64,000 nucleotides of DNA from Minisyncoccota bacterium (GCA_035583355.1 DATEZQ010000008.1:36610-100609), one strand, 5' to 3'; shown: positions 1 through 64,000, numbered from the stretch's first letter. Notes: generated by a model not told the origin, from the letters alone. Numbers and translations: made by a program.

Positions 1-408
1 GCACGAACAGTATTCAGCGCATCTAGCCTGATTACTGTTTACTGATTACTGTTCACTAACTACGAGAACATGACGAAAAAATACCTGAGAGCAAAAAGCC
101 CCTTCAGGTTTCAGATCAATACGTTCTTTGTTATGCTGAGTTCTTCAAAGCGTGGATTATACTCAACCAACCAACACCTCCAGCAGTTACTCATTCACGA
201 GGATATGCAAGGCATTATAACGCCTTCTCCACAGGTTTGTCAAGCGAATCTATTGACATTCTGTGGATAAACGCTAGGAAAACTTGTGGATAGCCGGTAA
301 TTGAACTCATTAGGACTATTTACGGCTTACATTCAAGGAAATTTGCTGTTTGACTTTGATTACCTTCGTGTTAGCCTTAAGACAGAACAATCGGCATGGA
401 GGTGCCCA

Positions 409-696
409 ATGTACAATCTCCACCCACTATTTCACTGTGCGAGCTGTGGTGAGCTCATTATCGGAAAAGCAATTTTCTGCATCGGTAGCGAACCACATAC
501 CAAGATGGACGAGAAGATTCGCTGCACGTACGACGTGCACGGAAATCACGACCAGACTGAGGTTGTTCTCCTTTCTGGCTGCCAGGTTGGCCGCACTGGT
601 AGCTTCCTTATGCCTGCTCCCCATCTTTGCGACGACGTGACCTCGGGCTTCCTGAGACATGTCGGCTACAAAAGCATTCTACTGAGTGACGAATAA
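409..696 (+). CDS. Small Cys/His-containing hypothetical protein. A longer ORF from 301 is possible, but the RBS-proximal ATG at 409 is preferred.
   Basis: ORF with a GGAGGT Shine-Dalgarno a few nt upstream of the ATG at 409. A hairpin plus T-run terminator follows at 701-740. No family recognised. G+C somewhat above the local background. Confidence 0.35.
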   Translation: MYNLHPLFHCASCGELIIGKAIFCIGSEPHTKMDEKIRCTYDVHGNHDQTEVVLLSGCQVGRTGSFLMPAPHLCDDVTSGFLRHVGYKSILLSDE

Positions 697-700
697 ATCA

Positions 701-740
701 AAAGGCTTGCGCAGTGCGCGGGCCTTTTTCTATTTTTCGA
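701..740 (+). terminator. Rho-independent terminator
   Basis: The GC-rich hairpin aaaggcttgcgcagtgcgcgggccttt is followed by tttctattttt. Confidence 0.55.
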
Positions 741-774
741 ACGCCTCCACGTGCCAAAATAGTTATGTTATCAT

Positions 775-1296
775 TTGCTTATGATATACATCCGAAACCA
801 CCACCGAAAGGACATTCCCTATCGCATCACATGGCTAAACGATGAGTTGGTAAATAAATACCTGGGAGGCGACCCAAAAGTTAAAACTACAGAAAAGAGG
901 CAGCAAGAGTGGTTTGATCGCTATGAGAAGTCAAAGGACAAGAAATTCTTTACAATCTGTGATGAGAAAATCCCCGTGGGCTTCATGGGGCTGACCAAGA
1001 TAGATAAAGCAAACAAGCATGCGGATATTTTTATCGCAATTGGCGCTAGCGCTTATAGGGGTAAGGGCTTCGGACGAGCGGCACTCTCATATCTCATTGA
1101 CTTTGGGTTTAACACGCTTAAATTGCACAAGCTCAGCCTAAGCGTCGCTGCAGAAAATTTGAAGGCAGTGAAATTCTACAAGAAGTCCGGCTTTAAATTA
1201 GAGGGTAAAATAAAAGATGATTATTTTGATGAAAACAAATTTCATGATACTTACCTAATGGCACTATTTCCATCAAACAAAAAGAACAATGCATAG
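775..1296 (+). CDS. GNAT family N-acetyltransferase
   Basis: The translation has a GNAT-like core (…FIAIGASAYRGKGFGRAALSYLIDFGFNTLKLHKLSLSVAAENLKAVKFYKKSGFK…). A hairpin plus T-run terminator follows directly after the stop. Confidence 0.7.
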   Translation: MLMIYIRNHHRKDIPYRITWLNDELVNKYLGGDPKVKTTEKRQQEWFDRYEKSKDKKFFTICDEKIPVGFMGLTKIDKANKHADIFIAIGASAYRGKGFGRAALSYLIDFGFNTLKLHKLSLSVAAENLKAVKFYKKSGFKLEGKIKDDYFDENKFHDTYLMALFPSNKKNNA

Positions 1297-1309
1297 CATT
1301 GTTCTTTTT

Positions 1310-1436
1310 TAGACTTTAGATTTTTGATGCAGGTTGCCTTGCTGGAGGCATGCGAATTTTAGCGAGCCGTATGCGGTATACGGTGAGCGAATCGCATGCT
1401 GAAGCATGGCAAGATGCGCAAAAATATGAAGTCTAA
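1310..1436. repeat. MITE-like intergenic hairpin element, copy A of 4
   Basis: Terminal inverted repeats tagacttTAGatttttg / caaaaatATGaagtcta. Core gatgcaggttgccttgctggaggc … gctgaagcatggcaagatgcgc around the central hairpin ccgtatgcggtatacgg. Homologous to the elements at 9136, 38942 and 42114. Confidence 0.6.
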
Positions 1437-3257
1437 TTAATCCATGTCGGAGCGAATCATTTTGACAAACACGTCTGGCGGGATATGAACGTTTGCTGAT
1501 TCCTGCATCTTCTTCTTTCCCTTCTTCTGCTTCTCCAAAAGCTTCATCTTTCGGGTGATGTCACCTCCATAGAGATAACCTGTCACATCCTTACGGAATG
1601 CAGAGAGCTCCTTCGATGAAACGATGCGTCCCATCGCACGTGCCTGAATCTTGATCTTAATCTGCTGGCGAGGAAGCACCTTGAAGAGCTTTTCCACTGC
1701 AGCATCTGCATCATCCTGCATACGACGACGTGAGACAACACGTGCAAAGGCGGGTACCGGGTCTCCCCCGACGAGCAAGTCCATGCGCACCACATCAGCG
1801 TCACGCATTCCCGCAATATCATACGAGAGCGATGCATAACCCGAGGACACCGACTTCAAACGATCGAAGAATCCACGCATAAGCTCACGTAGTGGCATCA
1901 CAAACTTTATCTGGAAACGATTGTCTCCAAAAATATCAGAATCCCCTGTTTCTGCTTCGTGCTCGAAGAGGAGCTGCGAAACGGGACCGACATAGTCAGG
2001 TGGTGTAATAATCGAACCATCAATCCAGGGCTCACGTACCTTCTCGATATCCGCATCATCAGGAAAGAGCGCAGCAGAGTACACAATCAGTGGCTCTTCC
2101 TTTTTGCGCATCTTCACCTCATAGGTAATCGACGGCGTCGTCACCACAAGTGCGAGCTGGTGCTCACGGCGCAGACGCTCAGTCACAATTTCCAGGTGAA
2201 GCATACCTAGACAACCACAACGGAATCCGCGACCAAGCGTACCCGATGCCTCTTCTTCATAGGTAAGCGCAGAATCTGAGAGCTGCAAGCGCTGCAATGC
2301 CTGACGGAGGACATCGAGGTCATCCTGGCTTTCAGGAAATACCGAGGCCCAAACAACCGGTCGAGGCTTTGCGTAACCCGCAAGCGCAGGAAGTGCTTGC
2401 TTCGTCAGCGTCACTGTATCACCAACACCCGCGACACCTGGTCGCTTGATGCCGGTCACGATATAGCCAATCTCTCCTGCATGAATTTCATCTGCGGGTG
2501 TTTGTGCGGGAAGGAAATGCCCAACTTCGATACCGAAGAACTTCTCCTTCGCTGCAATGAATGAAAGCTCAGCACCCTTTGTAATCTTTCCATCAAGTAC
2601 ACGCACAAAGAGAATGACACCGCGGTGGTTTGAGTATGCGAAGTCGAAGATAAGTGCACGCGCACCAGGCTTTCCGTGGAATTCCTCAGTTGGAGGTGGG
2701 ACACGATCGACAATGGCATCGAGGAGCTCCTGTACGCCAGCACCCGTCTTCCCCGAGACAGTCATGATCGATGAAGGATCACAATCAAGAAGCTGCACGA
2801 CTTCGTCAGTCACCTCAGCTACATCAGCGAGTGGGGAATCTATCTTTGAGAGCACAGGAATGATCGTGAGTCCTTGCTCACGCGCCATCGCAAGCACCGA
2901 GAGTGTCTGTGCCTGCACACCCTGTGTCGCGTCGACAAGCAAAATACAGCCCTCGACAGCTTTTTGTGCGCGAGAGACTTCATAGGAGAAATCGATATGC
3001 CCCGGTGTGTCGATGAGGTTCAAGATATAGTCCTCACCTCCCTTCTTATAGTGCATGCGCACCGGTGTCATCTTGATGGTGATGCCGCGCTCACGCTCCA
3101 GATCCATCGAATCGAGCACCTGTGCCTGCATCTCACGAGCACTCACGGTACGCGTGATTTCAAGCATGCGATCAGAAAGCGTCGACTTACCGTGGTCGAT
3201 GTGGGCGATAATACTGAAATTGCGGATATGCGACTTGGTCATACGTAATGAGGGCAT
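1437..3257 (-). CDS. lepA: Elongation factor 4 (LepA), translational GTPase
   Basis: N-terminal FSIIAHIDHGKSTLSDR G-domain, the DTPGHIDF motif, and full-length similarity to LepA along its 606 aa. Confidence 0.95.
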   Translation of the reverse strand: MPSLRMTKSHIRNFSIIAHIDHGKSTLSDRMLEITRTVSAREMQAQVLDSMDLERERGITIKMTPVRMHYKKGGEDYILNLIDTPGHIDFSYEVSRAQKAVEGCILLVDATQGVQAQTLSVLAMAREQGLTIIPVLSKIDSPLADVAEVTDEVVQLLDCDPSSIMTVSGKTGAGVQELLDAIVDRVPPPTEEFHGKPGARALIFDFAYSNHRGVILFVRVLDGKITKGAELSFIAAKEKFFGIEVGHFLPAQTPADEIHAGEIGYIVTGIKRPGVAGVGDTVTLTKQALPALAGYAKPRPVVWASVFPESQDDLDVLRQALQRLQLSDSALTYEEEASGTLGRGFRCGCLGMLHLEIVTERLRREHQLALVVTTPSITYEVKMRKKEEPLIVYSAALFPDDADIEKVREPWIDGSIITPPDYVGPVSQLLFEHEAETGDSDIFGDNRFQIKFVMPLRELMRGFFDRLKSVSSGYASLSYDIAGMRDADVVRMDLLVGGDPVPAFARVVSRRRMQDDADAAVEKLFKVLPRQQIKIKIQARAMGRIVSSKELSAFRKDVTGYLYGGDITRKMKLLEKQKKGKKKMQESANVHIPPDVFVKMIRSDMD

Positions 3258-3272
3258 ACTAGCATAAAATGC

Positions 3273-3397
3273 GGGAATGGGGTATGGGGAATAGGGTATG
3301 GGGAAAATTCATAAATAAAATTCGAGCACCTTCAGTGCTCAAATTTTGAATGTATTTTGAATTTTCCTATACCCTATTCCCTTTTTCCTATTTACCC
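3273..3397. repeat. G-rich heptad inverted-repeat element, copy E1
   Basis: gggaatggggtatggggaatagggtatgggg on the left; its inverse complement cctataccctattccctttttccta on the right. The central hairpin is gagcaccttcagtgctc. Lies between the lepA start and the murJ stop. Confidence 0.55.
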
Positions 3398-3491
3398 GTG
3401 AGCGACTCAGTGAAACTGAGGCGTGAGTTGAAGTGCGTGGCGGAGGCCACTCCTTATCGGACAAGACCGCCTGGCCCGCGATGCGGCGGTC

Positions 3492-5183
3492 TTACTGAAT
3501 CACCGTCTCCGTTTCAGTAACGATTGGCTTTTGCTTCCAGAACTTCTTATGTACTGCATCCCTAGTCTCCTTATACTCGGTATTATCAAGAATAGTAAAG
3601 AAGAACATTCCAACAATAACTGCAAGACCTCCGCTAATAAGACCCTGACCCAAAATACCGAGCAGTGTCTTTTGATCGATGTAGGTCACCGAAAACTGGA
3701 GCATGTAATATGCAACAGCACCCATGATCACTGCGACAGAGAAACTCTGCACAAAAGCGCGACGTATGCCAAGCCACACGTGATTCACAATCTTATGCAG
3801 CGCAACCAGCAACAAACTGACATTAATAATCATGCCAAGGGAATACGCGAGCGGCAACATCAGGACACTTGTCCCCTGCAATCCGTCAACACGAAGGATT
3901 GTCTCAATGAAATATCGGAATATCGGAGAATATCCAAAGAATGCGGTGAGGCCATATGCAAAAGCAATAATAAGTGCTCCTGAAAATGCATTGATGGTGA
4001 GTGGTACCTTCGAGTTGCCCGCGGCATAGAATGCACGAGTGAACAGCGAGACGAGTGACTGTGCGGCAACAGAGATTACGAAGAGCGCAAGTGCTGCTGC
4101 AACAAGTCGTGTCGCACTCCAATCAAAACGACCCGTACCTAGGACCACACGGACTATTTGTGCACGAAGCACAACAAAAAGCGCAGTAACAGGGAGCGAC
4201 CAAAAGATGATATGCCTTGCCGCACTTAAGAGATGCTCGCGGAAAAGATGATACTCCTCCTGGGCCCAGAATTTTGCAAATGTCGGAAATGCGGCAACAG
4301 AATAGCTGGAACCGATTATTGTGAACGTGATACTCTGCAGCGTCATGCCGAAAGTAAATATTGCTACACCACCCTCGACGTGTGACGCGATACCAATGAT
4401 GGCAATAGTTGCAAGATGTGAGGACGTGAGAGCAATTGTTCGAGGTATTGAAGTAAGAAACACGCGCTTTACTTCTTTCATGTGCCCAAACAAAAATCCC
4501 GGAACAAGCTTTTCGCGCACAAGCACAGGGAGCATAATAAGATCCTGAAGCAAAGCCCCACAGACCACACCCCACGCAAGACCATAGATTCCAAAATATG
4601 GATAGAGAAATATGATTCCAAAAATGATACCAAGGTTATAGACTGCAGGACTTATCGCATAGACAAAGAAGCGCTGCAATGACTGCGTCAGCGCACCGTA
4701 AAGATTTGAAAGACCCTGAAAGATTGGCGAGAGTAAAAGGATGCGTGCAACATTGATATTCACCGCCTGTTCCGCTGGGCTAAAACCAGGAACAAGCCAG
4801 GGAACGATCTGTGGCATGAAGACAAATGCGACACCACAAATAATAACAAAAGCTGATATAAATGCAGTGAACATTGCACTCATAAATTTCTTCAGCTCAC
4901 CATTTCCCTTTTTCGCATATTCTGCAATGAAGGGAATAAGTACGGTGATTGCTACCGCCGACCCCAGTGTGTCATAGAGAAAATCTGGCACTCGGAATGC
5001 AGAGTAATAGATATCGAGTTGTGTTCCTGCTCCGAAATGAGCAGCGAGTAGACGATCTCTAAAGAATCCAAGCAGTTGTGCAACGAGTGCCATCGAACCC
5101 AAAAGCAGCGCAGCCTCATGAAGACTGCCCCACTCTTTGTGCAATAGGTTAATTATTCTGCGTACCATATATGTTTTCCCCAA
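3492..5183 (-). CDS. murJ: Lipid II flippase MurJ (MviN)
   Basis: 563-aa polytopic membrane protein. The N-terminus LLGFFRDRLLAAHFGAGTQLDIYYSAFRVPDFLYDTLGSAV is typical MurJ/MviN. Confidence 0.9.
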   Translation of the reverse strand: MGKTYMVRRIINLLHKEWGSLHEAALLLGSMALVAQLLGFFRDRLLAAHFGAGTQLDIYYSAFRVPDFLYDTLGSAVAITVLIPFIAEYAKKGNGELKKFMSAMFTAFISAFVIICGVAFVFMPQIVPWLVPGFSPAEQAVNINVARILLLSPIFQGLSNLYGALTQSLQRFFVYAISPAVYNLGIIFGIIFLYPYFGIYGLAWGVVCGALLQDLIMLPVLVREKLVPGFLFGHMKEVKRVFLTSIPRTIALTSSHLATIAIIGIASHVEGGVAIFTFGMTLQSITFTIIGSSYSVAAFPTFAKFWAQEEYHLFREHLLSAARHIIFWSLPVTALFVVLRAQIVRVVLGTGRFDWSATRLVAAALALFVISVAAQSLVSLFTRAFYAAGNSKVPLTINAFSGALIIAFAYGLTAFFGYSPIFRYFIETILRVDGLQGTSVLMLPLAYSLGMIINVSLLLVALHKIVNHVWLGIRRAFVQSFSVAVIMGAVAYYMLQFSVTYIDQKTLLGILGQGLISGGLAVIVGMFFFTILDNTEYKETRDAVHKKFWKQKPIVTETETVIQ

Positions 5184-7551
5184 ATGGGTCGCTCCCTTGT
5201 TCTATAGCACTAATGACCTGATTCAGCAACTCATGGCGAGAGTTCGATTGCTGCACGATTCGGAGCTGCTGCAGTGCAAAATCTTTCTCTCCCATCCTAT
5301 AAGCAGAAGCCGCAAGATAGAAACGTGCATCTGCATGCTGCGCATTGGACCTCAGCGCTGCCGCAAACTGTTTTGCAGCTTCACCGAATGATGCTTCGTC
5401 ATAGTAAAATTTTCCAAGCGCATATCTTGTCGAAGGATCATTTTGTTCTGACTCAACCGCACGAATCAATAGTGCCCTTACACCCTCGGAATCATTACTG
5501 CTCATGAGTATCTGCATGAGCGCAGCGAGCGATGGTTTATGACTCGGGCGAGTAGATAATGCCTTTCGAAACCAAGCCGTCGCGCCCTGCTGATCGCCAT
5601 TTGCAAGCGCTGTACGCCCCGCATAATACATTACATCAGGTGAAGTGGGGTCGCGAAGCAGTGCCGCGCTATAGGCATCTGTTGCTGGGCCGTAAGCCGA
5701 TACCACCCCCAGCGTCGCAAGTGCCTCATAAGATGCGCCCTTTTGCACATAATTTCTTGACTTTGTTGGGTTAAGGCGTACTGCCTCATCAGAGGATACG
5801 GTAGCAACTTGGATAAGTTCAAATGCGCGCTTCATAACCTCATCTTTAGAGGCAACGCTCAACCGCTTCGTCTTATCGAGTTCAAGCAGTGCAAGAACGG
5901 ATATGTCTCGCGCATAGGCATCTGATGGAAACAACTGGTGCGCCTTGAAAATCTCAGATCGAGCGCCGACTACGTCTCCGTCAAGTGCCAAAAGCTGCCC
6001 CATTCGATAATGTCTGAATGCCATAATCTCACGAGCAAGCACGAATGTGATGATGATAATTCCGAGCAACTTAATGAATGCCATTGCAGTCAACATAATA
6101 TTTGACCCCTTGTATGTTGCATTGATGACAACACTCTGAACTAAACCCGCAACACTAAGCGCTGCAAGATATCCACCAATTGAAATAAATAGCAAACCAA
6201 GAACACTTACTCCTGGTGTTCCAAAGACAACAAACAAAAGGAGAAAAGCTGAGATGGTATACAGGGTCACTACAATAAAACCCACTGAACGTGCTGCAGT
6301 AAGCGCTCGGCGTAAGTAGCGCGATGCAGCAAAAAAAGCTCCGAGAAAATACAGTAGCACTGCTGCACCCACCAACCCCGAAGTCACCACTAGTGTAGGG
6401 AAAAACCCAAAACCTTGATCGAATACCTTATCCCAAACTGGAGTAACATTGAACGCGGTATCCTTGTAGCGCAGGAAAGCATCAGCAAAACGATTCGGTC
6501 CTACCCCGAACACAGGAGAATCATTCAATGCCCGCCTTGCAATTGAAGCAGTTTCCCATAGAGAAAGGTGAGGCGAAGGAATGGGGTCAATACGAGTGAA
6601 TTGCTGCATACGCTCCGTTACTGTCGCAGCACCAAGCGAAATATTCCCCGCTCCAAAAGAGAAGGCAAGTGCAAGAACGAAAACAATTATTGCAGTTCGC
6701 GGCACTCGAGTGAGTGCAATTAAATATGCGCCGAGCCAAGAACGTCGGTTATTTACCACTCGAAGCACGTGCGCGATATCACTCATAATTACAAAGAGCC
6801 ACACAGAGAGTACAAGCGTGAGTACATACCACACCAAACTATAATTAACTGCAACCAGTAACGGGAATGGGAGGAACACTCCAATATAACCCCAAAATCG
6901 AAGCGACTTCTTTTCGCGATAAAAGTACAAGACGGAAAGTGCGATGATGATTAACACACCAAGTAAAATCGCAAAATCATGGTATGAGCCGGCCAGTGAC
7001 TGTATACCCTTTACATACATTGAATTTGAGCCAGGTACAGCGTAAGACGCAAGAAGCAATATCGAACTTCCGGCTAGCGCAATAATCAATGATCGTAAAC
7101 GCCAAACTGAGTTAAATACGATTCCGGAAATGCACAATGCAGCGAAAGAGAGTACGATCATCACTACGGTGCCGATTTCACCACCGATACCAAAGAATGA
7201 TATTCGGGGAACGGGCGAAAACGCACCTGCGAGTACAAAGAATAGGAGTGCGATCCATGAAGCATAGAATATCGCACTCCTTGGAAAAGATAATGTCTGG
7301 TCCCTAAGATATGCTCCAATAAGCAATACAGCAGAAAGCAGTACAGTAAATTGGAAAAAGATTGCTTTACTAAATGAAAGACCAAAATTCGTGCCAGGCA
7401 ATATAAACACCGGGAGAAGGAATGACAACATCAGAAATAGGACTGCGGCAACACGAACGTTGAATACACTTTTAGGGAAAATTGCTCCGAAGATACGTTG
7501 CGTAATACTTCGATCCCCCAAACTCCTTCTATCGTGTATCTGATTATTCAT
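5149..7551 (-). CDS. Large polytopic membrane protein with an O-antigen-ligase-like (Wzy_C-type) core and C-terminal TPR repeats
   Basis: 800 aa with more than 10 predicted TM helices. The C-terminal ~250 aa are TPR-like (…ALGKFYYDEASFGEAAKQFAAALRSNAQHADARFYLAASAYRMGEKDFALQQL…). Overlaps the murJ ORF by 35 bp. Confidence 0.55.
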   Translation of the reverse strand: MNNQIHDRRSLGDRSITQRIFGAIFPKSVFNVRVAAVLFLMLSFLLPVFILPGTNFGLSFSKAIFFQFTVLLSAVLLIGAYLRDQTLSFPRSAIFYASWIALLFFVLAGAFSPVPRISFFGIGGEIGTVVMIVLSFAALCISGIVFNSVWRLRSLIIALAGSSILLLASYAVPGSNSMYVKGIQSLAGSYHDFAILLGVLIIIALSVLYFYREKKSLRFWGYIGVFLPFPLLVAVNYSLVWYVLTLVLSVWLFVIMSDIAHVLRVVNNRRSWLGAYLIALTRVPRTAIIVFVLALAFSFGAGNISLGAATVTERMQQFTRIDPIPSPHLSLWETASIARRALNDSPVFGVGPNRFADAFLRYKDTAFNVTPVWDKVFDQGFGFFPTLVVTSGLVGAAVLLYFLGAFFAASRYLRRALTAARSVGFIVVTLYTISAFLLLFVVFGTPGVSVLGLLFISIGGYLAALSVAGLVQSVVINATYKGSNIMLTAMAFIKLLGIIIITFVLAREIMAFRHYRMGQLLALDGDVVGARSEIFKAHQLFPSDAYARDISVLALLELDKTKRLSVASKDEVMKRAFELIQVATVSSDEAVRLNPTKSRNYVQKGASYEALATLGVVSAYGPATDAYSAALLRDPTSPDVMYYAGRTALANGDQQGATAWFRKALSTRPSHKPSLAALMQILMSSNDSEGVRALLIRAVESEQNDPSTRYALGKFYYDEASFGEAAKQFAAALRSNAQHADARFYLAASAYRMGEKDFALQQLRIVQQSNSRHELLNQVISAIEQGSDPFGENIYGTQNN

Positions 7552-7640
7552 ATGGAGATTTACGTCGCTTAAAGTATATGAATTATAACATATTCACTCA
7601 TCCAATAATAAAAATGCCACGGAAACCGTGACATTTTTAT

Positions 7641-7980
7641 TTCCACCCGATAAGCCGAATTCTGTACCGACCGAAGTCGGGGACAATCATTTTTCTCCGA
7701 TGCTTGTTACCAAGCACCTCTAGCGGTACTCCACACTCTTGCGAGTGGGCACGACCTTGCACGGAAGTAAGGGTTTAGCCGTTTCACCCACGAGGTTACC
7801 CTCATGGCTCACCCCACCGAAATGGGGGCTTGAATTCTTTCGTCCTCAAGCGTCTCTGCTCGCACCTCGCGCATTACTGCGGACGGGAATTACCCGCTAC
7901 CCTGCTGCACATATCTTTCGACATGGCCCGAGTTCGGACTTTCCTCCCCTTTTTCAAGGAGCGATTGTCTGGATGGCTTG
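7641..7980 (-). ncRNA. rnpB: RNase P RNA, bacterial type A
   Basis: On the minus strand the 5' part reads CCATCC AGACAATCGC TCCTTGAAAAAGGGGAGGAAAGTCCGAACTC, matching the universal GGAGGAAAGTCCGGGCTCC and the E. coli AGACAGUCGC. The 3' part ACAGAATTCGGCTTATCGGGTGG matches ACAGAACCCGGCUUAUCGG. P1 pairs CCATCC with GGGTGG. A hairpin plus T-run terminator lies immediately 3' at 7610-7640. The ORF-track protein 7739..8050 (+) is antisense to this RNA and spurious. Confidence 0.85.
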
Positions 7981-8071
7981 CTCATTATTACACACAAAAA
8001 GCACATTGACAAGGTACAAAATAGAATGTATTATGCGCCCAGTCCTTTGAACCTTTCCTACAGGAGACTCC

Positions 8072-8446
8072 ATGAGTCACGCCACAACCCTACACACGAA
8101 TCCCTATACTGAGATCATGTCCGGCCTCCACTGGGGTGTCGGCGCTGGTGTCATCCTTGCAGCGTGCTTCGGCATGACGCAGGACGCACTCAGCAACATG
8201 GGAATCACCATCCAGATCCACAGCTATACCAGCATGATCGTGGGCCTAGGGTTCATGTTCGTCCTCAACTCCGCGCTCAGGGAGTTGCATGCGCTCTTCT
8301 CTTCGGTCGTCACAATCTCCTGTGCGGTCTTCTTCGCATTAGTGCAACACCAGTTCGCCGGTAAACCGCTCATCATTGTGAGCATCATCTCGTTAATCGT
8401 ATTGCTCTATGTCGCCTGCCTTTCCGCTGAACGGCACTGGCACTAA
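8072..8446 (+). CDS. Small hypothetical membrane protein with 3-4 TM helices
   Basis: Hydrophobic segments, an upstream AGGAG-like site (caggagactccATG), and a bidirectional terminator at 8459-8494. Confidence 0.5.
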   Translation: MSHATTLHTNPYTEIMSGLHWGVGAGVILAACFGMTQDALSNMGITIQIHSYTSMIVGLGFMFVLNSALRELHALFSSVVTISCAVFFALVQHQFAGKPLIIVSIISLIVLLYVACLSAERHWH

Positions 8447-8458
8447 ACAACAGAAACA

Positions 8459-8494
8459 CCAAAGCGCCTCCCCAAGAGGCGCTTTTCATTTTTA
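8459..8494. terminator. Bidirectional rho-independent terminator
   Basis: aaagcgcctccccaagaggcgcttt hairpin with flanking T/A runs. Sits between convergent genes. Confidence 0.6.
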
Positions 8495-8950
8495 TATACA
8501 ATTAAATTGGATTTGATCACCAACATGCACAGGACTTCCAAGCTCTCCAACCGAAGCGATCTCGAGGACGCGAGATACCGGAGATGGAGAAGTAAATGTT
8601 CTCGGATAAGAATCGGGAGTTGCATGCGTCTCCACACCAACAACTCTCCAGCTCTTATCGATCCAAATGATATCTATCGGGAAATTCATATCCTTCATCC
8701 AAAATGCACGGACCGATGATGATGGGAAAAGAAAGAGCATACCTTCATCGAGCGGGAGCGCAGGTCTTCCTGACAGACCTTGTTCCCACTCTGCAGGATT
8801 CATTGCAAGGGTGACCGCATAGCGTAATGACCCTACTGCAGCAACACCTTTATTACTCACACAGACTGATGGAGTTTGATGTTTCGTAGCAAAAACTGCA
8901 ATGAGCACCATCGCAACAAGTGGCCCCAGAAGTACGAGTAACTTCTTCAT
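8492..8950 (-). CDS. Secreted DUF192 family protein
   Basis: Signal peptide MKKLLVLLGPLVAMVLIAVFA. The DUF192 signature GMLFLFP … FWMKDMNFPIDIIWID. Confidence 0.75.
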   Translation of the reverse strand: MKKLLVLLGPLVAMVLIAVFATKHQTPSVCVSNKGVAAVGSLRYAVTLAMNPAEWEQGLSGRPALPLDEGMLFLFPSSSVRAFWMKDMNFPIDIIWIDKSWRVVGVETHATPDSYPRTFTSPSPVSRVLEIASVGELGSPVHVGDQIQFNCI

Positions 8951-9135
8951 ATTAGGAAAAGTATAGCACTTTTTAATGCAAATGTAGGGGTTAAGGGAAT
9001 AAGGGGATAAGTAAATTCACAACCTAGATACAAAATTTTAGATAAATTTTACAGCAAACTCTCTATTATAAAACTCAAGAATTTGGATGAAGTTTGCCTT
9101 ATTGGAGACAAGAGAACCTCTAAATTACTATGTTT

Positions 9136-9266
9136 TTGGCGAAGGATTTATGGATGCAGTTTGCCCTGCTGGAGCGAGGTGGCGAAGGTAGACGTATTCG
9201 ATATACGGCGACTGAGCCACCGGAGCGAAGCAGGGCAAAATGCGCCGTAAAGACTCGCCAAAAATT
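9136..9266. repeat. MITE-like intergenic hairpin element, copy B
   Basis: Terminal inverted repeats tttttggcgaag / (ac)tcgccaaaaa. Core gatgcagtttgccctgctggagcg … gaagcagggcaaaatgcgcc. Central hairpin cgtattcgatatacg. Confidence 0.6.
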
Positions 9267-9440
9267 TAAAAGGGAGAGCTAGCGCTCTCCCTTCCCACAG
9301 TTTCCACGATGTATTGGAACATGACTTGTTCCTTCCTCCATACTACGCCCTTACTCGGTTCTCGCAATTGTGGATAACGCACAATCACACACTTTGCATC
9401 TACTGTCGAACAATAGTAAGTAGCCTCCACGACAAATTGA

Positions 9441-9839
9441 TTATGATGCTGGCGTGGTGGTCTTTTCAAGAACAGCACGCACGCGAAGCAAAACATCATC
9501 CATCGTCCATGCAGCCTTCACAAGAAAATCAAGTGCACCATTCTCCAGTGATTGTTGACTTGCACCCTCATCACTCAAGTTCGTCAATATAATCACGCGC
9601 GCAGTCTTTCCCCAATCATCAACGCGCATCTTTTTGAGCATCGTTAAACCATCCATTACTGGCATAATAATATCAAGCAAAATGAGATCGGGATGCTCAT
9701 GCAGAGCCAAATTGAGACCCTCCTCACCATCACGCGCCTCACGAACTTCGAAACCAGAAGAAGACAGCTTTCTTGCAAGCGCCTTTCGCAAAGGTGTTTC
9801 ATCTTCAACAATGAGCACTCGGGGTATTTGTTGTTCCAT
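9441..9839 (-). CDS. Stand-alone response regulator receiver (CheY-like, no output domain)
   Basis: PRVLIVEDE, then DLILLDIIMPVMDG, then T…K: a canonical REC domain of only ~133 aa. Start assigned to the internal Met (MEQQIPRV). Confidence 0.85.
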   Translation of the reverse strand: MEQQIPRVLIVEDETPLRKALARKLSSSGFEVREARDGEEGLNLALHEHPDLILLDIIMPVMDGLTMLKKMRVDDWGKTARVIILTNLSDEGASQQSLENGALDFLVKAAWTMDDVLLRVRAVLEKTTTPAS

Positions 9840-9905
9840 ATATTTGAAGTTATGCGATAAGAGCAATTGCCCTATCAAAACCATTACTTAATATTATCAT
9901 ATGTA

Positions 9906-11423
9906 TTATATGTTTTTGCAAGTGTAGGGCAACATGACAGTAAACTTCGTTCCCCCACCATCCACCTTACTGAAAGAAATTTTTCCCCCCGCCCGTTCAA
10001 GCAGCGAGCGAACTATCGAAAGGCCGAGCCCAGAACCACTAGAATCAACGTCACGTGCATTTGATGCTCGATAGAAGCGGGAGAATATCCTTCCGACCTC
10101 ATTATCTGGAATTCCTATCCCATTATCTATCACCGTAAGATACATCGCCTCCTCGTCCGGATGTGACTCAACTGAAATCCTTATTGTGCCGCCATCCCCT
10201 GTATATTTCACTGCATTAGATATCAAATTCTGAACAACGACTTGCCCCAATTTGGGTTCACCAGAAATTAATGGAGATGAAAGATCATACGTCTTCTCTA
10301 TGTGCTGATGCTTCGACTGTGCTAGTGCCATTGTGTCTCTGATCGCGATATCAGTAACCTGCACGAGATCGAACATTGTCCCATCTCCATGGAATGTACC
10401 AAGCTCAACCCTCGAAGCATTGAGCAGAGTATCAATGAGTTTTGACATACGAAGACTGCTTTCTTTGATTTGCGCTATATACTCCTTTTGGTCGACGCTA
10501 AGCTTTTCGAGCTCAAGTGGTGCAATGAGCAATTCGACATACCAGTTTATGATGGAGATCGGCGTTCTGAGTTGGTGCGAAGCAAGCGATACGAAGTCTG
10601 ATTTTTCTCGCTCAACTTGCTTAATATCGGTGATATCGAGAAGTGTCGAAATTATATAGAGCAATTGACCATTTGTATCGAGAACGGGGACACTTGTCAT
10701 GCGAAATGCCGCAAGACGCATGTCAGGATACCTGAAGAAAATATCACTCTTGGTCACAGGTACTTTTGTCTTTCTGACCAAGGCATACGGGAGCTCATCT
10801 TCAGAGTACGGGCTACCATTTTGATGTACAAATGACGTTTCTCCATTCTGTCTATTAATATTCTTACCAACGAATTGCGCAGCCAGCTCATTCATGCGCA
10901 TTATCTCTGATGAGGGCTCGCGGAGCAGAAATACGCCTAGTGGTAAGTGATCAACAAGAAGCTTCAGAATTTCAGCATCATGACCAACTACAGCATACTG
11001 ACTATGCAGTGTCTCAAGAAGAGTATCGTATGATGCACGAAGCCTTCCGATTGCGGTGGTGTATGCACTTACTACTATTCCTAGCTCATCAATAGGTATC
11101 TCATGTATACCAACATCCTGTTCACCACTCTGTGCTTTGAGCGCATCAATCTTATACTTTTCCAGCGGATCAAACAGCACGTACTGAAGATAACCAACCA
11201 ACAGGAGTACTGAGAGCACGAATGACGCAACAACAATGGGCATTAGTACACTCGCGACAGATAACCCTGGAAATATCGCGAGTATCTTCGATACGTGAAG
11301 TGGAGACTCTCCGGTTATCTTTGCAGCATACACAACAATTGACCCAAAAAGAATGAGGCCCTGAAAGATCCCGATAATACCGCACGCCGCTAAAATTTTA
11401 TTTCGGATAGTCATAATTTGCAT
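9906..11423 (-). CDS. Membrane sensor histidine kinase (2 TM, PAS, HisKA, HATPase_c)
   Basis: H-box SLASHQLRTPISIINWYVELL. Further along, the N/G boxes VIDNGIGIP … GSGLGLSIV. Confidence 0.9.
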   Translation of the reverse strand: MQIMTIRNKILAACGIIGIFQGLILFGSIVVYAAKITGESPLHVSKILAIFPGLSVASVLMPIVVASFVLSVLLLVGYLQYVLFDPLEKYKIDALKAQSGEQDVGIHEIPIDELGIVVSAYTTAIGRLRASYDTLLETLHSQYAVVGHDAEILKLLVDHLPLGVFLLREPSSEIMRMNELAAQFVGKNINRQNGETSFVHQNGSPYSEDELPYALVRKTKVPVTKSDIFFRYPDMRLAAFRMTSVPVLDTNGQLLYIISTLLDITDIKQVEREKSDFVSLASHQLRTPISIINWYVELLIAPLELEKLSVDQKEYIAQIKESSLRMSKLIDTLLNASRVELGTFHGDGTMFDLVQVTDIAIRDTMALAQSKHQHIEKTYDLSSPLISGEPKLGQVVVQNLISNAVKYTGDGGTIRISVESHPDEEAMYLTVIDNGIGIPDNEVGRIFSRFYRASNARDVDSSGSGLGLSIVRSLLERAGGKISFSKVDGGGTKFTVMLPYTCKNI

Positions 11424-11433
11424 TACTGAAACT

Positions 11434-13821
11434 CTATACCAGCAGCTTCACTTCGCCCTTTCTACTTTTCATTCCAGAGAGTGGAATAGTAAAAGTGAAC
11501 ACGGTCCCCTCTCCCTCAACACTCTCAAAGGAAAGCTTTCCCCCCATCTCTTCTACAAGTGATTTTGTCAGCGAGAGGCCTAGGCCTGTACCCGCAGGAA
11601 CTTTTGTAAGCGCGTTTTCTGCACGATAGAACTTCTCGTACATGCGAGAGTACGCCGATTTAGGAATACCAATACCATGATCTTGGACAGAGAATACAAG
11701 CTGATCATCCTGCACACGCATCTTCACCTCGATGGTCGTATCATCAAAAGCATAACGCTGCGCATTTGTATAGAGATTCTGAATCACCTGCCATGGGTAG
11801 TCTTTATCGAGCGAGATATGTGGCAGAGGATCCGGCTCTGCAGTGACTGTAATCTTCTGTCGATGCTCAGCAAGTTGGACTTCTATTGTTTTTGCAACTG
11901 CGATTGCAATCTCTTTCATATCAACTGGCTCGGGTTCAACAGCGACCCTACCCGCTTCCACGCGTGCGATTTGAAGCAACATATTTACGAGACCAGTCAT
12001 GCGCTCAACGCCCTCGCCAATGCGTTCAAGGAAGTGTCTTTGCTCATCATTCACGGGCCCCGCATCCCCATCTTCAAGCATCTCGGTGAACCATCGCATA
12101 CTTGTCAGCGGTGTACGCAACTGATGTGATGCGGTAGAAATAAACCCAACTCGGGCCTCCTCAAGTGCTTTCTCCTCAGTAACATCCCGCAAGGTGAATA
12201 TTGCTCCGCGGACTATTCCTCCGCTCATCGCATCAGTAATTGGAGCAATGACACCCGAAATCGGCATCTCAGCCCCATCACTCATACGCTTAAGATATAG
12301 AAATCGTATCGCGTGAAGCTTTCCCTCTGCGAAGATCGGCAGCATGAACTCATCACCAAGAGGATTTCGGTCATTAGAAAGAAGCTGGAAGTGCGAACGC
12401 ATATCTTTTCCTCTTACCTCCTCACTCGTTCTTCCAAGCATACGTTCTGCTGTTTCATTAATGACGGTAATATGCCTCTCTGCATCAATGACTATAACTC
12501 CTTCGCCGATTGAAGATATGAGCAATGAATAAGTTAAGCGCTCTCTATCAGCACTACGCGCAAAACGCTGCACCTCCTCAAATGCGTCTTCGACTTGCTT
12601 GCTTTTCTCTCGCATCTTTTCTTCTGCATCTTCTGCGGCCTTTAGGGCCAATTCGGTCTGTTTCTTGCTCCTTCCGAGCTCATCGATGTTCTTTTCGAGC
12701 GCAGAGGTTTTCTCCCTCACGCGCTCCTCAAGGGATCCATAGAGTGATGAAAGTTTCGTAGACATCGTCTGAAATGCTCCCGCCAACTCCCCTATCTCAT
12801 CCTTCGTGTTTACTTCAACCTGCTGCGCAAAATCTCCCTGGGCAATTTCTGTTGCTGCAGCCCTCAAACGCAAAACAGGTTGAACGACAGTCCGTGAAAT
12901 GAGATAGACAAAGACAAGTGCCATCAAAAAGATAGCCACTGTCGCGACAATGACAATTTGCTGAATGCTCATCTCTGCCGCAGCGATATAGGTCGTTGCA
13001 TCGCGGACACTTGCGAGTACCCAGTTATTTCCTTGATAATTTGGCACGCCTTTCTCCCTCGTAAGTGTCTTCATGTGGAGCGTGCCATCTATAGTGATAA
13101 GCTCAGCTGTCTCTGGTGCGACGAAATTACTTATTGCCCTCTTGTCAAATGCATCAGCACGATGCGGATCACCAAAACTTGCAATGAGTGCCCCGTCACT
13201 GCGAAATAAATCGACACCTGAATTATCACGACTCAATATGTCCTCTACGGATCTCCATGCTATGCGCCCAATAACATAACCATCGATATGTTCTTTCCCG
13301 CTTACAAATGAGCGAATCGCAATCACGTAGGACATAACAGTCTCACCCTTGTAAACATACGCATCACCATACGCCACTTGACTCGTACGTGACGCTTCCA
13401 TGATTACCTTTTCCTCGTCGGTAATGTCAATCGAAGTACCGCCCTCACGCAACGACGCTGCACTTAATGTTTTTCCTGTCGGCCCCACAAGAAGAAGTGC
13501 GTTCCAAGGACCAGAGTAGACAAGTAAATTTGAGAGCCATTTATTAATGAGCTCTTCACCTTCTGAATTTTTTGTTGAAGGTGCAAGCGCAGAAGCGATC
13601 GCGGGATCTGTCGCGATAATCTGTAGTTGCGTCTGATACCCTGCAAGCAGTTCATCAACCTGGAAGATAAGGCTCGACATCTTATCAAGAATAAAACGCG
13701 ATGCTCCTTGTTCAACCGATCGCCTCGTAAGCGAAAAACCGAGTACCAACATGGCACTGATCATTATTGTTGCAGTAAACAAGGAAAGTCCAAGAATCTT
13801 TTGAGAAAGACGTATCTTCAC
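11434..13821 (-). CDS. Large sensor histidine kinase (extracytoplasmic sensor domain, HAMP, coiled coil, PAS, HisKA, HATPase_c)
   Basis: N-terminal TM, a ~280-aa periplasmic domain, and a second TM. Then HAMP (…LRLRAAATEIAQGDF…), the H-box STASHQLRTPLTSMRWF, and GTGLGLSL. Ends 10 bp upstream of the next HK start. Confidence 0.9.
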   Translation of the reverse strand: MKIRLSQKILGLSLFTATIMISAMLVLGFSLTRRSVEQGASRFILDKMSSLIFQVDELLAGYQTQLQIIATDPAIASALAPSTKNSEGEELINKWLSNLLVYSGPWNALLLVGPTGKTLSAASLREGGTSIDITDEEKVIMEASRTSQVAYGDAYVYKGETVMSYVIAIRSFVSGKEHIDGYVIGRIAWRSVEDILSRDNSGVDLFRSDGALIASFGDPHRADAFDKRAISNFVAPETAELITIDGTLHMKTLTREKGVPNYQGNNWVLASVRDATTYIAAAEMSIQQIVIVATVAIFLMALVFVYLISRTVVQPVLRLRAAATEIAQGDFAQQVEVNTKDEIGELAGAFQTMSTKLSSLYGSLEERVREKTSALEKNIDELGRSKKQTELALKAAEDAEEKMREKSKQVEDAFEEVQRFARSADRERLTYSLLISSIGEGVIVIDAERHITVINETAERMLGRTSEEVRGKDMRSHFQLLSNDRNPLGDEFMLPIFAEGKLHAIRFLYLKRMSDGAEMPISGVIAPITDAMSGGIVRGAIFTLRDVTEEKALEEARVGFISTASHQLRTPLTSMRWFTEMLEDGDAGPVNDEQRHFLERIGEGVERMTGLVNMLLQIARVEAGRVAVEPEPVDMKEIAIAVAKTIEVQLAEHRQKITVTAEPDPLPHISLDKDYPWQVIQNLYTNAQRYAFDDTTIEVKMRVQDDQLVFSVQDHGIGIPKSAYSRMYEKFYRAENALTKVPAGTGLGLSLTKSLVEEMGGKLSFESVEGEGTVFTFTIPLSGMKSRKGEVKLLV

Positions 13822-13880
13822 GTATGCTTATTATACTATACTCTACTATAGTTTGTATACGTGCATGAATACGTAAATTC

Positions 13881-14030
13881 AGGGAATATGGGGATGAGGG
13901 AATTAGGGAATGTAGACATTTATACACGCAACAAAGAAGGCGAGGAGCATTATCGAACTAAAAAATCACATGCCAGATGCATGTGATTTTTCCTCAAAAT
14001 TCCCTTATCCCCTTATACCCTTATTCCCTG
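13881..14030. repeat. G-rich heptad inverted-repeat element, copy E2
   Basis: cagggaatatggggatgagggaattagggaatg on the left; aattcccttatccccttatacccttattccctg on the right. The internal hairpin is aaatcacatgccagatgcatgtgattt. Lies between the HK operon start and the gap stop. Confidence 0.55.
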
Positions 14031-14035
14031 TATTT

Positions 14036-15076
14036 CTAGAGGTGTTTCCCCGCTAAACGTACATGGTGTATAAGCGTATTTGTATAACCAGCTTCATTAT
14101 CATACCAAGCGAAAACTTTGACCAAGTCTCCATCGACGACACGGGTCATCGAGAGATCCGCAATCGAACCGTAAGGCTCTCCTACAATATCCGTAGATAC
14201 GAGGGGCTCCGCAGTTACGGTGAAAATTCCTGCCCAGCGTGGATCCTCAGCAGCATCACGAAGTATCTGATTCACCTCTTCAACACTCGTCTTGCGCTTT
14301 GCAACAAAGGTCACATCGGCAATTGAACCAGCAACCACAGGAATGCGCAACGATATTCCTTGAAATTTTCCCTCAAGCTCCTTAATAACGTCAGTCACCG
14401 CGATAGAGGCGCCTGTCGACGCGGGTACAAGATTCATTGCGGCAGCACGCCCCTCACGGAAGTCATTTTTATTTGGGCTATCGATAAGTCGCTGCGATGC
14501 AGTATATGCATGAGTCGTATTTAATATCGCTTTCTCAACACCAATTGTTCTATTCAAAATATCAACAAGAGGAGATACTGCATTGGTCGTACAAGATGCG
14601 TTTGAGGTCACCTTTGCATGTTCGATATCCGCCTCATTAATCCCCATAAGTACAGTAGTGTGTTCTTTCCCCTCGCATTTTTTGAAAGGTGCCGTTAATA
14701 CAACACGCTTCGCACCCGCAGCGAGGTGTACCTCCGCAGCACTGCATGCAACAAACATGCCCGTCGACTCAATAACAATATCAACATCAAACTCCTTCCA
14801 AGGAAGCTTTGCTGCATCACTCTCTTGCACTACGGCAACGGGAACCCCGTCCACAATAATCGAGGGTCGTTTCCCTTCACTTTCTGGCGTTGTAGTAACA
14901 ACCGCATTGAGACGACCGTAGGTGCTGTCATACTTAAGTAGGTATGCAAGATTCTGAATATCACCAAGATCATTTACGGCAACCACCTCTATCTCAGGCA
15001 TATCCTTAACCGCGCGGAAGAATGCTCTGCCAATACGTCCAAAACCATTAATTGCAACTCTAATACTTTTGTTCAT
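14036..15076 (-). CDS. gap: Glyceraldehyde-3-phosphate dehydrogenase
   Basis: IRVAINGFGRIGR Rossmann motif, the catalytic ASCTTNA, and the C-terminal WYDNEAGYTN. Start set at MNKSIRVAING. Confidence 0.92.
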   Translation of the reverse strand: MNKSIRVAINGFGRIGRAFFRAVKDMPEIEVVAVNDLGDIQNLAYLLKYDSTYGRLNAVVTTTPESEGKRPSIIVDGVPVAVVQESDAAKLPWKEFDVDIVIESTGMFVACSAAEVHLAAGAKRVVLTAPFKKCEGKEHTTVLMGINEADIEHAKVTSNASCTTNAVSPLVDILNRTIGVEKAILNTTHAYTASQRLIDSPNKNDFREGRAAAMNLVPASTGASIAVTDVIKELEGKFQGISLRIPVVAGSIADVTFVAKRKTSVEEVNQILRDAAEDPRWAGIFTVTAEPLVSTDIVGEPYGSIADLSMTRVVDGDLVKVFAWYDNEAGYTNTLIHHVRLAGKHL

Positions 15077-15101
15077 ATTATTCATATTAACACATAAAAC
15101 T

Positions 15102-16175
15102 TTACGGTAAGCTTCTGATAGCATTTGGATAGATCAATCTGTCTGGATTAAGGCTTGGGATAGAGGTGTATTGGTTTGCAAATAAATTTATTAGCCTAAT
15201 ATTTCCGTAAATAGAACCAAGGCCCGAGTAAATATACATTGAACTTTTATTTGCATCCTTGTCGAGCATTTCAATCCCCCGCATCTGCTGCCGAAATTCA
15301 CTCTCAGTAATATGAAACGTATTTCTTACAATTCTATATGCTTCATTTGGGTTAGTTTTCCAAAAATCATACGCTCTAAAATATGCGCGTGCAAACGCCT
15401 CAATTGCACTACCATACTCTTCCACATATGCTGCATTAAACGCAATGACATCAGTTATTACACCAGGACTTGCAGCGCTTGTATATTCTTCAGTTGCGCC
15501 AACATCTTTGGCCATAGAAACGTATGGCTCATAAGTGATGATATGGTCAACAAGACCCTTCTGGAGAAGCTCAACCGATGCCTCTTCTGATCCTGCATCA
15601 ATGAACTCATAATCTTTCGGGGACATATTGAATGATCGCAAAGCCCACTCGACAAAGAAATCCGGTTTACCGATATATGCGATTTTTGATCCTTTTGAAA
15701 TAGCAATCGGTCTTGCTCCTTTCCTTGTAAGCACTGCATCAGCTCCGAGAGAGCGATCAGTGATCAGCACAATATATGCGTGAATGCCATGATCACGCGC
15801 CTCATACACAATCTCTGAGGTCAATCCCGCACGGGCATTAATCTTCCCAGAGCGCACATCATCCACGAGATCATCCACACTCAAGTATGTATGCAGTTCG
15901 ACATTGAGTCCTTCATCCTGAAAATATCCAAGCTTTTCCGCAAGTGGAACAATAAGAAAACCTGGCCACAATTCAAAACCAAAATTTATTGGAGGAGACT
16001 TTATCGAAGGGGTCGAAAAAAATATTCCTCCACGCATCCCAAAACATGTTGGAGAGAGTACAAAGCAACCATACGCACTACTCAAAGTGAGTGTGACAAC
16101 AAAAGCGGTGAGGATTTTGATTCTCAAGTTATCCATTACTTTATTATAGTATAGTGTTATCGCAGGAATATGCAA
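15102..16175 (-). CDS. Periplasmic substrate-binding protein, NMT1/SsuA-like. True start may be the internal Met near 16136.
   Basis: Signal/TM segment (LRIKILTAFVVTLTLSSAYG) followed by a ~300-aa alpha/beta domain resembling the NitT/TauT-type SBP fold. Confidence 0.5.
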   Translation of the reverse strand: MHIPAITLYYNKVMDNLRIKILTAFVVTLTLSSAYGCFVLSPTCFGMRGGIFFSTPSIKSPPINFGFELWPGFLIVPLAEKLGYFQDEGLNVELHTYLSVDDLVDDVRSGKINARAGLTSEIVYEARDHGIHAYIVLITDRSLGADAVLTRKGARPIAISKGSKIAYIGKPDFFVEWALRSFNMSPKDYEFIDAGSEEASVELLQKGLVDHIITYEPYVSMAKDVGATEEYTSAASPGVITDVIAFNAAYVEEYGSAIEAFARAYFRAYDFWKTNPNEAYRIVRNTFHITESEFRQQMRGIEMLDKDANKSSMYIYSGLGSIYGNIRLINLFANQYTSIPSLNPDRLIYPNAIRSLP

Positions 16176-16199
16176 ACAAAAACGCGCAACATGCGCGTT

Positions 16200-18146
16200 T
16201 TATGCAGCCTCTAGCCCTGCCAAGAAAGATGCATCCCAAGAGTCCTTGATATCTGCAGAAACTTCCTTTAAAAGTTCTTCTCTGCTTTTATGCGGAATTT
16301 CTTCATACTTCTCCGCGATAGTTTCATCTCGCCTTGCTTGAGGTGCAAGCATTTCGTCCCAAGCATCCTCAGCAGGAGGAATTGCCGCCACCACTGAATC
16401 CACCACAGTACGAGGAGGAGGAGGAGGAGGAGGAGCAACATGTTTCTCTACGGGTACACGAAGCGGAGCTACTGGTTTCCCCACAACAGATACAAAAACT
16501 TTCTGCGACGATACGGGAGCACTTACTCTACTTTCGTCACCATTTGAGACTTCAATAGGTGCAACCGGTGTTCCTTCTTGCCCTTTCGGTTTACTATAGC
16601 GCGGATACGACGGATGCACTTCTGGATTGGTTGCAACCTGCACTGCAGTGCGTGAAAAATGACTCGTACGCATCCATGGCAACCATTCCGACGCGCGTGC
16701 ATGTGGCTGCGTAAAGACTGCAGCAACCTGCGGATATGCAGCAGGAACCATTGTTGCAAACGGCACGACTCTCGGAGGGAGTGCGAGAGGATGCATTGAG
16801 GGTGTGAGTTGCGCTACTGCATAATGAGGCACTGCAACAATCGGTGTCACAACTTGCTGTTCTGCAATTACATCCTCAACTGATTCATTGAGAGGAGATG
16901 GCGTAACCTTACTCTGTACTGCTTCAGCCAATATACGATCAGAAATATCCCTTTCCACTTGCGGAGGAGTTGGGTCAATGACAACAACAGGTGATGTATT
17001 TTTTTGTATTTCTTGTATTGCCTCTTGTGTGTTTTCTTCTTCTCCCTTCACAGGAGTCCCCTCTTCTTCGGTAAGCTCCAAACCACCAGCGACCATCGAT
17101 GTTTCGTCTGGTGTATACCAAGAAGCATCTGCTGCTGTGGAAACCTGCTCGACAGAGGGTGGAAACACCGAGGGGCGCTCATCTTCGACTTCCTCACGAA
17201 CGACCGTGCCTACATCGATTGACTGCGCTACGGTTTGTATGAGGTTTTGATCAGGAGCAAGGATGATTTCCTCCGTCTCGGGCTGAACAAGTGCTTCTAC
17301 AGCGGGCACCATAATCGCCTCAGATTCTGGGAGAGCGATAGACTCATCCTCATGTTGTGCAAGTGCATGTATCTCGGGTAGCGCGAGCCCTTCCTCTGGC
17401 TCTATTTGAATAGCATTATCTGCACGTACGGCGAGGTCATGCTCCGGCTCCACTATGACCTCCGCCCTTTGCGACACCTCAGGAAACTGAGCAAAAAATG
17501 GAGCAGGTAATATATCGACAGTCTCGGCAGGTGGCGCAGAAATAGGCTTCATTGAAAGTGGTGGCATCAATGGCGCATCATCAAAATGTGCAGTCACATC
17601 ACTGCTTGTTTTTACTGGCCAGTGCATAGGAAGTGCCTTTGGAGCAGGCGAAGGTGGCACTTCGAGTTCGAGAGACATGGGGGCTGGCGGTACTGGAGTG
17701 TTGTTCACACTTTCCATGGGAGGAGGAGCTTCTTCCTCATCAGAAACAAGATTGAAAGAAAGTGCCCCCCTGCGTAGCGGAGCAGAGAGTGTGCTACTAC
17801 CACTACTTATTCCTACGGGCTGATTCCCAACAAGGCCTACTGCAGGAGGTATCGTCTTCGTGAGCAGTTCCTCTCTGCTGAGTAATGGCACTGAGATCAG
17901 TTGTGGAGGAACATATGTGATGACTGCAGCGGGAGGCAAATTAATATTGAGTACCTTCAATAGTTCTCCAGCATGCGGGAATATAAGGCCATCCTTACCC
18001 CCAGCACAAGGCACATATCCGTCACGACAAAGCCGCTCGATGTATTCTGGCGAAAAATTCGTCAGCTGCGCAGCAACATCGAGAGTCACAAAAACATTTT
18101 CGGTTCCCTGCCCTACGAAAGAAGCACCGGCATCGCTTTCGGTCAT
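16200..18146 (-). CDS. Excisionase-type HTH (HTH_17-like) protein with a ~550-aa Pro/Glu/Val-rich disordered tail
   Basis: The N-terminus VFVTLDVAAQLTNFSPEYIERLCRDGYVPCAGGKDGLIF fits the HTH_17/excisionase pattern. The remainder is low-complexity and acidic/proline-rich, ending PPPPPPPR…. Start placed at the internal Met (MTESDAG); this removes the 32-bp overlap with gatB in the ORF-track model. Confidence 0.5.
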   Translation of the reverse strand: MTESDAGASFVGQGTENVFVTLDVAAQLTNFSPEYIERLCRDGYVPCAGGKDGLIFPHAGELLKVLNINLPPAAVITYVPPQLISVPLLSREELLTKTIPPAVGLVGNQPVGISSGSSTLSAPLRRGALSFNLVSDEEEAPPPMESVNNTPVPPAPMSLELEVPPSPAPKALPMHWPVKTSSDVTAHFDDAPLMPPLSMKPISAPPAETVDILPAPFFAQFPEVSQRAEVIVEPEHDLAVRADNAIQIEPEEGLALPEIHALAQHEDESIALPESEAIMVPAVEALVQPETEEIILAPDQNLIQTVAQSIDVGTVVREEVEDERPSVFPPSVEQVSTAADASWYTPDETSMVAGGLELTEEEGTPVKGEEENTQEAIQEIQKNTSPVVVIDPTPPQVERDISDRILAEAVQSKVTPSPLNESVEDVIAEQQVVTPIVAVPHYAVAQLTPSMHPLALPPRVVPFATMVPAAYPQVAAVFTQPHARASEWLPWMRTSHFSRTAVQVATNPEVHPSYPRYSKPKGQEGTPVAPIEVSNGDESRVSAPVSSQKVFVSVVGKPVAPLRVPVEKHVAPPPPPPPRTVVDSVVAAIPPAEDAWDEMLAPQARRDETIAEKYEEIPHKSREELLKEVSADIKDSWDASFLAGLEAA

Positions 18147-18162
18147 GCAAATATTATAACAT

Positions 18163-18255
18163 GAAGAAGGCGAGGAGGAATGCAAAATACAGGGAGTAAG
18201 GGAATGAGGGAATAATGAAATACAAAAAACACGACATTTATAGCGTCGTGCTTTT
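18163..18255. repeat. G-rich heptad element, partial copy E3, with the gatB terminator
   Basis: aagaaggcgaggag + cagggagtaagggaatgagggaataatg, then the hairpin acacgacatttatagcgtcgtg with a T-run on the minus strand. Shares aagaaggcgaggag and gacatttata with copy E2. Confidence 0.5.
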
Positions 18256-18258
18256 TGT

Positions 18259-19668
18259 TTAAGCGAGAAGCTTTGTGAATACTTCCCCAAGGAGCTTTGG
18301 ATTACCGGCTCCCTTCATGGCTTTCATGCCCTGCCCAACGAAGAACATCAAGACTGAGGCCTTTCCTGCTTTGAACTCAGCAACTTGCACAGGGTTCGCT
18401 GCAATAATCTCACCAGCGATACGCTCAAGCTCACCAAGATCACTTTTTTGAATCAAACCATTCTTCTCTGCAATCTCACGAACATCTCCGCCTTCACGAT
18501 AGATGATGAGGAGCGTATCCTTTGCACCACGAGAAGAAAGTTCATTCGCATTGATCATCCCCGCAAGATCGATAAAGGTCTTCGCATTAACCTTAAGAGG
18601 TAGTGCGGGTTCAGACTTAAGAAGACTTACAAGGTCACTCGAGATATAGTTCGACGCAAGACGAATGGAAGCAACATCATCACCGAGGGTCTTAGTTACT
18701 TCATCAAAGAGTGTGCCAAGCATTTCATCAGAAACATAAATCTCGGTGACTTTTGCGTCAATACCAAGCGCTAGAATGCGCTCCCTTTTCTGCCAAGGCA
18801 ACTCGGGGAGAGGAGTTAATTTCTCATACTCCTTTCCAAAAACCTCTGTACAAACAAGCTTCGGAATATCCGGATCTGGGAAATACCTATAATCATTTGC
18901 TGACTCTTTCTTGCGCTGACTGAATGTCTTTCCAGTATTCTCATCCCAACCTCGTGTCTCTTGGATGATCTTCTCGCCTGCTTCGATTGCGGCCTCCTGA
19001 CGAGCCATTTCATAGACAATCGCCGCACCAGCCGCACTGAAAGAGTTAATGTTCTTCACCTCAACCTTTGTACCAAAGGCATCCGTCTTCGAGATAGAAA
19101 TATTCACCTCAACACGCATCTGCCCTTTATCCATATTTGCCTCAGACGCACCAAGTGTGCGTAATAGAAGTTGAAGCTCCTTGCCAAAACGCATAGCAGT
19201 TTCCGCATCATGGATAACTGGCTCTGTCACGAGCTCCATTAATGGAACACCTGCACGATTGTAATCGACAACGGAAAAATCGCCCATATCATGACGCGAT
19301 GATCCAGTATCTTCCTCGAGATGAATACGAGTCAACGCAACACCAGCAAGACTACCACCCGAAACAAGCGGGTATTTATATTGTGTAATTTGGTATCCCT
19401 TTGGAATATCTGGATAGAAATAGTTTTTACGATCCCATTCAGTGAAATCCGCAAGCTGTGCACCCACTGCTTTTCCTACGCGGAGCACATGTTCAACTGC
19501 CTGAAGATTCACTACAGGAAGTGTCCCTGGCTGTGCAGTACAAACAGGGCAGATATTTGTATTTGGACGCTCTTCGTCAGGGTCGTTTTTACATGCGCAA
19601 AACATTTTCGCTTGCGTATTGAGCTCAGCATGAATCTCAAGACCAATTGTTGCTCGATAGTCAGACAT
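18259..19668 (-). CDS. gatB: Asp/Glu-tRNA amidotransferase subunit B
   Basis: The GatB N-terminus MSDYRATIGLEIHAELNTQAKMFCACKND …CPVCTAQPGTLP, and the C-terminal GatB/YqeY domain. Confidence 0.95.
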   Translation of the reverse strand: MSDYRATIGLEIHAELNTQAKMFCACKNDPDEERPNTNICPVCTAQPGTLPVVNLQAVEHVLRVGKAVGAQLADFTEWDRKNYFYPDIPKGYQITQYKYPLVSGGSLAGVALTRIHLEEDTGSSRHDMGDFSVVDYNRAGVPLMELVTEPVIHDAETAMRFGKELQLLLRTLGASEANMDKGQMRVEVNISISKTDAFGTKVEVKNINSFSAAGAAIVYEMARQEAAIEAGEKIIQETRGWDENTGKTFSQRKKESANDYRYFPDPDIPKLVCTEVFGKEYEKLTPLPELPWQKRERILALGIDAKVTEIYVSDEMLGTLFDEVTKTLGDDVASIRLASNYISSDLVSLLKSEPALPLKVNAKTFIDLAGMINANELSSRGAKDTLLIIYREGGDVREIAEKNGLIQKSDLGELERIAGEIIAANPVQVAEFKAGKASVLMFFVGQGMKAMKGAGNPKLLGEVFTKLLA

Positions 19669-19756
19669 GATTGGAGTATAGCATATGCCCCCTACTGTTC
19701 ACAATTCCAAGAATATGTACTATACTATACATTAAGTTACGAAGAAATAACACACC

Positions 19757-20170
19757 ATGGAATCCAAAAATGAACTGATACCTTGGAAGAGAACTCTTGA
19801 TGGGCTCTATCACGCAACATTCCCAAAGCACATCTCCGTGGGAAATTTGGTGACCATGTGGGCGGAGATATTCAATGACTACTCGGAGCACTTTGCGGGA
19901 GCTGGCCCCCTACTTATCATCGTTGATGGGTCAAAGGTTGAACGCTATGAAGAGCAAGCAATATCAATATCAAACTTGCATGTCATTCCAGGGAATACAG
20001 AAGCACTGGTTGCAGTGCATAGCAGATCGCCTGCATACATACAACTCTCAAACAGTTTTTTTCGCACTCACCCACTACCTTCGAACGTGCGCTACTTCGA
20101 CAACGAACAATCTGCGCGCAATTGGCTAGAGCAGACTCTCGATAAATACAACAAAAGTTTTCATGTATAA
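19757..20170 (+). CDS. Hypothetical protein (137 aa), possibly an alpha/beta fold
   Basis: Clean ORF ending at a bidirectional terminator shared with the convergent gene. No family recognised. Confidence 0.45.
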   Translation: MESKNELIPWKRTLDGLYHATFPKHISVGNLVTMWAEIFNDYSEHFAGAGPLLIIVDGSKVERYEEQAISISNLHVIPGNTEALVAVHSRSPAYIQLSNSFFRTHPLPSNVRYFDNEQSARNWLEQTLDKYNKSFHV

Positions 20171-20192
20171 AAAGCCCCACAAGACGGGGCTT

Positions 20193-20627
20193 TTACACAC
20201 GTGTCGATGCGAAGTAGTACTCTGGAGTCCACAGTGTACTCACAGGAAAAAGTCGAAGCGCAGGTTTCTCTTCCCAGGAAGTGAGACCAAACACATGCCG
20301 CGAAGGCCCAAGGTCAATCAACGAACCAAGTGCAATGACGGGAAGGAGTAACTGCACATCTGTGTGCTGTTCTCCAAATTCCAATAATTCGATCGCTTCA
20401 AGGGGTCTACGTAAACGTGCATGCATTGACCAGAGTATGCCATCCGAACTCGACAATTCCTTCGTTCCAAAAAGATCAACAGGGATGGTCTTGGTACCCG
20501 TCTCCTTTGTACGGATTTGACGTAAAACAATATCCGAAATGAAATTTATGTATGCATCATCGCGCAATATTTTCTCTATATCCCTATCGTAATCGACGAT
20601 GACGGGATATGTTGCCCGAATAGACAT
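20193..20627 (-). CDS. Hypothetical protein (144 aa)
   Basis: Clean ORF. Its stop codon lies inside the bidirectional hairpin aaaagccccacaagacggggctttt at 20169-20195. No family recognised. Confidence 0.45.
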   Translation of the reverse strand: MSIRATYPVIVDYDRDIEKILRDDAYINFISDIVLRQIRTKETGTKTIPVDLFGTKELSSSDGILWSMHARLRRPLEAIELLEFGEQHTDVQLLLPVIALGSLIDLGPSRHVFGLTSWEEKPALRLFPVSTLWTPEYYFASTRV

Positions 20628-20716
20628 GGGAACCTCCCCTCATCACTTCTCTTCGAATTGTATCACAACAAACTTTGTATTAAAAAACATGAAGCGAGGC
20701 TTCATGTTTTTTAATA

Positions 20717-21490
20717 CTACTTAGCGATATCCTGAAGAACACATACTCCATGCCCCTCTGGCTTTACATCGCGATAAATTCGTTCAATGAGTCCATCAGG
20801 CCCGACGACGAATGTTGTACGCTTGTTGAACAAGCCACCCCAGACACCGCAAGCTTTTGCAAAGGCATGACCCTCGTCAACGAGTAGCGGATAAGTAATC
20901 CCTTCCTTCGCGATGAAATGTTCATGACTTTCCAGAGAATCAGGAGACACTCCAAAGACGCGCACGTTTTGAATACCAAACTCTCCGGCGAGCTTTGAAA
21001 ACTCATGAGCCTCTGTTGTGCATCCCGATGTTTCATCCTTCGGGTAAAAATACATGACATAGCGTGAGCCAAGCAAATCGGCATTGGTAGTAGTGCCCCC
21101 TTCGGTCGAAAGCAAAGCGAATGAAGGAAATACACTCCCCACGTCGAGTACGCCCGGCGTGAGTGGCTGTGCACTCGCGACAGATTCAGACATATGTTTT
21201 ATTTCTTCTTTGATAAGCGCGTTTGCAATCGTCGATTTCGCCTTCACGGTCTTCACTTTCTTAGGCGCAACTTTTTTCGCAGTGACCTTCTTCGCAACTG
21301 AAGCCTTTACAACTTTCGCCTTCTTGGCTGCGACTTTCTTTGCTGTGACTTTTTTCACTGCGGCAACCTTCTTCTTCGGAGCGGCCTTCTTCGCAGTAAT
21401 ATGTTTCGATGTGACACGCTCAACAACCAGTCGTGTAGGTGGCTGCTTTTTCTTTTCAACGTGTCGTGTGATAGTGAGTTTGATTGCCAT
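20717..21490 (-). CDS. bcp: Bcp-type peroxiredoxin (thiol peroxidase) with a ~100-aa N-terminal histone-H1-like Lys/Ala-rich extension
   Basis: C-terminal Prx motif YFYPKDETSGCTTEAHEF plus the rest of an AhpC/TSA fold. N-terminal AKKAAPKKKVAAVKKVTAKKVAAKKAKVVKASVAKKVTAKKVAPKKVKTVKAKS in the same frame with no stops. Confidence 0.8.
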   Translation of the reverse strand: MAIKLTITRHVEKKKQPPTRLVVERVTSKHITAKKAAPKKKVAAVKKVTAKKVAAKKAKVVKASVAKKVTAKKVAPKKVKTVKAKSTIANALIKEEIKHMSESVASAQPLTPGVLDVGSVFPSFALLSTEGGTTTNADLLGSRYVMYFYPKDETSGCTTEAHEFSKLAGEFGIQNVRVFGVSPDSLESHEHFIAKEGITYPLLVDEGHAFAKACGVWGGLFNKRTTFVVGPDGLIERIYRDVKPEGHGVCVLQDIAK

Positions 21491-21580
21491 AGAGATAAAT
21501 GTTTATCATTAAGCTGCTCGTAGTATATCACGAAGACACTCTGTCTGCAGTATTTTATAGTATCAAAAGCAAAAACCGCC

Positions 21581-22564
21581 TTATGAGGCGGTTTTTGATG
21601 AACGGAGTTTTGCAATAAGCATGTCGCGAAATGCCTTTATGGAGACATCATCGATGACCGAAATTGCATAGATTTCATGGCCGAGCTTCGCAAGTTTCTT
21701 CTTTGCAGCTTCGACAGTCTTCTCATCAACGAGATCGGTCTTTGTAAGCAAGATGATCTCTTCCTTCTCAGGAAGACCATTACCGAAACTTTCAAGCTCC
21801 TTACGCATCGTATTGTATGCGGCAAGCACATCCTCATTCTCAAGTGAGATGAGATGGAGCAACATCTTTGTGCGTGAGACATGGCGAAGGAATTTGATAC
21901 CAAGACCCTTACCCGTCGCAGCACCTTCGATGAGTCCAGGAATATCCGCGAGGACATAACCATAGAATGCACCAAGGTTTGGCTCGAGCGTCGTAAATTG
22001 ATAGGCACCGATCTTTGCAGTCGCATTCGTCAGCTCATTCAAGAGTGATGACTTTCCTGCGTTTGGAAAACCAAGGAAGCCAACATCGACGACGAGGCGC
22101 AATTCGAGATGGACATCAGACTGCTCTCCAGGCTTGCCTGGAGTAGCACGATCTGGAGAGCGATTTGTTGAGCTCTTGAAGCGCTCATTACCAAGTCCAC
22201 CACGACCACCCTCAAGAAGGAGAATCGGTTCGTCCTCAGTAAGGACATCAAAAACCTTACCTGAATCAAGAAGCGTAACGACAGTTCCAACAGGAACTAC
22301 GAGCGTGAAATCTTTTCCATTGCGACCAAAGAGTGAATCACTTCCTCCGTCAACGCCACGCTCTGCATCAAATTCCTTCTGGTGACGATATTTGTAGAGT
22401 AGACCAAGGTCGCGTGATCCCATCACGTACACATTTCCTCCATTACCACCATCTCCGCCTGCAGGACCAGCATACTCCTTCCCCTTATCGTGACGCCAAC
22501 GGACAACACCGTTTCCACCGTCACCCGCCGCCATATGTATTGTCAGTTCATCTACGAAAGCCAT
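21581..22564 (-). CDS. obg: GTPase Obg
   Basis: The Obg fold N-terminus MAFVDELTIHMAAGDGGNG…GGDGGNGGNVYV, followed by the G-domain GFPNAGKSSLLN. Confidence 0.95.
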   Translation of the reverse strand: MAFVDELTIHMAAGDGGNGVVRWRHDKGKEYAGPAGGDGGNGGNVYVMGSRDLGLLYKYRHQKEFDAERGVDGGSDSLFGRNGKDFTLVVPVGTVVTLLDSGKVFDVLTEDEPILLLEGGRGGLGNERFKSSTNRSPDRATPGKPGEQSDVHLELRLVVDVGFLGFPNAGKSSLLNELTNATAKIGAYQFTTLEPNLGAFYGYVLADIPGLIEGAATGKGLGIKFLRHVSRTKMLLHLISLENEDVLAAYNTMRKELESFGNGLPEKEEIILLTKTDLVDEKTVEAAKKKLAKLGHEIYAISVIDDVSIKAFRDMLIAKLRSSKTAS

Positions 22565-22710
22565 AATATATTAGTGAGCATAAACACCGCCTTATTGCGG
22601 TGCGTATGTAGTGACCACAAAATAACACAAAATGATAGTTTTGTCGAGCCTGTATACTCCTCTCTGCACGTCGGAACATTATAAATTCCACACCCATTGG
22701 CGTGGAATTT

Positions 22711-23673
22711 TTATTCGAGCGCAAGACGCGCGAGCGCAATCGCTGCTTCTTTTGTTTTTGCAATAGCAAGAAATCCTTTCTTGTGACAAAAGACAGAACC
22801 TGGGATTCCAGTAACCGCTTCAAGATCAGGCCCCATAAGTCCACACCATGCTGCAGGAAGTTGCTTGCGACTATCAAATGTATTCACATCACTACGCACC
22901 GCCTCAACACGCCACGAAGTATCTGTATCTGGAGAAAATCTTGGAGACACGACAAAAAGTGGCTCAGGAAATTTTGCAACTTCTTCCTCCCAAGGAAGAT
23001 CACGCTCAATGACGATGACGCGCTTGTCTTCCTCATGAGTCAATAACTCCCGAACAAGGCGCGAACCTTCCTCATCATCACGTGCAACCGCAAGCTCACG
23101 CTCCATGAAACGTTTTGCAAGTGGAAGAAGTTCTGCGAACTGTACGTCGATACTGACCCCCGCCTCCTTTTCTTTCCATGTAGGATGAAATGCAAACACG
23201 ATGTGATGAAAGAGTAATGGCTGTACACCAGGAAGAATTGTATTGTACGTACTCAGCCCATTGTCGCCAGCATCAACGGGAAATGCAATCTTTTTCTCAA
23301 TAGTTTCCCATGCAAGATTATCTCCATTGCAAAGCTCTAAACCAAAGTATTTCCAAATAAGCCCAAATGATGAGTATGGTATCCCATTGCGCTCGCCCCC
23401 ACCATCACGCTGGTGATGATCAAAGCGTCCTTCATGAGGAACAAGCGTCCCACCGACATCACAAACAATATCAGCTGCATTGATAACCTCAGAATCGCGT
23501 GATCGATTCACGACATAGGAAAGACCCATCCGATCGAGATAAATCTGCAGTGTTGCAACGGCAAGTAATTCATCGGCATGGAATGAGCCCGAATGTGTCA
23601 CGATACGGACAGGCCTATCGGAAGGAAGTGGACATGGTGAATTCATGTTTTCATTATACGTGACATACATCAT
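22711..23673 (-). CDS. MYG1/UPF0160 family metal-dependent hydrolase
   Basis: IVTHSGSFHADELLAV and the DHHQ motifs characteristic of UPF0160/MYG1. Confidence 0.7.
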   Translation of the reverse strand: MMYVTYNENMNSPCPLPSDRPVRIVTHSGSFHADELLAVATLQIYLDRMGLSYVVNRSRDSEVINAADIVCDVGGTLVPHEGRFDHHQRDGGGERNGIPYSSFGLIWKYFGLELCNGDNLAWETIEKKIAFPVDAGDNGLSTYNTILPGVQPLLFHHIVFAFHPTWKEKEAGVSIDVQFAELLPLAKRFMERELAVARDDEEGSRLVRELLTHEEDKRVIVIERDLPWEEEVAKFPEPLFVVSPRFSPDTDTSWRVEAVRSDVNTFDSRKQLPAAWCGLMGPDLEAVTGIPGSVFCHKKGFLAIAKTKEAAIALARLALE

Positions 23674-23738
23674 GCGTCCAATTCTGGCAACACGATGTAA
23701 CTCATATGGTATAATAGTATAGTAACAATATATTACAT

Positions 23739-24251
23739 ATGGAATTCACATTACTTCTTGGAACCGCGCGTCCCGGTAGGCAATCAGAGCGCGTCGCACG
23801 ATTCATAGAGAAAACACTTATAAATAACAGCCATCAAGTTGATTTTGTCGATGTCAAAGACTATCTCGATATCACAACAAAAATGGGCGGGGTACCTCTT
23901 TCCGATAGCATTGGGAGCAAGTGGAGAGAAATCGTCGCACAAAAGAAAACTCTACTTATTGTTTCTCCTGAATACAACCACAGCTTCCCCGGGGAACTTA
24001 AGCGACTTATTGATGCGGCCTATCCCGAGTACAAAGGCAAGCATGTCGGTATTATCGGTGTCTCAATGGGCCCCTTTGGCGGCGCGCGCATGATAGAACA
24101 GCTCCAACTTGTGCTTATTGCCTGCGGGGCACTACTCCCCCGTGCAGGGATGATATTTCCTTTTGTCCAAGAATTGTTTAATGATGACGGGAGTATCAAA
24201 GACCCTGCATATACCGACCGAGTGCTTGCATTTATAAAGACCCTCGAATAA
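23739..24251 (+). CDS. NADPH-dependent FMN reductase-like flavoprotein
   Basis: Flavodoxin-like fold with …LLIVSPEYNHSFPGELKRLID… as in the NADPH-dependent FMN reductase family. Confidence 0.7.
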   Translation: MEFTLLLGTARPGRQSERVARFIEKTLINNSHQVDFVDVKDYLDITTKMGGVPLSDSIGSKWREIVAQKKTLLIVSPEYNHSFPGELKRLIDAAYPEYKGKHVGIIGVSMGPFGGARMIEQLQLVLIACGALLPRAGMIFPFVQELFNDDGSIKDPAYTDRVLAFIKTLE

Positions 24252-24274
24252 TACCTGCAACTCAGCTCGTTATC

Positions 24275-24643
24275 GTGTATACTATTTCTATGATGAAACT
24301 ACTAGTGAAGTGGGCAACATTGACCGTTGCCATCTATATACTTGCCACATACACCCCCGCAATGACCATCGCTGAGCCGAAGGTTGCGGTATTTGCAGCG
24401 CTTGCACTTGGATTATTGAATACACTCGTGCGTCCTATTCTCAAGCTCTTCGCGCTTCCGATTACGCTACTCACATTCGGACTCTTCTCGATCATCATCA
24501 ATGGCCTCATGCTTATCTTCGTACCGAAGTTCGTTAATGGAGTCACCATCAATGGATTCTGGTGGGGTGTCGCAGGTGCTGCGATCATCAGCTTGATAAC
24601 CTCGATCATGAATCGACTCCTACTTGGATCTGAAGAAGCGTAA
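24275..24643 (+). CDS. Phage-holin-4-like / DUF360 small membrane protein
   Basis: Four hydrophobic helices with the pattern VRPILKLFALPITLLTFGLFSIIINGLML, typical of the holin family 4 (YqeZ-like) membrane proteins. Confidence 0.45.
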   Translation: MYTISMMKLLVKWATLTVAIYILATYTPAMTIAEPKVAVFAALALGLLNTLVRPILKLFALPITLLTFGLFSIIINGLMLIFVPKFVNGVTINGFWWGVAGAAIISLITSIMNRLLLGSEEA

Positions 24644-24651
24644 AAATATCA

Positions 24652-25536
24652 TCACTCCGCGAGAGTGATGTTATTTTTATGCTTCGCTAATATCCCCTCT
24701 TCAAGAAGTTCATCGATTGCCGCCTTCCCGTCATATGGAGTATCCGCGAAGAATGCTTCTGCAGCTTTTCTTGAAAGTGTTCCTTCTGCAACAAGTGCCT
24801 TAAGGAGCGCTCCTCGATAGGAGCGTTTCGAACCTTTGAATTTTGATTGTGGCTTCTTGTAGACGAAATCATCGACATCACCATGAAAATCGAACATAGG
24901 GCATGCATCACTATGACGCCTTGCTGTACATACCATCGCACCAAGATCGAGCATCGCATAATTCCATGCGCGTCCGCGACCCGTAGGAATCATCGCCTGT
25001 GCAAAATCAAAGAGCACTGCGTCGCTCGGAATATCGCCATCAAAGAATGAGCGTACAAGTATACGACGTAGATTCGTATCAATCATTGGGTAAGGCTCGT
25101 TCCAGGCGAATGCCATGATGGCAGCTGCCGTTGAGCGACCGATGCCAGGCAATGACTGCAACTTCGTAAAGTCACGAGGGAATTTTCCATCATGCTCACT
25201 AACTACTGCTTTCGCAGCTTGGTGCAAGTATTTCGCGCGGCGATTATATCCAAGACCGGACCAAAGACGAAGCACATCTCTTAGTGGTGCTCGCGCAAGC
25301 ATACTCACATCAGGAAAACGCAGAATGAATTCTGCAAACTTCGTGCGCACGCGATCCACCTGCGTCTGCTGCAACATAATCTCGGAAACAAGAATCCGGT
25401 AGGGATCGAGCATCACCTTCGTATCACGCTTCTTTGGCCTCCAATCCATCGGACGATATACGTTATTGTTCCACGCAAAGAGTATTTCATTGAATTCTTG
25501 GACACGCTTATTCACCTCCACAGCATAATCGTTCAT
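24652..25536 (-). CDS. HhH-GPD DNA glycosylase, MutY/Nth-like
   Basis: LDPYRILVSEIMLQQTQV plus the helix-hairpin-helix LPGIGRSTAAAIMAFAW and the catalytic-Asp region. C-terminal extension present. Confidence 0.75.
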   Translation of the reverse strand: MNDYAVEVNKRVQEFNEILFAWNNNVYRPMDWRPKKRDTKVMLDPYRILVSEIMLQQTQVDRVRTKFAEFILRFPDVSMLARAPLRDVLRLWSGLGYNRRAKYLHQAAKAVVSEHDGKFPRDFTKLQSLPGIGRSTAAAIMAFAWNEPYPMIDTNLRRILVRSFFDGDIPSDAVLFDFAQAMIPTGRGRAWNYAMLDLGAMVCTARRHSDACPMFDFHGDVDDFVYKKPQSKFKGSKRSYRGALLKALVAEGTLSRKAAEAFFADTPYDGKAAIDELLEEGILAKHKNNITLAE

Positions 25537-25605
25537 CCGCTGGAACGCAAATAGAAAAACACACACGATAAATCGTGTGTGTTTTCAGTATGTTTCTTCA
25601 CCTTT

Positions 25606-25935
25606 CTACTGGACTGGAGCGACAGGCTCTAGCGGAGCTGGAGCAGTCACCGCATTTACTACCGGTACCACCTCATTGCGAGCCTCAGTAACCGTTGCAT
25701 TCTGAGGCACATTGCGTCGCATCAGAATCCTCTGCATGCCGCTTCCTTCCTCACGATCATAGCGAGTTCCAAAGCGGCTTCCGCCCATCATCGAGTAAGT
25801 GCTGCGTCCGCGACCGTCGCGATAATCACGACCCTCATAGCCGACAGCGACTCCTGCGAGACCGCCAATCAATCCTCCAAGTACAAATGTGCCGAGAAGC
25901 AGAAGGCCCATCTTCTTATCAATATGGAAATCCAT
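25606..25935 (-). CDS. Small membrane protein with a glycine-zipper TM
   Basis: LLLLGTFVLGGLIGGLAGVAVG followed by an R/G/Y-rich segment. Confidence 0.4.
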   Translation of the reverse strand: MDFHIDKKMGLLLLGTFVLGGLIGGLAGVAVGYEGRDYRDGRGRSTYSMMGGSRFGTRYDREEGSGMQRILMRRNVPQNATVTEARNEVVPVVNAVTAPAPLEPVAPVQ

Positions 25936-26015
25936 AAAAAATATTTAGCGTGTAAATATGCAGAAGCATATCAGATACACTCTACAATATCGACGTGAAG
26001 AACACGTGAAGCAGA

Positions 26016-26276
26016 TTACTGCACCACAGCACCTGGCAGTGCATTTGCCTTACCCATATGCTTCTTTGCAATTCTTGCTTTCTTTGTTGTATGCTTACGT
26101 GTCTTGTAAGACACGCTGTCCGTACTGCCTTCGATAAAGGTGGTCTTACCTGGTCCGATATCGTGCATCTTTCCAACAGTTGCCGCAAGTGCAGAATTAC
26201 TGAAACCGAGTGCACTCAAACCAAACGCGGTAACCATCACCATGGTGGTGAATTTTTCTCTCTTGTATGGTCTCAT
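26016..26276 (-). CDS. Small secreted basic protein
   Basis: Signal peptide (…MVMVTAFGLSALGFSNSALAA) followed by a Lys-rich tail. Confidence 0.4.
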   Translation of the reverse strand: MRPYKREKFTTMVMVTAFGLSALGFSNSALAATVGKMHDIGPGKTTFIEGSTDSVSYKTRKHTTKKARIAKKHMGKANALPGAVVQ

Positions 26277-26421
26277 CGTTTTATCTTAAACTTATAAGAC
26301 GAAGTATTGGAGTAATTCCGAATACTACGATACCAAACATGTCATGAGTCACTCATATGACCCTGACTCTATAAGTATAGATAGCCAAGATGAAGCAAAG
26401 ATGAGCCCATTAAGGGCTCAA

Positions 26422-27558
26422 CTAGGCTATGGGGAGACGAATATGAACCACCGTCCCTACCCCCTCCTCACTCTCAATTGTAATCGTACCACCGTGACGC
26501 TCGATAATTTGACGCACAATTGGCAAGCCAAGCCCTGATCCAGATTCTTCGTTGCGTGAATGTGATGCTTTGTAGAATCGATCGAAAATATGAGGAATAT
26601 CCTTTTCTGAGATTCCAACACCAGTATCCTTGATCGTAATATTATACATAGATCCCCTCTGTGTGGAGCTCAGCGATATCTTTCCATGTTCATGAGTATA
26701 ATTGAGTGCGTTTTGCAATATATTTTGTATTGCACGCTCAAGCTGATACTGTTCCCCTCTTATGACACCATCGGTTATCAACTCATATGAGAAATCAATC
26801 TGTTTTTGTGCTGCGCGCGCCATGATCTTTTTGGATGCCTTTTGCAATAACTCTCCAATCTGCACATCCGAAAACATCGTCTTATTCGGCTCCTCTTCGG
26901 TGCGTGCCATCATCAGCAAATCATCAACAAGGCGAGACATCTTGTCTATCTCTTCGAGATTACTTTGAATGACCTCTTTGAACTCTACGTGATCTTGTGA
27001 GCCAGTCTGCAAGAGTACTTGGGATTCACTTTTCATGATTGCGAGCGGAGTTCGAAGATCATGTGACGCATCAGCAAGAAATCGCTTTTGAATATTTACA
27101 TTCTCCTGAATTGGTCGCAATGTCCTCCCTGCGATGATATATCCAAGGAGCGCAACAAGAAAAAGCAGGATACCGTCTGCAATAACGATATTTCGTTCAA
27201 TATCATCAACCGTGCGTCGGAACACCTTAAATCTATTCATCTGCAAGCTTGGATATATTTTCGGTATTCGGAATTCTTGTGGAGGGCGAATTGGGCTACG
27301 CTGTTGAAAAGCCTGGTGTGTAAGCAAGGGAGAAACAATAGTCACTTCGTCTGGCAATAGAAATTCATCAGCGACCACCATGCGTGCATTACGTTCAAGC
27401 GATATAATCAAAGCCACGCTAAAAAGCCCAATGATTGCCATCGTTATTGTGGTATAGAAAATCGTGAGCCTAATACGAGCAACCTCAAAAGGGCTCCTGC
27501 GGAGTTTATGTTTTAAGGCGGTAGCCAACGCCATGAACTGTTTCAAATAGTGTTTCAT
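26422..27558 (-). CDS. Sensor histidine kinase (2 TM, HAMP, HisKA, HATPase_c)
   Basis: H-box FLADASHDLRTPLAIMKSE. Further along, the G boxes …GSGLGLPIVRQI…. Overlaps the 3' end of the upstream response regulator gene. Confidence 0.9.
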   Translation of the reverse strand: MKHYLKQFMALATALKHKLRRSPFEVARIRLTIFYTTITMAIIGLFSVALIISLERNARMVVADEFLLPDEVTIVSPLLTHQAFQQRSPIRPPQEFRIPKIYPSLQMNRFKVFRRTVDDIERNIVIADGILLFLVALLGYIIAGRTLRPIQENVNIQKRFLADASHDLRTPLAIMKSESQVLLQTGSQDHVEFKEVIQSNLEEIDKMSRLVDDLLMMARTEEEPNKTMFSDVQIGELLQKASKKIMARAAQKQIDFSYELITDGVIRGEQYQLERAIQNILQNALNYTHEHGKISLSSTQRGSMYNITIKDTGVGISEKDIPHIFDRFYKASHSRNEESGSGLGLPIVRQIIERHGGTITIESEEGVGTVVHIRLPIA

Positions 27559-28177
27559 TTTTTTGCTGTAACTTCTTTCGAAGATTTTTCACGTGCACAT
27601 CAATGACATTAGATAGTCCATCATACGCGAAGTCCCAGGCATGACCAAGAATCTTCTCGCGAGTCAGTGCTTCGTTCGGGTGCCTCATGAACTGCTCAAG
27701 GATTGCAAATTCCTTTGCTGTAAGAGAAACTTCTTTTCCATTGCGTGTCACGATACGCGTCACTGGATTAAGTATGATTCCTCGCACCTCTATTTCTGTA
27801 ACGAATTTCTCTGTCGGCCTGCGCAAGAGCGCCTGCACACGAGCAGCGAGCTCTGGAAAATCAAACGGCTTCACAAGATAGTCATCTGCACCAACATTGA
27901 GACCTTCGACCTTGTCATCAAGTGCATCCTTTGCGGTAAGCATGATGATAGGAAGCGTAGCACCTTTCCCGCGAAGTGTTCTGCAGATATCCATGCCGTC
28001 CATACCCGGTAACATGCGGTCGAGAATGAGTAGGTCGTAATCAGCATGATCAAATTCAAGCCGACGCATCGCCTCACTTCCATTATGGATCATATCCACA
28101 GCATACCCAAAATGCTCCAGACCTTTTTTGACGGAGCGCGCAAGCTTTTCCTGATCCTCAATAATAAGTATCCTCAT
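27506..28177 (-). CDS. OmpR-family response regulator
   Basis: MRILIIEDQ…DLLILDRMLPGMDG REC domain plus a C-terminal winged helix (…VHVKNLRKKL…GVGYRL). Confidence 0.9.
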   Translation of the reverse strand: MRILIIEDQEKLARSVKKGLEHFGYAVDMIHNGSEAMRRLEFDHADYDLLILDRMLPGMDGMDICRTLRGKGATLPIIMLTAKDALDDKVEGLNVGADDYLVKPFDFPELAARVQALLRRPTEKFVTEIEVRGIILNPVTRIVTRNGKEVSLTAKEFAILEQFMRHPNEALTREKILGHAWDFAYDGLSNVIDVHVKNLRKKLQQKNETLFETVHGVGYRLKT

Positions 28178-28297
28178 ATACAACAACTATGCCTCATACG
28201 AATGAAGAATTTATGAACACAACTTCGTTCTCAATGATTCGTACGTAGCATACTCCGCACAGGCCACTTTGCAACCAAAATAGGCCATAAGGCCTAT

Positions 28298-28762
28298 TTA
28301 TTCTACGATGATCGTACCATAGCTTTTTGGCGAAAGATGGTCGTGATACTGCCACGTACCTGGAATATCAAACTGAAAATCCCATGTTTCACCCGATGGG
28401 ATACCCCTACAAGCGTCGAATGTACTTCCGAGGCATCCTCCCGTCGTAGGATATTCATTATGTGTGGGATGCTTTGCAGACGCTGGCCACATTTTATTTG
28501 AACTACTGTTGATGAAAGTAACTACTGTGCCAACTTTTACGCGCAGTGGATTTGGTGTATACCCTCCATCGGTATAAAGAATGGCATTGGGGCTTTGCAG
28601 AGGCTGAACTATTGCTTGGTCCTCGGCTTGTGCAGGCGCAAGGCCTTCTGCTGGTACAATCCTCTGATCAGCCTGATTACGATTACTATCACGGAAGTAT
28701 GCATAGAGCGCAACCCCAATAATACCGAAGGTGATAATGACAATGATGGAATATTTATTCAT
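28298..28762 (-). CDS. Membrane-anchored cupredoxin-fold protein (no Cys ligand)
   Basis: TM anchor, then VKVGTVVTFINSSSNKMW … WQYHDHLSPKSYGTIIV, resembling a cupredoxin/EfeO-N-terminal-like beta sandwich that lacks the type-1 Cu cysteine. Confidence 0.45.
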   Translation of the reverse strand: MNKYSIIVIITFGIIGVALYAYFRDSNRNQADQRIVPAEGLAPAQAEDQAIVQPLQSPNAILYTDGGYTPNPLRVKVGTVVTFINSSSNKMWPASAKHPTHNEYPTTGGCLGSTFDACRGIPSGETWDFQFDIPGTWQYHDHLSPKSYGTIIVE

Positions 28763-29135
28763 GGACGTGGAGAAGTTTACGCGCGAGTGGTTCGGGTAAT
28801 GATTCGAGCATAAGTGCCAACGCAGCAGCAAGTAATCCTATGTCACGAACAGTAATATCAGTGATTCCACTCACCACAAGTACAATTGCTATATGCAAGG
28901 CGCCAAGCGCAGCGGCGAGAGGGATCACTACTCCAAGCGCGAGTAATGCACCGATGACGATATCAATCACGCCAGTCACGAGCATCATGGGTTCAGTCGC
29001 AAATGGAATCAATCCTGACGCCCATCCCTCTATATACCCTCCCCACATAAGTGGCTGCATGATAATGAGGACCCCAATCCAGATAAATGTAATGGCGAGC
29101 CCGACACGTAATATGTGTAATGGTATTTTTCTCAT
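28755..29135 (-). CDS. DoxX-like small membrane protein
   Basis: Four TM helices with a DoxX-like pattern (…ITFIWIGVLIIMQPL…). Start assigned to the internal Met. Confidence 0.5.
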   Translation of the reverse strand: MRKIPLHILRVGLAITFIWIGVLIIMQPLMWGGYIEGWASGLIPFATEPMMLVTGVIDIVIGALLALGVVIPLAAALGALHIAIVLVVSGITDITVRDIGLLAAALALMLESLPEPLARKLLHVHE

Positions 29136-29215
29136 GTTACTATGCTTATGTATAGTATTATAACCCCTACTTGTGAAATGGCAAAGCAAAAGACTCCCCA
29201 AGGGGAGCCTTACTG

Positions 29216-30478
29216 CTACTCACCAAATATCATCGTGTAACGCTTTGCGCGAACGAATGAACGGAGAATGTCTTGCACTTCCTCAACCCTTACCTTTGCC
29301 AAATCAGCAAGCTCATCATCATAGGTGCGTACACGTCCGTAACGCTCAACGTCACCTGATGCACCCGAGACGATATCCCCAATATTTGGGTCCCTTATCT
29401 TGAAACGATTGATCGATCGTCTGATGTGTCGCTCGATCGAAGTAACATCATTGATGGCCGTTTCCACACAAACATCCACAACGTCTTCAAGCTCACCGAG
29501 GTGCTCCCAGGGGAAATCGATATCAACGGCAATCTCGTGCGCCTCAGGGAACCAGCCGACGTTTGTACTCACGCTATACGACCAACCACGCTCCTCACGA
29601 ATCTCTTTGTAGAGTGCATCACTCAATACATTGAGTGCGCGACTGACCGCGACATCAGATATCGTGCCAGGAAATGTCTGACAAAGAAGGACTGACGCCT
29701 GATGTGGCTTCTCCTTATAGATTTCTGGCCAAGGAATATTGTAATGACGCTCATCATCAGGATTTATTTCCTTAAGTGCAAGCGGGGTCGGAATTCGCTC
29801 CCCTTCCTTTACTACAGCAAATTTACTAGACTCCAACGCTTGTACAAATTCATCAAGCGTCATTCCTCCTGAAGCGACGATGCTGATATTCTTCGGAGTA
29901 TAGTTCTTACGATAGAATTCGCGCAACATCTCATGGGTCATCGAGGAGATGGATGAAGCCCGCCCAAGTGGTCGCAAGTAGTGCCCAAGACGATGTTCAC
30001 CGAAGAAGTGTTTGCGGCGACGCAAAAGCAAGTCTACTGATATTGGAACCGGGAAACGCTCCTGATACTCACCCATAATAATCTTCCGCTCTCTCTCAAC
30101 AAAATTATCGAGTGTTGACGTGAGAAGCATTTCACCGAAAAAGTTAAGCCCGAATGCAAGATTATCATTCTCGAGCGGCACGCCGAAGGAGTAACTTGTG
30201 CTCTCATAGCTTGTCGAACCAAAGCGCGCGTAACCACCAATCTCATCGAAGTGCTCCTCGGCCTCCTGGTGGGTCTTCCCTGCAACATTGTGACTGACGA
30301 GGTGTTCGACAAAGTGGGCAGTACCCTCGGAGCCGAGTACATCGTCTTTAGCTCCTGCGTGCACGAGCACCTTCAACTTAATCCATGGATGATTCACTTC
30401 AGAGAAGAAGACGGTGAGACCGTTTGAAAGCGTTGCTTTCAGGAAGGTTGTATAAGGGTCGGAAATTGGATGGGTCAT
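29216..30478 (-). CDS. M16 family zinc peptidase (pitrilysin-like)
   Basis: Inverted zinc motif HFVEH (HxxEH), a downstream Glu, and a two-domain M16 architecture. Confidence 0.85.
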   Translation of the reverse strand: MTHPISDPYTTFLKATLSNGLTVFFSEVNHPWIKLKVLVHAGAKDDVLGSEGTAHFVEHLVSHNVAGKTHQEAEEHFDEIGGYARFGSTSYESTSYSFGVPLENDNLAFGLNFFGEMLLTSTLDNFVERERKIIMGEYQERFPVPISVDLLLRRRKHFFGEHRLGHYLRPLGRASSISSMTHEMLREFYRKNYTPKNISIVASGGMTLDEFVQALESSKFAVVKEGERIPTPLALKEINPDDERHYNIPWPEIYKEKPHQASVLLCQTFPGTISDVAVSRALNVLSDALYKEIREERGWSYSVSTNVGWFPEAHEIAVDIDFPWEHLGELEDVVDVCVETAINDVTSIERHIRRSINRFKIRDPNIGDIVSGASGDVERYGRVRTYDDELADLAKVRVEEVQDILRSFVRAKRYTMIFGE

Positions 30479-30492
30479 TATAGTTTATTGTA

Positions 30493-30690
30493 GCATAATG
30501 GCGCACCCTAAAGGGGCCCGCACCATTATGCTTATTAGGAACCCACGGCTCCTAACGCTTTCTTTGAATACAAAGAAAGCTGTGTTCCTCCACGGGGAAC
30601 CTCCCCGTTCCCCGGCCCCTTCGACACTCACCTTCTCGCTCGGAAGCGAGAAGGCACTAGCATGGTAATATTAGTGCTCGTTTTTCTAAA
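30493..30690 (+). repeat. Structured intergenic element R, copy 1 (possible small RNA; ends in a plus-strand terminator)
   Basis: gcgcaccctaaaggggcccgcacc … perfect hairpin gctttctttgaatacaaagaaagc … tcctccacggggaacctccccgttccccggccccttcgac … hairpin ccttctcgctcggaagcgagaagg … gcactagcatggtaatattagtgc + tcgttttt. The head and core segments recur at 31262-31545. Confidence 0.5.
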
Positions 30691-30721
30691 ATGAAAATGA
30701 TAAAGCAAATACGCTTATAAC

Positions 30722-30750
30722 AATAAAACCTGCAAATGCAGGTTTTTTGT
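30722..30750. terminator. Bidirectional rho-independent terminator
   Basis: aaaacctgcaaatgcaggtttttt. Confidence 0.6.
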
Positions 30751-30752
30751 GA

Positions 30753-31172
30753 TTATTCTGAAACAACAAGCGTACCCCACTGACCACCTGCTCTATGTCC
30801 AGGCTTTGAGCAGTAGTATACGAAACTTCCCACCTTATCTGCAGTAAACTCGACAACGACTTCTTGATTTAGAGGAAGTTCCTTCTGAACCCCAAATTCA
30901 TCAATAACGAAATCATGCATTCCCGCCGTATTTGTAATCTTTACACGGACAAGATCGCCCTTCTTTACAGACATCTCGTTGAGCGAGTACCATTTCCCCT
31001 TTGCGTCATAGTATGCGGTCATTGAAAATTCTTTGACTGGTGCAGTACTTGCGACACTCTCCTTTGCTTCAACAGGAGCAGGCGCTCCCGCTGTAGACCC
31101 ACCGCGCAATGCAAAGTATCCACCGATTGCGATAAGCACTAGAAGCGCGATGATAATGTTTCTTGAATTCAT
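30753..31172 (-). CDS. Type-1 copper (cupredoxin) protein, membrane anchored
   Basis: N-terminal TM/signal. Ligand set His (…AGMHDF…), then Cys-His-Gln in YYCSKPGHRAGGQWGTLVV: a stellacyanin-like Gln in place of the usual Met. Confidence 0.75.
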   Translation of the reverse strand: MNSRNIIIALLVLIAIGGYFALRGGSTAGAPAPVEAKESVASTAPVKEFSMTAYYDAKGKWYSLNEMSVKKGDLVRVKITNTAGMHDFVIDEFGVQKELPLNQEVVVEFTADKVGSFVYYCSKPGHRAGGQWGTLVVSE

Positions 31173-31261
31173 GTATTTTATTTTTATTGTTATTTTCCCA
31201 AAGTTTCGATTTCAATGATTTTTAGAACTTACATATTATACAGGAAAGATAGGAGAATCTC

Positions 31262-31545
31262 ACGTCGCGATGCGGCGCACCCTAAAGGGGCCCACACCGC
31301 CCTGCTCCTCGATTTCATTACATGAACGGTACACCTTTTGGATCTTTTATATCGAAGACTCACAAAAGTCCTCAAAAGGTCTTGCACTCTCGCTCCCATA
31401 AGCATGGGACCCATGAGCGAGAGCTCACCCACGGTTCTCGACGGAAACCCTTTCAGTCAAAAGGGGTTCCTGCTTTCCTACACGGGGAACCTCCCCGTTC
31501 CCCGACCCCCTCGACGTTCGAATCCCCGCGACTCCGCAATACAAA
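31262..31545 (+). repeat. Structured intergenic element R, copy 2
   Basis: Shares gcgcaccctaaaggggccc(a)cacc and tcct(a)cacggggaacctccccgttccccg(a)cccc(c)tcgac with copy 1. Several internal hairpins (ctctcgct…agcgagag; ccataagcatgg). Its 3' end runs into an inverted copy of the tRNA-Ser 3' half. Confidence 0.5.
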
Positions 31546-31600
31546 AAAAGAACAAGTACTCTTGCTCTTTTTTGTATTGCGGAGTCGCGGGGATTCGAAC
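31516..31600. repeat. Near-perfect ~40-bp-arm palindrome: inverted duplication of the tRNA-Ser 3' end plus ~20 nt of flank
   Basis: gttcgaatccccgcgactccgcaatacaaaaaaagaacaagtac | tcttgctcttttttgtattgcggagtcgcggggattcgaac. Confidence 0.7.
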
Positions 31601-31666
31601 CCCGGATGGCTGTTACACCATACTCACTTTCCAGGCGAGCGCACTAGACCACTATGCGACGACTCC
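31580..31666 (-). tRNA. tRNA-Ser (anticodon GGA), class II with a long variable arm
   Basis: Minus strand: GGAGTCG TC GCA TAGTGGTCTAG TGC G CTCGC CTGGAAA GTGAG [long variable arm ATGG…CCAT] CGGGG TTCGAAT CCCCG CGACTCC G. 7-bp acceptor stem, T-loop TTCGAAT, anticodon loop CU-GGA-AA. Confidence 0.85.
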
Positions 31667-31781
31667 GTTAATATTATGCCAAGGTAAGGTCTTTAGTCTT
31701 CATGACGTATCGCGATTGTACTATCTTTCGCGAATTTAGCAAAGATGGAATATGTTCTAGTGGGTTATAATATATATATAT

Positions 31782-32114
31782 ATGGAAAAGACTCTCGCGC
31801 CCATCATCTCCCTCATCAGCAAATCTGAGAAAGCAATAGAAAAACTTAAGCAAGGATCATGGCAGCACACTATGCTCGAAGGCAATCTCAGGGCGCTCCA
31901 CTATGCATTGTCACTGATGGATACAACCAAATCAAAACGAGAGTCTCTAAGCGATACTGAAGTTAAAGAATACCTCAAGTCCTTGGACTCAATGATTACT
32001 AAGACCAAAATTGCGCAAAAGAAGTTCCCTCTAGGTACGGCACAACACACATTGCTCAAGAACAGACTGCATGCGCTTGCGATAGCTAAGGTTTTCACAA
32101 AACGAGCACATTAA
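31782..32114 (+). CDS. Hypothetical helical protein (110 aa)
   Basis: Clean ORF downstream of an AT-rich promoter-like region (tatatatatatATG). No family recognised. Confidence 0.45.
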   Translation: MEKTLAPIISLISKSEKAIEKLKQGSWQHTMLEGNLRALHYALSLMDTTKSKRESLSDTEVKEYLKSLDSMITKTKIAQKKFPLGTAQHTLLKNRLHALAIAKVFTKRAH

Positions 32115-32195
32115 TTTCAAGCTCCGCGCACTCTTCCACAGTTTAATGGTTGATTATCATTGCATTCTATACTATATGATACAATAGATACTATC

Positions 32196-32588
32196 ATGAA
32201 CTTCATAGACTGGGACGAGAGCTACAGTGTCGGCATAGACCTTATCGACAATCAACACAAAAAACTGTTTGAAACAATTAATAATTATCATAGTGAGCAT
32301 AGTGATACCGAGGACTCTCTAAACAGACTCCTTGCCTACATCGATTTCCATTTCTCTACCGAAGAGGATTATTTTCATAGATTCAATTACGAGGACACCA
32401 TTGAGCACACCGCGCAACATTTACGCTATAGAGATGAAATTAATTCACTCTATTCAAAGTATCATTACCGCAATGATGACGAGAAGATACGCGCGGAGCT
32501 TGAAGAATTCATTAGGAATTGGATAACACACCATATCAAGATATCGGATAAACAATACACGAAGTGCTTCAAAGAGCATGGACTCTAG
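32196..32588 (+). CDS. Bacteriohemerythrin-like protein
   Basis: MNFIDWDESYSVGIDLIDNQHKKLFETIN matches the hemerythrin N-terminal motif (W…SVGI..ID.QH..L). The later His/Glu/Asp-rich helices (HF…EEDYF…H..H) are consistent with a di-iron site. Confidence 0.7.
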   Translation: MNFIDWDESYSVGIDLIDNQHKKLFETINNYHSEHSDTEDSLNRLLAYIDFHFSTEEDYFHRFNYEDTIEHTAQHLRYRDEINSLYSKYHYRNDDEKIRAELEEFIRNWITHHIKISDKQYTKCFKEHGL

Positions 32589-32630
32589 CGATTTTCCTCA
32601 TATAGATACTACTGTGGTAAAATAGCTACT

Positions 32631-33188
32631 ATGGATGAGAAGAAATTCAATATTTTCGCAACTGTCGGCATCATACTTATTGCAGTCGTGATCGGTTTTC
32701 TGACGTTCTGGGAATTAAATACACCGAAGGAAGTATCTATAGGAAAAACTCCCCCTACGCAGAATGTGGCAAATGATAAGCCAGCAGCAGGAACTATTGT
32801 TTATCTCAATAACGATTTTGGTTTTACCGTGACACTTCCTTCAAGTTGGAGTAACTACTCGCTTGTAAAAAGTATGTGGGCAGGCATTGCCATCAACTCC
32901 CCTTCAAGCACTCTCTATACAGAAGGGCCAATCATTTCGATACGCAGCCCACTCTGGACCAGCGAGGCACCAAGACAGGATATACCGGTGATGGTATTTA
33001 CACTAAAACAATGGGACGAGCTCCAGCGCGACATCTTCCACATAGGGGCAGCTCCTGTAAATCCAAGCGAACTTGGACGCAATGCGAACTATGTTTTTGC
33101 ACTCCCCGCACGCTATAACTTTGCATTCCTACCAGGATACGAAGAAGTTCAGCAAATCATCGAAGCGAAATCGTTGCGCGCATTCTAA
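32631..33188 (+). CDS. Membrane-anchored hypothetical protein (185 aa)
   Basis: N-terminal TM (IFATVGIILIAVVIGFLTFW), then a beta-rich extracytoplasmic domain. Terminator at 33190-33225. Confidence 0.45.
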   Translation: MDEKKFNIFATVGIILIAVVIGFLTFWELNTPKEVSIGKTPPTQNVANDKPAAGTIVYLNNDFGFTVTLPSSWSNYSLVKSMWAGIAINSPSSTLYTEGPIISIRSPLWTSEAPRQDIPVMVFTLKQWDELQRDIFHIGAAPVNPSELGRNANYVFALPARYNFAFLPGYEEVQQIIEAKSLRAF

Positions 33189-33197
33189 AAAACAGAG

Positions 33198-33959
33198 CTA
33201 TGCTCTGTTTTTTATTTGCTGATCTGCGAAGTGCACCATTGCATCATGCATAAACTGCGGAAGTCTGGGATCGTACTTTGCAAAATATTCTGTGAAGCGT
33301 GTATCTACGAGATACATCTCCGCAAGACCCTTATACATTTCTGGGGTTGGAGTGTAGAAGTTTGAGAGATGTTTGTAGTGCTTCGCAATGAGCGACTGTG
33401 CACTGACGCTATCAATTGGCTCACACACAAGAAGCGCGCCCTCCCTGGCTATCTCTTCACCCTCTCTCTGGATGACTGCGAACTGCTCTTTGCTCATCCC
33501 ACGCATCTTCTTCTCTGACTCCTTGTACTGGTCGGTATGACCCCAGCGCTGTTTCGCCTCTCTCGAAAGTTCTTCCATCTCCTCCTTCGAGAAAGCATCA
33601 TATAATTCTTCGTCTTTCATATGTAAATGTTTTGTTAATCTATTCATCGTCTTGTCGACCATCTTAATAAGTGCAGTGGTACGCTTTTGTTTTCCAAGAA
33701 GCATCGTACGATGTTCCCTAAGCGCGGTGAGTACATCAAACTCTGGACTATCGACCATTGCTGCGATTTCGGGAAGAGAGAATTCGAGCTCACGGAAAAA
33801 AAGAATCTGCTGTAACCGCAGTAGTTCTGATTCTCCGTACACACGATATTTGTTCTTCCCATTGCGCTCGGGTACAAGCAATCCAATAGCATCATAATGA
33901 TGCAATGTGCGCACACTCACATTCGCAAGCTTCGCAAGCGCGTTGATGTTATAAGACAT
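33198..33959 (-). CDS. MerR-family transcriptional regulator with a TipAS-like effector domain
   Basis: N-terminal MerR HTH (YNINALAKLANVSVRTLHHYDAIGLLVPERNGKNKYRVYGESELLRLQQILFFRELEF). The C-terminal half resembles the TipAS/Mta drug-binding domain. Confidence 0.8.
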   Translation of the reverse strand: MSYNINALAKLANVSVRTLHHYDAIGLLVPERNGKNKYRVYGESELLRLQQILFFRELEFSLPEIAAMVDSPEFDVLTALREHRTMLLGKQKRTTALIKMVDKTMNRLTKHLHMKDEELYDAFSKEEMEELSREAKQRWGHTDQYKESEKKMRGMSKEQFAVIQREGEEIAREGALLVCEPIDSVSAQSLIAKHYKHLSNFYTPTPEMYKGLAEMYLVDTRFTEYFAKYDPRLPQFMHDAMVHFADQQIKNRA

Positions 33960-34067
33960 ATGTTTGTTTGATTCGACCGTAGTACGTTCTATACTACAAG
34001 CCTATCATAGACTATGACGTAACGTAAGAGTCAAGTACAAAAAAACTAGGCTTTCGCCTAGCTTTTT

Positions 34068-35294
34068 CTATGCCTTTACGCCGCACTGATCACAATGCTC
34101 GAGGCCCTTATAGCGATCTGCTCCACAGGAAGGACACTTTTCCTTCACCTGGAAACCACAAACGGGACAGAAGCGGACATTATCGCGAAGGTGCATTGAG
34201 CAGTTCGGACACTTCATGTTCTTCATCGCACGCAAGTAGACTGCACGACCTCCATAAACCCGTTTCTGAATAAGGTACACTACACCTCCAAAGAGTGCGG
34301 GAACCAAAAGAAGGAGTAAGTACTGCGCAATCGTTGCTATAAACTTAAACTGTGCGAAAAGCTTAATGAGTACTTCAATAAGTGCATGCGGGATGATGTC
34401 ATAAATGAACACCGCAATAACCTGTGCAAAGAGCAAGGCAAATATCGTCGTAATCGCAGTCCAAATGATCGCAGTAAACGATCGCTTCCCCGCTGCAATG
34501 AAGTAACGGCGTAGTGCGAACCAAAAGAGCGGAGTGATGAGCAACAGTTCAAGAAGTGCGCGGAGTGTATTTGCCCATGCGAGCGCGCGCTCATAAGAAG
34601 CAAACTCCGTACTGAGTACTTCTCTATTTGACTCAGCAATCGTCTTCACCTCAGCATCGATCTCCTTTACGCGCTGTCGCAATGGAGTAAGCTGTGCCTC
34701 AATAGCCTTTATGTCTGCAGATGTGCCAATAACGGTATTCTGCAGGCCAAGACCATTCTGGAATACGGGTTGCGCTACTCTTGCCTGCTTCTCTTGCAGC
34801 ATCAGATCATAATCAGTCTTCGCGCGATCAAGCAAGATATTTGCATCACCGCGACCATTCTCAAGATCGTTTATCTTTTGTGCTGCAGTATTACGCTCAA
34901 ACGCAAGTACTTCGAGCTTTGCAAAGACCTCGCCGAGACCATTACTCGTCTCATATGCGCTAGGTTTACATGCGAGAAAATCACTCACATATGGATAGTT
35001 ATAGGGAGAAGCATATGCATCGGGAAGCTTCGAATCAAGACGATGCTTTAGCGCATATGCGCACGATGATGGAGCATCGGGCTGTTTTACATTAGCGGCG
35101 ATTTTGTCGATAAGTGTCTGACCCTGCCAAATACCCGCAAGCACCATAGCAGTGAGCAGGATGTAGCCGAGAAGCGTTGTACGCTTCTCTCCGATTTCTG
35201 CACCAACATGTTCAGCCTCAATCTCGGGAACATTGGCGATTTTGCGCAAAAAAGATGTGATTTGCATAGAGCTATTATACCACGAGCAAATCAT
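34068..35294 (-). CDS. Membrane protein with coiled-coil region and C-terminal double zinc ribbon
   Basis: The C-terminus KCPNCSMHLRDNVRFCPVCGFQVKEKCPSCGADRYKGLEHCDQCGV contains two CxxC…CxxC ribbons. The start codon overlaps the stop of the upstream MFS gene in an ATGA arrangement (translational coupling). Confidence 0.5.
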   Translation of the reverse strand: MICSWYNSSMQITSFLRKIANVPEIEAEHVGAEIGEKRTTLLGYILLTAMVLAGIWQGQTLIDKIAANVKQPDAPSSCAYALKHRLDSKLPDAYASPYNYPYVSDFLACKPSAYETSNGLGEVFAKLEVLAFERNTAAQKINDLENGRGDANILLDRAKTDYDLMLQEKQARVAQPVFQNGLGLQNTVIGTSADIKAIEAQLTPLRQRVKEIDAEVKTIAESNREVLSTEFASYERALAWANTLRALLELLLITPLFWFALRRYFIAAGKRSFTAIIWTAITTIFALLFAQVIAVFIYDIIPHALIEVLIKLFAQFKFIATIAQYLLLLLVPALFGGVVYLIQKRVYGGRAVYLRAMKNMKCPNCSMHLRDNVRFCPVCGFQVKEKCPSCGADRYKGLEHCDQCGVKA

Positions 35295-36487
35295 CGGTAG
35301 TGCTCAGCCTTACTTGGAAGCCCCTCAACGAGTACAAAGAGGAGTGCCGCAGTAAGTGCAAGCACGGCACCATAGAAAAATGTTGTCTCTGGTCCCCAAT
35401 GCGTCCAAAGCAGTCCTCCAACAAGCGATGCGATAAATGCAGCGATACCGGTCAACATATAATAAAATCCATATGCGGTTCCGAGTTTTTCGGTTGGAAC
35501 GATATTTGCGATGTATGACTTTGACACTCCATCAGTAAGCGCCATATAGAATCCATATACAGGAAAGAGTATCCAGATATGTAGTGGCGATTGTATCAGT
35601 GCAAAGCCCGCGTACACAACAGCGAATATAACAAGTCCGAGCACATACACTTTCTTCTCACCAAGCTTGTCCGAAATAATTCCCGCTGGGAGCGAGAATG
35701 CAGAGTAGGTGATGTTATAGAGTACATATGCAAGCACCGTCACGATAAGCGAAAAGCCAAGCCCCTTCGCACGCAAGATCAAGAACGCATCAGAGCTATT
35801 TCCAATAGCAAAAATTGTTGAGATCACTACGAAGAAGAGAAACTTTCGAGGCAGAGCACTTATGCGGAACTTTTCTGCACTGGGCGCAATTACGGATCGC
35901 TGTTTTTCCTTTATGTACACTACAAGAAGTATGAGTGCAATAGAAGTTGGAATAAGCGCAAGGAAAAACATCAGGCGATAGTTATCCTGATAGAAGTGCA
36001 ACAACAGTATCGCCAGCAGCGGCCCAAGAATTGCTCCAAGCGTATCAGTCCCGCGGTGAAAGCCAAAGGCACGACCGAGCATCTTTGGCTCGACGTTTTC
36101 TGCAATGAGTGCATCACGCGCACTCGTGCGTATCCCCTTCCCAAGTCTACTAGTGAATTTCCCCGCAAGGACCAGGTGCCAAGTGTTTGCTATTCCATAG
36201 AACAGATTTGCAATCGTACCGAGCCCATACCCAACAACTACGAAAATCTTGCGCTTTCCGGTCATATCGGAAAGTCTTCCAGAAAATCCTTTTAACAAAC
36301 TTGCCGTACCCTCAGCAATGCCTTCGATGAGGCCTACAATAGAAGCAGGAGCACCGAGTACAGAAGTGAGGAATATCGGAACGATTGGATAAAGCATTTC
36401 CGAAGCAACATCATTGAAGAAGCTTACTACAGAGAGCACAAAAACGGGCGTAGTGACACCATATTTCCTTTCCAAATATTCACGCAT
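35291..36487 (-). CDS. MFS transporter
   Basis: Twelve predicted TM helices. The MFS motif region …GRLSDMTGKRKIFVVVGYGLG… between TM2 and TM3. Confidence 0.85.
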   Translation of the reverse strand: MREYLERKYGVTTPVFVLSVVSFFNDVASEMLYPIVPIFLTSVLGAPASIVGLIEGIAEGTASLLKGFSGRLSDMTGKRKIFVVVGYGLGTIANLFYGIANTWHLVLAGKFTSRLGKGIRTSARDALIAENVEPKMLGRAFGFHRGTDTLGAILGPLLAILLLHFYQDNYRLMFFLALIPTSIALILLVVYIKEKQRSVIAPSAEKFRISALPRKFLFFVVISTIFAIGNSSDAFLILRAKGLGFSLIVTVLAYVLYNITYSAFSLPAGIISDKLGEKKVYVLGLVIFAVVYAGFALIQSPLHIWILFPVYGFYMALTDGVSKSYIANIVPTEKLGTAYGFYYMLTGIAAFIASLVGGLLWTHWGPETTFFYGAVLALTAALLFVLVEGLPSKAEHYR

Positions 36488-36567
36488 ATGAATAAGTATA
36501 GCATCACAAATATATTGAAAAAATTACGGGAGTCATTGTATGACTCCCGTAAGGGTGTTTGGGGAAG

Positions 36568-37302
36568 CTACTTCTTCTTCCCCTTCTTGCCGTCGTCCGA
36601 CTTATTGCCGCCACCACCGCCACCGACCTTGCCAGGGAACTTGCTGGCGCGCTCGAGCTGGCGGGCGCGGCGCTCACCTTCGTGATGCTCGCGCGCCTTG
36701 GCCTTCTCGGCCTCGGACTGCGGGCCGGCGACCTTCTTGTAGACCGTGATGCTCTGCTTGAGGACAGGGTGGAACACGACCAGCTGACCGGGATTCTCCG
36801 ACTTCAGTTCGAAGCCGCAGTTGACCCAGTCGTCCGCGGTGAAGGTCACCTTCATCTTCTTCTCGATCTCCTCGCAGGAGCTCGAAATGATGGAGGGGGT
36901 CCTCGCACCGATGGCCTTGATGGCCGCGAGCACCTTCACCTTCTCGGCGAAGTACAGGTGGCCCTGGAAGCGAGCGGCGGCCCGCAGCATCGCGGACATC
37001 TTCGTCCCCCGCTTCTCGACGTTCTCGACCTTCAGCGCATTGCGCAGGAAGTCGGAGAAGTCGGAGAGGAGCGACACGGTGACCTCGGCCGGAGCCAGGC
37101 GCGTGATGTCCGCGATGAGCATGTCGGGCATGAAGCCGTTCTCGCGAACGACATCGGCCGCTTCGTTGAAGAGGCAGTTCTTGATCAGGCCCTTGGCCTT
37201 GTCGATGTTGCCCTTGAACTCGATCTCCGGCACGTAGGCACGGGGACGGATGACGGGCTTGTTGGCGGGAGTGGCGGCCTGAGCCGAGACCTGAGCGGTC
37301 AT
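36568..37302 (-). CDS. Hypothetical 244-aa protein encoded in a high-G+C (about 60-70%) island; C-terminal Gly/Lys-rich basic tail; probable horizontal acquisition
   Basis: Individual 60-nt lines count 63-73% G+C, against ~40% just upstream. The minus-frame protein has a natural composition, whereas the overlapping plus-frame and other-frame ORFs are Leu/Arg/Gly/Ala-biased antisense artefacts. The C-terminus is …KFPGKVGGGGGGNKSDDGKKGKKK. Confidence 0.55.
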   Translation of the reverse strand: MTAQVSAQAATPANKPVIRPRAYVPEIEFKGNIDKAKGLIKNCLFNEAADVVRENGFMPDMLIADITRLAPAEVTVSLLSDFSDFLRNALKVENVEKRGTKMSAMLRAAARFQGHLYFAEKVKVLAAIKAIGARTPSIISSSCEEIEKKMKVTFTADDWVNCGFELKSENPGQLVVFHPVLKQSITVYKKVAGPQSEAEKAKAREHHEGERRARQLERASKFPGKVGGGGGGNKSDDGKKGKKK

Positions 37303-37380
37303 GAGTGCACCTCAAATAAGAGGGTTTAGGGGAAAGTACAGTGCGACGACCGTTATCGTCGTGACATACAGTATACCACA

Positions 37381-37399
37381 TATTGACAAATTGTCAATA
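37381..37399. promoter_or_regulatory. 19-bp perfect palindrome (candidate operator) between divergent genes
   Basis: tattgacaa-a-ttgtcaata. Each half contains TTGACA. Confidence 0.4.
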
Positions 37400-37457
37400 C
37401 ATGTTAGTTTCATACCAGATACGGCTTGGTCGATACCAAGCGGAACAAGGAGCAGTC

Positions 37458-37874
37458 ATGAGCAACGTGCACAGCGAGAAACGCAACGATTGGCTATTTC
37501 CGGGCACACTGGGAGTCGTCGCGTGTTGCATCGCGTTCGCAATCGTCTTCGGTTTTATGAGCAAGAAGCCAAGGTCAACTGAGTCTGCGCAAAATCAGAT
37601 CTCCTCAAGAGGCCTCTCACTTCCCAACCAGAAACCTGTGCAAAACAATGCAGAAGTGAAGGCCGACAGTGACCCCCTCAATGGAGTTCCCACCGGCGAC
37701 TCCTATGTACTCATCATAGCGTCGGCGATGACAAGTTGCCCGGATACAGGGAAACTCTATCGAGACAATGCTCGACTTGAGCAGTTGGGTTATATCATGG
37801 ATCCTGATTCCCTCGATATAAAAGTCGGCTACGGAGCAAACGTCATCCATGCGGTCTACCACAAAAAGAAATGA
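37458..37874 (+). CDS. Small membrane-anchored hypothetical protein
   Basis: AGGAG RBS (aaggagcagtcATG), a single TM (LFPGTLGVVACCIAFAIVFGF), and a terminator at 37880-37915 shared with htpX. Confidence 0.5.
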   Translation: MSNVHSEKRNDWLFPGTLGVVACCIAFAIVFGFMSKKPRSTESAQNQISSRGLSLPNQKPVQNNAEVKADSDPLNGVPTGDSYVLIIASAMTSCPDTGKLYRDNARLEQLGYIMDPDSLDIKVGYGANVIHAVYHKKK

Positions 37875-37922
37875 GAGCAGTCAATTCAAAAGGGCATCCA
37901 AACGGATGCCCTTTTTCTATTA

Positions 37923-38834
37923 CTATTGTTTGACCGGCGCCGGCATTCCACGCAATGCTGCAATTCTCTCTTCCGTCGGCGGATGTGTTGCAAAAAGTTT
38001 GGCAACAAACTGCCCTGTTCCCTCAAATGGATTTGCGAAGTAGAGCGTTGCAGTCGCAGAGTTTGCGGTCGTCGACTCCGCATGCATGCCTGAGATTTTC
38101 TCAAGTGCGCTTGCGAGTCCCTCAGGATACCTCGTAAGGAGTGCACCTGATGCGTCCGCTAGGAATTCACGTTTACGTGAGATTGCGAGCTTCATCATTG
38201 TTGCAAAGATCGGCGCTAGCAGGGCAACTGCAATGCCTAGAATGAGCATCACTGGACTGCCTCCCTCATTATCATTACTACGACGGCGCCCACCCCAGAA
38301 CATCGAGCGAAGCATCCAATCAGAAAGAATCGCAATGAGCCCCGCGAGCACGACTGCGATAGTAGAGATGAGCGTGTCGCGATTGCCGATATGTGAAAGC
38401 TCATGCGCAATCACGCCTTCGAGTTCATTACGATTGAGGAGTCGTAGTAGTCCGGTATGCACAGCAATCGCCGCATGCTGCGGATCTCGCCCCGTCGCAA
38501 ATGCATTTGGCGAAGCATCTTCGACGATATAGATCTTTGGCATCGGAAGCCCTGAAGTGATACAAAGATTTTCAACAAGATTCCAAAGCTCCGTTGCCTC
38601 CTCTCTCTTTTCAACACGCTTTGCATGTACCATGCTGAGCACAATAGAGTCCGAGAACCAGAATGCCCCGAGGTTCATGACGAGCGCTACCACCACGGCA
38701 ATGATAAGCATCGATGGATTATTATTCACTTGCGCAAACACCCACCCTACTCCAATCACCAATCCAAAAAATCCGATAAGGAAAAACCATGTTTTTGAGA
38801 TATTCGATTCTTGCTGTGTATACAGTGTTGCCAT
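37923..38834 (-). CDS. htpX: Zinc metalloprotease HtpX (M48)
   Basis: HELSHIGNRD (HExxH) with flanking TM helices. Start set at MATLYTQQ. Confidence 0.85.
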   Translation of the reverse strand: MATLYTQQESNISKTWFFLIGFFGLVIGVGWVFAQVNNNPSMLIIAVVVALVMNLGAFWFSDSIVLSMVHAKRVEKREEATELWNLVENLCITSGLPMPKIYIVEDASPNAFATGRDPQHAAIAVHTGLLRLLNRNELEGVIAHELSHIGNRDTLISTIAVVLAGLIAILSDWMLRSMFWGGRRRSNDNEGGSPVMLILGIAVALLAPIFATMMKLAISRKREFLADASGALLTRYPEGLASALEKISGMHAESTTANSATATLYFANPFEGTGQFVAKLFATHPPTEERIAALRGMPAPVKQ

Positions 38835-38941
38835 CCTGCGATTATAGCAGAACTGGCCAAAGAATGAAGCAGCCTTCATTCCTCCTTCATGAACCAAAAT
38901 ATTGCATCTCTGTATTGTATTTCTGAATTTCACGCAACGAA

Positions 38942-39068
38942 AAACCGCTTATTCGGGATGAGATTGCCCTCGCTGGAGGCACGTGAACTCTAGTGAGCCG
39001 TATGGGTTATACGGTGAACGAGTCACGTGCTGAAGCGTGAGGGCAAGGTCGCCCGAATCAGCGGTTTA
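38942..39068. repeat. MITE-like intergenic hairpin element, copy C (between lemA and htpX)
   Basis: Terminal inverted repeats aaaccgcttattcggg / cccgaatcagcggttt. Core gatgagattgccctcgctggaggc … gctgaagcgtgagggcaaggtcgcc. Central hairpin ccgtatgggttatacgg. Confidence 0.6.
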
Positions 39069-39069
39069 T

Positions 39070-39630
39070 CTAGAATTTGACGGCTACGTTCTGCTGAGCA
39101 GCATCATTGTCGCCGAGGTCGAAGTACTCAAGAGCCTTAAATCCAAACATCCCTGCAATGATATTGCTTGGAAATGCCTGAATCGCATTTGTAAGATCGA
39201 GTACATTCGTATTATAGAAACGGCGTGCTGCCTGAATCTTGTTCTCTGTATCTGAAAGCTCCATCTGGAGGTTCAGGAAACTTTGATTTGCCTTAAGGTC
39301 AGGATATGCCTCCGAGAGTGCAAACACTGACTTGAGTGCGCCTGCAAGACCTGCCTCAGCAGCGCCCATGTGCATAGCATCATGAGGAGCAGCCATTGCC
39401 ATATTACGAGCCTCAATAACCTTTGTAAGTGTTCCCTCTTCATGCTTTGTATAGCCCTTTACGGTCTCTACAAGATTTGGGATAAGATCATAGCGGCGCT
39501 TGAGCTGTACTTCGATATCCTGCCAAGCAGCCTTAGCGCGATTCACGAGGCGCACAAGGCGGTTATAGGTAGACATCAAGAAAAGCCCTACAATTACAAC
39601 CACTGCGATAAGAATATATGTTGTTGGCAT
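39070..39630 (-). CDS. lemA: LemA family protein
   Basis: N-terminal TM, then YNRLVRLVNRAKAAWQDIEVQLKRRYDLIPNLVETVKGY, the LemA signature. Start set at MPTTYIL. Confidence 0.8.
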   Translation of the reverse strand: MPTTYILIAVVVIVGLFLMSTYNRLVRLVNRAKAAWQDIEVQLKRRYDLIPNLVETVKGYTKHEEGTLTKVIEARNMAMAAPHDAMHMGAAEAGLAGALKSVFALSEAYPDLKANQSFLNLQMELSDTENKIQAARRFYNTNVLDLTNAIQAFPSNIIAGMFGFKALEYFDLGDNDAAQQNVAVKF

Positions 39631-39709
39631 TTCGTAATTGTACCCTATTCGTGTGTAGAGGCAAGCAAGACCATGAAAAGATGATGAAGGCAAAATAAAA
39701 AGTGCGGCC

Positions 39710-40018
39710 TTAGCCGCACTCCACTTTTTCACGCGTCTCCGACTTGTTGATGTGTCGGAGATAGACCGACACATGAGGGTATTGCTTCACAAAATCACTG
39801 AGCACTTTCGCAGGATCAGGCTGCTCCCCTACAGACACACGATAGACATCTGCGCGATGCCCATTCAGCTGGGCGCGCAGACAACTCCCCTCTTTCCACT
39901 TCCCGAAGAGCTTTTTAACCACAGGAAGATGACGTTCGATACCCTTCTCATCGAGAAAGGTGATGTACCAGTATCCGCGCAGACCTGAGTAGATGCGGAG
40001 CGTTTTGTTGTGGGCCAT
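39710..40018 (-). CDS. Hypothetical protein (102 aa)
   Basis: Clean ORF. No family recognised. Confidence 0.4.
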   Translation of the reverse strand: MAHNKTLRIYSGLRGYWYITFLDEKGIERHLPVVKKLFGKWKEGSCLRAQLNGHRADVYRVSVGEQPDPAKVLSDFVKQYPHVSVYLRHINKSETREKVECG

Positions 40019-40196
40019 GAGGCACCTCCAAAGAATGAATTTCCTATCGTCATCTTAACACAATGACATCAAGAGCGACCCACCAAACAACACATTTCTA
40101 AACATAACCAAGGCTTCAGTATACCCTTTACATAAGCCATTTTTTATTGTAGTTTGCATGCAGAATAGCACCCTCACAACTACAACAGGAGCATGT

Positions 40197-42086
40197 ATGC
40201 CCAACCTTTTTTCTGACCACCGATTCCCCGGACTCAAGATCGCGATTGCGCAACTCCTCGTCATCCCTGGTGATGTGACCGGCAATACGGCAAACATCAT
40301 GACCGAGATCACGAAAGCACGCGCCTGCGGCGCCGATATCATCGTCTTCCCTGAACTCGCCGTCACCGGCTATTTGCTTGGAGACCGTTTCGAAGAAGAA
40401 GATTTTCTTCACGAAATCACACATGCCAACCAGATGATCGCTGCGGCCAGCGAAGATATCATCGTCATCTGGGGCACCGTCATCACCGACTTCGAAAAAC
40501 GCGGTGAGGATGGCCGTGCACGCAAGTACAATGCCGCATGTATCGCCAAAGATGGCTGCAGCGTCAGCAATGGTCTTCTCTTGGGATATGTACCAAAGAC
40601 AAACCTGCCCAAATACCGCATTTTTGATGACGCGCGACACTTCACTCCGTCGCAAACCCTCGCGCAAGAAGTCGATATCCCCCTTGCTTCACTTCTCTTC
40701 CCATTTCGCGTCAAACTCCCCTCTTCAGGTGAGACGATTGCTCTGGGACTGACAATCTGTGAAGACCTCTGGGAAGATGATTACGCAAACAAGCCTTCGC
40801 AGATCTACGCCGAAAATGCAGCCGACATCATCATCAACCTTTCGTGTTCACCGTGGACTGAGGGGAAGACCGGAGCGCGTGACCACATGCTCAAAAAGCG
40901 TGCATGCGAGTCCAAGCTCCCCATCCTCTATGTGAATGCCGTCGGTCTGCAAAACAACGTCAAGAACCTCATCTGGTTCGACGGAGGTTCGACCGCAGTG
41001 CACAGCGATGGCGAAATCATCTGGCGCATGCCTCAACATGAAGCTAGTCTCGGCTATCTTCACGGTATGATCCACGAGGAACCCAAGGAACCCCTTTCGG
41101 GTGTGGCGGAATGTCATGCGCCCCTCATCGCGGCCATGAAACAGTTCTACGCGCCTTTTAAAAAGGTAGTCGTCGGACTTTCCGGTGGCATCGACTCAGC
41201 AGTGCAACTCGCCCTGCTCGTCGAAGCCATCGGTGCCCCTAAGGTACTCGCCATCAACATGCCGACGAAATTCAACTCGAACACGACCCAGGATCTTGCA
41301 AAAAAATGTGCAAGCAACCTTGGTGTCGAATACATCGTGATTCCCATTCAGCCGATTGTTGATGTCATCAAGGAAGCGCTCGCGAAAGCTGGCTTTTCGA
41401 ATCTTCCGTCGCTCGTTGAGGAAAATATCCAAGCACGCACACGAAGTGCGGATATCCTCGCAGCTGTGGCGCAAACGCTTGGCGGTGTCTTCACCTGCAA
41501 CGGCAACAAAACCGAAATGGCACTCAACTACTTCACGCTTTACGGCGATGGAGCTGGGGCGTCTGCATTCCTCGCAGATTTCTGGAAGGGTGAAATCTAT
41601 GACCTCGCGAACTACTTGAACGAACAGGCGGGGCGAGAACTCGTCTCCATGGGTATCATCGATGTCATTCCCTCTGCGGAACTTTCTGCCGATCAAAATG
41701 TCGATGAAGGAAAAGGAGATCCCATCTTCTATCCTTACCATGACAATCTACTCCGCGCGTTCACCGAACTGCGCTGGACTCCGGCGACCGTGATGCAGCA
41801 CCTCATCGAGGGTAACCTCGAAGAGAAGCTCAACTGCGCAGGAGGTACACTCAGGAAATATTTCAAGACCCGAAAGCAGTTCGTCGATAATCTTGAGTGG
41901 GCCTGGGAGCGATATAATATCGAATGGAAGCGTGGACAAACAGCCCCCTGCTTCTTAGTCTCGCGTCGCGCTTTCGGTTCCGACCGTCGCAGCACGATTG
42001 CACCATCGCATACGTCGCTCGAGTACGAGCGTCTCGTCTATCTCTACCTGCATACCGAAGATGGCAACTGCCGCATCGGCATCTAG
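40197..42086 (+). CDS. nadE: Glutamine-dependent NAD+ synthetase (nitrilase domain + NAD synthetase domain)
   Basis: N-terminal CN-hydrolase (…IVFPELAVTGYLLGDRFEEE…). C-terminal NAD synthetase P-loop VVVGLSGGIDSAV. Confidence 0.9.
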   Translation: MPNLFSDHRFPGLKIAIAQLLVIPGDVTGNTANIMTEITKARACGADIIVFPELAVTGYLLGDRFEEEDFLHEITHANQMIAAASEDIIVIWGTVITDFEKRGEDGRARKYNAACIAKDGCSVSNGLLLGYVPKTNLPKYRIFDDARHFTPSQTLAQEVDIPLASLLFPFRVKLPSSGETIALGLTICEDLWEDDYANKPSQIYAENAADIIINLSCSPWTEGKTGARDHMLKKRACESKLPILYVNAVGLQNNVKNLIWFDGGSTAVHSDGEIIWRMPQHEASLGYLHGMIHEEPKEPLSGVAECHAPLIAAMKQFYAPFKKVVVGLSGGIDSAVQLALLVEAIGAPKVLAINMPTKFNSNTTQDLAKKCASNLGVEYIVIPIQPIVDVIKEALAKAGFSNLPSLVEENIQARTRSADILAAVAQTLGGVFTCNGNKTEMALNYFTLYGDGAGASAFLADFWKGEIYDLANYLNEQAGRELVSMGIIDVIPSAELSADQNVDEGKGDPIFYPYHDNLLRAFTELRWTPATVMQHLIEGNLEEKLNCAGGTLRKYFKTRKQFVDNLEWAWERYNIEWKRGQTAPCFLVSRRAFGSDRRSTIAPSHTSLEYERLVYLYLHTEDGNCRIGI

Positions 42087-42113
42087 CATTCCCCGACAAC
42101 CACCAAATGGGAG

Positions 42114-42235
42114 ACTGCAGAATTGAGATGAGATTGTGCCTGCTGGAGCTTTGCGAATTCTAAGGAAATGGGCTCTTGCCCATTGACTGAATCGCAAAGT
42201 GAAGCAGGTGCAAGATCGCTCAATTATGCAGTCAC
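42114..42235. repeat. MITE-like intergenic hairpin element, copy D (between nadE and pncB)
   Basis: Terminal inverted repeats ctgcagaattgag / ctcaattatgcag. Core gatgagattgtgcctgctggagc … gtgaagcaggtgcaagatcgc. Central hairpin aatgggctcttgcccatt. Confidence 0.6.
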
Positions 42236-42247
42236 TATGGAGGAAAC

Positions 42248-43591
42248 ATGGATTTTGCAAAACGCGCTCACGACCATTCGTTTCATTACGACTGGATCAT
42301 CCGTTCGCTTCTAGACATCGACTTCTACAAACTCTTGATGCTCCAGTGCATCTGGTTATTCTTCCCCACGACGGTCATCCGCTTTTCCCTCATGAACCGC
42401 ACCAAGCGCGTCCGCCTCGCCAACATCATCGACGAGGCACAACTTCGTGCGCAGCTCGACCACGTGCGCTCACTTTCCTTCCGGGAAAATGAACTCGTCT
42501 GGCTTGCGGGCAATAAGTTCTATGGGAAGCGCGATATTTTCCGTCCCATATTCATCGGGTGGCTACGCGACCTGCGCCTCCCCGATTACCAACTCAGTCG
42601 CACTAAAGATGGTCAGTGGGAGCTTGTCTTCGAAGGAACGTGGGTCGAGGTCACCCTCTGGGAGATCTACGCTATTGTCATCGTGAACACTCTGCGTAAT
42701 CGTGCAGGGCTCGCCATGATGAACAAGAGCGAGCTCGACATTTTCTATGCGCTCGGCAAAGCCCGCGCATGGGAGAAGGTCAAGATCTTCCGAGAGTTCG
42801 AGAACCTCAACCTCACTGACTTCGGCACCCGTCGCCGCCACGAATTCTTGTGGCAGAAGTGGGTCGTCGAACTCTTTGCAGAAATGCTTGGACCGAAGAA
42901 CTTTTCCGGCACTTCCAATGCACTCCTGGCGATGGAGCTTGGGCTTGAAGCCAAAGGCACAAATGCCCACGAGCTCCCTATGGTGCTCGCGGCGCTTGCC
43001 TATGGTGAGCATGTCCTCGAGAGCACTGTACTGCGTGGAGAGAAAGTACGCGAATCGCAGTATGACGTCCTTCACTACTGGCAGAAGACCTATGGTGACG
43101 TGCTCACCGTCTTCTTGCCCGATACGTTCGGAACTACGCAATTCCTCAAGAATGCGCCCGAATGGCTCGCTAGCTGGAGGGGTGGCCGACCTGATTCCAA
43201 GGATCCCTTCCTTGCAACGGAAGAATTCGCCGCTTGGTGGCAATTCCATAAGCAGGATCCAAGAGAAAAGCTTTCTCTCCCCTGCGACGGGCTTGATGCT
43301 CCAGTCATTGCCGACCTTCACCGCAAGTACTACGGTCACATCGGTATCGGCTATGGCCTCGGCACATTCGGCACCAATGACTTCCGTGGTTGTCATCCGC
43401 GAGGTCTTACCGACCTCGATCCCATTTCGCTGGTGTGCAAAGTTTCGCACGTCTTCGTGAATGGGATCTGGATACCCGCCGTCAAACTCTCGGACAACTA
43501 CGAGAAGGCCACAGGACCGAAGGATATGGTTGCCGAGTACCGTGCCATCTTTGGCACCGAAGGTGTCGCGAATGCTCCTGTTGTCGTGTAA
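42248..43591 (+). CDS. pncB: Nicotinate phosphoribosyltransferase
   Basis: DIDFYKLLM near the N-terminus, and LTDFGTRRRHEF, the NAPRTase signature. Confidence 0.9.
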   Translation: MDFAKRAHDHSFHYDWIIRSLLDIDFYKLLMLQCIWLFFPTTVIRFSLMNRTKRVRLANIIDEAQLRAQLDHVRSLSFRENELVWLAGNKFYGKRDIFRPIFIGWLRDLRLPDYQLSRTKDGQWELVFEGTWVEVTLWEIYAIVIVNTLRNRAGLAMMNKSELDIFYALGKARAWEKVKIFREFENLNLTDFGTRRRHEFLWQKWVVELFAEMLGPKNFSGTSNALLAMELGLEAKGTNAHELPMVLAALAYGEHVLESTVLRGEKVRESQYDVLHYWQKTYGDVLTVFLPDTFGTTQFLKNAPEWLASWRGGRPDSKDPFLATEEFAAWWQFHKQDPREKLSLPCDGLDAPVIADLHRKYYGHIGIGYGLGTFGTNDFRGCHPRGLTDLDPISLVCKVSHVFVNGIWIPAVKLSDNYEKATGPKDMVAEYRAIFGTEGVANAPVVV

Positions 43592-43604
43592 TTAGTTCAA
43601 TGCA

Positions 43605-43668
43605 AAATACCGCCCCTTACGAGGGGCGTTTTTCTACATAAAAAAGCAGGCCGAAGCCTGCTTGATTT
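43605..43668. terminator. Tandem back-to-back terminators for pncB (+) and the convergent nicotinamidase-like gene (-)
   Basis: aaataccgccccttacgaggggcgttttt, then aaaaaagcaggccgaagcctgcttgattt. Confidence 0.6.
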
Positions 43669-44713
43669 AGTAGATCCACGAACTCATCGGATCCGTCGAA
43701 CGCACGATGTGCATGCCTGCAGCAGCGAAACGCTTGAGAGCTTCTTCGCCCTTCTCGGTGAAGTCGGGTCCATCGGGGACCACAACCGAAGACATGGTGT
43801 CACTGAGTATGTACACATTACCTGCAAGCCGTGCATCACGTCGGCGAATCTCCGCAAGGAGATCATCGAGGGATGACTGTACGCAGTGCGAGAGCGCCTG
43901 ACCTGCAACGAGTATCTTCTGGTAGGAAAGGATGTGATCCATGAAGCGCTGATTGCGCGCAGCAATGGGTTGCTTGCCATTCCAATGCTCAGTCACCTCC
44001 GGAGAGAAGACCGAGTAGCTTTCGGTAAGCGTATCCTGACCTTTCAGTTCAGGCCGATTCTGCGACACGCGTGCATACGCATGGAACATGCGCGCTTCAT
44101 CAACGACACCGACGGGATTGTGCCCCTCGGAACCAAGGATGCAGTGCTCCGGCCAGAGATAGAGCATGTACTTGCCCGAATGGCCACCCGAGAGGACTTG
44201 CTTCACGTAGAAGCTCACCTGGCGCACCAGTTCGATATATGACATACCAAGCATGGCCGCAATATCCATGGAAGGAAGTGCGCGACCGAAGGTCTTGCCT
44301 CCACGCTGGATGATGAGATCGCCATCGATCATGTCGTGCGGTAAGAGCGGCACAAAGTTTTCATCTCGCCAGAACATCGGAGAGAAGATTTGGAACGGCT
44401 CATGTGTGTCGAGCGTTGGACTGATCGTAGTGATATGCGGTAGTTCGCGATAGATGAATTCCGAAAGACGACGCGAGTCATCAATCGCACCTTGCCCACT
44501 GCGACCAGCAACAAAGAGCGCCCCTTCAGGAAAACAGAAGTCGCGCTGTACATCGATGGGCATCAGAACCACCCTCGTTGTGTCGCTCGCTGCCGGGGCA
44601 ATGTGATTGTCACGGGCGTAATCGAACGCGGCTTCGACCACCTTCCGGAGATTCGGCCGGTAGGACCAGAGTGCAGCGTGCTCGGGGTTATAGAACTTGG
44701 GAAATTCGCGCAT
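43667..44713 (-). CDS. pncA: Isochorismatase-family hydrolase, long-form nicotinamidase-like
   Basis: MPIDVQRDF (Asp), a His-rich metal site (WPEHCILGSEGH), and the nucleophile motif LVAGQALSHCVQSS (VxGxAxxxCV). Genomic context is the NAD salvage genes. Confidence 0.6.
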   Translation of the reverse strand: MREFPKFYNPEHAALWSYRPNLRKVVEAAFDYARDNHIAPAASDTTRVVLMPIDVQRDFCFPEGALFVAGRSGQGAIDDSRRLSEFIYRELPHITTISPTLDTHEPFQIFSPMFWRDENFVPLLPHDMIDGDLIIQRGGKTFGRALPSMDIAAMLGMSYIELVRQVSFYVKQVLSGGHSGKYMLYLWPEHCILGSEGHNPVGVVDEARMFHAYARVSQNRPELKGQDTLTESYSVFSPEVTEHWNGKQPIAARNQRFMDHILSYQKILVAGQALSHCVQSSLDDLLAEIRRRDARLAGNVYILSDTMSSVVVPDGPDFTEKGEEALKRFAAAGMHIVRSTDPMSSWIY

Positions 44714-44816
44714 AAGACGCTCCTTCTTATAAATGGGCTCTAGCAGGAAACTACCTCATGACGAGCAGATGTCAAATTGGAAAGTATCGCAATGCAAAAG
44801 GTTCTTTATCTTGACT

Positions 44817-44835
44817 TAGTGTATCATATACACTA
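44817..44835. promoter_or_regulatory. 19-bp perfect palindrome overlapping a TTGACT -35-like box, between the divergent pncA-like and nadM genes (candidate NrtR operator)
   Basis: ttgact TAGTGTAT-cat-ATACACTA. Confidence 0.35.
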
Positions 44836-44932
44836 TTCTAGCGCAAGACAACAGAAAATCTAGACGAGTCCTAACCTTTATGGTAGAACTTGTGCAGACA
44901 TTCAATTGCTCTTCTTTTAAAAAGGAGTATTC

Positions 44933-45892
44933 ATGAGCCTTCGGGATACATTTCCCCTCGCTGTTGTAATCGGACGGTTCCAAGTCCCCCGACTGCACAA
45001 TGGACACATCCAGCTCGTCGCTGCCGCACAGGCACACGCTCAGTGTGTTTCGATGAAGACGGACATGCTCATCGTAATCGGCGTCAGCCCCGCCCTTCCG
45101 AACAAAGCAAATCCGCTCTCGTTCGAGGCACGACGTGCCATGATCTCGGCCCAGTTCGAGGGATTTCCTATGGAACACATCCTCCCCTTAAAGGATCGAG
45201 GCAACAATGATCTATGGTCGCGTGATCTCGATGCGCTCATCCAGAAACACGCACACGGCCGACCGGTCACGATCTATGGATCGCGCGATAGCATCGTCTC
45301 TACTGGGTCCTACAAGGGGAAATATCCGACACACTACGTCGAAGCGGAGGGCCTCTACTCCGGAACAGAAGAGCGCGCGCAGCTTGCGAATAATGATTTC
45401 GTGACGCTGCACCTCGCGATGGATGAACACTTCCGACGCGGATTCATATCGGCGATCATGACGCGCGACCCTGTTTGCAACAGCACCGTCGATGCAGCGA
45501 TCATCTCGCGTGACAAGCGCTTCGTCGTGCTCGGACAGAAGGAGCGCGACCATGGGAAGTTCCGTTTCCCTGGAGGATTTTTCGACAAAGAGCTCGATTT
45601 CGACGATGAAGCTGCTGCGATTCGCGAAGCGCGCGAAGAATGTGGCGACCTCGTCTTCGGAGAAGCAGTTCCCCTAGGCTCTGCAGTAATCGACGACTGG
45701 CGCTATCGAGGGACCGGCGACTACATCAAGACGCAGCTCTATCTGCTCCCTCACGAGAGCGGTGAGCTGAAGACCCTCGACAAAGATGATCTTTCGGGAG
45801 TCTCGTGGCATCCGATCGACCAACTCCTCAACCTGATTATTCCGGACCACGAGCTGCTCGCAAAGAAGCTGCTCAACTACCTCAATAAATGA
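44933..45892 (+). CDS. nadM: Bifunctional NadM-type NMN/NaMN adenylyltransferase + Nudix hydrolase
   Basis: N-terminal AVVIGRFQVPRLHNGH (the archaeal-type GRFQPFHxGH motif). C-terminal Nudix box GGFFDKELDFDDEAAAIREAREECG. Confidence 0.8.
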   Translation: MSLRDTFPLAVVIGRFQVPRLHNGHIQLVAAAQAHAQCVSMKTDMLIVIGVSPALPNKANPLSFEARRAMISAQFEGFPMEHILPLKDRGNNDLWSRDLDALIQKHAHGRPVTIYGSRDSIVSTGSYKGKYPTHYVEAEGLYSGTEERAQLANNDFVTLHLAMDEHFRRGFISAIMTRDPVCNSTVDAAIISRDKRFVVLGQKERDHGKFRFPGGFFDKELDFDDEAAAIREAREECGDLVFGEAVPLGSAVIDDWRYRGTGDYIKTQLYLLPHESGELKTLDKDDLSGVSWHPIDQLLNLIIPDHELLAKKLLNYLNK

Positions 45893-45896
45893 AATC

Positions 45897-45926
45897 CAAA
45901 AGGACAGCCAACGGCTGTCCTTTTTT
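45897..45926. terminator. Bidirectional rho-independent terminator
   Basis: aaaaggacagccaacggctgtcctttttt. Confidence 0.6.
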
Positions 45927-46580
45927 CTATAAGAAGAATTGTACCTTCTTCGCCTTCTTGAACACCTTTGCAGGTCGACCCTTCTGGAGCTTACGCTCTT
46001 TATTGGTCGGCTTGATCGGAAGTTCTTCGATAAACTTGTAGAAGTTTCGTTTATCTACTTCTTTTCCAAGCACGGAATCAAATGCATTCTTCAATTCACT
46101 GATTACGAATTCATCTTTGACGAAATTGAGTAAGATACTCGAGATGTACGCATGCTCACGCAAAAACTTTATTGCATCCGCAATGATGTGATCATGATCG
46201 TAAGCAAGCTTCAGCTTCTTGTTAAGCGGATACCATTCCAACCCGTAATCTTTATCAGAATTTTCGATAATACCGATATGTGCAAGTGAAACGACACGAC
46301 CACGGGGATCACGCTCAACTGCATCATAAAAGCCTAAACTAAATACATGAGGAATCACATCGATCGATGATTTTTCCTGTGCAATGCGTTTTACCGCCTC
46401 GAGTGCAACTTCTTTTGGATGAAGTACACCGCCCAAGAGTCCAGGAACATTCACAAAATAGGGCGGCCGATGCACCAGCTGCGTCGCGTATTCTATGGTT
46501 CCGTTTTTCATGCGCAATAAGACGATGTCAGTGGCGACAATTGCGAAACGCAATGTGTCCTTTGAGTCTAAATTTGTCAT
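45927..46580 (-). CDS. nrtR: NrtR-like regulator (Nudix-like domain + C-terminal winged helix)
   Basis: N-terminal Nudix-like fold (…FAIVATDIVLLR…VLHPKEVALEAVKRIAQEKS…) with a degenerate Nudix box. The C-terminal ~90 aa are wHTH-like. Adjacent to nadM/pncB/nadE, as is typical for NrtR. Confidence 0.65.
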   Translation of the reverse strand: MTNLDSKDTLRFAIVATDIVLLRMKNGTIEYATQLVHRPPYFVNVPGLLGGVLHPKEVALEAVKRIAQEKSSIDVIPHVFSLGFYDAVERDPRGRVVSLAHIGIIENSDKDYGLEWYPLNKKLKLAYDHDHIIADAIKFLREHAYISSILLNFVKDEFVISELKNAFDSVLGKEVDKRNFYKFIEELPIKPTNKERKLQKGRPAKVFKKAKKVQFFL

Positions 46581-46716
46581 GGTTCATTTATTGTTCATAC
46601 ACCAAATGGTGCGTACTACTATTATACAGGCTAGTGTTTTTCTCACAATAAGCGTGTAAATTCGACAGAAAGTCAAAAATTTCATGTACATATAAAAAGC
46701 GCCGAAGCGCTTTTTA

Positions 46717-48378
46717 TTAATAACCCATATCTTCAGCGGAACCAACAGACTTCTTCTCCTCGGGTGCATCGACAATGGCAACCTCAGTAGTAAGCAAGAT
46801 GCCGGCAGCAGAGATTGCGCGCTCGAGCCCAACCCGTGCAACCTTCACTGGATCGACGATTCCCGCCTTTAACATATCAGGAACCATCATATCATTTGCT
46901 GCATCATAGCCTGCATTACCCTTACCTTCCATAATCTCCTTGATGATTACTGCGGCATCATCGCGCCCAGTATTTTCAACTATCTGTGTGATTGGCTCCT
47001 TGAGCGCATTCACGACGATCTGATATCCAACCTCATACTCTGCATTCGTCATCGCCGCGCCTGTATGCTTTTCGTTTTTACGCGCTGCGAGATTCTTTGC
47101 GAGCTCCTTTGAGAGACGGACGAGTGTTGAACCACCGCCAGGGATGATTCCCTCAGCAATCGCAGCTTTCGTTGCCTTCACTGCATCCTCGATCTTGAGC
47201 TTCAAGTACTTCATCTCGGTCTCAGTAGCAGCACCGACACGGAGAATTGCTACTCCACCGGAGAGCTTCGCAAGTCGTCCCTCAAGTTTTTCCTTATCAT
47301 ACTTCGAGTCTGCATTCGTAATTTGCGCACGGATCTGCGCAACACGCTTCGCGAGTGCCTGCTTATTCCCCTTCCCGTCGACGAGAATGGTTTTGTCCTT
47401 CGTGGCAATTACTCGACCTGCGTGTCCAAGTACATCAAGTGTTGCATCTGCAAATGTCGTACCTACATCATCTGAGATGACGGTAGCCCCCGTAAGGGTT
47501 GCGATATCATCAAGCATGTCTTTCTTGTGCACGCCGTAGCCAGGAGCCTTAATGGCAAGCACATTAAATGCACCTCTAATGCGATTCACGACAAGGGTCG
47601 TAAGCGCATCACCTTCGATATCGTCAGCGATAAGTACAAGATCCTTTTTCCCTGTCTGTGCAACTTTCTCTAGAAGTGGAAGAATTTCCTGAATCGAAGT
47701 GACGCGTTTATCGGTAAGTACTATAGAAGCATCCTTAAAGACCGCCTCCATGCGTACGGAATCAGTTACCATATAAGGAGAAACGTAACCCTTGTCGAAC
47801 TCAAGCCCCTCAGTAATCTCAGAAGTTATACCAAATGACTGTGACTCTTCGACAGTGACTACACCATCATTCCCTACTTGCTTAATGGTCTCTGCAATCT
47901 TCTTACCAAACTCCGCACTCTCCACTGAAATCGTAGCAACCTGCTCAATCTCAGCGTCAGTCTTCACCGGCTTTGCAATCTTTGTGAGATAAAGCTCGGC
48001 ATCACGAAGTGCTGCCTCCATGCCACGACGTACCCCCATCGGATTCGCACCCATGGCGACACGCTTCATGCCTTCACGCACAAGTGCCTGCATTAAAACC
48101 ACGGAAGTGGTTGTACCATCACCGGCGATCTCGTCAGTCTTGCTTGCGACCTCCTTGGTCATTTCTGCACCGAGGTTCTCGAACTTATTTGTGAGCGTGA
48201 TCTCTTTTGCAATAGAGACGCCATCGTTGGTGATTGTTGGTGCACCATACCCCTTATCGAGGACGACATTGCGCCCACGTGGACCGATGGTGATCTTCAC
48301 CGCATCAGCGACGATATCGACACCACGGCTGAGCGCCTTGCGTGCAGCCTCTCCATTTAAAATTTGTTTTGTTGCCAT
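46717..48378 (-). CDS. groL: Chaperonin GroEL
   Basis: MATKQILNGEAARKALSRGVDIVADAVKITIGPRGRNVVL… with the C-terminal Gly/Met-rich tail. Confidence 0.97.
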   Translation of the reverse strand: MATKQILNGEAARKALSRGVDIVADAVKITIGPRGRNVVLDKGYGAPTITNDGVSIAKEITLTNKFENLGAEMTKEVASKTDEIAGDGTTTSVVLMQALVREGMKRVAMGANPMGVRRGMEAALRDAELYLTKIAKPVKTDAEIEQVATISVESAEFGKKIAETIKQVGNDGVVTVEESQSFGITSEITEGLEFDKGYVSPYMVTDSVRMEAVFKDASIVLTDKRVTSIQEILPLLEKVAQTGKKDLVLIADDIEGDALTTLVVNRIRGAFNVLAIKAPGYGVHKKDMLDDIATLTGATVISDDVGTTFADATLDVLGHAGRVIATKDKTILVDGKGNKQALAKRVAQIRAQITNADSKYDKEKLEGRLAKLSGGVAILRVGAATETEMKYLKLKIEDAVKATKAAIAEGIIPGGGSTLVRLSKELAKNLAARKNEKHTGAAMTNAEYEVGYQIVVNALKEPITQIVENTGRDDAAVIIKEIMEGKGNAGYDAANDMMVPDMLKAGIVDPVKVARVGLERAISAAGILLTTEVAIVDAPEEKKSVGSAEDMGY

Positions 48379-48387
48379 AGAAGAAAA

Positions 48388-48711
48388 TTATGCGCCAATA
48401 ATTCCGTAGATATTCACCTCACTCGCGAGGACATAGTCTGTGCCTTCGAGTGTAAGTTCTTCAACATCATAGCCACGCTTGAAATACACCTTGTCACCTA
48501 CCTTCACGTCGAGTGCGATACGTGTACCTTCGTTATTGCGGCGGCCATTTCCAACGGCGACGATCGTGCCGATCTCTACCTTTTGATCCTCATCCTTCTT
48601 TGAGAGGATGATGCCCGAGGCGGTCTTTTGTTCGCCCTTTTTATTCTGAGGTAAGACAAGAACGCGATCTGCGAGTAGTGAAATATTTAATGTTTGCTTA
48701 TCTTTTTTCAT
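48388..48711 (-). CDS. groS: Co-chaperonin GroES
   Basis: LNISLLADRVLVLP…TASGIIL…GTIVAVGNG…. Confidence 0.9.
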   Translation of the reverse strand: MKKDKQTLNISLLADRVLVLPQNKKGEQKTASGIILSKKDEDQKVEIGTIVAVGNGRRNNEGTRIALDVKVGDKVYFKRGYDVEELTLEGTDYVLASEVNIYGIIGA

Positions 48712-48875
48712 ATGTGCAATATATACCTTAACGTGTAAGGTGAGCGTATTATAGCGAGCACTCTAGCTCTTCGCAAGGACCACAAGGTCCAAATAACACG
48801 GTCGTGTCAATGTATTGACGTTACAAAAAAGATGTGTAAGACTGATGCCAGTAAACGTTCTATAAGGAGGCACTC

Positions 48876-49148
48876 ATGCCCACCCCTGATGGAAAGCCCT
48901 TGATCGGCTACGAAGAGCAGGCCTCGCGCTGTCTCGCTGCTGGACCGCTGTCAGAGAAGCATCCCATGATTGAACTGCTCTCGGTCACCAAGGAGGACGG
49001 CAACATCCACAAAGCCTTGGTCTGTCCAGGTTGCGGCGCACACGCTCTGACCGTGACTGACAAGGACGGCCTGCTGCTCACCCCGATCATTCCCTTCACT
49101 TGGCCGAAGTCACTCCTTGATCGTCTCGATCAAATGAACCGGCGCTAG
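48876..49148 (+). CDS. Small Cys-containing hypothetical protein, elevated G+C
   Basis: AAGGAGG RBS 7 nt upstream. A TTGACG…17 nt…TAAGAC promoter-like pair. A hairpin terminator (cccacatgcacgcatgtggg + ttt) follows. G+C is noticeably above the neighbouring groES and secG genes. Confidence 0.45.
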   Translation: MPTPDGKPLIGYEEQASRCLAAGPLSEKHPMIELLSVTKEDGNIHKALVCPGCGAHALTVTDKDGLLLTPIIPFTWPKSLLDRLDQMNRR

Positions 49149-49291
49149 CCAACACCCACCCACATGCACGCATGTGGGTTTTCACTTACTGAAATACTCC
49201 TTTAGAATCACCATTTTGCTCCTATTTTTACTCCAAAAGTACAGAGCTTGCCCCCTTGCAGGATAGCGGTATTTGTGTATAATGGATTCAC

Positions 49292-49531
49292 ATGGAACTT
49301 CAGCAGTCACTGCAATTGGCAGACATCATTCTCTCAGTCCTCATCATCGCACTCATCCTTCTCCAGCGCTCTGGAGCAGATGTAGGTAGCGCATTTGGCG
49401 GGGGCGATGGTTCAGGAAGCGTCACATATACACGCCGCGGTTTTGAGCAGGTGCTCTTTGTAGCATCAATCGTCGCAGGCATCCTCTTTGTGATCCTCAA
49501 CCTCGCACTCCTCAAGTATCCTCTCGCCTAG
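49292..49531 (+). CDS. secG: Preprotein translocase subunit SecG
   Basis: Two TM helices flanking LLQRSGADVGSAFGGGDGSG, the SecG signature. Confidence 0.75.
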   Translation: MELQQSLQLADIILSVLIIALILLQRSGADVGSAFGGGDGSGSVTYTRRGFEQVLFVASIVAGILFVILNLALLKYPLA

Positions 49532-49665
49532 TACGGAGAGGGTATTTTTACGCAAAAAGCATATCTTTTTGGCTAGCATAGCCACATTCGTTGCCTCTTC
49601 TGGTACACGAAGTTCGTTCTTCCACCCTTTTTGCTCGAGAATTATGACTCCAAACGCGGACTGGC

Positions 49666-51570
49666 GTGCTTTTTCTGCTACCACACAGGATGTGTGCATC
49701 TCTCTGTATTCCTTTCGAGGACAAGGTTAAGTACACAACCAGTTGTGCACTCAACCCTATCCTTGATATGCAGCATATGCACCACGGTCGTGATCGCATC
49801 CATGTTTATACACACTCCATTTGGCTTGTGAACTTCCTAAACTTTTCTTCAAAAATCTCTGGCACTCAACTTTTTGCAAGAATCCTTGCGCTTCCGTTTC
49901 CCATTCGGATTGCTGGATTTCTTGCATCCATAGCGCTCGCAATCAGCACGTTCTTTATCGTTGTACACATTGTCGATGCGCGCTTCTTCGTTAGCATTCC
50001 TGAACAAGGTGGAGTACTCACTGAGGGTGAAGTCGGGCGACCGCGACTCATCAATCCAATCTTTGCAAAGACAGAGGTAGACCGTGACCTTGTCGCACTG
50101 CTTTATTCTGGCCTCATGCGCCCCTCAGGTAACGAGCTTGTTCCCGATCTCGCAGAAAGTTTTGAAGTAAGCGAGGATGGGAAAACCTACACTTTCACAC
50201 TCCGTAGTGACGCAACGTTTCATGACGGGACACCAGTCACTGCTGCTGATATCGTATTTACTGTTGACCACATAAAAAACAAAGGACTGCCAACAAAAAG
50301 CCCCCTTGCTCCGAACTTTGTCGGAGTGATTGCCCAGGCAACCGATGCACGTACGGTTGTGTTTGCTCTTGAACAGCCTTATGCCGCATTCACCGAGTCG
50401 CTAACCTTTGGAATTCTTCCAAAACATATTTGGGAGACTGTGGGTACCGATGATTTCGATCAGACAATCTTCAACCTTGAGCCTATCGGTTCAGGACCAT
50501 ATCAACTCACAAGGGTCATCCGCGACCCGCAGCGAGGTCTTGCGAAAGAGTATGTCTTGAGTGCATTTCCAGGGTATGTGCACGGAAAGCCACTTATCAG
50601 CGAGTTTGACCTCTTCTTCTATGGAAGCGAGGATGAACGCATCAACGCATATAAGAATGGTGAGATTGGTCAGCTTGCAGGAGTCCAGACATCATATGCG
50701 CGCGATATTGCAAGCACTGGTGCTCCTGTACTCTCTGCACCGATGCCTCGCATCTTCGGTATCTACCTCAACGAGCCAAAGAAAACGCTCTTCAGCAATC
50801 CCGTCGTACGTGAAGCACTTGATAGTACAATTCCAAGAGAGGAGATCGCAGCGCAGGTTTTCTCCGGTTACGCAAACCCTGAGATCGGACCATTCCCGGG
50901 ACTTGCTCGGCCCGACGGCCTCCCTGAGGATAAGCACCTGCTCCTTGCAGAAGCTATGCTCGAAAAAGATGGCTGGGTAAAAAATGCTGATGGTGTGTAC
51001 GCAAAAACAAATAAGAAAACGAAGCAAACCGAAGTTCTCTCATTTGCAATTTCCCTTCCTGATATTCCTGAGCTCACTGCGAGTGCACAACTCATTGAAG
51101 CGGCCTGGAACAGACTCGGAGCAAAAATCGAACTCAAGACTTATGATCTTGGAACCTTCACGAGTGACATTCTTGCTTCGCGCAACTTCGACACTGTATT
51201 CTTCGGTCAAGTCACCGGTCGTGACCCAGATCCTTATCCATTCTGGCATTCAAGCCAAAAAACACGCGGAACGAACATCGCACAGTATGCGGACAAAAAG
51301 GTAGATGCACGCATCAATGACCTCTCACATACTGTCGATGCCGCAGGCCGCGCGATCATTCTCAGTGAAATAAACACTATGATCATGAATGATCGACCTG
51401 CCCTGTTCACCTATAGTCCCGGTTTCGTCTATGTAACTGACCGTGCCGTCAAAGGCATAACACTTCCACTCATGACGACTGCCGCGGAACGCTTCTCCGG
51501 AATCGAGCGCTGGTATACCTCTAGCGAACGCGTTTGGAAATTTCTTGCAAAAGATAAAGCGGTAAATTAA
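49666..51570 (+). CDS. ABC transporter substrate-binding protein, family 5 (peptide/nickel type). Start may be an internal Met near 49768.
   Basis: N-terminal signal anchor, then a SBP_bac_5-like ~520-aa domain (…YVLSAFPGYVHGKPLISEFDLFFYG…). Confidence 0.7.
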   Translation: MLFLLPHRMCASLCIPFEDKVKYTTSCALNPILDMQHMHHGRDRIHVYTHSIWLVNFLNFSSKISGTQLFARILALPFPIRIAGFLASIALAISTFFIVVHIVDARFFVSIPEQGGVLTEGEVGRPRLINPIFAKTEVDRDLVALLYSGLMRPSGNELVPDLAESFEVSEDGKTYTFTLRSDATFHDGTPVTAADIVFTVDHIKNKGLPTKSPLAPNFVGVIAQATDARTVVFALEQPYAAFTESLTFGILPKHIWETVGTDDFDQTIFNLEPIGSGPYQLTRVIRDPQRGLAKEYVLSAFPGYVHGKPLISEFDLFFYGSEDERINAYKNGEIGQLAGVQTSYARDIASTGAPVLSAPMPRIFGIYLNEPKKTLFSNPVVREALDSTIPREEIAAQVFSGYANPEIGPFPGLARPDGLPEDKHLLLAEAMLEKDGWVKNADGVYAKTNKKTKQTEVLSFAISLPDIPELTASAQLIEAAWNRLGAKIELKTYDLGTFTSDILASRNFDTVFFGQVTGRDPDPYPFWHSSQKTRGTNIAQYADKKVDARINDLSHTVDAAGRAIILSEINTMIMNDRPALFTYSPGFVYVTDRAVKGITLPLMTTAAERFSGIERWYTSSERVWKFLAKDKAVN

Positions 51571-51638
51571 GCAGAGCTGACGCGAGGCATCCACCTCCCG
51601 CTCCTCCTTTGCAAGCACTCATTTAAATAAACTCAAAT

Positions 51639-53588
51639 ATGGAAAACAATACTCAACCAAATCGCGCGCCAAGCGCCGCAGCAGGGGCACCACGCCCTCG
51701 CCCACCTCAGGGTCAAGCGGGAAGGCAAGGCGGTCATCGTCCACCAATGCGTGGACCTCGTGGACCACAACGTGACGGCCACCGCTCTAGTGGCAACCAT
51801 GCAGGCCACAACCGTCCCGGAAATCATTTCGAAAAAACCCGTGATCGCGTCATGGATGTTCGTTATGAAAAAGCAGGAGAGCAAAAGAAGCGCAAGGAAA
51901 TCCCAGCACTTCTTAAAGGTGATATTCGCGTGATCATTTTCTCTGGCGTTCAGGAAATCGGACGCAATATGGCTGCAATCGAATTCGGTGACGATATCGT
52001 TATTGTCGACTGCGGTTTGCAATTCAAGGATGAAACAACTCCTGGAATCGATTATATTCTTCCAAATACAACCTATCTCGAGGAGCGCAAGGATAAGATT
52101 CGTGGTGTATTCATTACCCATGGACACTTGGACCACACTGGTGGACTTCCCTATATCCTTCCTCGCATCGGCAACCCACCGGTCTATGCACGTAAGCTTA
52201 CAAGCTTACTCGTAAAGAAGCGTCACGATGAGTTCCCTTCTCTTCCCCCACTCGATCTTCGTGTTGTGGAAACTGAAGACGTTGTGCGATTTAAGGATCT
52301 CGCAATTCGCTTCTTCAAGGTGACGCACACCATCCCAGACTCAATGGGTGTTATGATTGACACCCCTCACGGCACCATCATCCACACCGGTGACCTCAAG
52401 CTTGATCACCAGGGCGGCATCGCCACAGAGGAAGAAGAGCGTACCTATGGTAAATTCCGCAATGAGAAGATCCTTCTCCTTATGTCAGACTCAACAAACT
52501 GTCAAAAGGCGGGATTCTCAATTCCTGAACCTACAGTGCATGTGACGATTGAAAAGCTTATCAAGGAGTCGCACGGTCGCGTCATCGTCGCAACCTTCGC
52601 CTCACTTTTGGAGCGCATCATCAAGGTCATCGAGTTCGCTGATACACATGGGAAGAAAATCTGTATCGATGGTCGTTCAATGAAAACAAATATCGAACTG
52701 GCACAGAAAGCAGGAATCTTTACATTGAAACCAGGAACAGTCATCCCCGTCGAGGACCTCGATAAGTATCCACCCGATCGCGTGGTCATGCTCGTTACTG
52801 GAGCACAGGGCGATGAATTCGCGGTACTTATGCGTATTGCAATGAAGAAGCACCGCCAGGTGAAGATTCGCGATGGTGACACTATTCTCTTCTCGTCATC
52901 GGTCGTTCCTGGAAACGAGCGTGCCGTACAGAAGCTTAAGGACCTCCTCTCACGCCAAGGCGCAAAGATCGTCCACTATGAGACTTCAGATGTCCACTCA
53001 TCTGGTCACGCATATCGCGACGAGGCACTGTGGATCATGAGCAAGGTATCCCCTCGATTCTTTGTACCACTCCATGGCTACCACTATATGCTCCGTTCAC
53101 ATGTTGATATCGCTTTCACCGCTGGAGTTCCAAAAGAGAATGCGATTATCCCAGACAACGGATCAATCATGGAGATCAGGGAGAGCGGTACGAAGTTCGT
53201 GAAGCTCCCGGTCATGGCACCAAACGAAATGGTAGCCGTCGATGGATTCAATGTCGGCAATATCCAGGAGGCAGTCGTACGCGACCGCCAAATGCTTGCC
53301 TCAGATGGTATCGTTGTGCTTGTCGCAACCGTCGACATGCAGACCGGTAAGATTATGAAGAGTCCAGACATCATCGCACGTGGATTCGTCTACGTTCGTG
53401 AGTCGCACGAGCTCCTCAACCATGCGCGCCTCATCATCAAGAAAACGATTGAGGATGCATGTGGAAAAGACATGAATGGAGTGAACTTCGAATTCTTGAA
53501 AGAGGACCTGCGTGACAAAGTCGGCAAGTTCTTCTTCCAGAAGACAATGAAACAGCCCATGGTAATCCCCGTATTGCTAGGAATGTAA
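51639..53588 (+). CDS. rnj: Ribonuclease J (MBL/beta-CASP) with a ~70-aa Arg/Gly/Pro/Gln-rich N-terminal extension
   Basis: VIIFSGVQEIGRNMAAIEFGDDIVIVDCG, HGHLDHTGG (MBL motif II), and beta-CASP and C-terminal domains. The N-terminal MENNTQPNRAPSAAAGAPRPRPPQGQAGRQGGHRPPMRGPRGPQRDGHRSSGNHAGHNRPGNH is low complexity. Confidence 0.9.
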   Translation: MENNTQPNRAPSAAAGAPRPRPPQGQAGRQGGHRPPMRGPRGPQRDGHRSSGNHAGHNRPGNHFEKTRDRVMDVRYEKAGEQKKRKEIPALLKGDIRVIIFSGVQEIGRNMAAIEFGDDIVIVDCGLQFKDETTPGIDYILPNTTYLEERKDKIRGVFITHGHLDHTGGLPYILPRIGNPPVYARKLTSLLVKKRHDEFPSLPPLDLRVVETEDVVRFKDLAIRFFKVTHTIPDSMGVMIDTPHGTIIHTGDLKLDHQGGIATEEEERTYGKFRNEKILLLMSDSTNCQKAGFSIPEPTVHVTIEKLIKESHGRVIVATFASLLERIIKVIEFADTHGKKICIDGRSMKTNIELAQKAGIFTLKPGTVIPVEDLDKYPPDRVVMLVTGAQGDEFAVLMRIAMKKHRQVKIRDGDTILFSSSVVPGNERAVQKLKDLLSRQGAKIVHYETSDVHSSGHAYRDEALWIMSKVSPRFFVPLHGYHYMLRSHVDIAFTAGVPKENAIIPDNGSIMEIRESGTKFVKLPVMAPNEMVAVDGFNVGNIQEAVVRDRQMLASDGIVVLVATVDMQTGKIMKSPDIIARGFVYVRESHELLNHARLIIKKTIEDACGKDMNGVNFEFLKEDLRDKVGKFFFQKTMKQPMVIPVLLGM

Positions 53589-53593
53589 AACAT

Positions 53594-53634
53594 AAACCAC
53601 TTCGCCCAAACTTGGACGAAGTGGTTTTGTTTTA
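53594..53634 (+). terminator. Rho-independent terminator of rnj
   Basis: aaaccacttcgcccaaacttggacgaagtggttttgtttt. Confidence 0.65.
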
Positions 53635-54048
53635 CATTCAACTCGGGCATTTTCGGCGGCTGTCTTTTTGCCAGGACCGACCAGCGCTCGCCCACGTCTC
53701 ACATCAATATTTCTCGCAAAGCCTCAAAATATTGTGTGGTCTCGGGCCCGCCTCGCAGTCTCGAAGACTCGACATAGCCCCGGCTTACTCGCGGGAAAAT
53801 GCTATCGCATTTGCCTTCCCGCTCGTACTCCGAGTACCCTTGTACACTATCGTGCTGCGCGCAGGCCGTTGCTGGCAAAAATCCTAGCCGTTTCATTGTG
53901 TAAATTGAGGAGCCAGGAATGATGCTAAGTCCGAGCCGTTTCATAGGGCAGATTGAATGGCTTAGAATTTAGGTCTCATGACGCATGACCCATGACTTTA
54001 ATGCACAGGTAGTACCATAGACTGTACTAAGTATGCTATTATATAGTC

Positions 54049-55305
54049 ATGGAGAACACAGAAGAAACGAAACCGCCAGAAACACTTTCCACGCGGTCCA
54101 TCATGTTTGCCTCTGTTGGTGCAATAGCGATATTAATTATTTTTTGGGGAGTAGTGACACTTGTACGCAAGCCCACCATTGCCATGCCGAGTGAAGTCGT
54201 ATACACCATATACGCAAGTGCACCAGTACAGTATGAGATTGGTGACTTCCCCATCAAGGCTGCACAACTTGCCCTTGAGCAAGAGCAAGCAAAACCAAGA
54301 AACTACAGACTCCGTTTCATTGCTCTTGATGATTCGACGCTAAATGGAGAGTGGGACGAAATGCGCTTGAGGGAAAACCTCAAGATTGCGATTAAGGACC
54401 CAACTACGATTGCATTTTTCGGGCCCATTTTGAGCACTGCAGCAAAGATCGCTATACCTATGCTCAATGTGGAAGGTATCCCCATCATCTCACCGACGAA
54501 CACTTGGCCGGGTCTCACAAAACCAGGATTCTCGATTGATGAGCCTGGGCGCTATTACCCCACACAAAAGCGCAATTATGTGCGCTTCTCGACTACCGAT
54601 GAACTAGAACTCACCAATGCTGCAACATGGGCGCAGTCACTAGGCATGAAAACAGTTTCCATAACGGGAGACAAATCGCTCGACCCCGCAACAACACTCT
54701 TCTTTTCAAAACGAGCTGAGGAACTCGGCATAAAAGTAAACTCACGCTCATTCCTTGAAGATAATAATACTTTCCAGGTAGCAAAAAACCTGATCACCGA
54801 GAAACCAGATCTCGTCTATCATCTTGGCGCGAACAGCACACTCTTCACAAAATTTATTCGTGACTTGCGACGAGCTGGCTATAGAGGGAGTGTTATGGTG
54901 AGCGATTCTGTGCTTAGTCAATCACTTTTTGATGCAGCAACACCTGAGCTCGAAGGAGTATATGTAACATCGGTAAGTATACCTGTCGACAAGCTTGGAA
55001 ACTCACTCTCTGAGCGCTTTATCGATGCCTATAAAGAACGGTATAAAGCAGCGCCAGACACCTCAGCGGGAATGGCATACGAATCAATGAAGATACTTAT
55101 CAATGCCATAGACAAAAGCGATCACACGCGCGAAGGGATCATACGTGAACTATTTAACACACATAACTTCCCGAGCATGTTCGGCTCAGTTACCATTGAT
55201 AGCAACGGTGATAATGTAAGTGGAAATATTGGTGGAAGTATAATCAAAAATGGGAGCGCACAATATATCGGAGTCATTGGACATACACCCAATCTTATCG
55301 ATTAA
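54049..55305 (+). CDS. Periplasmic binding protein, type I fold (LivK/amino-acid-binding-like)
   Basis: N-terminal TM/signal (IMFASVGAIAILIIFWGVVTL), then a ~370-aa Peripla_BP_6-like domain. Confidence 0.55.
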   Translation: MENTEETKPPETLSTRSIMFASVGAIAILIIFWGVVTLVRKPTIAMPSEVVYTIYASAPVQYEIGDFPIKAAQLALEQEQAKPRNYRLRFIALDDSTLNGEWDEMRLRENLKIAIKDPTTIAFFGPILSTAAKIAIPMLNVEGIPIISPTNTWPGLTKPGFSIDEPGRYYPTQKRNYVRFSTTDELELTNAATWAQSLGMKTVSITGDKSLDPATTLFFSKRAEELGIKVNSRSFLEDNNTFQVAKNLITEKPDLVYHLGANSTLFTKFIRDLRRAGYRGSVMVSDSVLSQSLFDAATPELEGVYVTSVSIPVDKLGNSLSERFIDAYKERYKAAPDTSAGMAYESMKILINAIDKSDHTREGIIRELFNTHNFPSMFGSVTIDSNGDNVSGNIGGSIIKNGSAQYIGVIGHTPNLID

Positions 55306-55328
55306 TAAAAAACGGCAATTGCCGTTTT

Positions 55329-56126
55329 TTACTGGAGCGGGAATGGAAGTGTAATGGTCGGCATACCAATGGCATGTGGCCCAACCTGATAGTCGCTGAA
55401 ATAAAATGTGATTCTATTTCCGTGAATAGTGAAATTTTCGAAATTCTCGTACTTTGCCCCCGCACCATCATTAATCCACTGAATTTCAACAGGAGAAAGC
55501 ACTGACTCATCCAAAGTACGCTTGCGCTCCTCAATAAGTAATGCGATAGCATCAGCCGAAAGCTTTTCAAGAGTACTTATGTCGCCACCAACGATATCAT
55601 CAATCGCAACTACACGATGTTGCTTCAGGTCATAGTTAAATGTATGCACACCGCCTGACCCATGCGCACCCCCGCTAAATTCATCGTATTCGACAAGAAC
55701 ACTAACTCTTTCCGCATCGAATTGCATAAGTGACCATGTCGCATGATAAGGAAAGAGCTCCGCTTGAGATGGGGTATCAGAAATACTCCCTCTTGGATCG
55801 GCAGTTTCCGCTCTCGCCTTCCAGTTCTCCATAGAGGCTTTATCGTGTTCCTTTATACCCTCTGTTATCAGTGTTGCTATTGGAGCGTTAAGCACCTCCA
55901 GCTCACCCATAAATTGCGGATAATCAACCTCTGTGCGTGTATACGTCCCAACATGATGATCCGAAACATTAAAAACGAGTGGTGTGGTTGTAGCAATACT
56001 AAGTGGAGTAGTAATAGTAGGAGCTTCAGCTTTTGGCGTCACAGCAAAAAACTCAAAAATGAAAAATGTTCCTACAAAAACGATAAATAGGAGGGAAAGA
56101 TAAATCGGAATATGCTGCTTATTCAT
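55329..56126 (-). CDS. DUF4163/DUF3298 (RsiV/PdaC-like) domain protein
   Basis: N-terminal TM, the …VDYPQF… motif, and a two-domain beta-rich architecture characteristic of DUF4163+DUF3298. Confidence 0.6.
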   Translation of the reverse strand: MNKQHIPIYLSLLFIVFVGTFFIFEFFAVTPKAEAPTITTPLSIATTTPLVFNVSDHHVGTYTRTEVDYPQFMGELEVLNAPIATLITEGIKEHDKASMENWKARAETADPRGSISDTPSQAELFPYHATWSLMQFDAERVSVLVEYDEFSGGAHGSGGVHTFNYDLKQHRVVAIDDIVGGDISTLEKLSADAIALLIEERKRTLDESVLSPVEIQWINDGAGAKYENFENFTIHGNRITFYFSDYQVGPHAIGMPTITLPFPLQ

Positions 56127-56175
56127 ATGCCCATTATTCCATGCTATCGCAAATTATGAAAGGGTAAGCATCAGG

Positions 56176-57012
56176 CTAGAGTGGATACCAAACTTCAGGT
56201 ACTCCATTCTTATACGCAGCAACTTGATTCTGCCCAAAATACAATATGACGTTTCCATGCATGACGAGAAACTCCTTAAAATTATTCTTTTCTGGAGCGG
56301 TGCCTGCCTTAAGCCACTTTAGTGCTGCATCGCCAAGCTTTGCACTGAACTTCTCTGTAAGCTGCTGCTTGAGACTGTCATACGCAAAACCAGAAAGCTG
56401 ATCAAGATAATTAGGATTATCTGGAAACATATCAGCGACCTGGAGCATACGATGTCCTCGAACATCATAATTGAATGTTTTCACCTCCTCTATTGTATGC
56501 CCATCACCAACCGCGGCTCTAAATCGAAGCAAAAAACTTAATCTTCCCATATTTATCTCGCCGGGCTCCCAGGTGATACGTAAGAGAAGCTTATCCACAC
56601 TCGTAGGAGGAGTAACTTTCCCTCCTGCAGTATCAAGACCGCTACTGCGCGCAAGCCAGTTTGCCTCTGCCATGCTTTCATGTCGGAGCAATGCATCACT
56701 CACCACGCTCTTTACTGCGTTATTGAGATCCACTGGGCCACGCACGAATTGTGGATACGCAATCTCACTTTTACTGTAAACATTTTCCCCTACCTCGTCC
56801 ACGACACGCAAGAGCGGAGTAGTTACCTGCCTTCTATTGAACATAATACTCGTAAGTGTATTTGCGTTACTCTCATCAATATGTGCAAAATTTATTGCAA
56901 TGAGCACGCCAAAAATGAGCACGACCGCACCGAGTGTAAGCTCGGCTAGCTTTTGTTTTTCCATAAGCCTATTATCGCACATACTATAATAATATAAAGT
57001 AAAGCTATACAC
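56176..57012 (-). CDS. DUF4163/DUF3298 domain protein, tandem paralog (start possibly at 56962)
   Basis: TM, then …IAYPQFVRGPVDLNNA… and a similar domain order to the gene downstream. Confidence 0.55.
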   Translation of the reverse strand: MYSFTLYYYSMCDNRLMEKQKLAELTLGAVVLIFGVLIAINFAHIDESNANTLTSIMFNRRQVTTPLLRVVDEVGENVYSKSEIAYPQFVRGPVDLNNAVKSVVSDALLRHESMAEANWLARSSGLDTAGGKVTPPTSVDKLLLRITWEPGEINMGRLSFLLRFRAAVGDGHTIEEVKTFNYDVRGHRMLQVADMFPDNPNYLDQLSGFAYDSLKQQLTEKFSAKLGDAALKWLKAGTAPEKNNFKEFLVMHGNVILYFGQNQVAAYKNGVPEVWYPL

Positions 57013-57050
57013 AGCGGCAAATGAGTATGCTGTGCTATGCCTCTTGCAAA

Positions 57051-57064
57051 CGAACGATTGTTCG
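57051..57064. promoter_or_regulatory. Cheo-box-type LexA operator (CGAAC-N4-GTTCG)
   Basis: A perfect cgaacGATTgttcg 14 bp upstream of the lexA start, in the gap shared with the divergent DUF3298 gene. Confidence 0.5.
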
Positions 57065-57077
57065 TTATACTATATAT

Positions 57078-57656
57078 ATGCCAAAGCATGATGACACAAA
57101 GAACATTTCTCATTTGAAGGATTTTTTCCGCAGACACGGACGCCTTCCTTCATATAAAGAACTCCTCTTTATCACCGGCTTCTCTTCACGTGCATCTGCC
57201 TTTGGTCTCATCAATCGACTTGTCGCGCGACAGATTATTGCCAAAGACGAAGAGGGGCATCTCTCCCCTGGTTCACAGTTTTTTGCACGTCCACGCCTTG
57301 GTGTCGTCGAGGCAGGCTTTGGTTACGACGCGGATGCCATCGAAGATGACGCTCATGCTATCGATAACTACCTCATTGAAAAACCTGAGGCGACGTTCCT
57401 CCTTACCGTAAAAGGTGAATCAATGATCGAAGCAGGAATCCTTCCCGGCGATATCGTTGTTGCGGAACGTAGAAGTGATGCAAAAAATGGCGAGATTGTG
57501 GTCGCTGAGGTCGATGGCTCGTGGACAATGAAGTACTACCGTAATGAGAATGGCAAAATTCTCCTTATACCCGCAAATCGCACAATGAAACCCTACTCCC
57601 CGAAGCAATCGCTCTCCATAGCGGCGGTAGTGAGAGGGGTGGTGAGGAAATATTAG
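57078..57656 (+). CDS. lexA: LexA-like repressor (HTH + S24 peptidase)
   Basis: N-terminal wHTH (…SYKELLFITGFSSRASAFGLINRLVARQII…). An Ala-Ile/Gly cleavage-site region. S24 catalytic Ser/Lys (GESMIEAGILPGDIVVAERRSDAKNGEIVVA…WTMKYY). Confidence 0.8.
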   Translation: MPKHDDTKNISHLKDFFRRHGRLPSYKELLFITGFSSRASAFGLINRLVARQIIAKDEEGHLSPGSQFFARPRLGVVEAGFGYDADAIEDDAHAIDNYLIEKPEATFLLTVKGESMIEAGILPGDIVVAERRSDAKNGEIVVAEVDGSWTMKYYRNENGKILLIPANRTMKPYSPKQSLSIAAVVRGVVRKY

Positions 57657-57666
57657 AGGAAATCCA

Positions 57667-57752
57667 TGGGAATAAGGGGGATTCAAAACTCACCTATTAT
57701 CAGCATATCCGCAAAATCGCATTCTTCCCTTATCCCCTCATAACCTTATAAC
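57667..57752. repeat. G-rich heptad inverted-repeat element, copy E5 (lexA-dinB gap)
   Basis: gggaataagggggatt … cttcccttatcccctcataaccttataacc. Confidence 0.5.
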
Positions 57753-57766
57753 CTTGTATTCTCTCT

Positions 57767-58906
57767 ATGCGCTACATCCTTCACTGCGATGGGGACAATT
57801 TCTTTGCGTCATGTCTCGTCGCGAAATACCCTCGCTTGCGCAATAAGCCTCTCGTCGTTGGCGCCGAACGTGGTATGGCTACCGCACTCTCAGTTGAAGC
57901 AAAGGCGCTTGGTGTTACGCGGGGAATGCCCATATTTGAAATCAAAGCAAAGTATCCTGAAGTGATCATTCTTTCTGGAGACTATGAGCTCTTCTCTCGT
58001 ACCTCAATAAGGATGCACAGACTCATCGAGGCGACAACAACGGCAGTTGAAAAGTATTCAATTGATGAATCCTTTGCGGATATTACCGAGGCAATAGAGA
58101 AACGCCGGAGCAGCGCTGAAATCATTGGAATAGAGATAAAAGAACGTACGTGGAAACAACTTGGAATCCCCATCTCCTTCGGTGTCGCTCCGACAAAAAC
58201 ACTTGCCAAACTCGTTTCCACGTCGAGCAAGCCTAATGGATTTCGCGTCGCAATGACCGAAGAGACGCTTACTCCTATTCTTGCAAATATACCTATTGAA
58301 AAAGTCTGGGGTATTGGGTGGAGAACGGCAGTAAAGCTCCGTGCACGAGGTATACAGACTGCACTCGAACTCAGAGATATTCCACCAAACGTACTTTCAA
58401 CTTTCGCAAGACCGCTACTGGACATCCAAAAAGAACTACGCGGTATTATTGTACACCCCATCAACCTTGAGCACGCTCCACTGCAGTCAATGATCTCCTC
58501 CCTCTCCTTCCCTGCGACCACAGACAGCGACTTCATACACAGGGAATTCATTAGACACATTGAGCACCTCGCACACCGCTTGCGTAAGCACGGTCTTGCA
58601 GCGCGCACACTTACTATTCACACAAAAAATAGCAAACAAGAAGTCATAGACCTCTCTTGCACACTTCCACAACACAGCAATACCCCGGGCATATTCATTG
58701 ATCATTTTGAAATGCTCTTTCCACACATCCTAAAGCTTGGCGAGCGTATTCGTACGACAGGTGCGGCAGTTACGGATCTTATTCCAGAGACAGCTGCCAA
58801 TATATCGCTCTTTGACAAGAGAGATGCTCGGGAAGAAGTCATATTCAAGACCGTTGACAGTCTTCACAAACGAGGGCTTTCGGTACGTTCAGGAATAGGC
58901 ATATGA
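57767..58906 (+). CDS. dinB: Y-family DNA polymerase IV (DinB/UmuC-like)
   Basis: The Y-family palm motif MRYILHCDGDNFFASC and the downstream …SIDESFADIT…. Terminator after the stop. Confidence 0.9.
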   Translation: MRYILHCDGDNFFASCLVAKYPRLRNKPLVVGAERGMATALSVEAKALGVTRGMPIFEIKAKYPEVIILSGDYELFSRTSIRMHRLIEATTTAVEKYSIDESFADITEAIEKRRSSAEIIGIEIKERTWKQLGIPISFGVAPTKTLAKLVSTSSKPNGFRVAMTEETLTPILANIPIEKVWGIGWRTAVKLRARGIQTALELRDIPPNVLSTFARPLLDIQKELRGIIVHPINLEHAPLQSMISSLSFPATTDSDFIHREFIRHIEHLAHRLRKHGLAARTLTIHTKNSKQEVIDLSCTLPQHSNTPGIFIDHFEMLFPHILKLGERIRTTGAAVTDLIPETAANISLFDKRDAREEVIFKTVDSLHKRGLSVRSGIGI

Positions 58907-58940
58907 ATATAAAAACCCACCGCAAGCGGTGAGTTTTTAT

Positions 58941-61900
58941 TTAATTTGCTGATACACTGATCAAACCATTATGTGTGAGAGGCTTTGTTCCAAATGGGAC
59001 ATAAAGTCCGAAGTAGATATTATTGACTACCGGCGTCGTTGAGTTCGGCTTTGGGAAAGTCAAACCAAGCGTTGCCGTGCTTGTCGAAAGCGTCGTACAT
59101 AATGAGCAAGATGCAAAATCAAATGTCGAAGTTGCAACCTTTTCGTTATCAACAGTAATCGTACTATCTGTCGTCGTAAGATCTGAACCCGCAATATCGA
59201 TACCAAACTGCGCATTTCCCGTATTCTGGAGAGTAGCGGAAGGATTCGAAAACGCAGGAGTCGTACTTCCAATCTCCATACTACCGAAGTCCACCGCTCC
59301 CGTAATGAACGCAAGAGCCTTAAGCGTATTGAGTTCAGCATCGACACTCGCAGAATCGGAGACATTTGCCTGATTATGCACATGCACCGAAGCAGTCCAG
59401 ATATCACTTGCATATGTACCGACATCAGTTGGCTCTGCAAAGTATTGCAGATCTGCCTGACAAGAAATCGTACAAGATACACCCGCACATGCAGACAAGG
59501 CACACGAAGTCTTTAGAGGAGTATAACAATTGTTATCATCCGCCACACAAGACTCACCGAGACTCTTGCGATAAATCGTACCCGTTGCTACCGGTGAGAT
59601 ATCAGCATAACCGCTGTAATCAGTTACTGTACCAGTTGCCATCACCGTCGTTGTTCCACCTTCATTAAGAAGCGAAAGCGTTGGAGTGGTCCAGTTCCAG
59701 TTTGAAATATGCGGAGGATGTGAGACTGACGCCTCAGCAACCTTCGTATATGACACAAGACGATTTCCATTATTGGATACTCGGAAACAATATGTCGGCT
59801 GAATCGCACTAGGAGTGAATTGCAACGCATACTCTACTTCAGTGAAGTAATTCGCGGCGATCGCAAGTCCAGTCGTCTTATTCGACGGATCCTCCACAAT
59901 ACGTCCTGAGACAAAGTTCAATCCCTTCGGAGTAGAGAGGAGTGGTGTTGTACCATCACCATCAGCGAAACTTGTAGATGTAGCCATACACACCGCATCC
60001 GTTGAGCACGAGCTCGATAGAGGAACGGGAAGGTAATTTGCGTCACCAACCGACTCACAGTTCGATGCCCCACCCTTAATCGCATAATCGAGTTCGAGCT
60101 GCTGTCCAGAGAGTGGGGTTCCCGTGTTTCGGATTCCGAAACGTAGACGTACTTTCTCACCAAGCTGTGCTGCACCATATGCGGCATTTTCACTAGTGAT
60201 CCAAGTTGCTCCACCATGCTGCTGCGGCGCAAGCACTATCGTTGTCGGAGTGCCTGCAATATATGGAGTAGCGGTAACGTTATCCCAACCACCCTTCTGG
60301 TACCAGTATGAGAATCCAATCCCTGACCCAGGAGCATAGCTGTCTACTGCAGAAATACTTGCAACCTGCGTACCACTTGGGTCAAACAGTGTTGCATTAA
60401 TCGTTCCTCCTGACTGATAGATCCAATCAATACGCGCAGTATACCAACCCTGTGTGGAAAGTACGACATCCTGAGAAGAAACTTCTGAGGATACATTCGG
60501 TAAGAATCCATCCTTTGTCGCATCCTTCACAAGTCGCACATTCTTTGCGGCCTGCTGTGGTGAAACACAGAAGCCCCAGTTCGAACCACTCGTAGAGTTT
60601 GCTCCGAAGGTCAAACAGGTATCGTCATTTGATGAACCATCAATATAAATATTCTCTCTAATTGTCACACCCGCACCTACTGTCGTTCCGCGCGTAACGC
60701 CCGCAGAAAGATTTGCCATACCCAACGTTTGTCCTGTATCAGTCATTGAACGCAAATACTTGAGTCCAAGCTGTTCAATCGGCGAACGCGAAGCCATATC
60801 AAGTGTTCTAAATGATGCAGTGTCACCCGTCATACCTGAGAGACCAGATTCACCGTCAAAGAAATAGGTGAAGACCGAGGCACCCGAGGATGACGCTGCG
60901 GCACTCGCATTACCATAATAGACATAGACATCCGCACTTGACTGCGCAGCAAGCGTAGGTACCTTAACCCACACATTCGCACTCGCGGTCGTGTATGTTT
61001 CGATCCAGAATGGAATCGTCGTTGTACCATTGTTTGCAGTGAAACGAATATCTCGGTAATCTGCCTGCATTTGTGACTGATATGGTAAATTGACTTTCAC
61101 TGCAACATTCGTTGCAGCTGAGCTTGTATTGTTCACCACATGGACTCGCTGGCGATGCGTCCAACCCGAGGCTGCACCACCGTACCATTCACTATCCGGC
61201 ACCGCCTCCCCTCCGTCGTCATGACGCCACCTATAGTAACGTTGATCAACGAACTGACAGAGCGAATCATCCCATCTGAATGCTCCACAGGCGCCTGGTG
61301 AACCATCATTATCTGCGGACTCACCCGCAAGGTTCCCTACCGCACTACTGAAGTTCAACGCATTCGTTGAAGTACCGTTCAAGTAGGCGTTGACCCCTGA
61401 AGTGTGACCCGTATCAAGTGCGAAGCTGTTATTTGCAAGAATTGCGCCTGAGTTTGCATCAACAGTACTACCATCGATGTAAAGTATATTTCCCGTATCG
61501 ACTCCTGTTGCAAGATCTGCATTCTCAAGTGCCGTAATTACCGTATTTCCCGTAAGCTGCAGACCGTTCGCAGTAGTATTACGCATCTTGAAGTAACGAC
61601 CCTCGAAAGTTCCACTCGAGACAGAAAGACCATAAGTTCCTGACAGTGACTGTACTGAGGTTACTGCACCTGAGCTACCGACTATATGTAATTCTGTCCC
61701 ACTATTCCATGTCGCCGTGCTCCCTGGTGCGAATCGCACATTGACGGTTCGTGAAGCAATCGCAGTACCATCAAAATTCGTCGTCGCCGACCAATAATCA
61801 CTTCCGACATTGCGTACGTAATTACCATAAATATTGAGAGCTCCATTCACATTTGCGTAGTTCTGCGCATAGAGCGAAGCACCCCCTGCCGTAGTGACGC

Positions 61901-63962
61901 TTGTCGATGACGCATTCCAGACCGCTACCTGTGTATTTGCGCCAAGCTCAATGGCATTATATGCAGTCGCAGGTGCACTCTTTGCATTTATCGTGGAAGT
62001 ACCTGTTTTTTCAAGTCGCAGTGTACTTCCCGTCCAAGTTCCACCAATACTATTAGTAAAGAGATCCTGCACCACAAGCCTTGTTGAGGGCGACTGCACA
62101 AATGCATTCGCAGTCTTGAGCGTTAGTGACTTCGTTGCTGTTGCATTCGCCTCTATGGTAAATCCACCACCAGCACCGTCGACAATAAGATTCGTGAACG
62201 TAGAATTTCCTGGATTAATGAGCTTCCCTGTTGAGGTTGCGAACATGCGCACCGTCGACGTTGCTCCTGCGGTGAAACTACCTGCAATATTCTTGAATGT
62301 TCCACCAATTGCGAAGTCTGCTACAGGAAGAGTAAGGCTACCTGAATTAATGTAGACATCTCCTGTTGTTGTCGCATTCTGCACATTCGTCGCAAAGTCA
62401 CCATTGGCAATACGGAGATTTGCAAAGGCTGAACCACCAGGCACCAGGAGTCGGCTACCCGCTCCTGTCACCGAGACAGTACCGCCATTTGCAATAAATG
62501 CACCACCGATGTTCTGGAAGTCATTCCCGACTGCGAGTGTACCTGCAGGAAGCGTCGGCGTACCCGATGCAATAGTGAAGTTCCCCGTTGTTGTTGCACT
62601 ATCAAGGAAGCTCCACGCACCAGTTCCAATGAAAGTAAGATCCTTGAAACTACTTCCACTTGTGCGAATTTGCTTTCCCGTTGTAGTAGAGGTCATAAGG
62701 ACTGTACCACCGTTCGCATTGAACGTACCAAGATTACTGAATGTTCCACCAACCGCGAATGTACTTGCAGGTAGCGTTACTACTCCTGTAGTGATAATGA
62801 CATCACCCGTCGTAGTTGCAACACCCGCAATAGTCCACGAGCCCGCACCATTAAAGGTGAGATTCGTCAGTGTTGCCGGAGTAGCAGCTGTGAGTGAACG
62901 GCCTGCGACAGAGGAAGTGAACGTAAAGTTTCCTGCACCACCCGAGACAATCGCATTCGCACCCATCATGAGGTCACCGCCAACGGTATACACCTCTGCA
63001 CCACTAGTAATCCAAGTTGCACCTGCCCTGATTTCAATATCTCCTTCTATCGAAGAAGTATTGGTATTTCCCGGGACTGCGGCATTACCACCAGGCGCAT
63101 AAGTCTTTCCACTCCACACGATGAGCTTCGTATTCGTATCAAGAGTGAGCGCTCCTCCTGTTACTCGTGCAGGGATATTCGCATACTGATCTTTGTCATA
63201 CAAATCAATGCTTGTATTTGTAATAGCCCCCGTCTGCTCGTTTCGCACAATGACCGTATTTTCGTACATGTCATAATCCGCAATGTTTGTCATTGGATTA
63301 TAGGCATATGTCACTGCCTTCACACCACTACTTGATGTCGCGAAAAGTATGAGCGTATCAGCACCTGCGGGAAGGATATTCGGAATACTGAAACTACCGT
63401 CAGCTGCACTACATGCTGTACCCGGCATTGTTGTAGAAGCATTTGCTACACGAAGGAATATGTTTTGTGTTACTCCATTACATGCAGTTGATGGAGTAAC
63501 CCCATCACTCTGATAGAAATGACCAGAAATCGAGAGCTGTGCAGTTGAATCATCCCATACGAGATAACCAGGATTTCCTGCAGGGTCAACGTCATAGACC
63601 TCACCATCCCTTCCACCATAATGATTTACGAATCGCCAAGCAGACACGGTTGCACCTGTGGCGGTGATATTATTTCCGCCGGGAGCGATGAAGCCAAGTC
63701 GATACAGAATCTTCACAGGATTTGCAGTAATAACCGAAGCGGCAATGGTCATGAGTGACCCTGATCCGCTCGGATTCCTAAACACCACATCATCCATCTG
63801 ACTAACTTTCACTGAGCCCGTAAGTGCAGTACCGGTTGCATTCGCGTCGGAAATATCAAGATACTGCATTGTTGTCGAAGCGCCACCAATTGAAAGTCCA
63901 AAGGTTCCACTGAGCGCGCGAACTGTAGTTGAAGCAAGTGGATCACCAATCATTTCAATCAC
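58941..63962 (-). CDS. Very large secreted/surface protein with repetitive beta-helix-like segments (over 1670 aa; N-terminus may lie beyond the window end)
   Basis: Continuous ORF to the window edge. Thr/Gly/Ser/Asn/Ala-rich ~40-aa repeats (…TTGDVIITTGVVTLPASTFAVGGTFSNLGTFNANGGTV…). Cys-rich C-terminal region. Confidence 0.7.
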   Translation of the reverse strand: MIEMIGDPLASTTVRALSGTFGLSIGGASTTMQYLDISDANATGTALTGSVKVSQMDDVVFRNPSGSGSLMTIAASVITANPVKILYRLGFIAPGGNNITATGATVSAWRFVNHYGGRDGEVYDVDPAGNPGYLVWDDSTAQLSISGHFYQSDGVTPSTACNGVTQNIFLRVANASTTMPGTACSAADGSFSIPNILPAGADTLILFATSSSGVKAVTYAYNPMTNIADYDMYENTVIVRNEQTGAITNTSIDLYDKDQYANIPARVTGGALTLDTNTKLIVWSGKTYAPGGNAAVPGNTNTSSIEGDIEIRAGATWITSGAEVYTVGGDLMMGANAIVSGGAGNFTFTSSVAGRSLTAATPATLTNLTFNGAGSWTIAGVATTTGDVIITTGVVTLPASTFAVGGTFSNLGTFNANGGTVLMTSTTTGKQIRTSGSSFKDLTFIGTGAWSFLDSATTTGNFTIASGTPTLPAGTLAVGNDFQNIGGAFIANGGTVSVTGAGSRLLVPGGSAFANLRIANGDFATNVQNATTTGDVYINSGSLTLPVADFAIGGTFKNIAGSFTAGATSTVRMFATSTGKLINPGNSTFTNLIVDGAGGGFTIEANATATKSLTLKTANAFVQSPSTRLVVQDLFTNSIGGTWTGSTLRLEKTGTSTINAKSAPATAYNAIELGANTQVAVWNASSTSVTTAGGASLYAQNYANVNGALNIYGNYVRNVGSDYWSATTNFDGTAIASRTVNVRFAPGSTATWNSGTELHIVGSSGAVTSVQSLSGTYGLSVSSGTFEGRYFKMRNTTANGLQLTGNTVITALENADLATGVDTGNILYIDGSTVDANSGAILANNSFALDTGHTSGVNAYLNGTSTNALNFSSAVGNLAGESADNDGSPGACGAFRWDDSLCQFVDQRYYRWRHDDGGEAVPDSEWYGGAASGWTHRQRVHVVNNTSSAATNVAVKVNLPYQSQMQADYRDIRFTANNGTTTIPFWIETYTTASANVWVKVPTLAAQSSADVYVYYGNASAAASSSGASVFTYFFDGESGLSGMTGDTASFRTLDMASRSPIEQLGLKYLRSMTDTGQTLGMANLSAGVTRGTTVGAGVTIRENIYIDGSSNDDTCLTFGANSTSGSNWGFCVSPQQAAKNVRLVKDATKDGFLPNVSSEVSSQDVVLSTQGWYTARIDWIYQSGGTINATLFDPSGTQVASISAVDSYAPGSGIGFSYWYQKGGWDNVTATPYIAGTPTTIVLAPQQHGGATWITSENAAYGAAQLGEKVRLRFGIRNTGTPLSGQQLELDYAIKGGASNCESVGDANYLPVPLSSSCSTDAVCMATSTSFADGDGTTPLLSTPKGLNFVSGRIVEDPSNKTTGLAIAANYFTEVEYALQFTPSAIQPTYCFRVSNNGNRLVSYTKVAEASVSHPPHISNWNWTTPTLSLLNEGGTTTVMATGTVTDYSGYADISPVATGTIYRKSLGESCVADDNNCYTPLKTSCALSACAGVSCTISCQADLQYFAEPTDVGTYASDIWTASVHVHNQANVSDSASVDAELNTLKALAFITGAVDFGSMEIGSTTPAFSNPSATLQNTGNAQFGIDIAGSDLTTTDSTITVDNEKVATSTFDFASCSLCTTLSTSTATLGLTFPKPNSTTPVVNNIYFGLYVPFGTKPLTHNGLISVSAN

Positions 63963-64000
63963 GCTTGTCCCACTATATGTCGCTGTGGATCCCGCTGCAA

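Follow-up and report, generated by a model that had tools for sequence, protein, structure and literature searches.

Does a perfect LexA-type palindrome that lies between lexA and a divergently transcribed gene pair control only lexA and the translesion polymerase gene behind it, or also the pair on its other side? Positions 55,329 to 58,906 of the 64-kb window (the whole stretch of DNA analysed here) raise this question for a Patescibacteria (CPR) bacterium. An earlier note had described the locus as an SOS cassette, lexA-dinB, divergent from tandem RsiV-like DUF3298 paralogues that the same operator might place under SOS control. The first part was borne out. An S24/LexA-type repressor and a Y-family translesion polymerase are encoded on the same strand, and their genes very probably form an autoregulated two-gene SOS operon. 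The tempting link of envelope genes to the SOS response is removed here as unsupported. The system is of a known kind and the finding is ordinary; its use is the annotation, in a little-studied uncultured lineage, of an SOS switch with its lexA start, promoter, operator, operon partner and terminator.

The lexA gene (57078..57656, + strand) encodes 192 residues arranged as a winged helix-turn-helix, a linker and an S24 domain. Pfam Peptidase_S24 matched the protein (3.3e-23), and Pfam LexA_DNA_bind gave no match in it. The TIGR00498 model aligned across residues 14-191, with a score (95.6 bits) below its equivalog cut-off of 110.95 bits. LexA chains in the PDB aligned over residues 13-190, E. 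coli LexA from residue 13, and the identity to solved LexA structures was 25-28%. The structural model contains helices at residues 7-20, 26-33 and 38-50 and a β-hairpin at 54-64 (pLDDT 81-90). A fold search with this model retrieved full-length LexA (3k2z, TM 0.69) and a LexA-DNA complex (3jso). The Ala79-Gly80 cleavage site lies in the linker, Ser115 and Lys152 lie in the S24 domain, and all four residues are invariant in 15 homologues; sources label the homologues 'transcriptional repressor LexA'. The C-terminal domain also gave a UmuD match of 83 bits. Overall, this is a complete LexA with both domains and a divergent member of its family.

The longest lexA reading frame begins at 57021 and would include the palindrome, an arrangement that the earlier note had flagged as damaging. 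However, every close homologue, from 93%, 86% and 71% identity downwards, has its N-terminus at the equivalent of 57078, and the DNA upstream of this position is a conserved promoter and noncoding. The longer frame was therefore rejected; lexA starts at 57078 and the box is not intragenic. The promoter scan placed a -35 element, TTGCAA, at 57044..57049 and a -10 element, TATACT, at 57066..57071 (both + strand). The palindrome CGAACGATTGTTCG (57051-57064, no strand assigned), a Cheo-type box, occupies the 16-nt spacer between them. It ends 13 nt before the ATG, which the earlier note had given as 14 bp. Since the ATG follows the -10 element by only 6 nt, the lexA mRNA is probably leaderless. 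Leaderless start geometry is common in the 64-kb window.

Relatives were examined as 10-12 kb pieces. The 93%, 86% and 59% relatives (L081, L082 and L001, respectively) all retain the -10 element and both arms of the box, but only the first two retain the TTGCAA -35 element. The 4-nt spacer of the box varies in the promoter alignment of all three, as do the 6 nt preceding the lexA ATG. Within the window, CGAACGATTGTTCG is the only exact CGAAC-N4-GTTCG; 0.06 are expected per window by chance, and at least one match occurred in 6 of 100 shuffles. Relaxed searches of the 64 kb stayed near chance level and gave no second credible box: two-mismatch box sites numbered 33 versus 27.3 by chance, and one-mismatch core sites 26 versus 25.2. 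The sole intergenic one-mismatch core, at 28215, was considered as a second box, but precedes a two-component response regulator gene and was discarded.

GAAC-N4-GTTC is a documented LexA motif of Firmicutes, Actinobacteria and Gallionellales (PMC4951493). Of 82 lexA loci, 52 had its exact core no more than 120 nt upstream of the gene. This is 63% versus 0.6% expected (background, 0.006 per 135-nt upstream region), an approximately hundredfold enrichment. At 17 more loci, the promoter and box lie 236-426 nt upstream of lexA and precede a small ORF. This ORF, found ahead of lexA in other Patescibacteria, is absent from the window and matches no Pfam family. Most related lexA loci have TTG at the -35 position. 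In the core-bearing promoters (n = 53), the -35/-10 spacing was 16-18 nt in 41 and the distance from -10 to start 6-8 nt in 31. Several betaproteobacterial lexA loci carry a GTAC-N4-GTAC variant in place of GAAC-N4-GTTC. The equal core at an equal promoter position upstream of most related lexA genes agrees with the operator type proposed in the earlier note. Sequence comparison thus supports the palindrome, which overlaps the promoter of the core SOS gene lexA, as a LexA operator of the GAAC-N4-GTTC (Firmicutes/Actinobacteria) type.

Among the closest known counterparts is LexA (DinR) with its Cheo box in Firmicutes and Actinobacteria (B. subtilis, M. tuberculosis), which shares the 14-bp palindrome (PMC4951493). 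Likewise shared are an operator overlapping the lexA promoter, the winged helix-turn-helix and S24 domains, the Ala-Gly site and the Ser/Lys dyad. The present system differs in its Patescibacteria host and in a LexA of the low identity and sub-threshold TIGR00498 score given above. It also differs in having a single box placed exactly in the -35/-10 spacer, an apparently leaderless lexA start, and a polymerase gene joined into the lexA operon. In genomes of Gallionellales and Betaproteobacteria, the LexA that recognizes GAAC-N4-GTTC is a second LexA. Betaproteobacterial loci encode relatives of the window LexA (37-41% identity), with the same box and promoter position. PMC4951493 cites Sanchez-Alberola et al. 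(2015) for the targeting of GAAC-N4-GTTC by this non-canonical LexA of Gallionellales and Betaproteobacteria.

The second gene of the operon (57767..58906, + strand) encodes a DinB/Pol IV-like Y-family translesion DNA polymerase of 379 aa, in line with the dinB assignment of the earlier note. It has the Pfam domains IMS (9.5e-37), IMS_HHH and IMS_C, and its translation contains the catalytic motifs DGDNFFAS and SIDESF. The top NCBIfam model, Pol IV, scored 165.8 bits versus a cut-off of 256, and the UmuC model 149.4 bits versus a cut-off of 431; the best PDB match was Pol IV 7yll (1e-39). Because both scores fall under the equivalog cut-offs, the safest name is Y-family polymerase, DinB-like. 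Of 80 loci, 44 have a polymerase gene behind lexA. The arrangement resembles umuDC, HdiR-umuC and UmuDAb, in which a gene for a self-cleaving S24 protein lies immediately upstream of a co-regulated Y-family polymerase gene (PMC8565304). Unlike in those cassettes, the S24 protein here has a LexA-type winged helix-turn-helix and aligns full-length to LexA, and the polymerase is slightly nearer to Pol IV than to UmuC.

The 110-bp gap between the two genes (57657-57766) counts against the operon reading, since an inverted-repeat element parts the polymerase from lexA there. The element (57654..57767, no strand assigned) is an imperfect inverted repeat with G-rich/C-rich heptad-like arms, GGGAATAAGGG and CCCTTATCCCC; the repeats pair 57654-57677 with 57744-57767 and 57668-57678 with 57727-57737. 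The earlier note had called it one of the G-rich heptad elements; longer arrays of this kind, at 3273, 8987, 13882/14010 and 18192, look similar, but the element in the gap is a short, degenerate member of that group. The predicted RNA fold of the gap did not surpass that of shuffled sequence (z = 0.31), and Rfam gave no family match in it. The promoter and terminator scans of the window flagged neither signal between lexA and the polymerase gene, and no Shine-Dalgarno-like sequence was found ahead of the latter, which also counts against the operon reading. L081 lacks the junction element, and 1 nt separates its lexA stop from the polymerase ATG. The junction in L082 holds a 23S_rRNA_IVP/bAvd gene between perfect 32-nt inverted repeats. 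Inverted-repeat elements are thus inserted at the lexA/polymerase junction in both the window and L082. Downstream of the polymerase gene, the terminator scan found a hairpin with a T-run (58918..58941, + strand; CACCGCAAGCGGTG followed by AGTTTTTATT). It has a mirror site on the - strand and is common to the operon and a convergent giant gene.

These features suggest how the operon would work. A LexA dimer bound to CGAAC-GATT-GTTCG would exclude RNA polymerase, because the palindrome fills the spacer between -35 and -10. Upon DNA damage, RecA-stimulated self-cleavage at Ala79-Gly80, using the Ser115/Lys152 dyad, would remove the repressor. A probably leaderless transcript would then begin at the lexA ATG or an adjacent base, read across the inverted-repeat element, continue through the polymerase gene and stop at the hairpin at 58918.

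How far does the reach of this LexA extend? It may control only its own lexA-polymerase module with no genome-wide SOS regulon, a reading that we regard as possible though somewhat doubtful. The unit would then be self-contained and possibly transferable, a mutagenesis unit comparable to HdiR-umuC, UmuDAb and betaproteobacterial LexA2. The layout promoter-operator-lexA-polymerase is found in several phyla at LexA identities of 40-50%, and one locus (L029) bears two lexA-polymerase cassettes within 5 kb. Neither the window nor the relatives' 5-kb flanks contained another box, and minimal networks of an S24 regulator and a polymerase have precedents (PMC8565304). What counts against the main SOS reading is that a Pfam scan of 26 window proteins gave none of the usual SOS genes, recA included, and the window no second box, so that a regulon is not demonstrated. 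Against the local reading, 64 kb is too short to judge a regulon, and L081 and L082 keep the housekeeping-neighbour synteny, which makes recent mobility less likely here. Moreover, Sanchez-Osuna, Barbe and Erill (Environ Microbiol 2017) reportedly compared a Patescibacteria SOS network, in this superphylum and with this regulator. One paper citing it lists it among examples of LexA motif change that include direct repeats. Whatever its reach, the compact module of promoter, operator, leaderless lexA and polymerase recurs in Patescibacteria, Nitrospirota, Syntrophales-type and betaproteobacterial loci, which may interest students of the evolution and spread of SOS networks.

The genes on the other side of the box are DUF3298_B (56176..56964, - strand, 262 aa; Pfam DUF3298, 8.1e-07), divergent from lexA, and DUF3298_A (55329..56126, - strand, 265 aa; DUF3298, 5e-10), which is membrane-anchored and shows an N-terminal hydrophobic helix in its translation. 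A full-length match (26% identity, E = 3e-31) shows them to be paralogues, in agreement with the tandem pair described earlier. DUF3298 was found in both, but the additional DUF4163 assignment was reached only below threshold and only in DUF3298_A (PdaC/DUF4163, 3.6e-06, 28.4 bits versus a cut-off of 29.1). The start of DUF3298_B was taken as the ATG at 56964, and the gene call in L082 begins at the equivalent ATG. Its predicted promoter (56971..56998, - strand) consists of TTTATA, 16 nt and an extended -10 element, TGcGATAAT, at 56979-56971, with 6 nt between it and the ATG. L081 and L082 both keep this block; GATAAT, 6 nt and ATG are also present in L001. Upstream of DUF3298_A we found TGgAATAAT, 6 nt and ATG at 56141-56124.

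Could the single box also repress this pair? In Gram-positives, LexA represses membrane-anchored division inhibitors divergent from lexA (yneA, sosA, Rv2719c/chiZ). All four closest loci (L081, L082, L083 and L001) keep a divergently transcribed gene whose product is extracytoplasmic and membrane-anchored, and on the minus strand weak promoter-like hexamers overlap the box. These hexamers are not kept in L081 or L082, however, and were rejected as the driver of the DUF3298 genes. Unlike at yneA, sosA and chiZ, the box does not overlap the conserved DUF3298_B promoter; it lies ≈75-80 bp away, its centre at about -94 relative to the predicted DUF3298_B start. Nor is this spacing kept: in L001 the centre shifts to about -56. 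The conserved promoter contains neither GAAC nor GTTC, and the lexA/DUF3298_B intergenic region has no second box or half-site. At metagenomic DUF3298 loci, a profile scan found lexA or the polymerase within 3 kb in 0 of 80, and a box upstream of DUF3298 was present in 0 of the 67 usable ones. On these loci, DUF3298 was rejected as an SOS-box family. An earlier metagenome scan for DUF3298 SOS-box loci, made with one protein query, also found nothing. Bidirectional control is thus improbable, and this part of the earlier note is not upheld. The DUF3298 genes are most likely neighbours transcribed from their own conserved promoters, as judged from the DNA, and not controlled by LexA.

The name RsiV-like holds only in part. 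As in RsiV and PdaC-type proteins, a single N-terminal membrane helix precedes a DUF4163/DUF3298-type extracytoplasmic domain. The helix starts at about residue 9-10 in both proteins, however, and the ≈8-10 residues before it leave no room for an anti-sigma domain. Unlike for RsiV, no sigma-factor gene is adjacent; the neighbours of the pair are a periplasmic binding protein gene and lexA. The alignment also showed that a FSGGAHG motif is kept in DUF3298_A and L001 and lost in DUF3298_B.

A fortuitous palindrome, or one within an extended lexA frame, is scarcely credible: 6 of 100 shuffles do give a match and the longest reading frame does begin at 57021, but this reading is contradicted by the homologue N-termini at 57078, by arms conserved in orthologous promoters while flanking bases vary, and by the hundredfold excess of the core upstream of lexA relatives.

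If LexA does not link the two divergent transcription units, another element between their promoters might. The 9-mer CTATACACA (57004..57012, + strand) is DnaA-box-like, agreeing with TTATNCACA at all but one of 8 specified positions, and is identical in L081 and L082. It is related to TTATCCACA, which matches the DnaA-box consensus and is located just upstream of -35 in many Patescibacteria lexA promoters, on the lexA strand and ending ≈8 nt before -35. Among 35 Patescibacteria lexA-operon promoters, 13 have a perfect TTATCCACA and 12 others a copy with one mismatch. Of the perfect copies in the Patescibacteria sequence examined, 17 of 40 lie just upstream of a LexA box. A DnaA-box-like element accompanies the module in Patescibacteria. 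At metagenomic DUF3298 loci, DnaA-like 9-mers were found in 3 of 67. We tentatively suggest that, in Patescibacteria, the replication initiator DnaA, the candidate binder to which the motif points, may act on the lexA operon promoter in addition to LexA, though the odds seem to us against it. If so, replication status, and not LexA, could link the divergent genes here, because the conserved CTATACACA lies between the lexA and DUF3298 promoters. In the lineage of the window, the proximal TTATCCACA copy has decayed and CTATACACA is the one conserved.

The candidate lexA (57078-57656, + strand) encodes an S24-family protein that is not matched by the Pfam LexA DNA-binding model and scores 95.6 bits against the TIGR00498 LexA model, under the cut-off of 110.95, over residues 14-191. 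Residues 13-190 align with E. coli and Thermotoga LexA. The predicted structure (15 homologues) consists of three helices with a beta-hairpin wing (pLDDT 81-90), a disordered linker and an S24 barrel, and its best structural matches were 3k2z and 3jso, both full-length LexA. Ala79-Gly80, Ser115 and Lys152 were invariant across the homologues. We conclude that the S24 protein is LexA, divergent yet complete. The longest lexA ORF opens at 57021 and would enclose the putative operator. This start was rejected because all homologues, at 93%, 86% and 71% identity and below, start with the methionine at 57078; the operator thus lies upstream of the gene and not within it, the possibility that the earlier note had raised against its own reading. 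Named homologues and related loci came overwhelmingly from Patescibacteria/Paceibacterota metagenome-assembled genomes. The two closest loci, L081 (93% LexA identity) and L082 (86%), have the full neighbourhood in common with the window: RNase J, a periplasmic binding protein, two DUF3298 genes, lexA, a polymerase and a giant surface protein.

The perfect Cheo box (CGAAC-N4-GTTCG, the predicted LexA operator) described earlier upstream of lexA was confirmed. It reads CGAACGATTGTTCG (57051-57064) and is the sole exact copy in 64 kb, with 0.06 expected by chance. Relaxed versions of the motif were not enriched within the 64-kb window, so the statistical case for the box lies in its position and conservation, not in counts within the window. 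By promoter scan, a -35 TTGCAA (57044-57049) and a -10 TATACT (57066-57071) are placed on the + strand; the box fills the 16-nt spacer between them, and the ATG follows 6 nt past the -10. When the window, L081, L082 and L001 (a locus with 59% LexA identity) were aligned, the box arms and the -10 were kept in all four. The TTGCAA was kept in L081 and L082, and L001 was without a clear -35. The 4-nt box spacer varied (GATT, AAGT, AATT and AATT), as did the 6 nt before the ATG. Arms and -10 that are kept while these bases vary are the expected trace of a functional promoter-operator. Judged from the sequence, a LexA dimer on the box would occlude the lexA promoter, and the lexA mRNA would be leaderless. 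The operator type had been called Firmicutes/Actinobacteria-like; this was sound, as GAAC-N4-GTTC is the LexA motif documented for Firmicutes, Actinobacteria and Gallionellales, and Cyanobacteria and Chloroflexi have variants of it (PMC4951493).

An exact GAAC-N4-GTTC core was present ≤ 120 nt upstream of lexA in 52 of 82 related loci. The background amounted to 31 cores in 740 kb, equivalent to 0.006 per interval of that length, and 17 of these 31 'background' cores were the same promoter-plus-box, located 236-426 nt upstream of lexA before a small conserved ORF. Most of the remaining related loci had either a box with one mismatch or the variant GTAC-N4-GTAC. Among 53 exact-core promoters, a TAnnnT followed ≤ 8 nt past the core in 46, the -35/-10 spacing was 16-18 nt in 41, and the start codon lay 6-8 nt past the -10 in 31. 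The GTAC-N4-GTAC palindrome replaces the usual core at the same promoter position upstream of lexA in L008, L033, L045, L069, L071, L073, L076 and L078, which suggests an operator-specificity switch inside this LexA clade. Between box and lexA, a conserved ORF (62-78 aa) opens the box-controlled operon in L006, L007, L012-L014, L016, L023, L024, L029, L031, L032, L038, L042, L050, L052 and L056. Its product has the motif EIxxLNxxIDxKIIxGxxYxxEARRHK and a hydrophobic C-terminal tail; it matched no Pfam family, and the ORF is absent from the window.

The gene after lexA (57767-58906, + strand) encodes a polymerase of the Y family, in which IMS, IMS_HHH and IMS_C domains were recognised. Such a polymerase lies downstream of lexA in 44/80 related loci from several phyla. 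In L081 a single nucleotide separates the lexA stop codon from the polymerase ATG. A scan of the window flagged neither a promoter-like nor a terminator-like site between the two genes; downstream of the polymerase, at 58918, it placed a hairpin with a T-run. On these grounds we read lexA and the polymerase as one putative operon under the single box. The best NCBIfam and PDB matches of the polymerase were to Pol IV, below every equivalog cut-off and only slightly better than to UmuC; 'Y-family, DinB-like' is the limit of these sequence data. The LexA fold and residues, the conserved box and the recurrent polymerase linkage support the earlier reading of a LexA/Cheo-box/polymerase cassette. 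The system is already known in kind, and the window holds a further member.

The 110-bp gap between lexA and the polymerase is an insertion relative to L081, where the junction (6580-6586) is empty. It contains an imperfect inverted repeat (element 57654-57767) with arms GGGAATAAGGG and CCCTTATCCCC, a short and degenerate relation of the longer G-rich heptad arrays that occur at other places in the window. The element did not fold better than shuffled sequence and matched no Rfam family. The corresponding junction in L082 (6585-7021) holds a 116-aa 23S_rRNA_IVP/bAvd-type gene between perfect 32-nt inverted repeats; the start codon of the polymerase comes from these repeats as well. From these two cases, the junction seems to attract inverted-repeat elements. 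The longer arrays (GGGAATA/GGGGTAT type) are found at 3273-3303, 8987-9005, 13882-13908 with 14010-14028, and 18192-18210. They are intergenic, directly upstream of minus-strand gene starts, and for some, a C-rich inverted partner lies on the other side of a small hairpin.

Divergent from lexA are two DUF3298 genes, one distal (55329-56126, - strand) and one proximal (56176-56964, - strand). Each product crosses the membrane once and carries a DUF3298 domain; the distal one also has a sub-threshold PdaC/DUF4163 match. At 26% identity over the full length (E = 3e-31), the two are old paralogues. The description 'RsiV-like' fits the outer domain; it does not fit the rest, since the segment ahead of the membrane helix is shorter than ~10 residues and a sigma-factor gene is lacking nearby. 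Gram-positive bacteria offer well-known cases of LexA-controlled membrane proteins encoded beside lexA and divergently from it (yneA, sosA, chiZ), so the proposal that the pair is under SOS control was reasonable. The proximal gene has its own promoter, TTTATA, 16 nt, TGcGATAAT (56998-56971), 6 nt before the ATG at 56964, within a stretch that is conserved in L081 and L082; for the second paralogue, TGgAATAAT stands 6 nt ahead of the ATG. The box centre is ~94 bp upstream of the proximal start, compared with ~56 bp in L001, a locus with one DUF3298 gene; placement of the box relative to DUF3298 is therefore not conserved. Minus-strand hexamers overlapping the box were weak and unconserved. A metagenome profile search returned 80 DUF3298 loci, none of which had lexA or a polymerase within 3 kb, and a box between -300 and +30 was found in none of the 67 usable loci. 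Adjacency of lexA and DUF3298 was confined to close relatives of the window. The geometry and the comparative data thus argue against LexA control of the DUF3298 genes and leave the proposal unsupported. In the proximal paralogue, FSGGAHGS is replaced by AVGDGHT, a loss shared with L081 and L082; by alignment, the distal paralogue and the single-copy L001 gene keep it.

A modest upside beyond the known system lies in the conserved leaderless module and in an element that resembles a DnaA box. Many Patescibacteria lexA-operon promoters carry, on the lexA strand and ~8 nt ahead of the -35, the sequence TTATCCACA, which matches the DnaA-box consensus. This sequence was perfect in 13 of 35 such promoters and had one mismatch in 12 more (random windows, 0.24% and 1.8%, respectively). 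Seventeen of the 40 perfect copies in 933 kb-strands were directly upstream of a LexA box. The DnaA-box-like TTATNCACA ends 15-19 nt before the GAAC core, with 0-1 mismatch in 25/35 Patescibacteria lexA-operon promoters; loci at which it was noted include L002, L006, L007, L013, L014, L016, L019, L024, L031, L042, L046, L050, L052, L059, L064 and L065. The Nitrospirota, Syntrophales-type and betaproteobacterial loci lacked it. Only a distal and degenerate copy, CTATACACA at 57004-57012, is left in the window, and L081 and L082 share it. A precedent for DnaA-LexA co-regulation is E. coli uvrB (PMC6015884). At the other end of the window, on the minus strand of 205-293, a good TTGACA-17-TATAAT promoter lies among three 9-mers that resemble DnaA boxes (225-233, 262-270 and 285-293); no ORF was found downstream of it in positions 1-200.

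No second credible box was found within the 64-kb window, and a Pfam scan of 26 window proteins turned up no member of the usual SOS set. The related locus L029 carries two lexA genes ≤ 5 kb apart (5001-5573 and 8828-9355), with a polymerase (7612-8721) after the second, which has its own box, AGAACGTTTGTTCT at 9401. The two lexA-polymerase cassettes in L029 and the recurrence across phyla fit a self-contained unit. A comparative study by Sanchez-Osuna et al., published in 2017, deals with the SOS network of Patescibacteria, and one citing paper groups it with motif-change examples that include direct repeats.

In ~20 of the 57 predicted window genes, a TAnnnT hexamer (-10), often with TGn, stands 5-8 nt before the start codon with no Shine-Dalgarno-like sequence (for example, at starts 8950, 9884, 13821, 19668, 30478, 31782, 32631, 36487, 48378, 48711 and 54049); a GGAG-type site was seen at ~10 genes. 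With so many -10 elements directly before the start, leaderless mRNAs are probably common in this genome. Finally, two C-rich segments ~900 bp apart (30583-30645 and 31469-31540) have a near-identical stretch, CACGGGGAACCTCCCCGTTCCCCG, and the second adjoins the window's sole tRNA gene (31580-31666, - strand).
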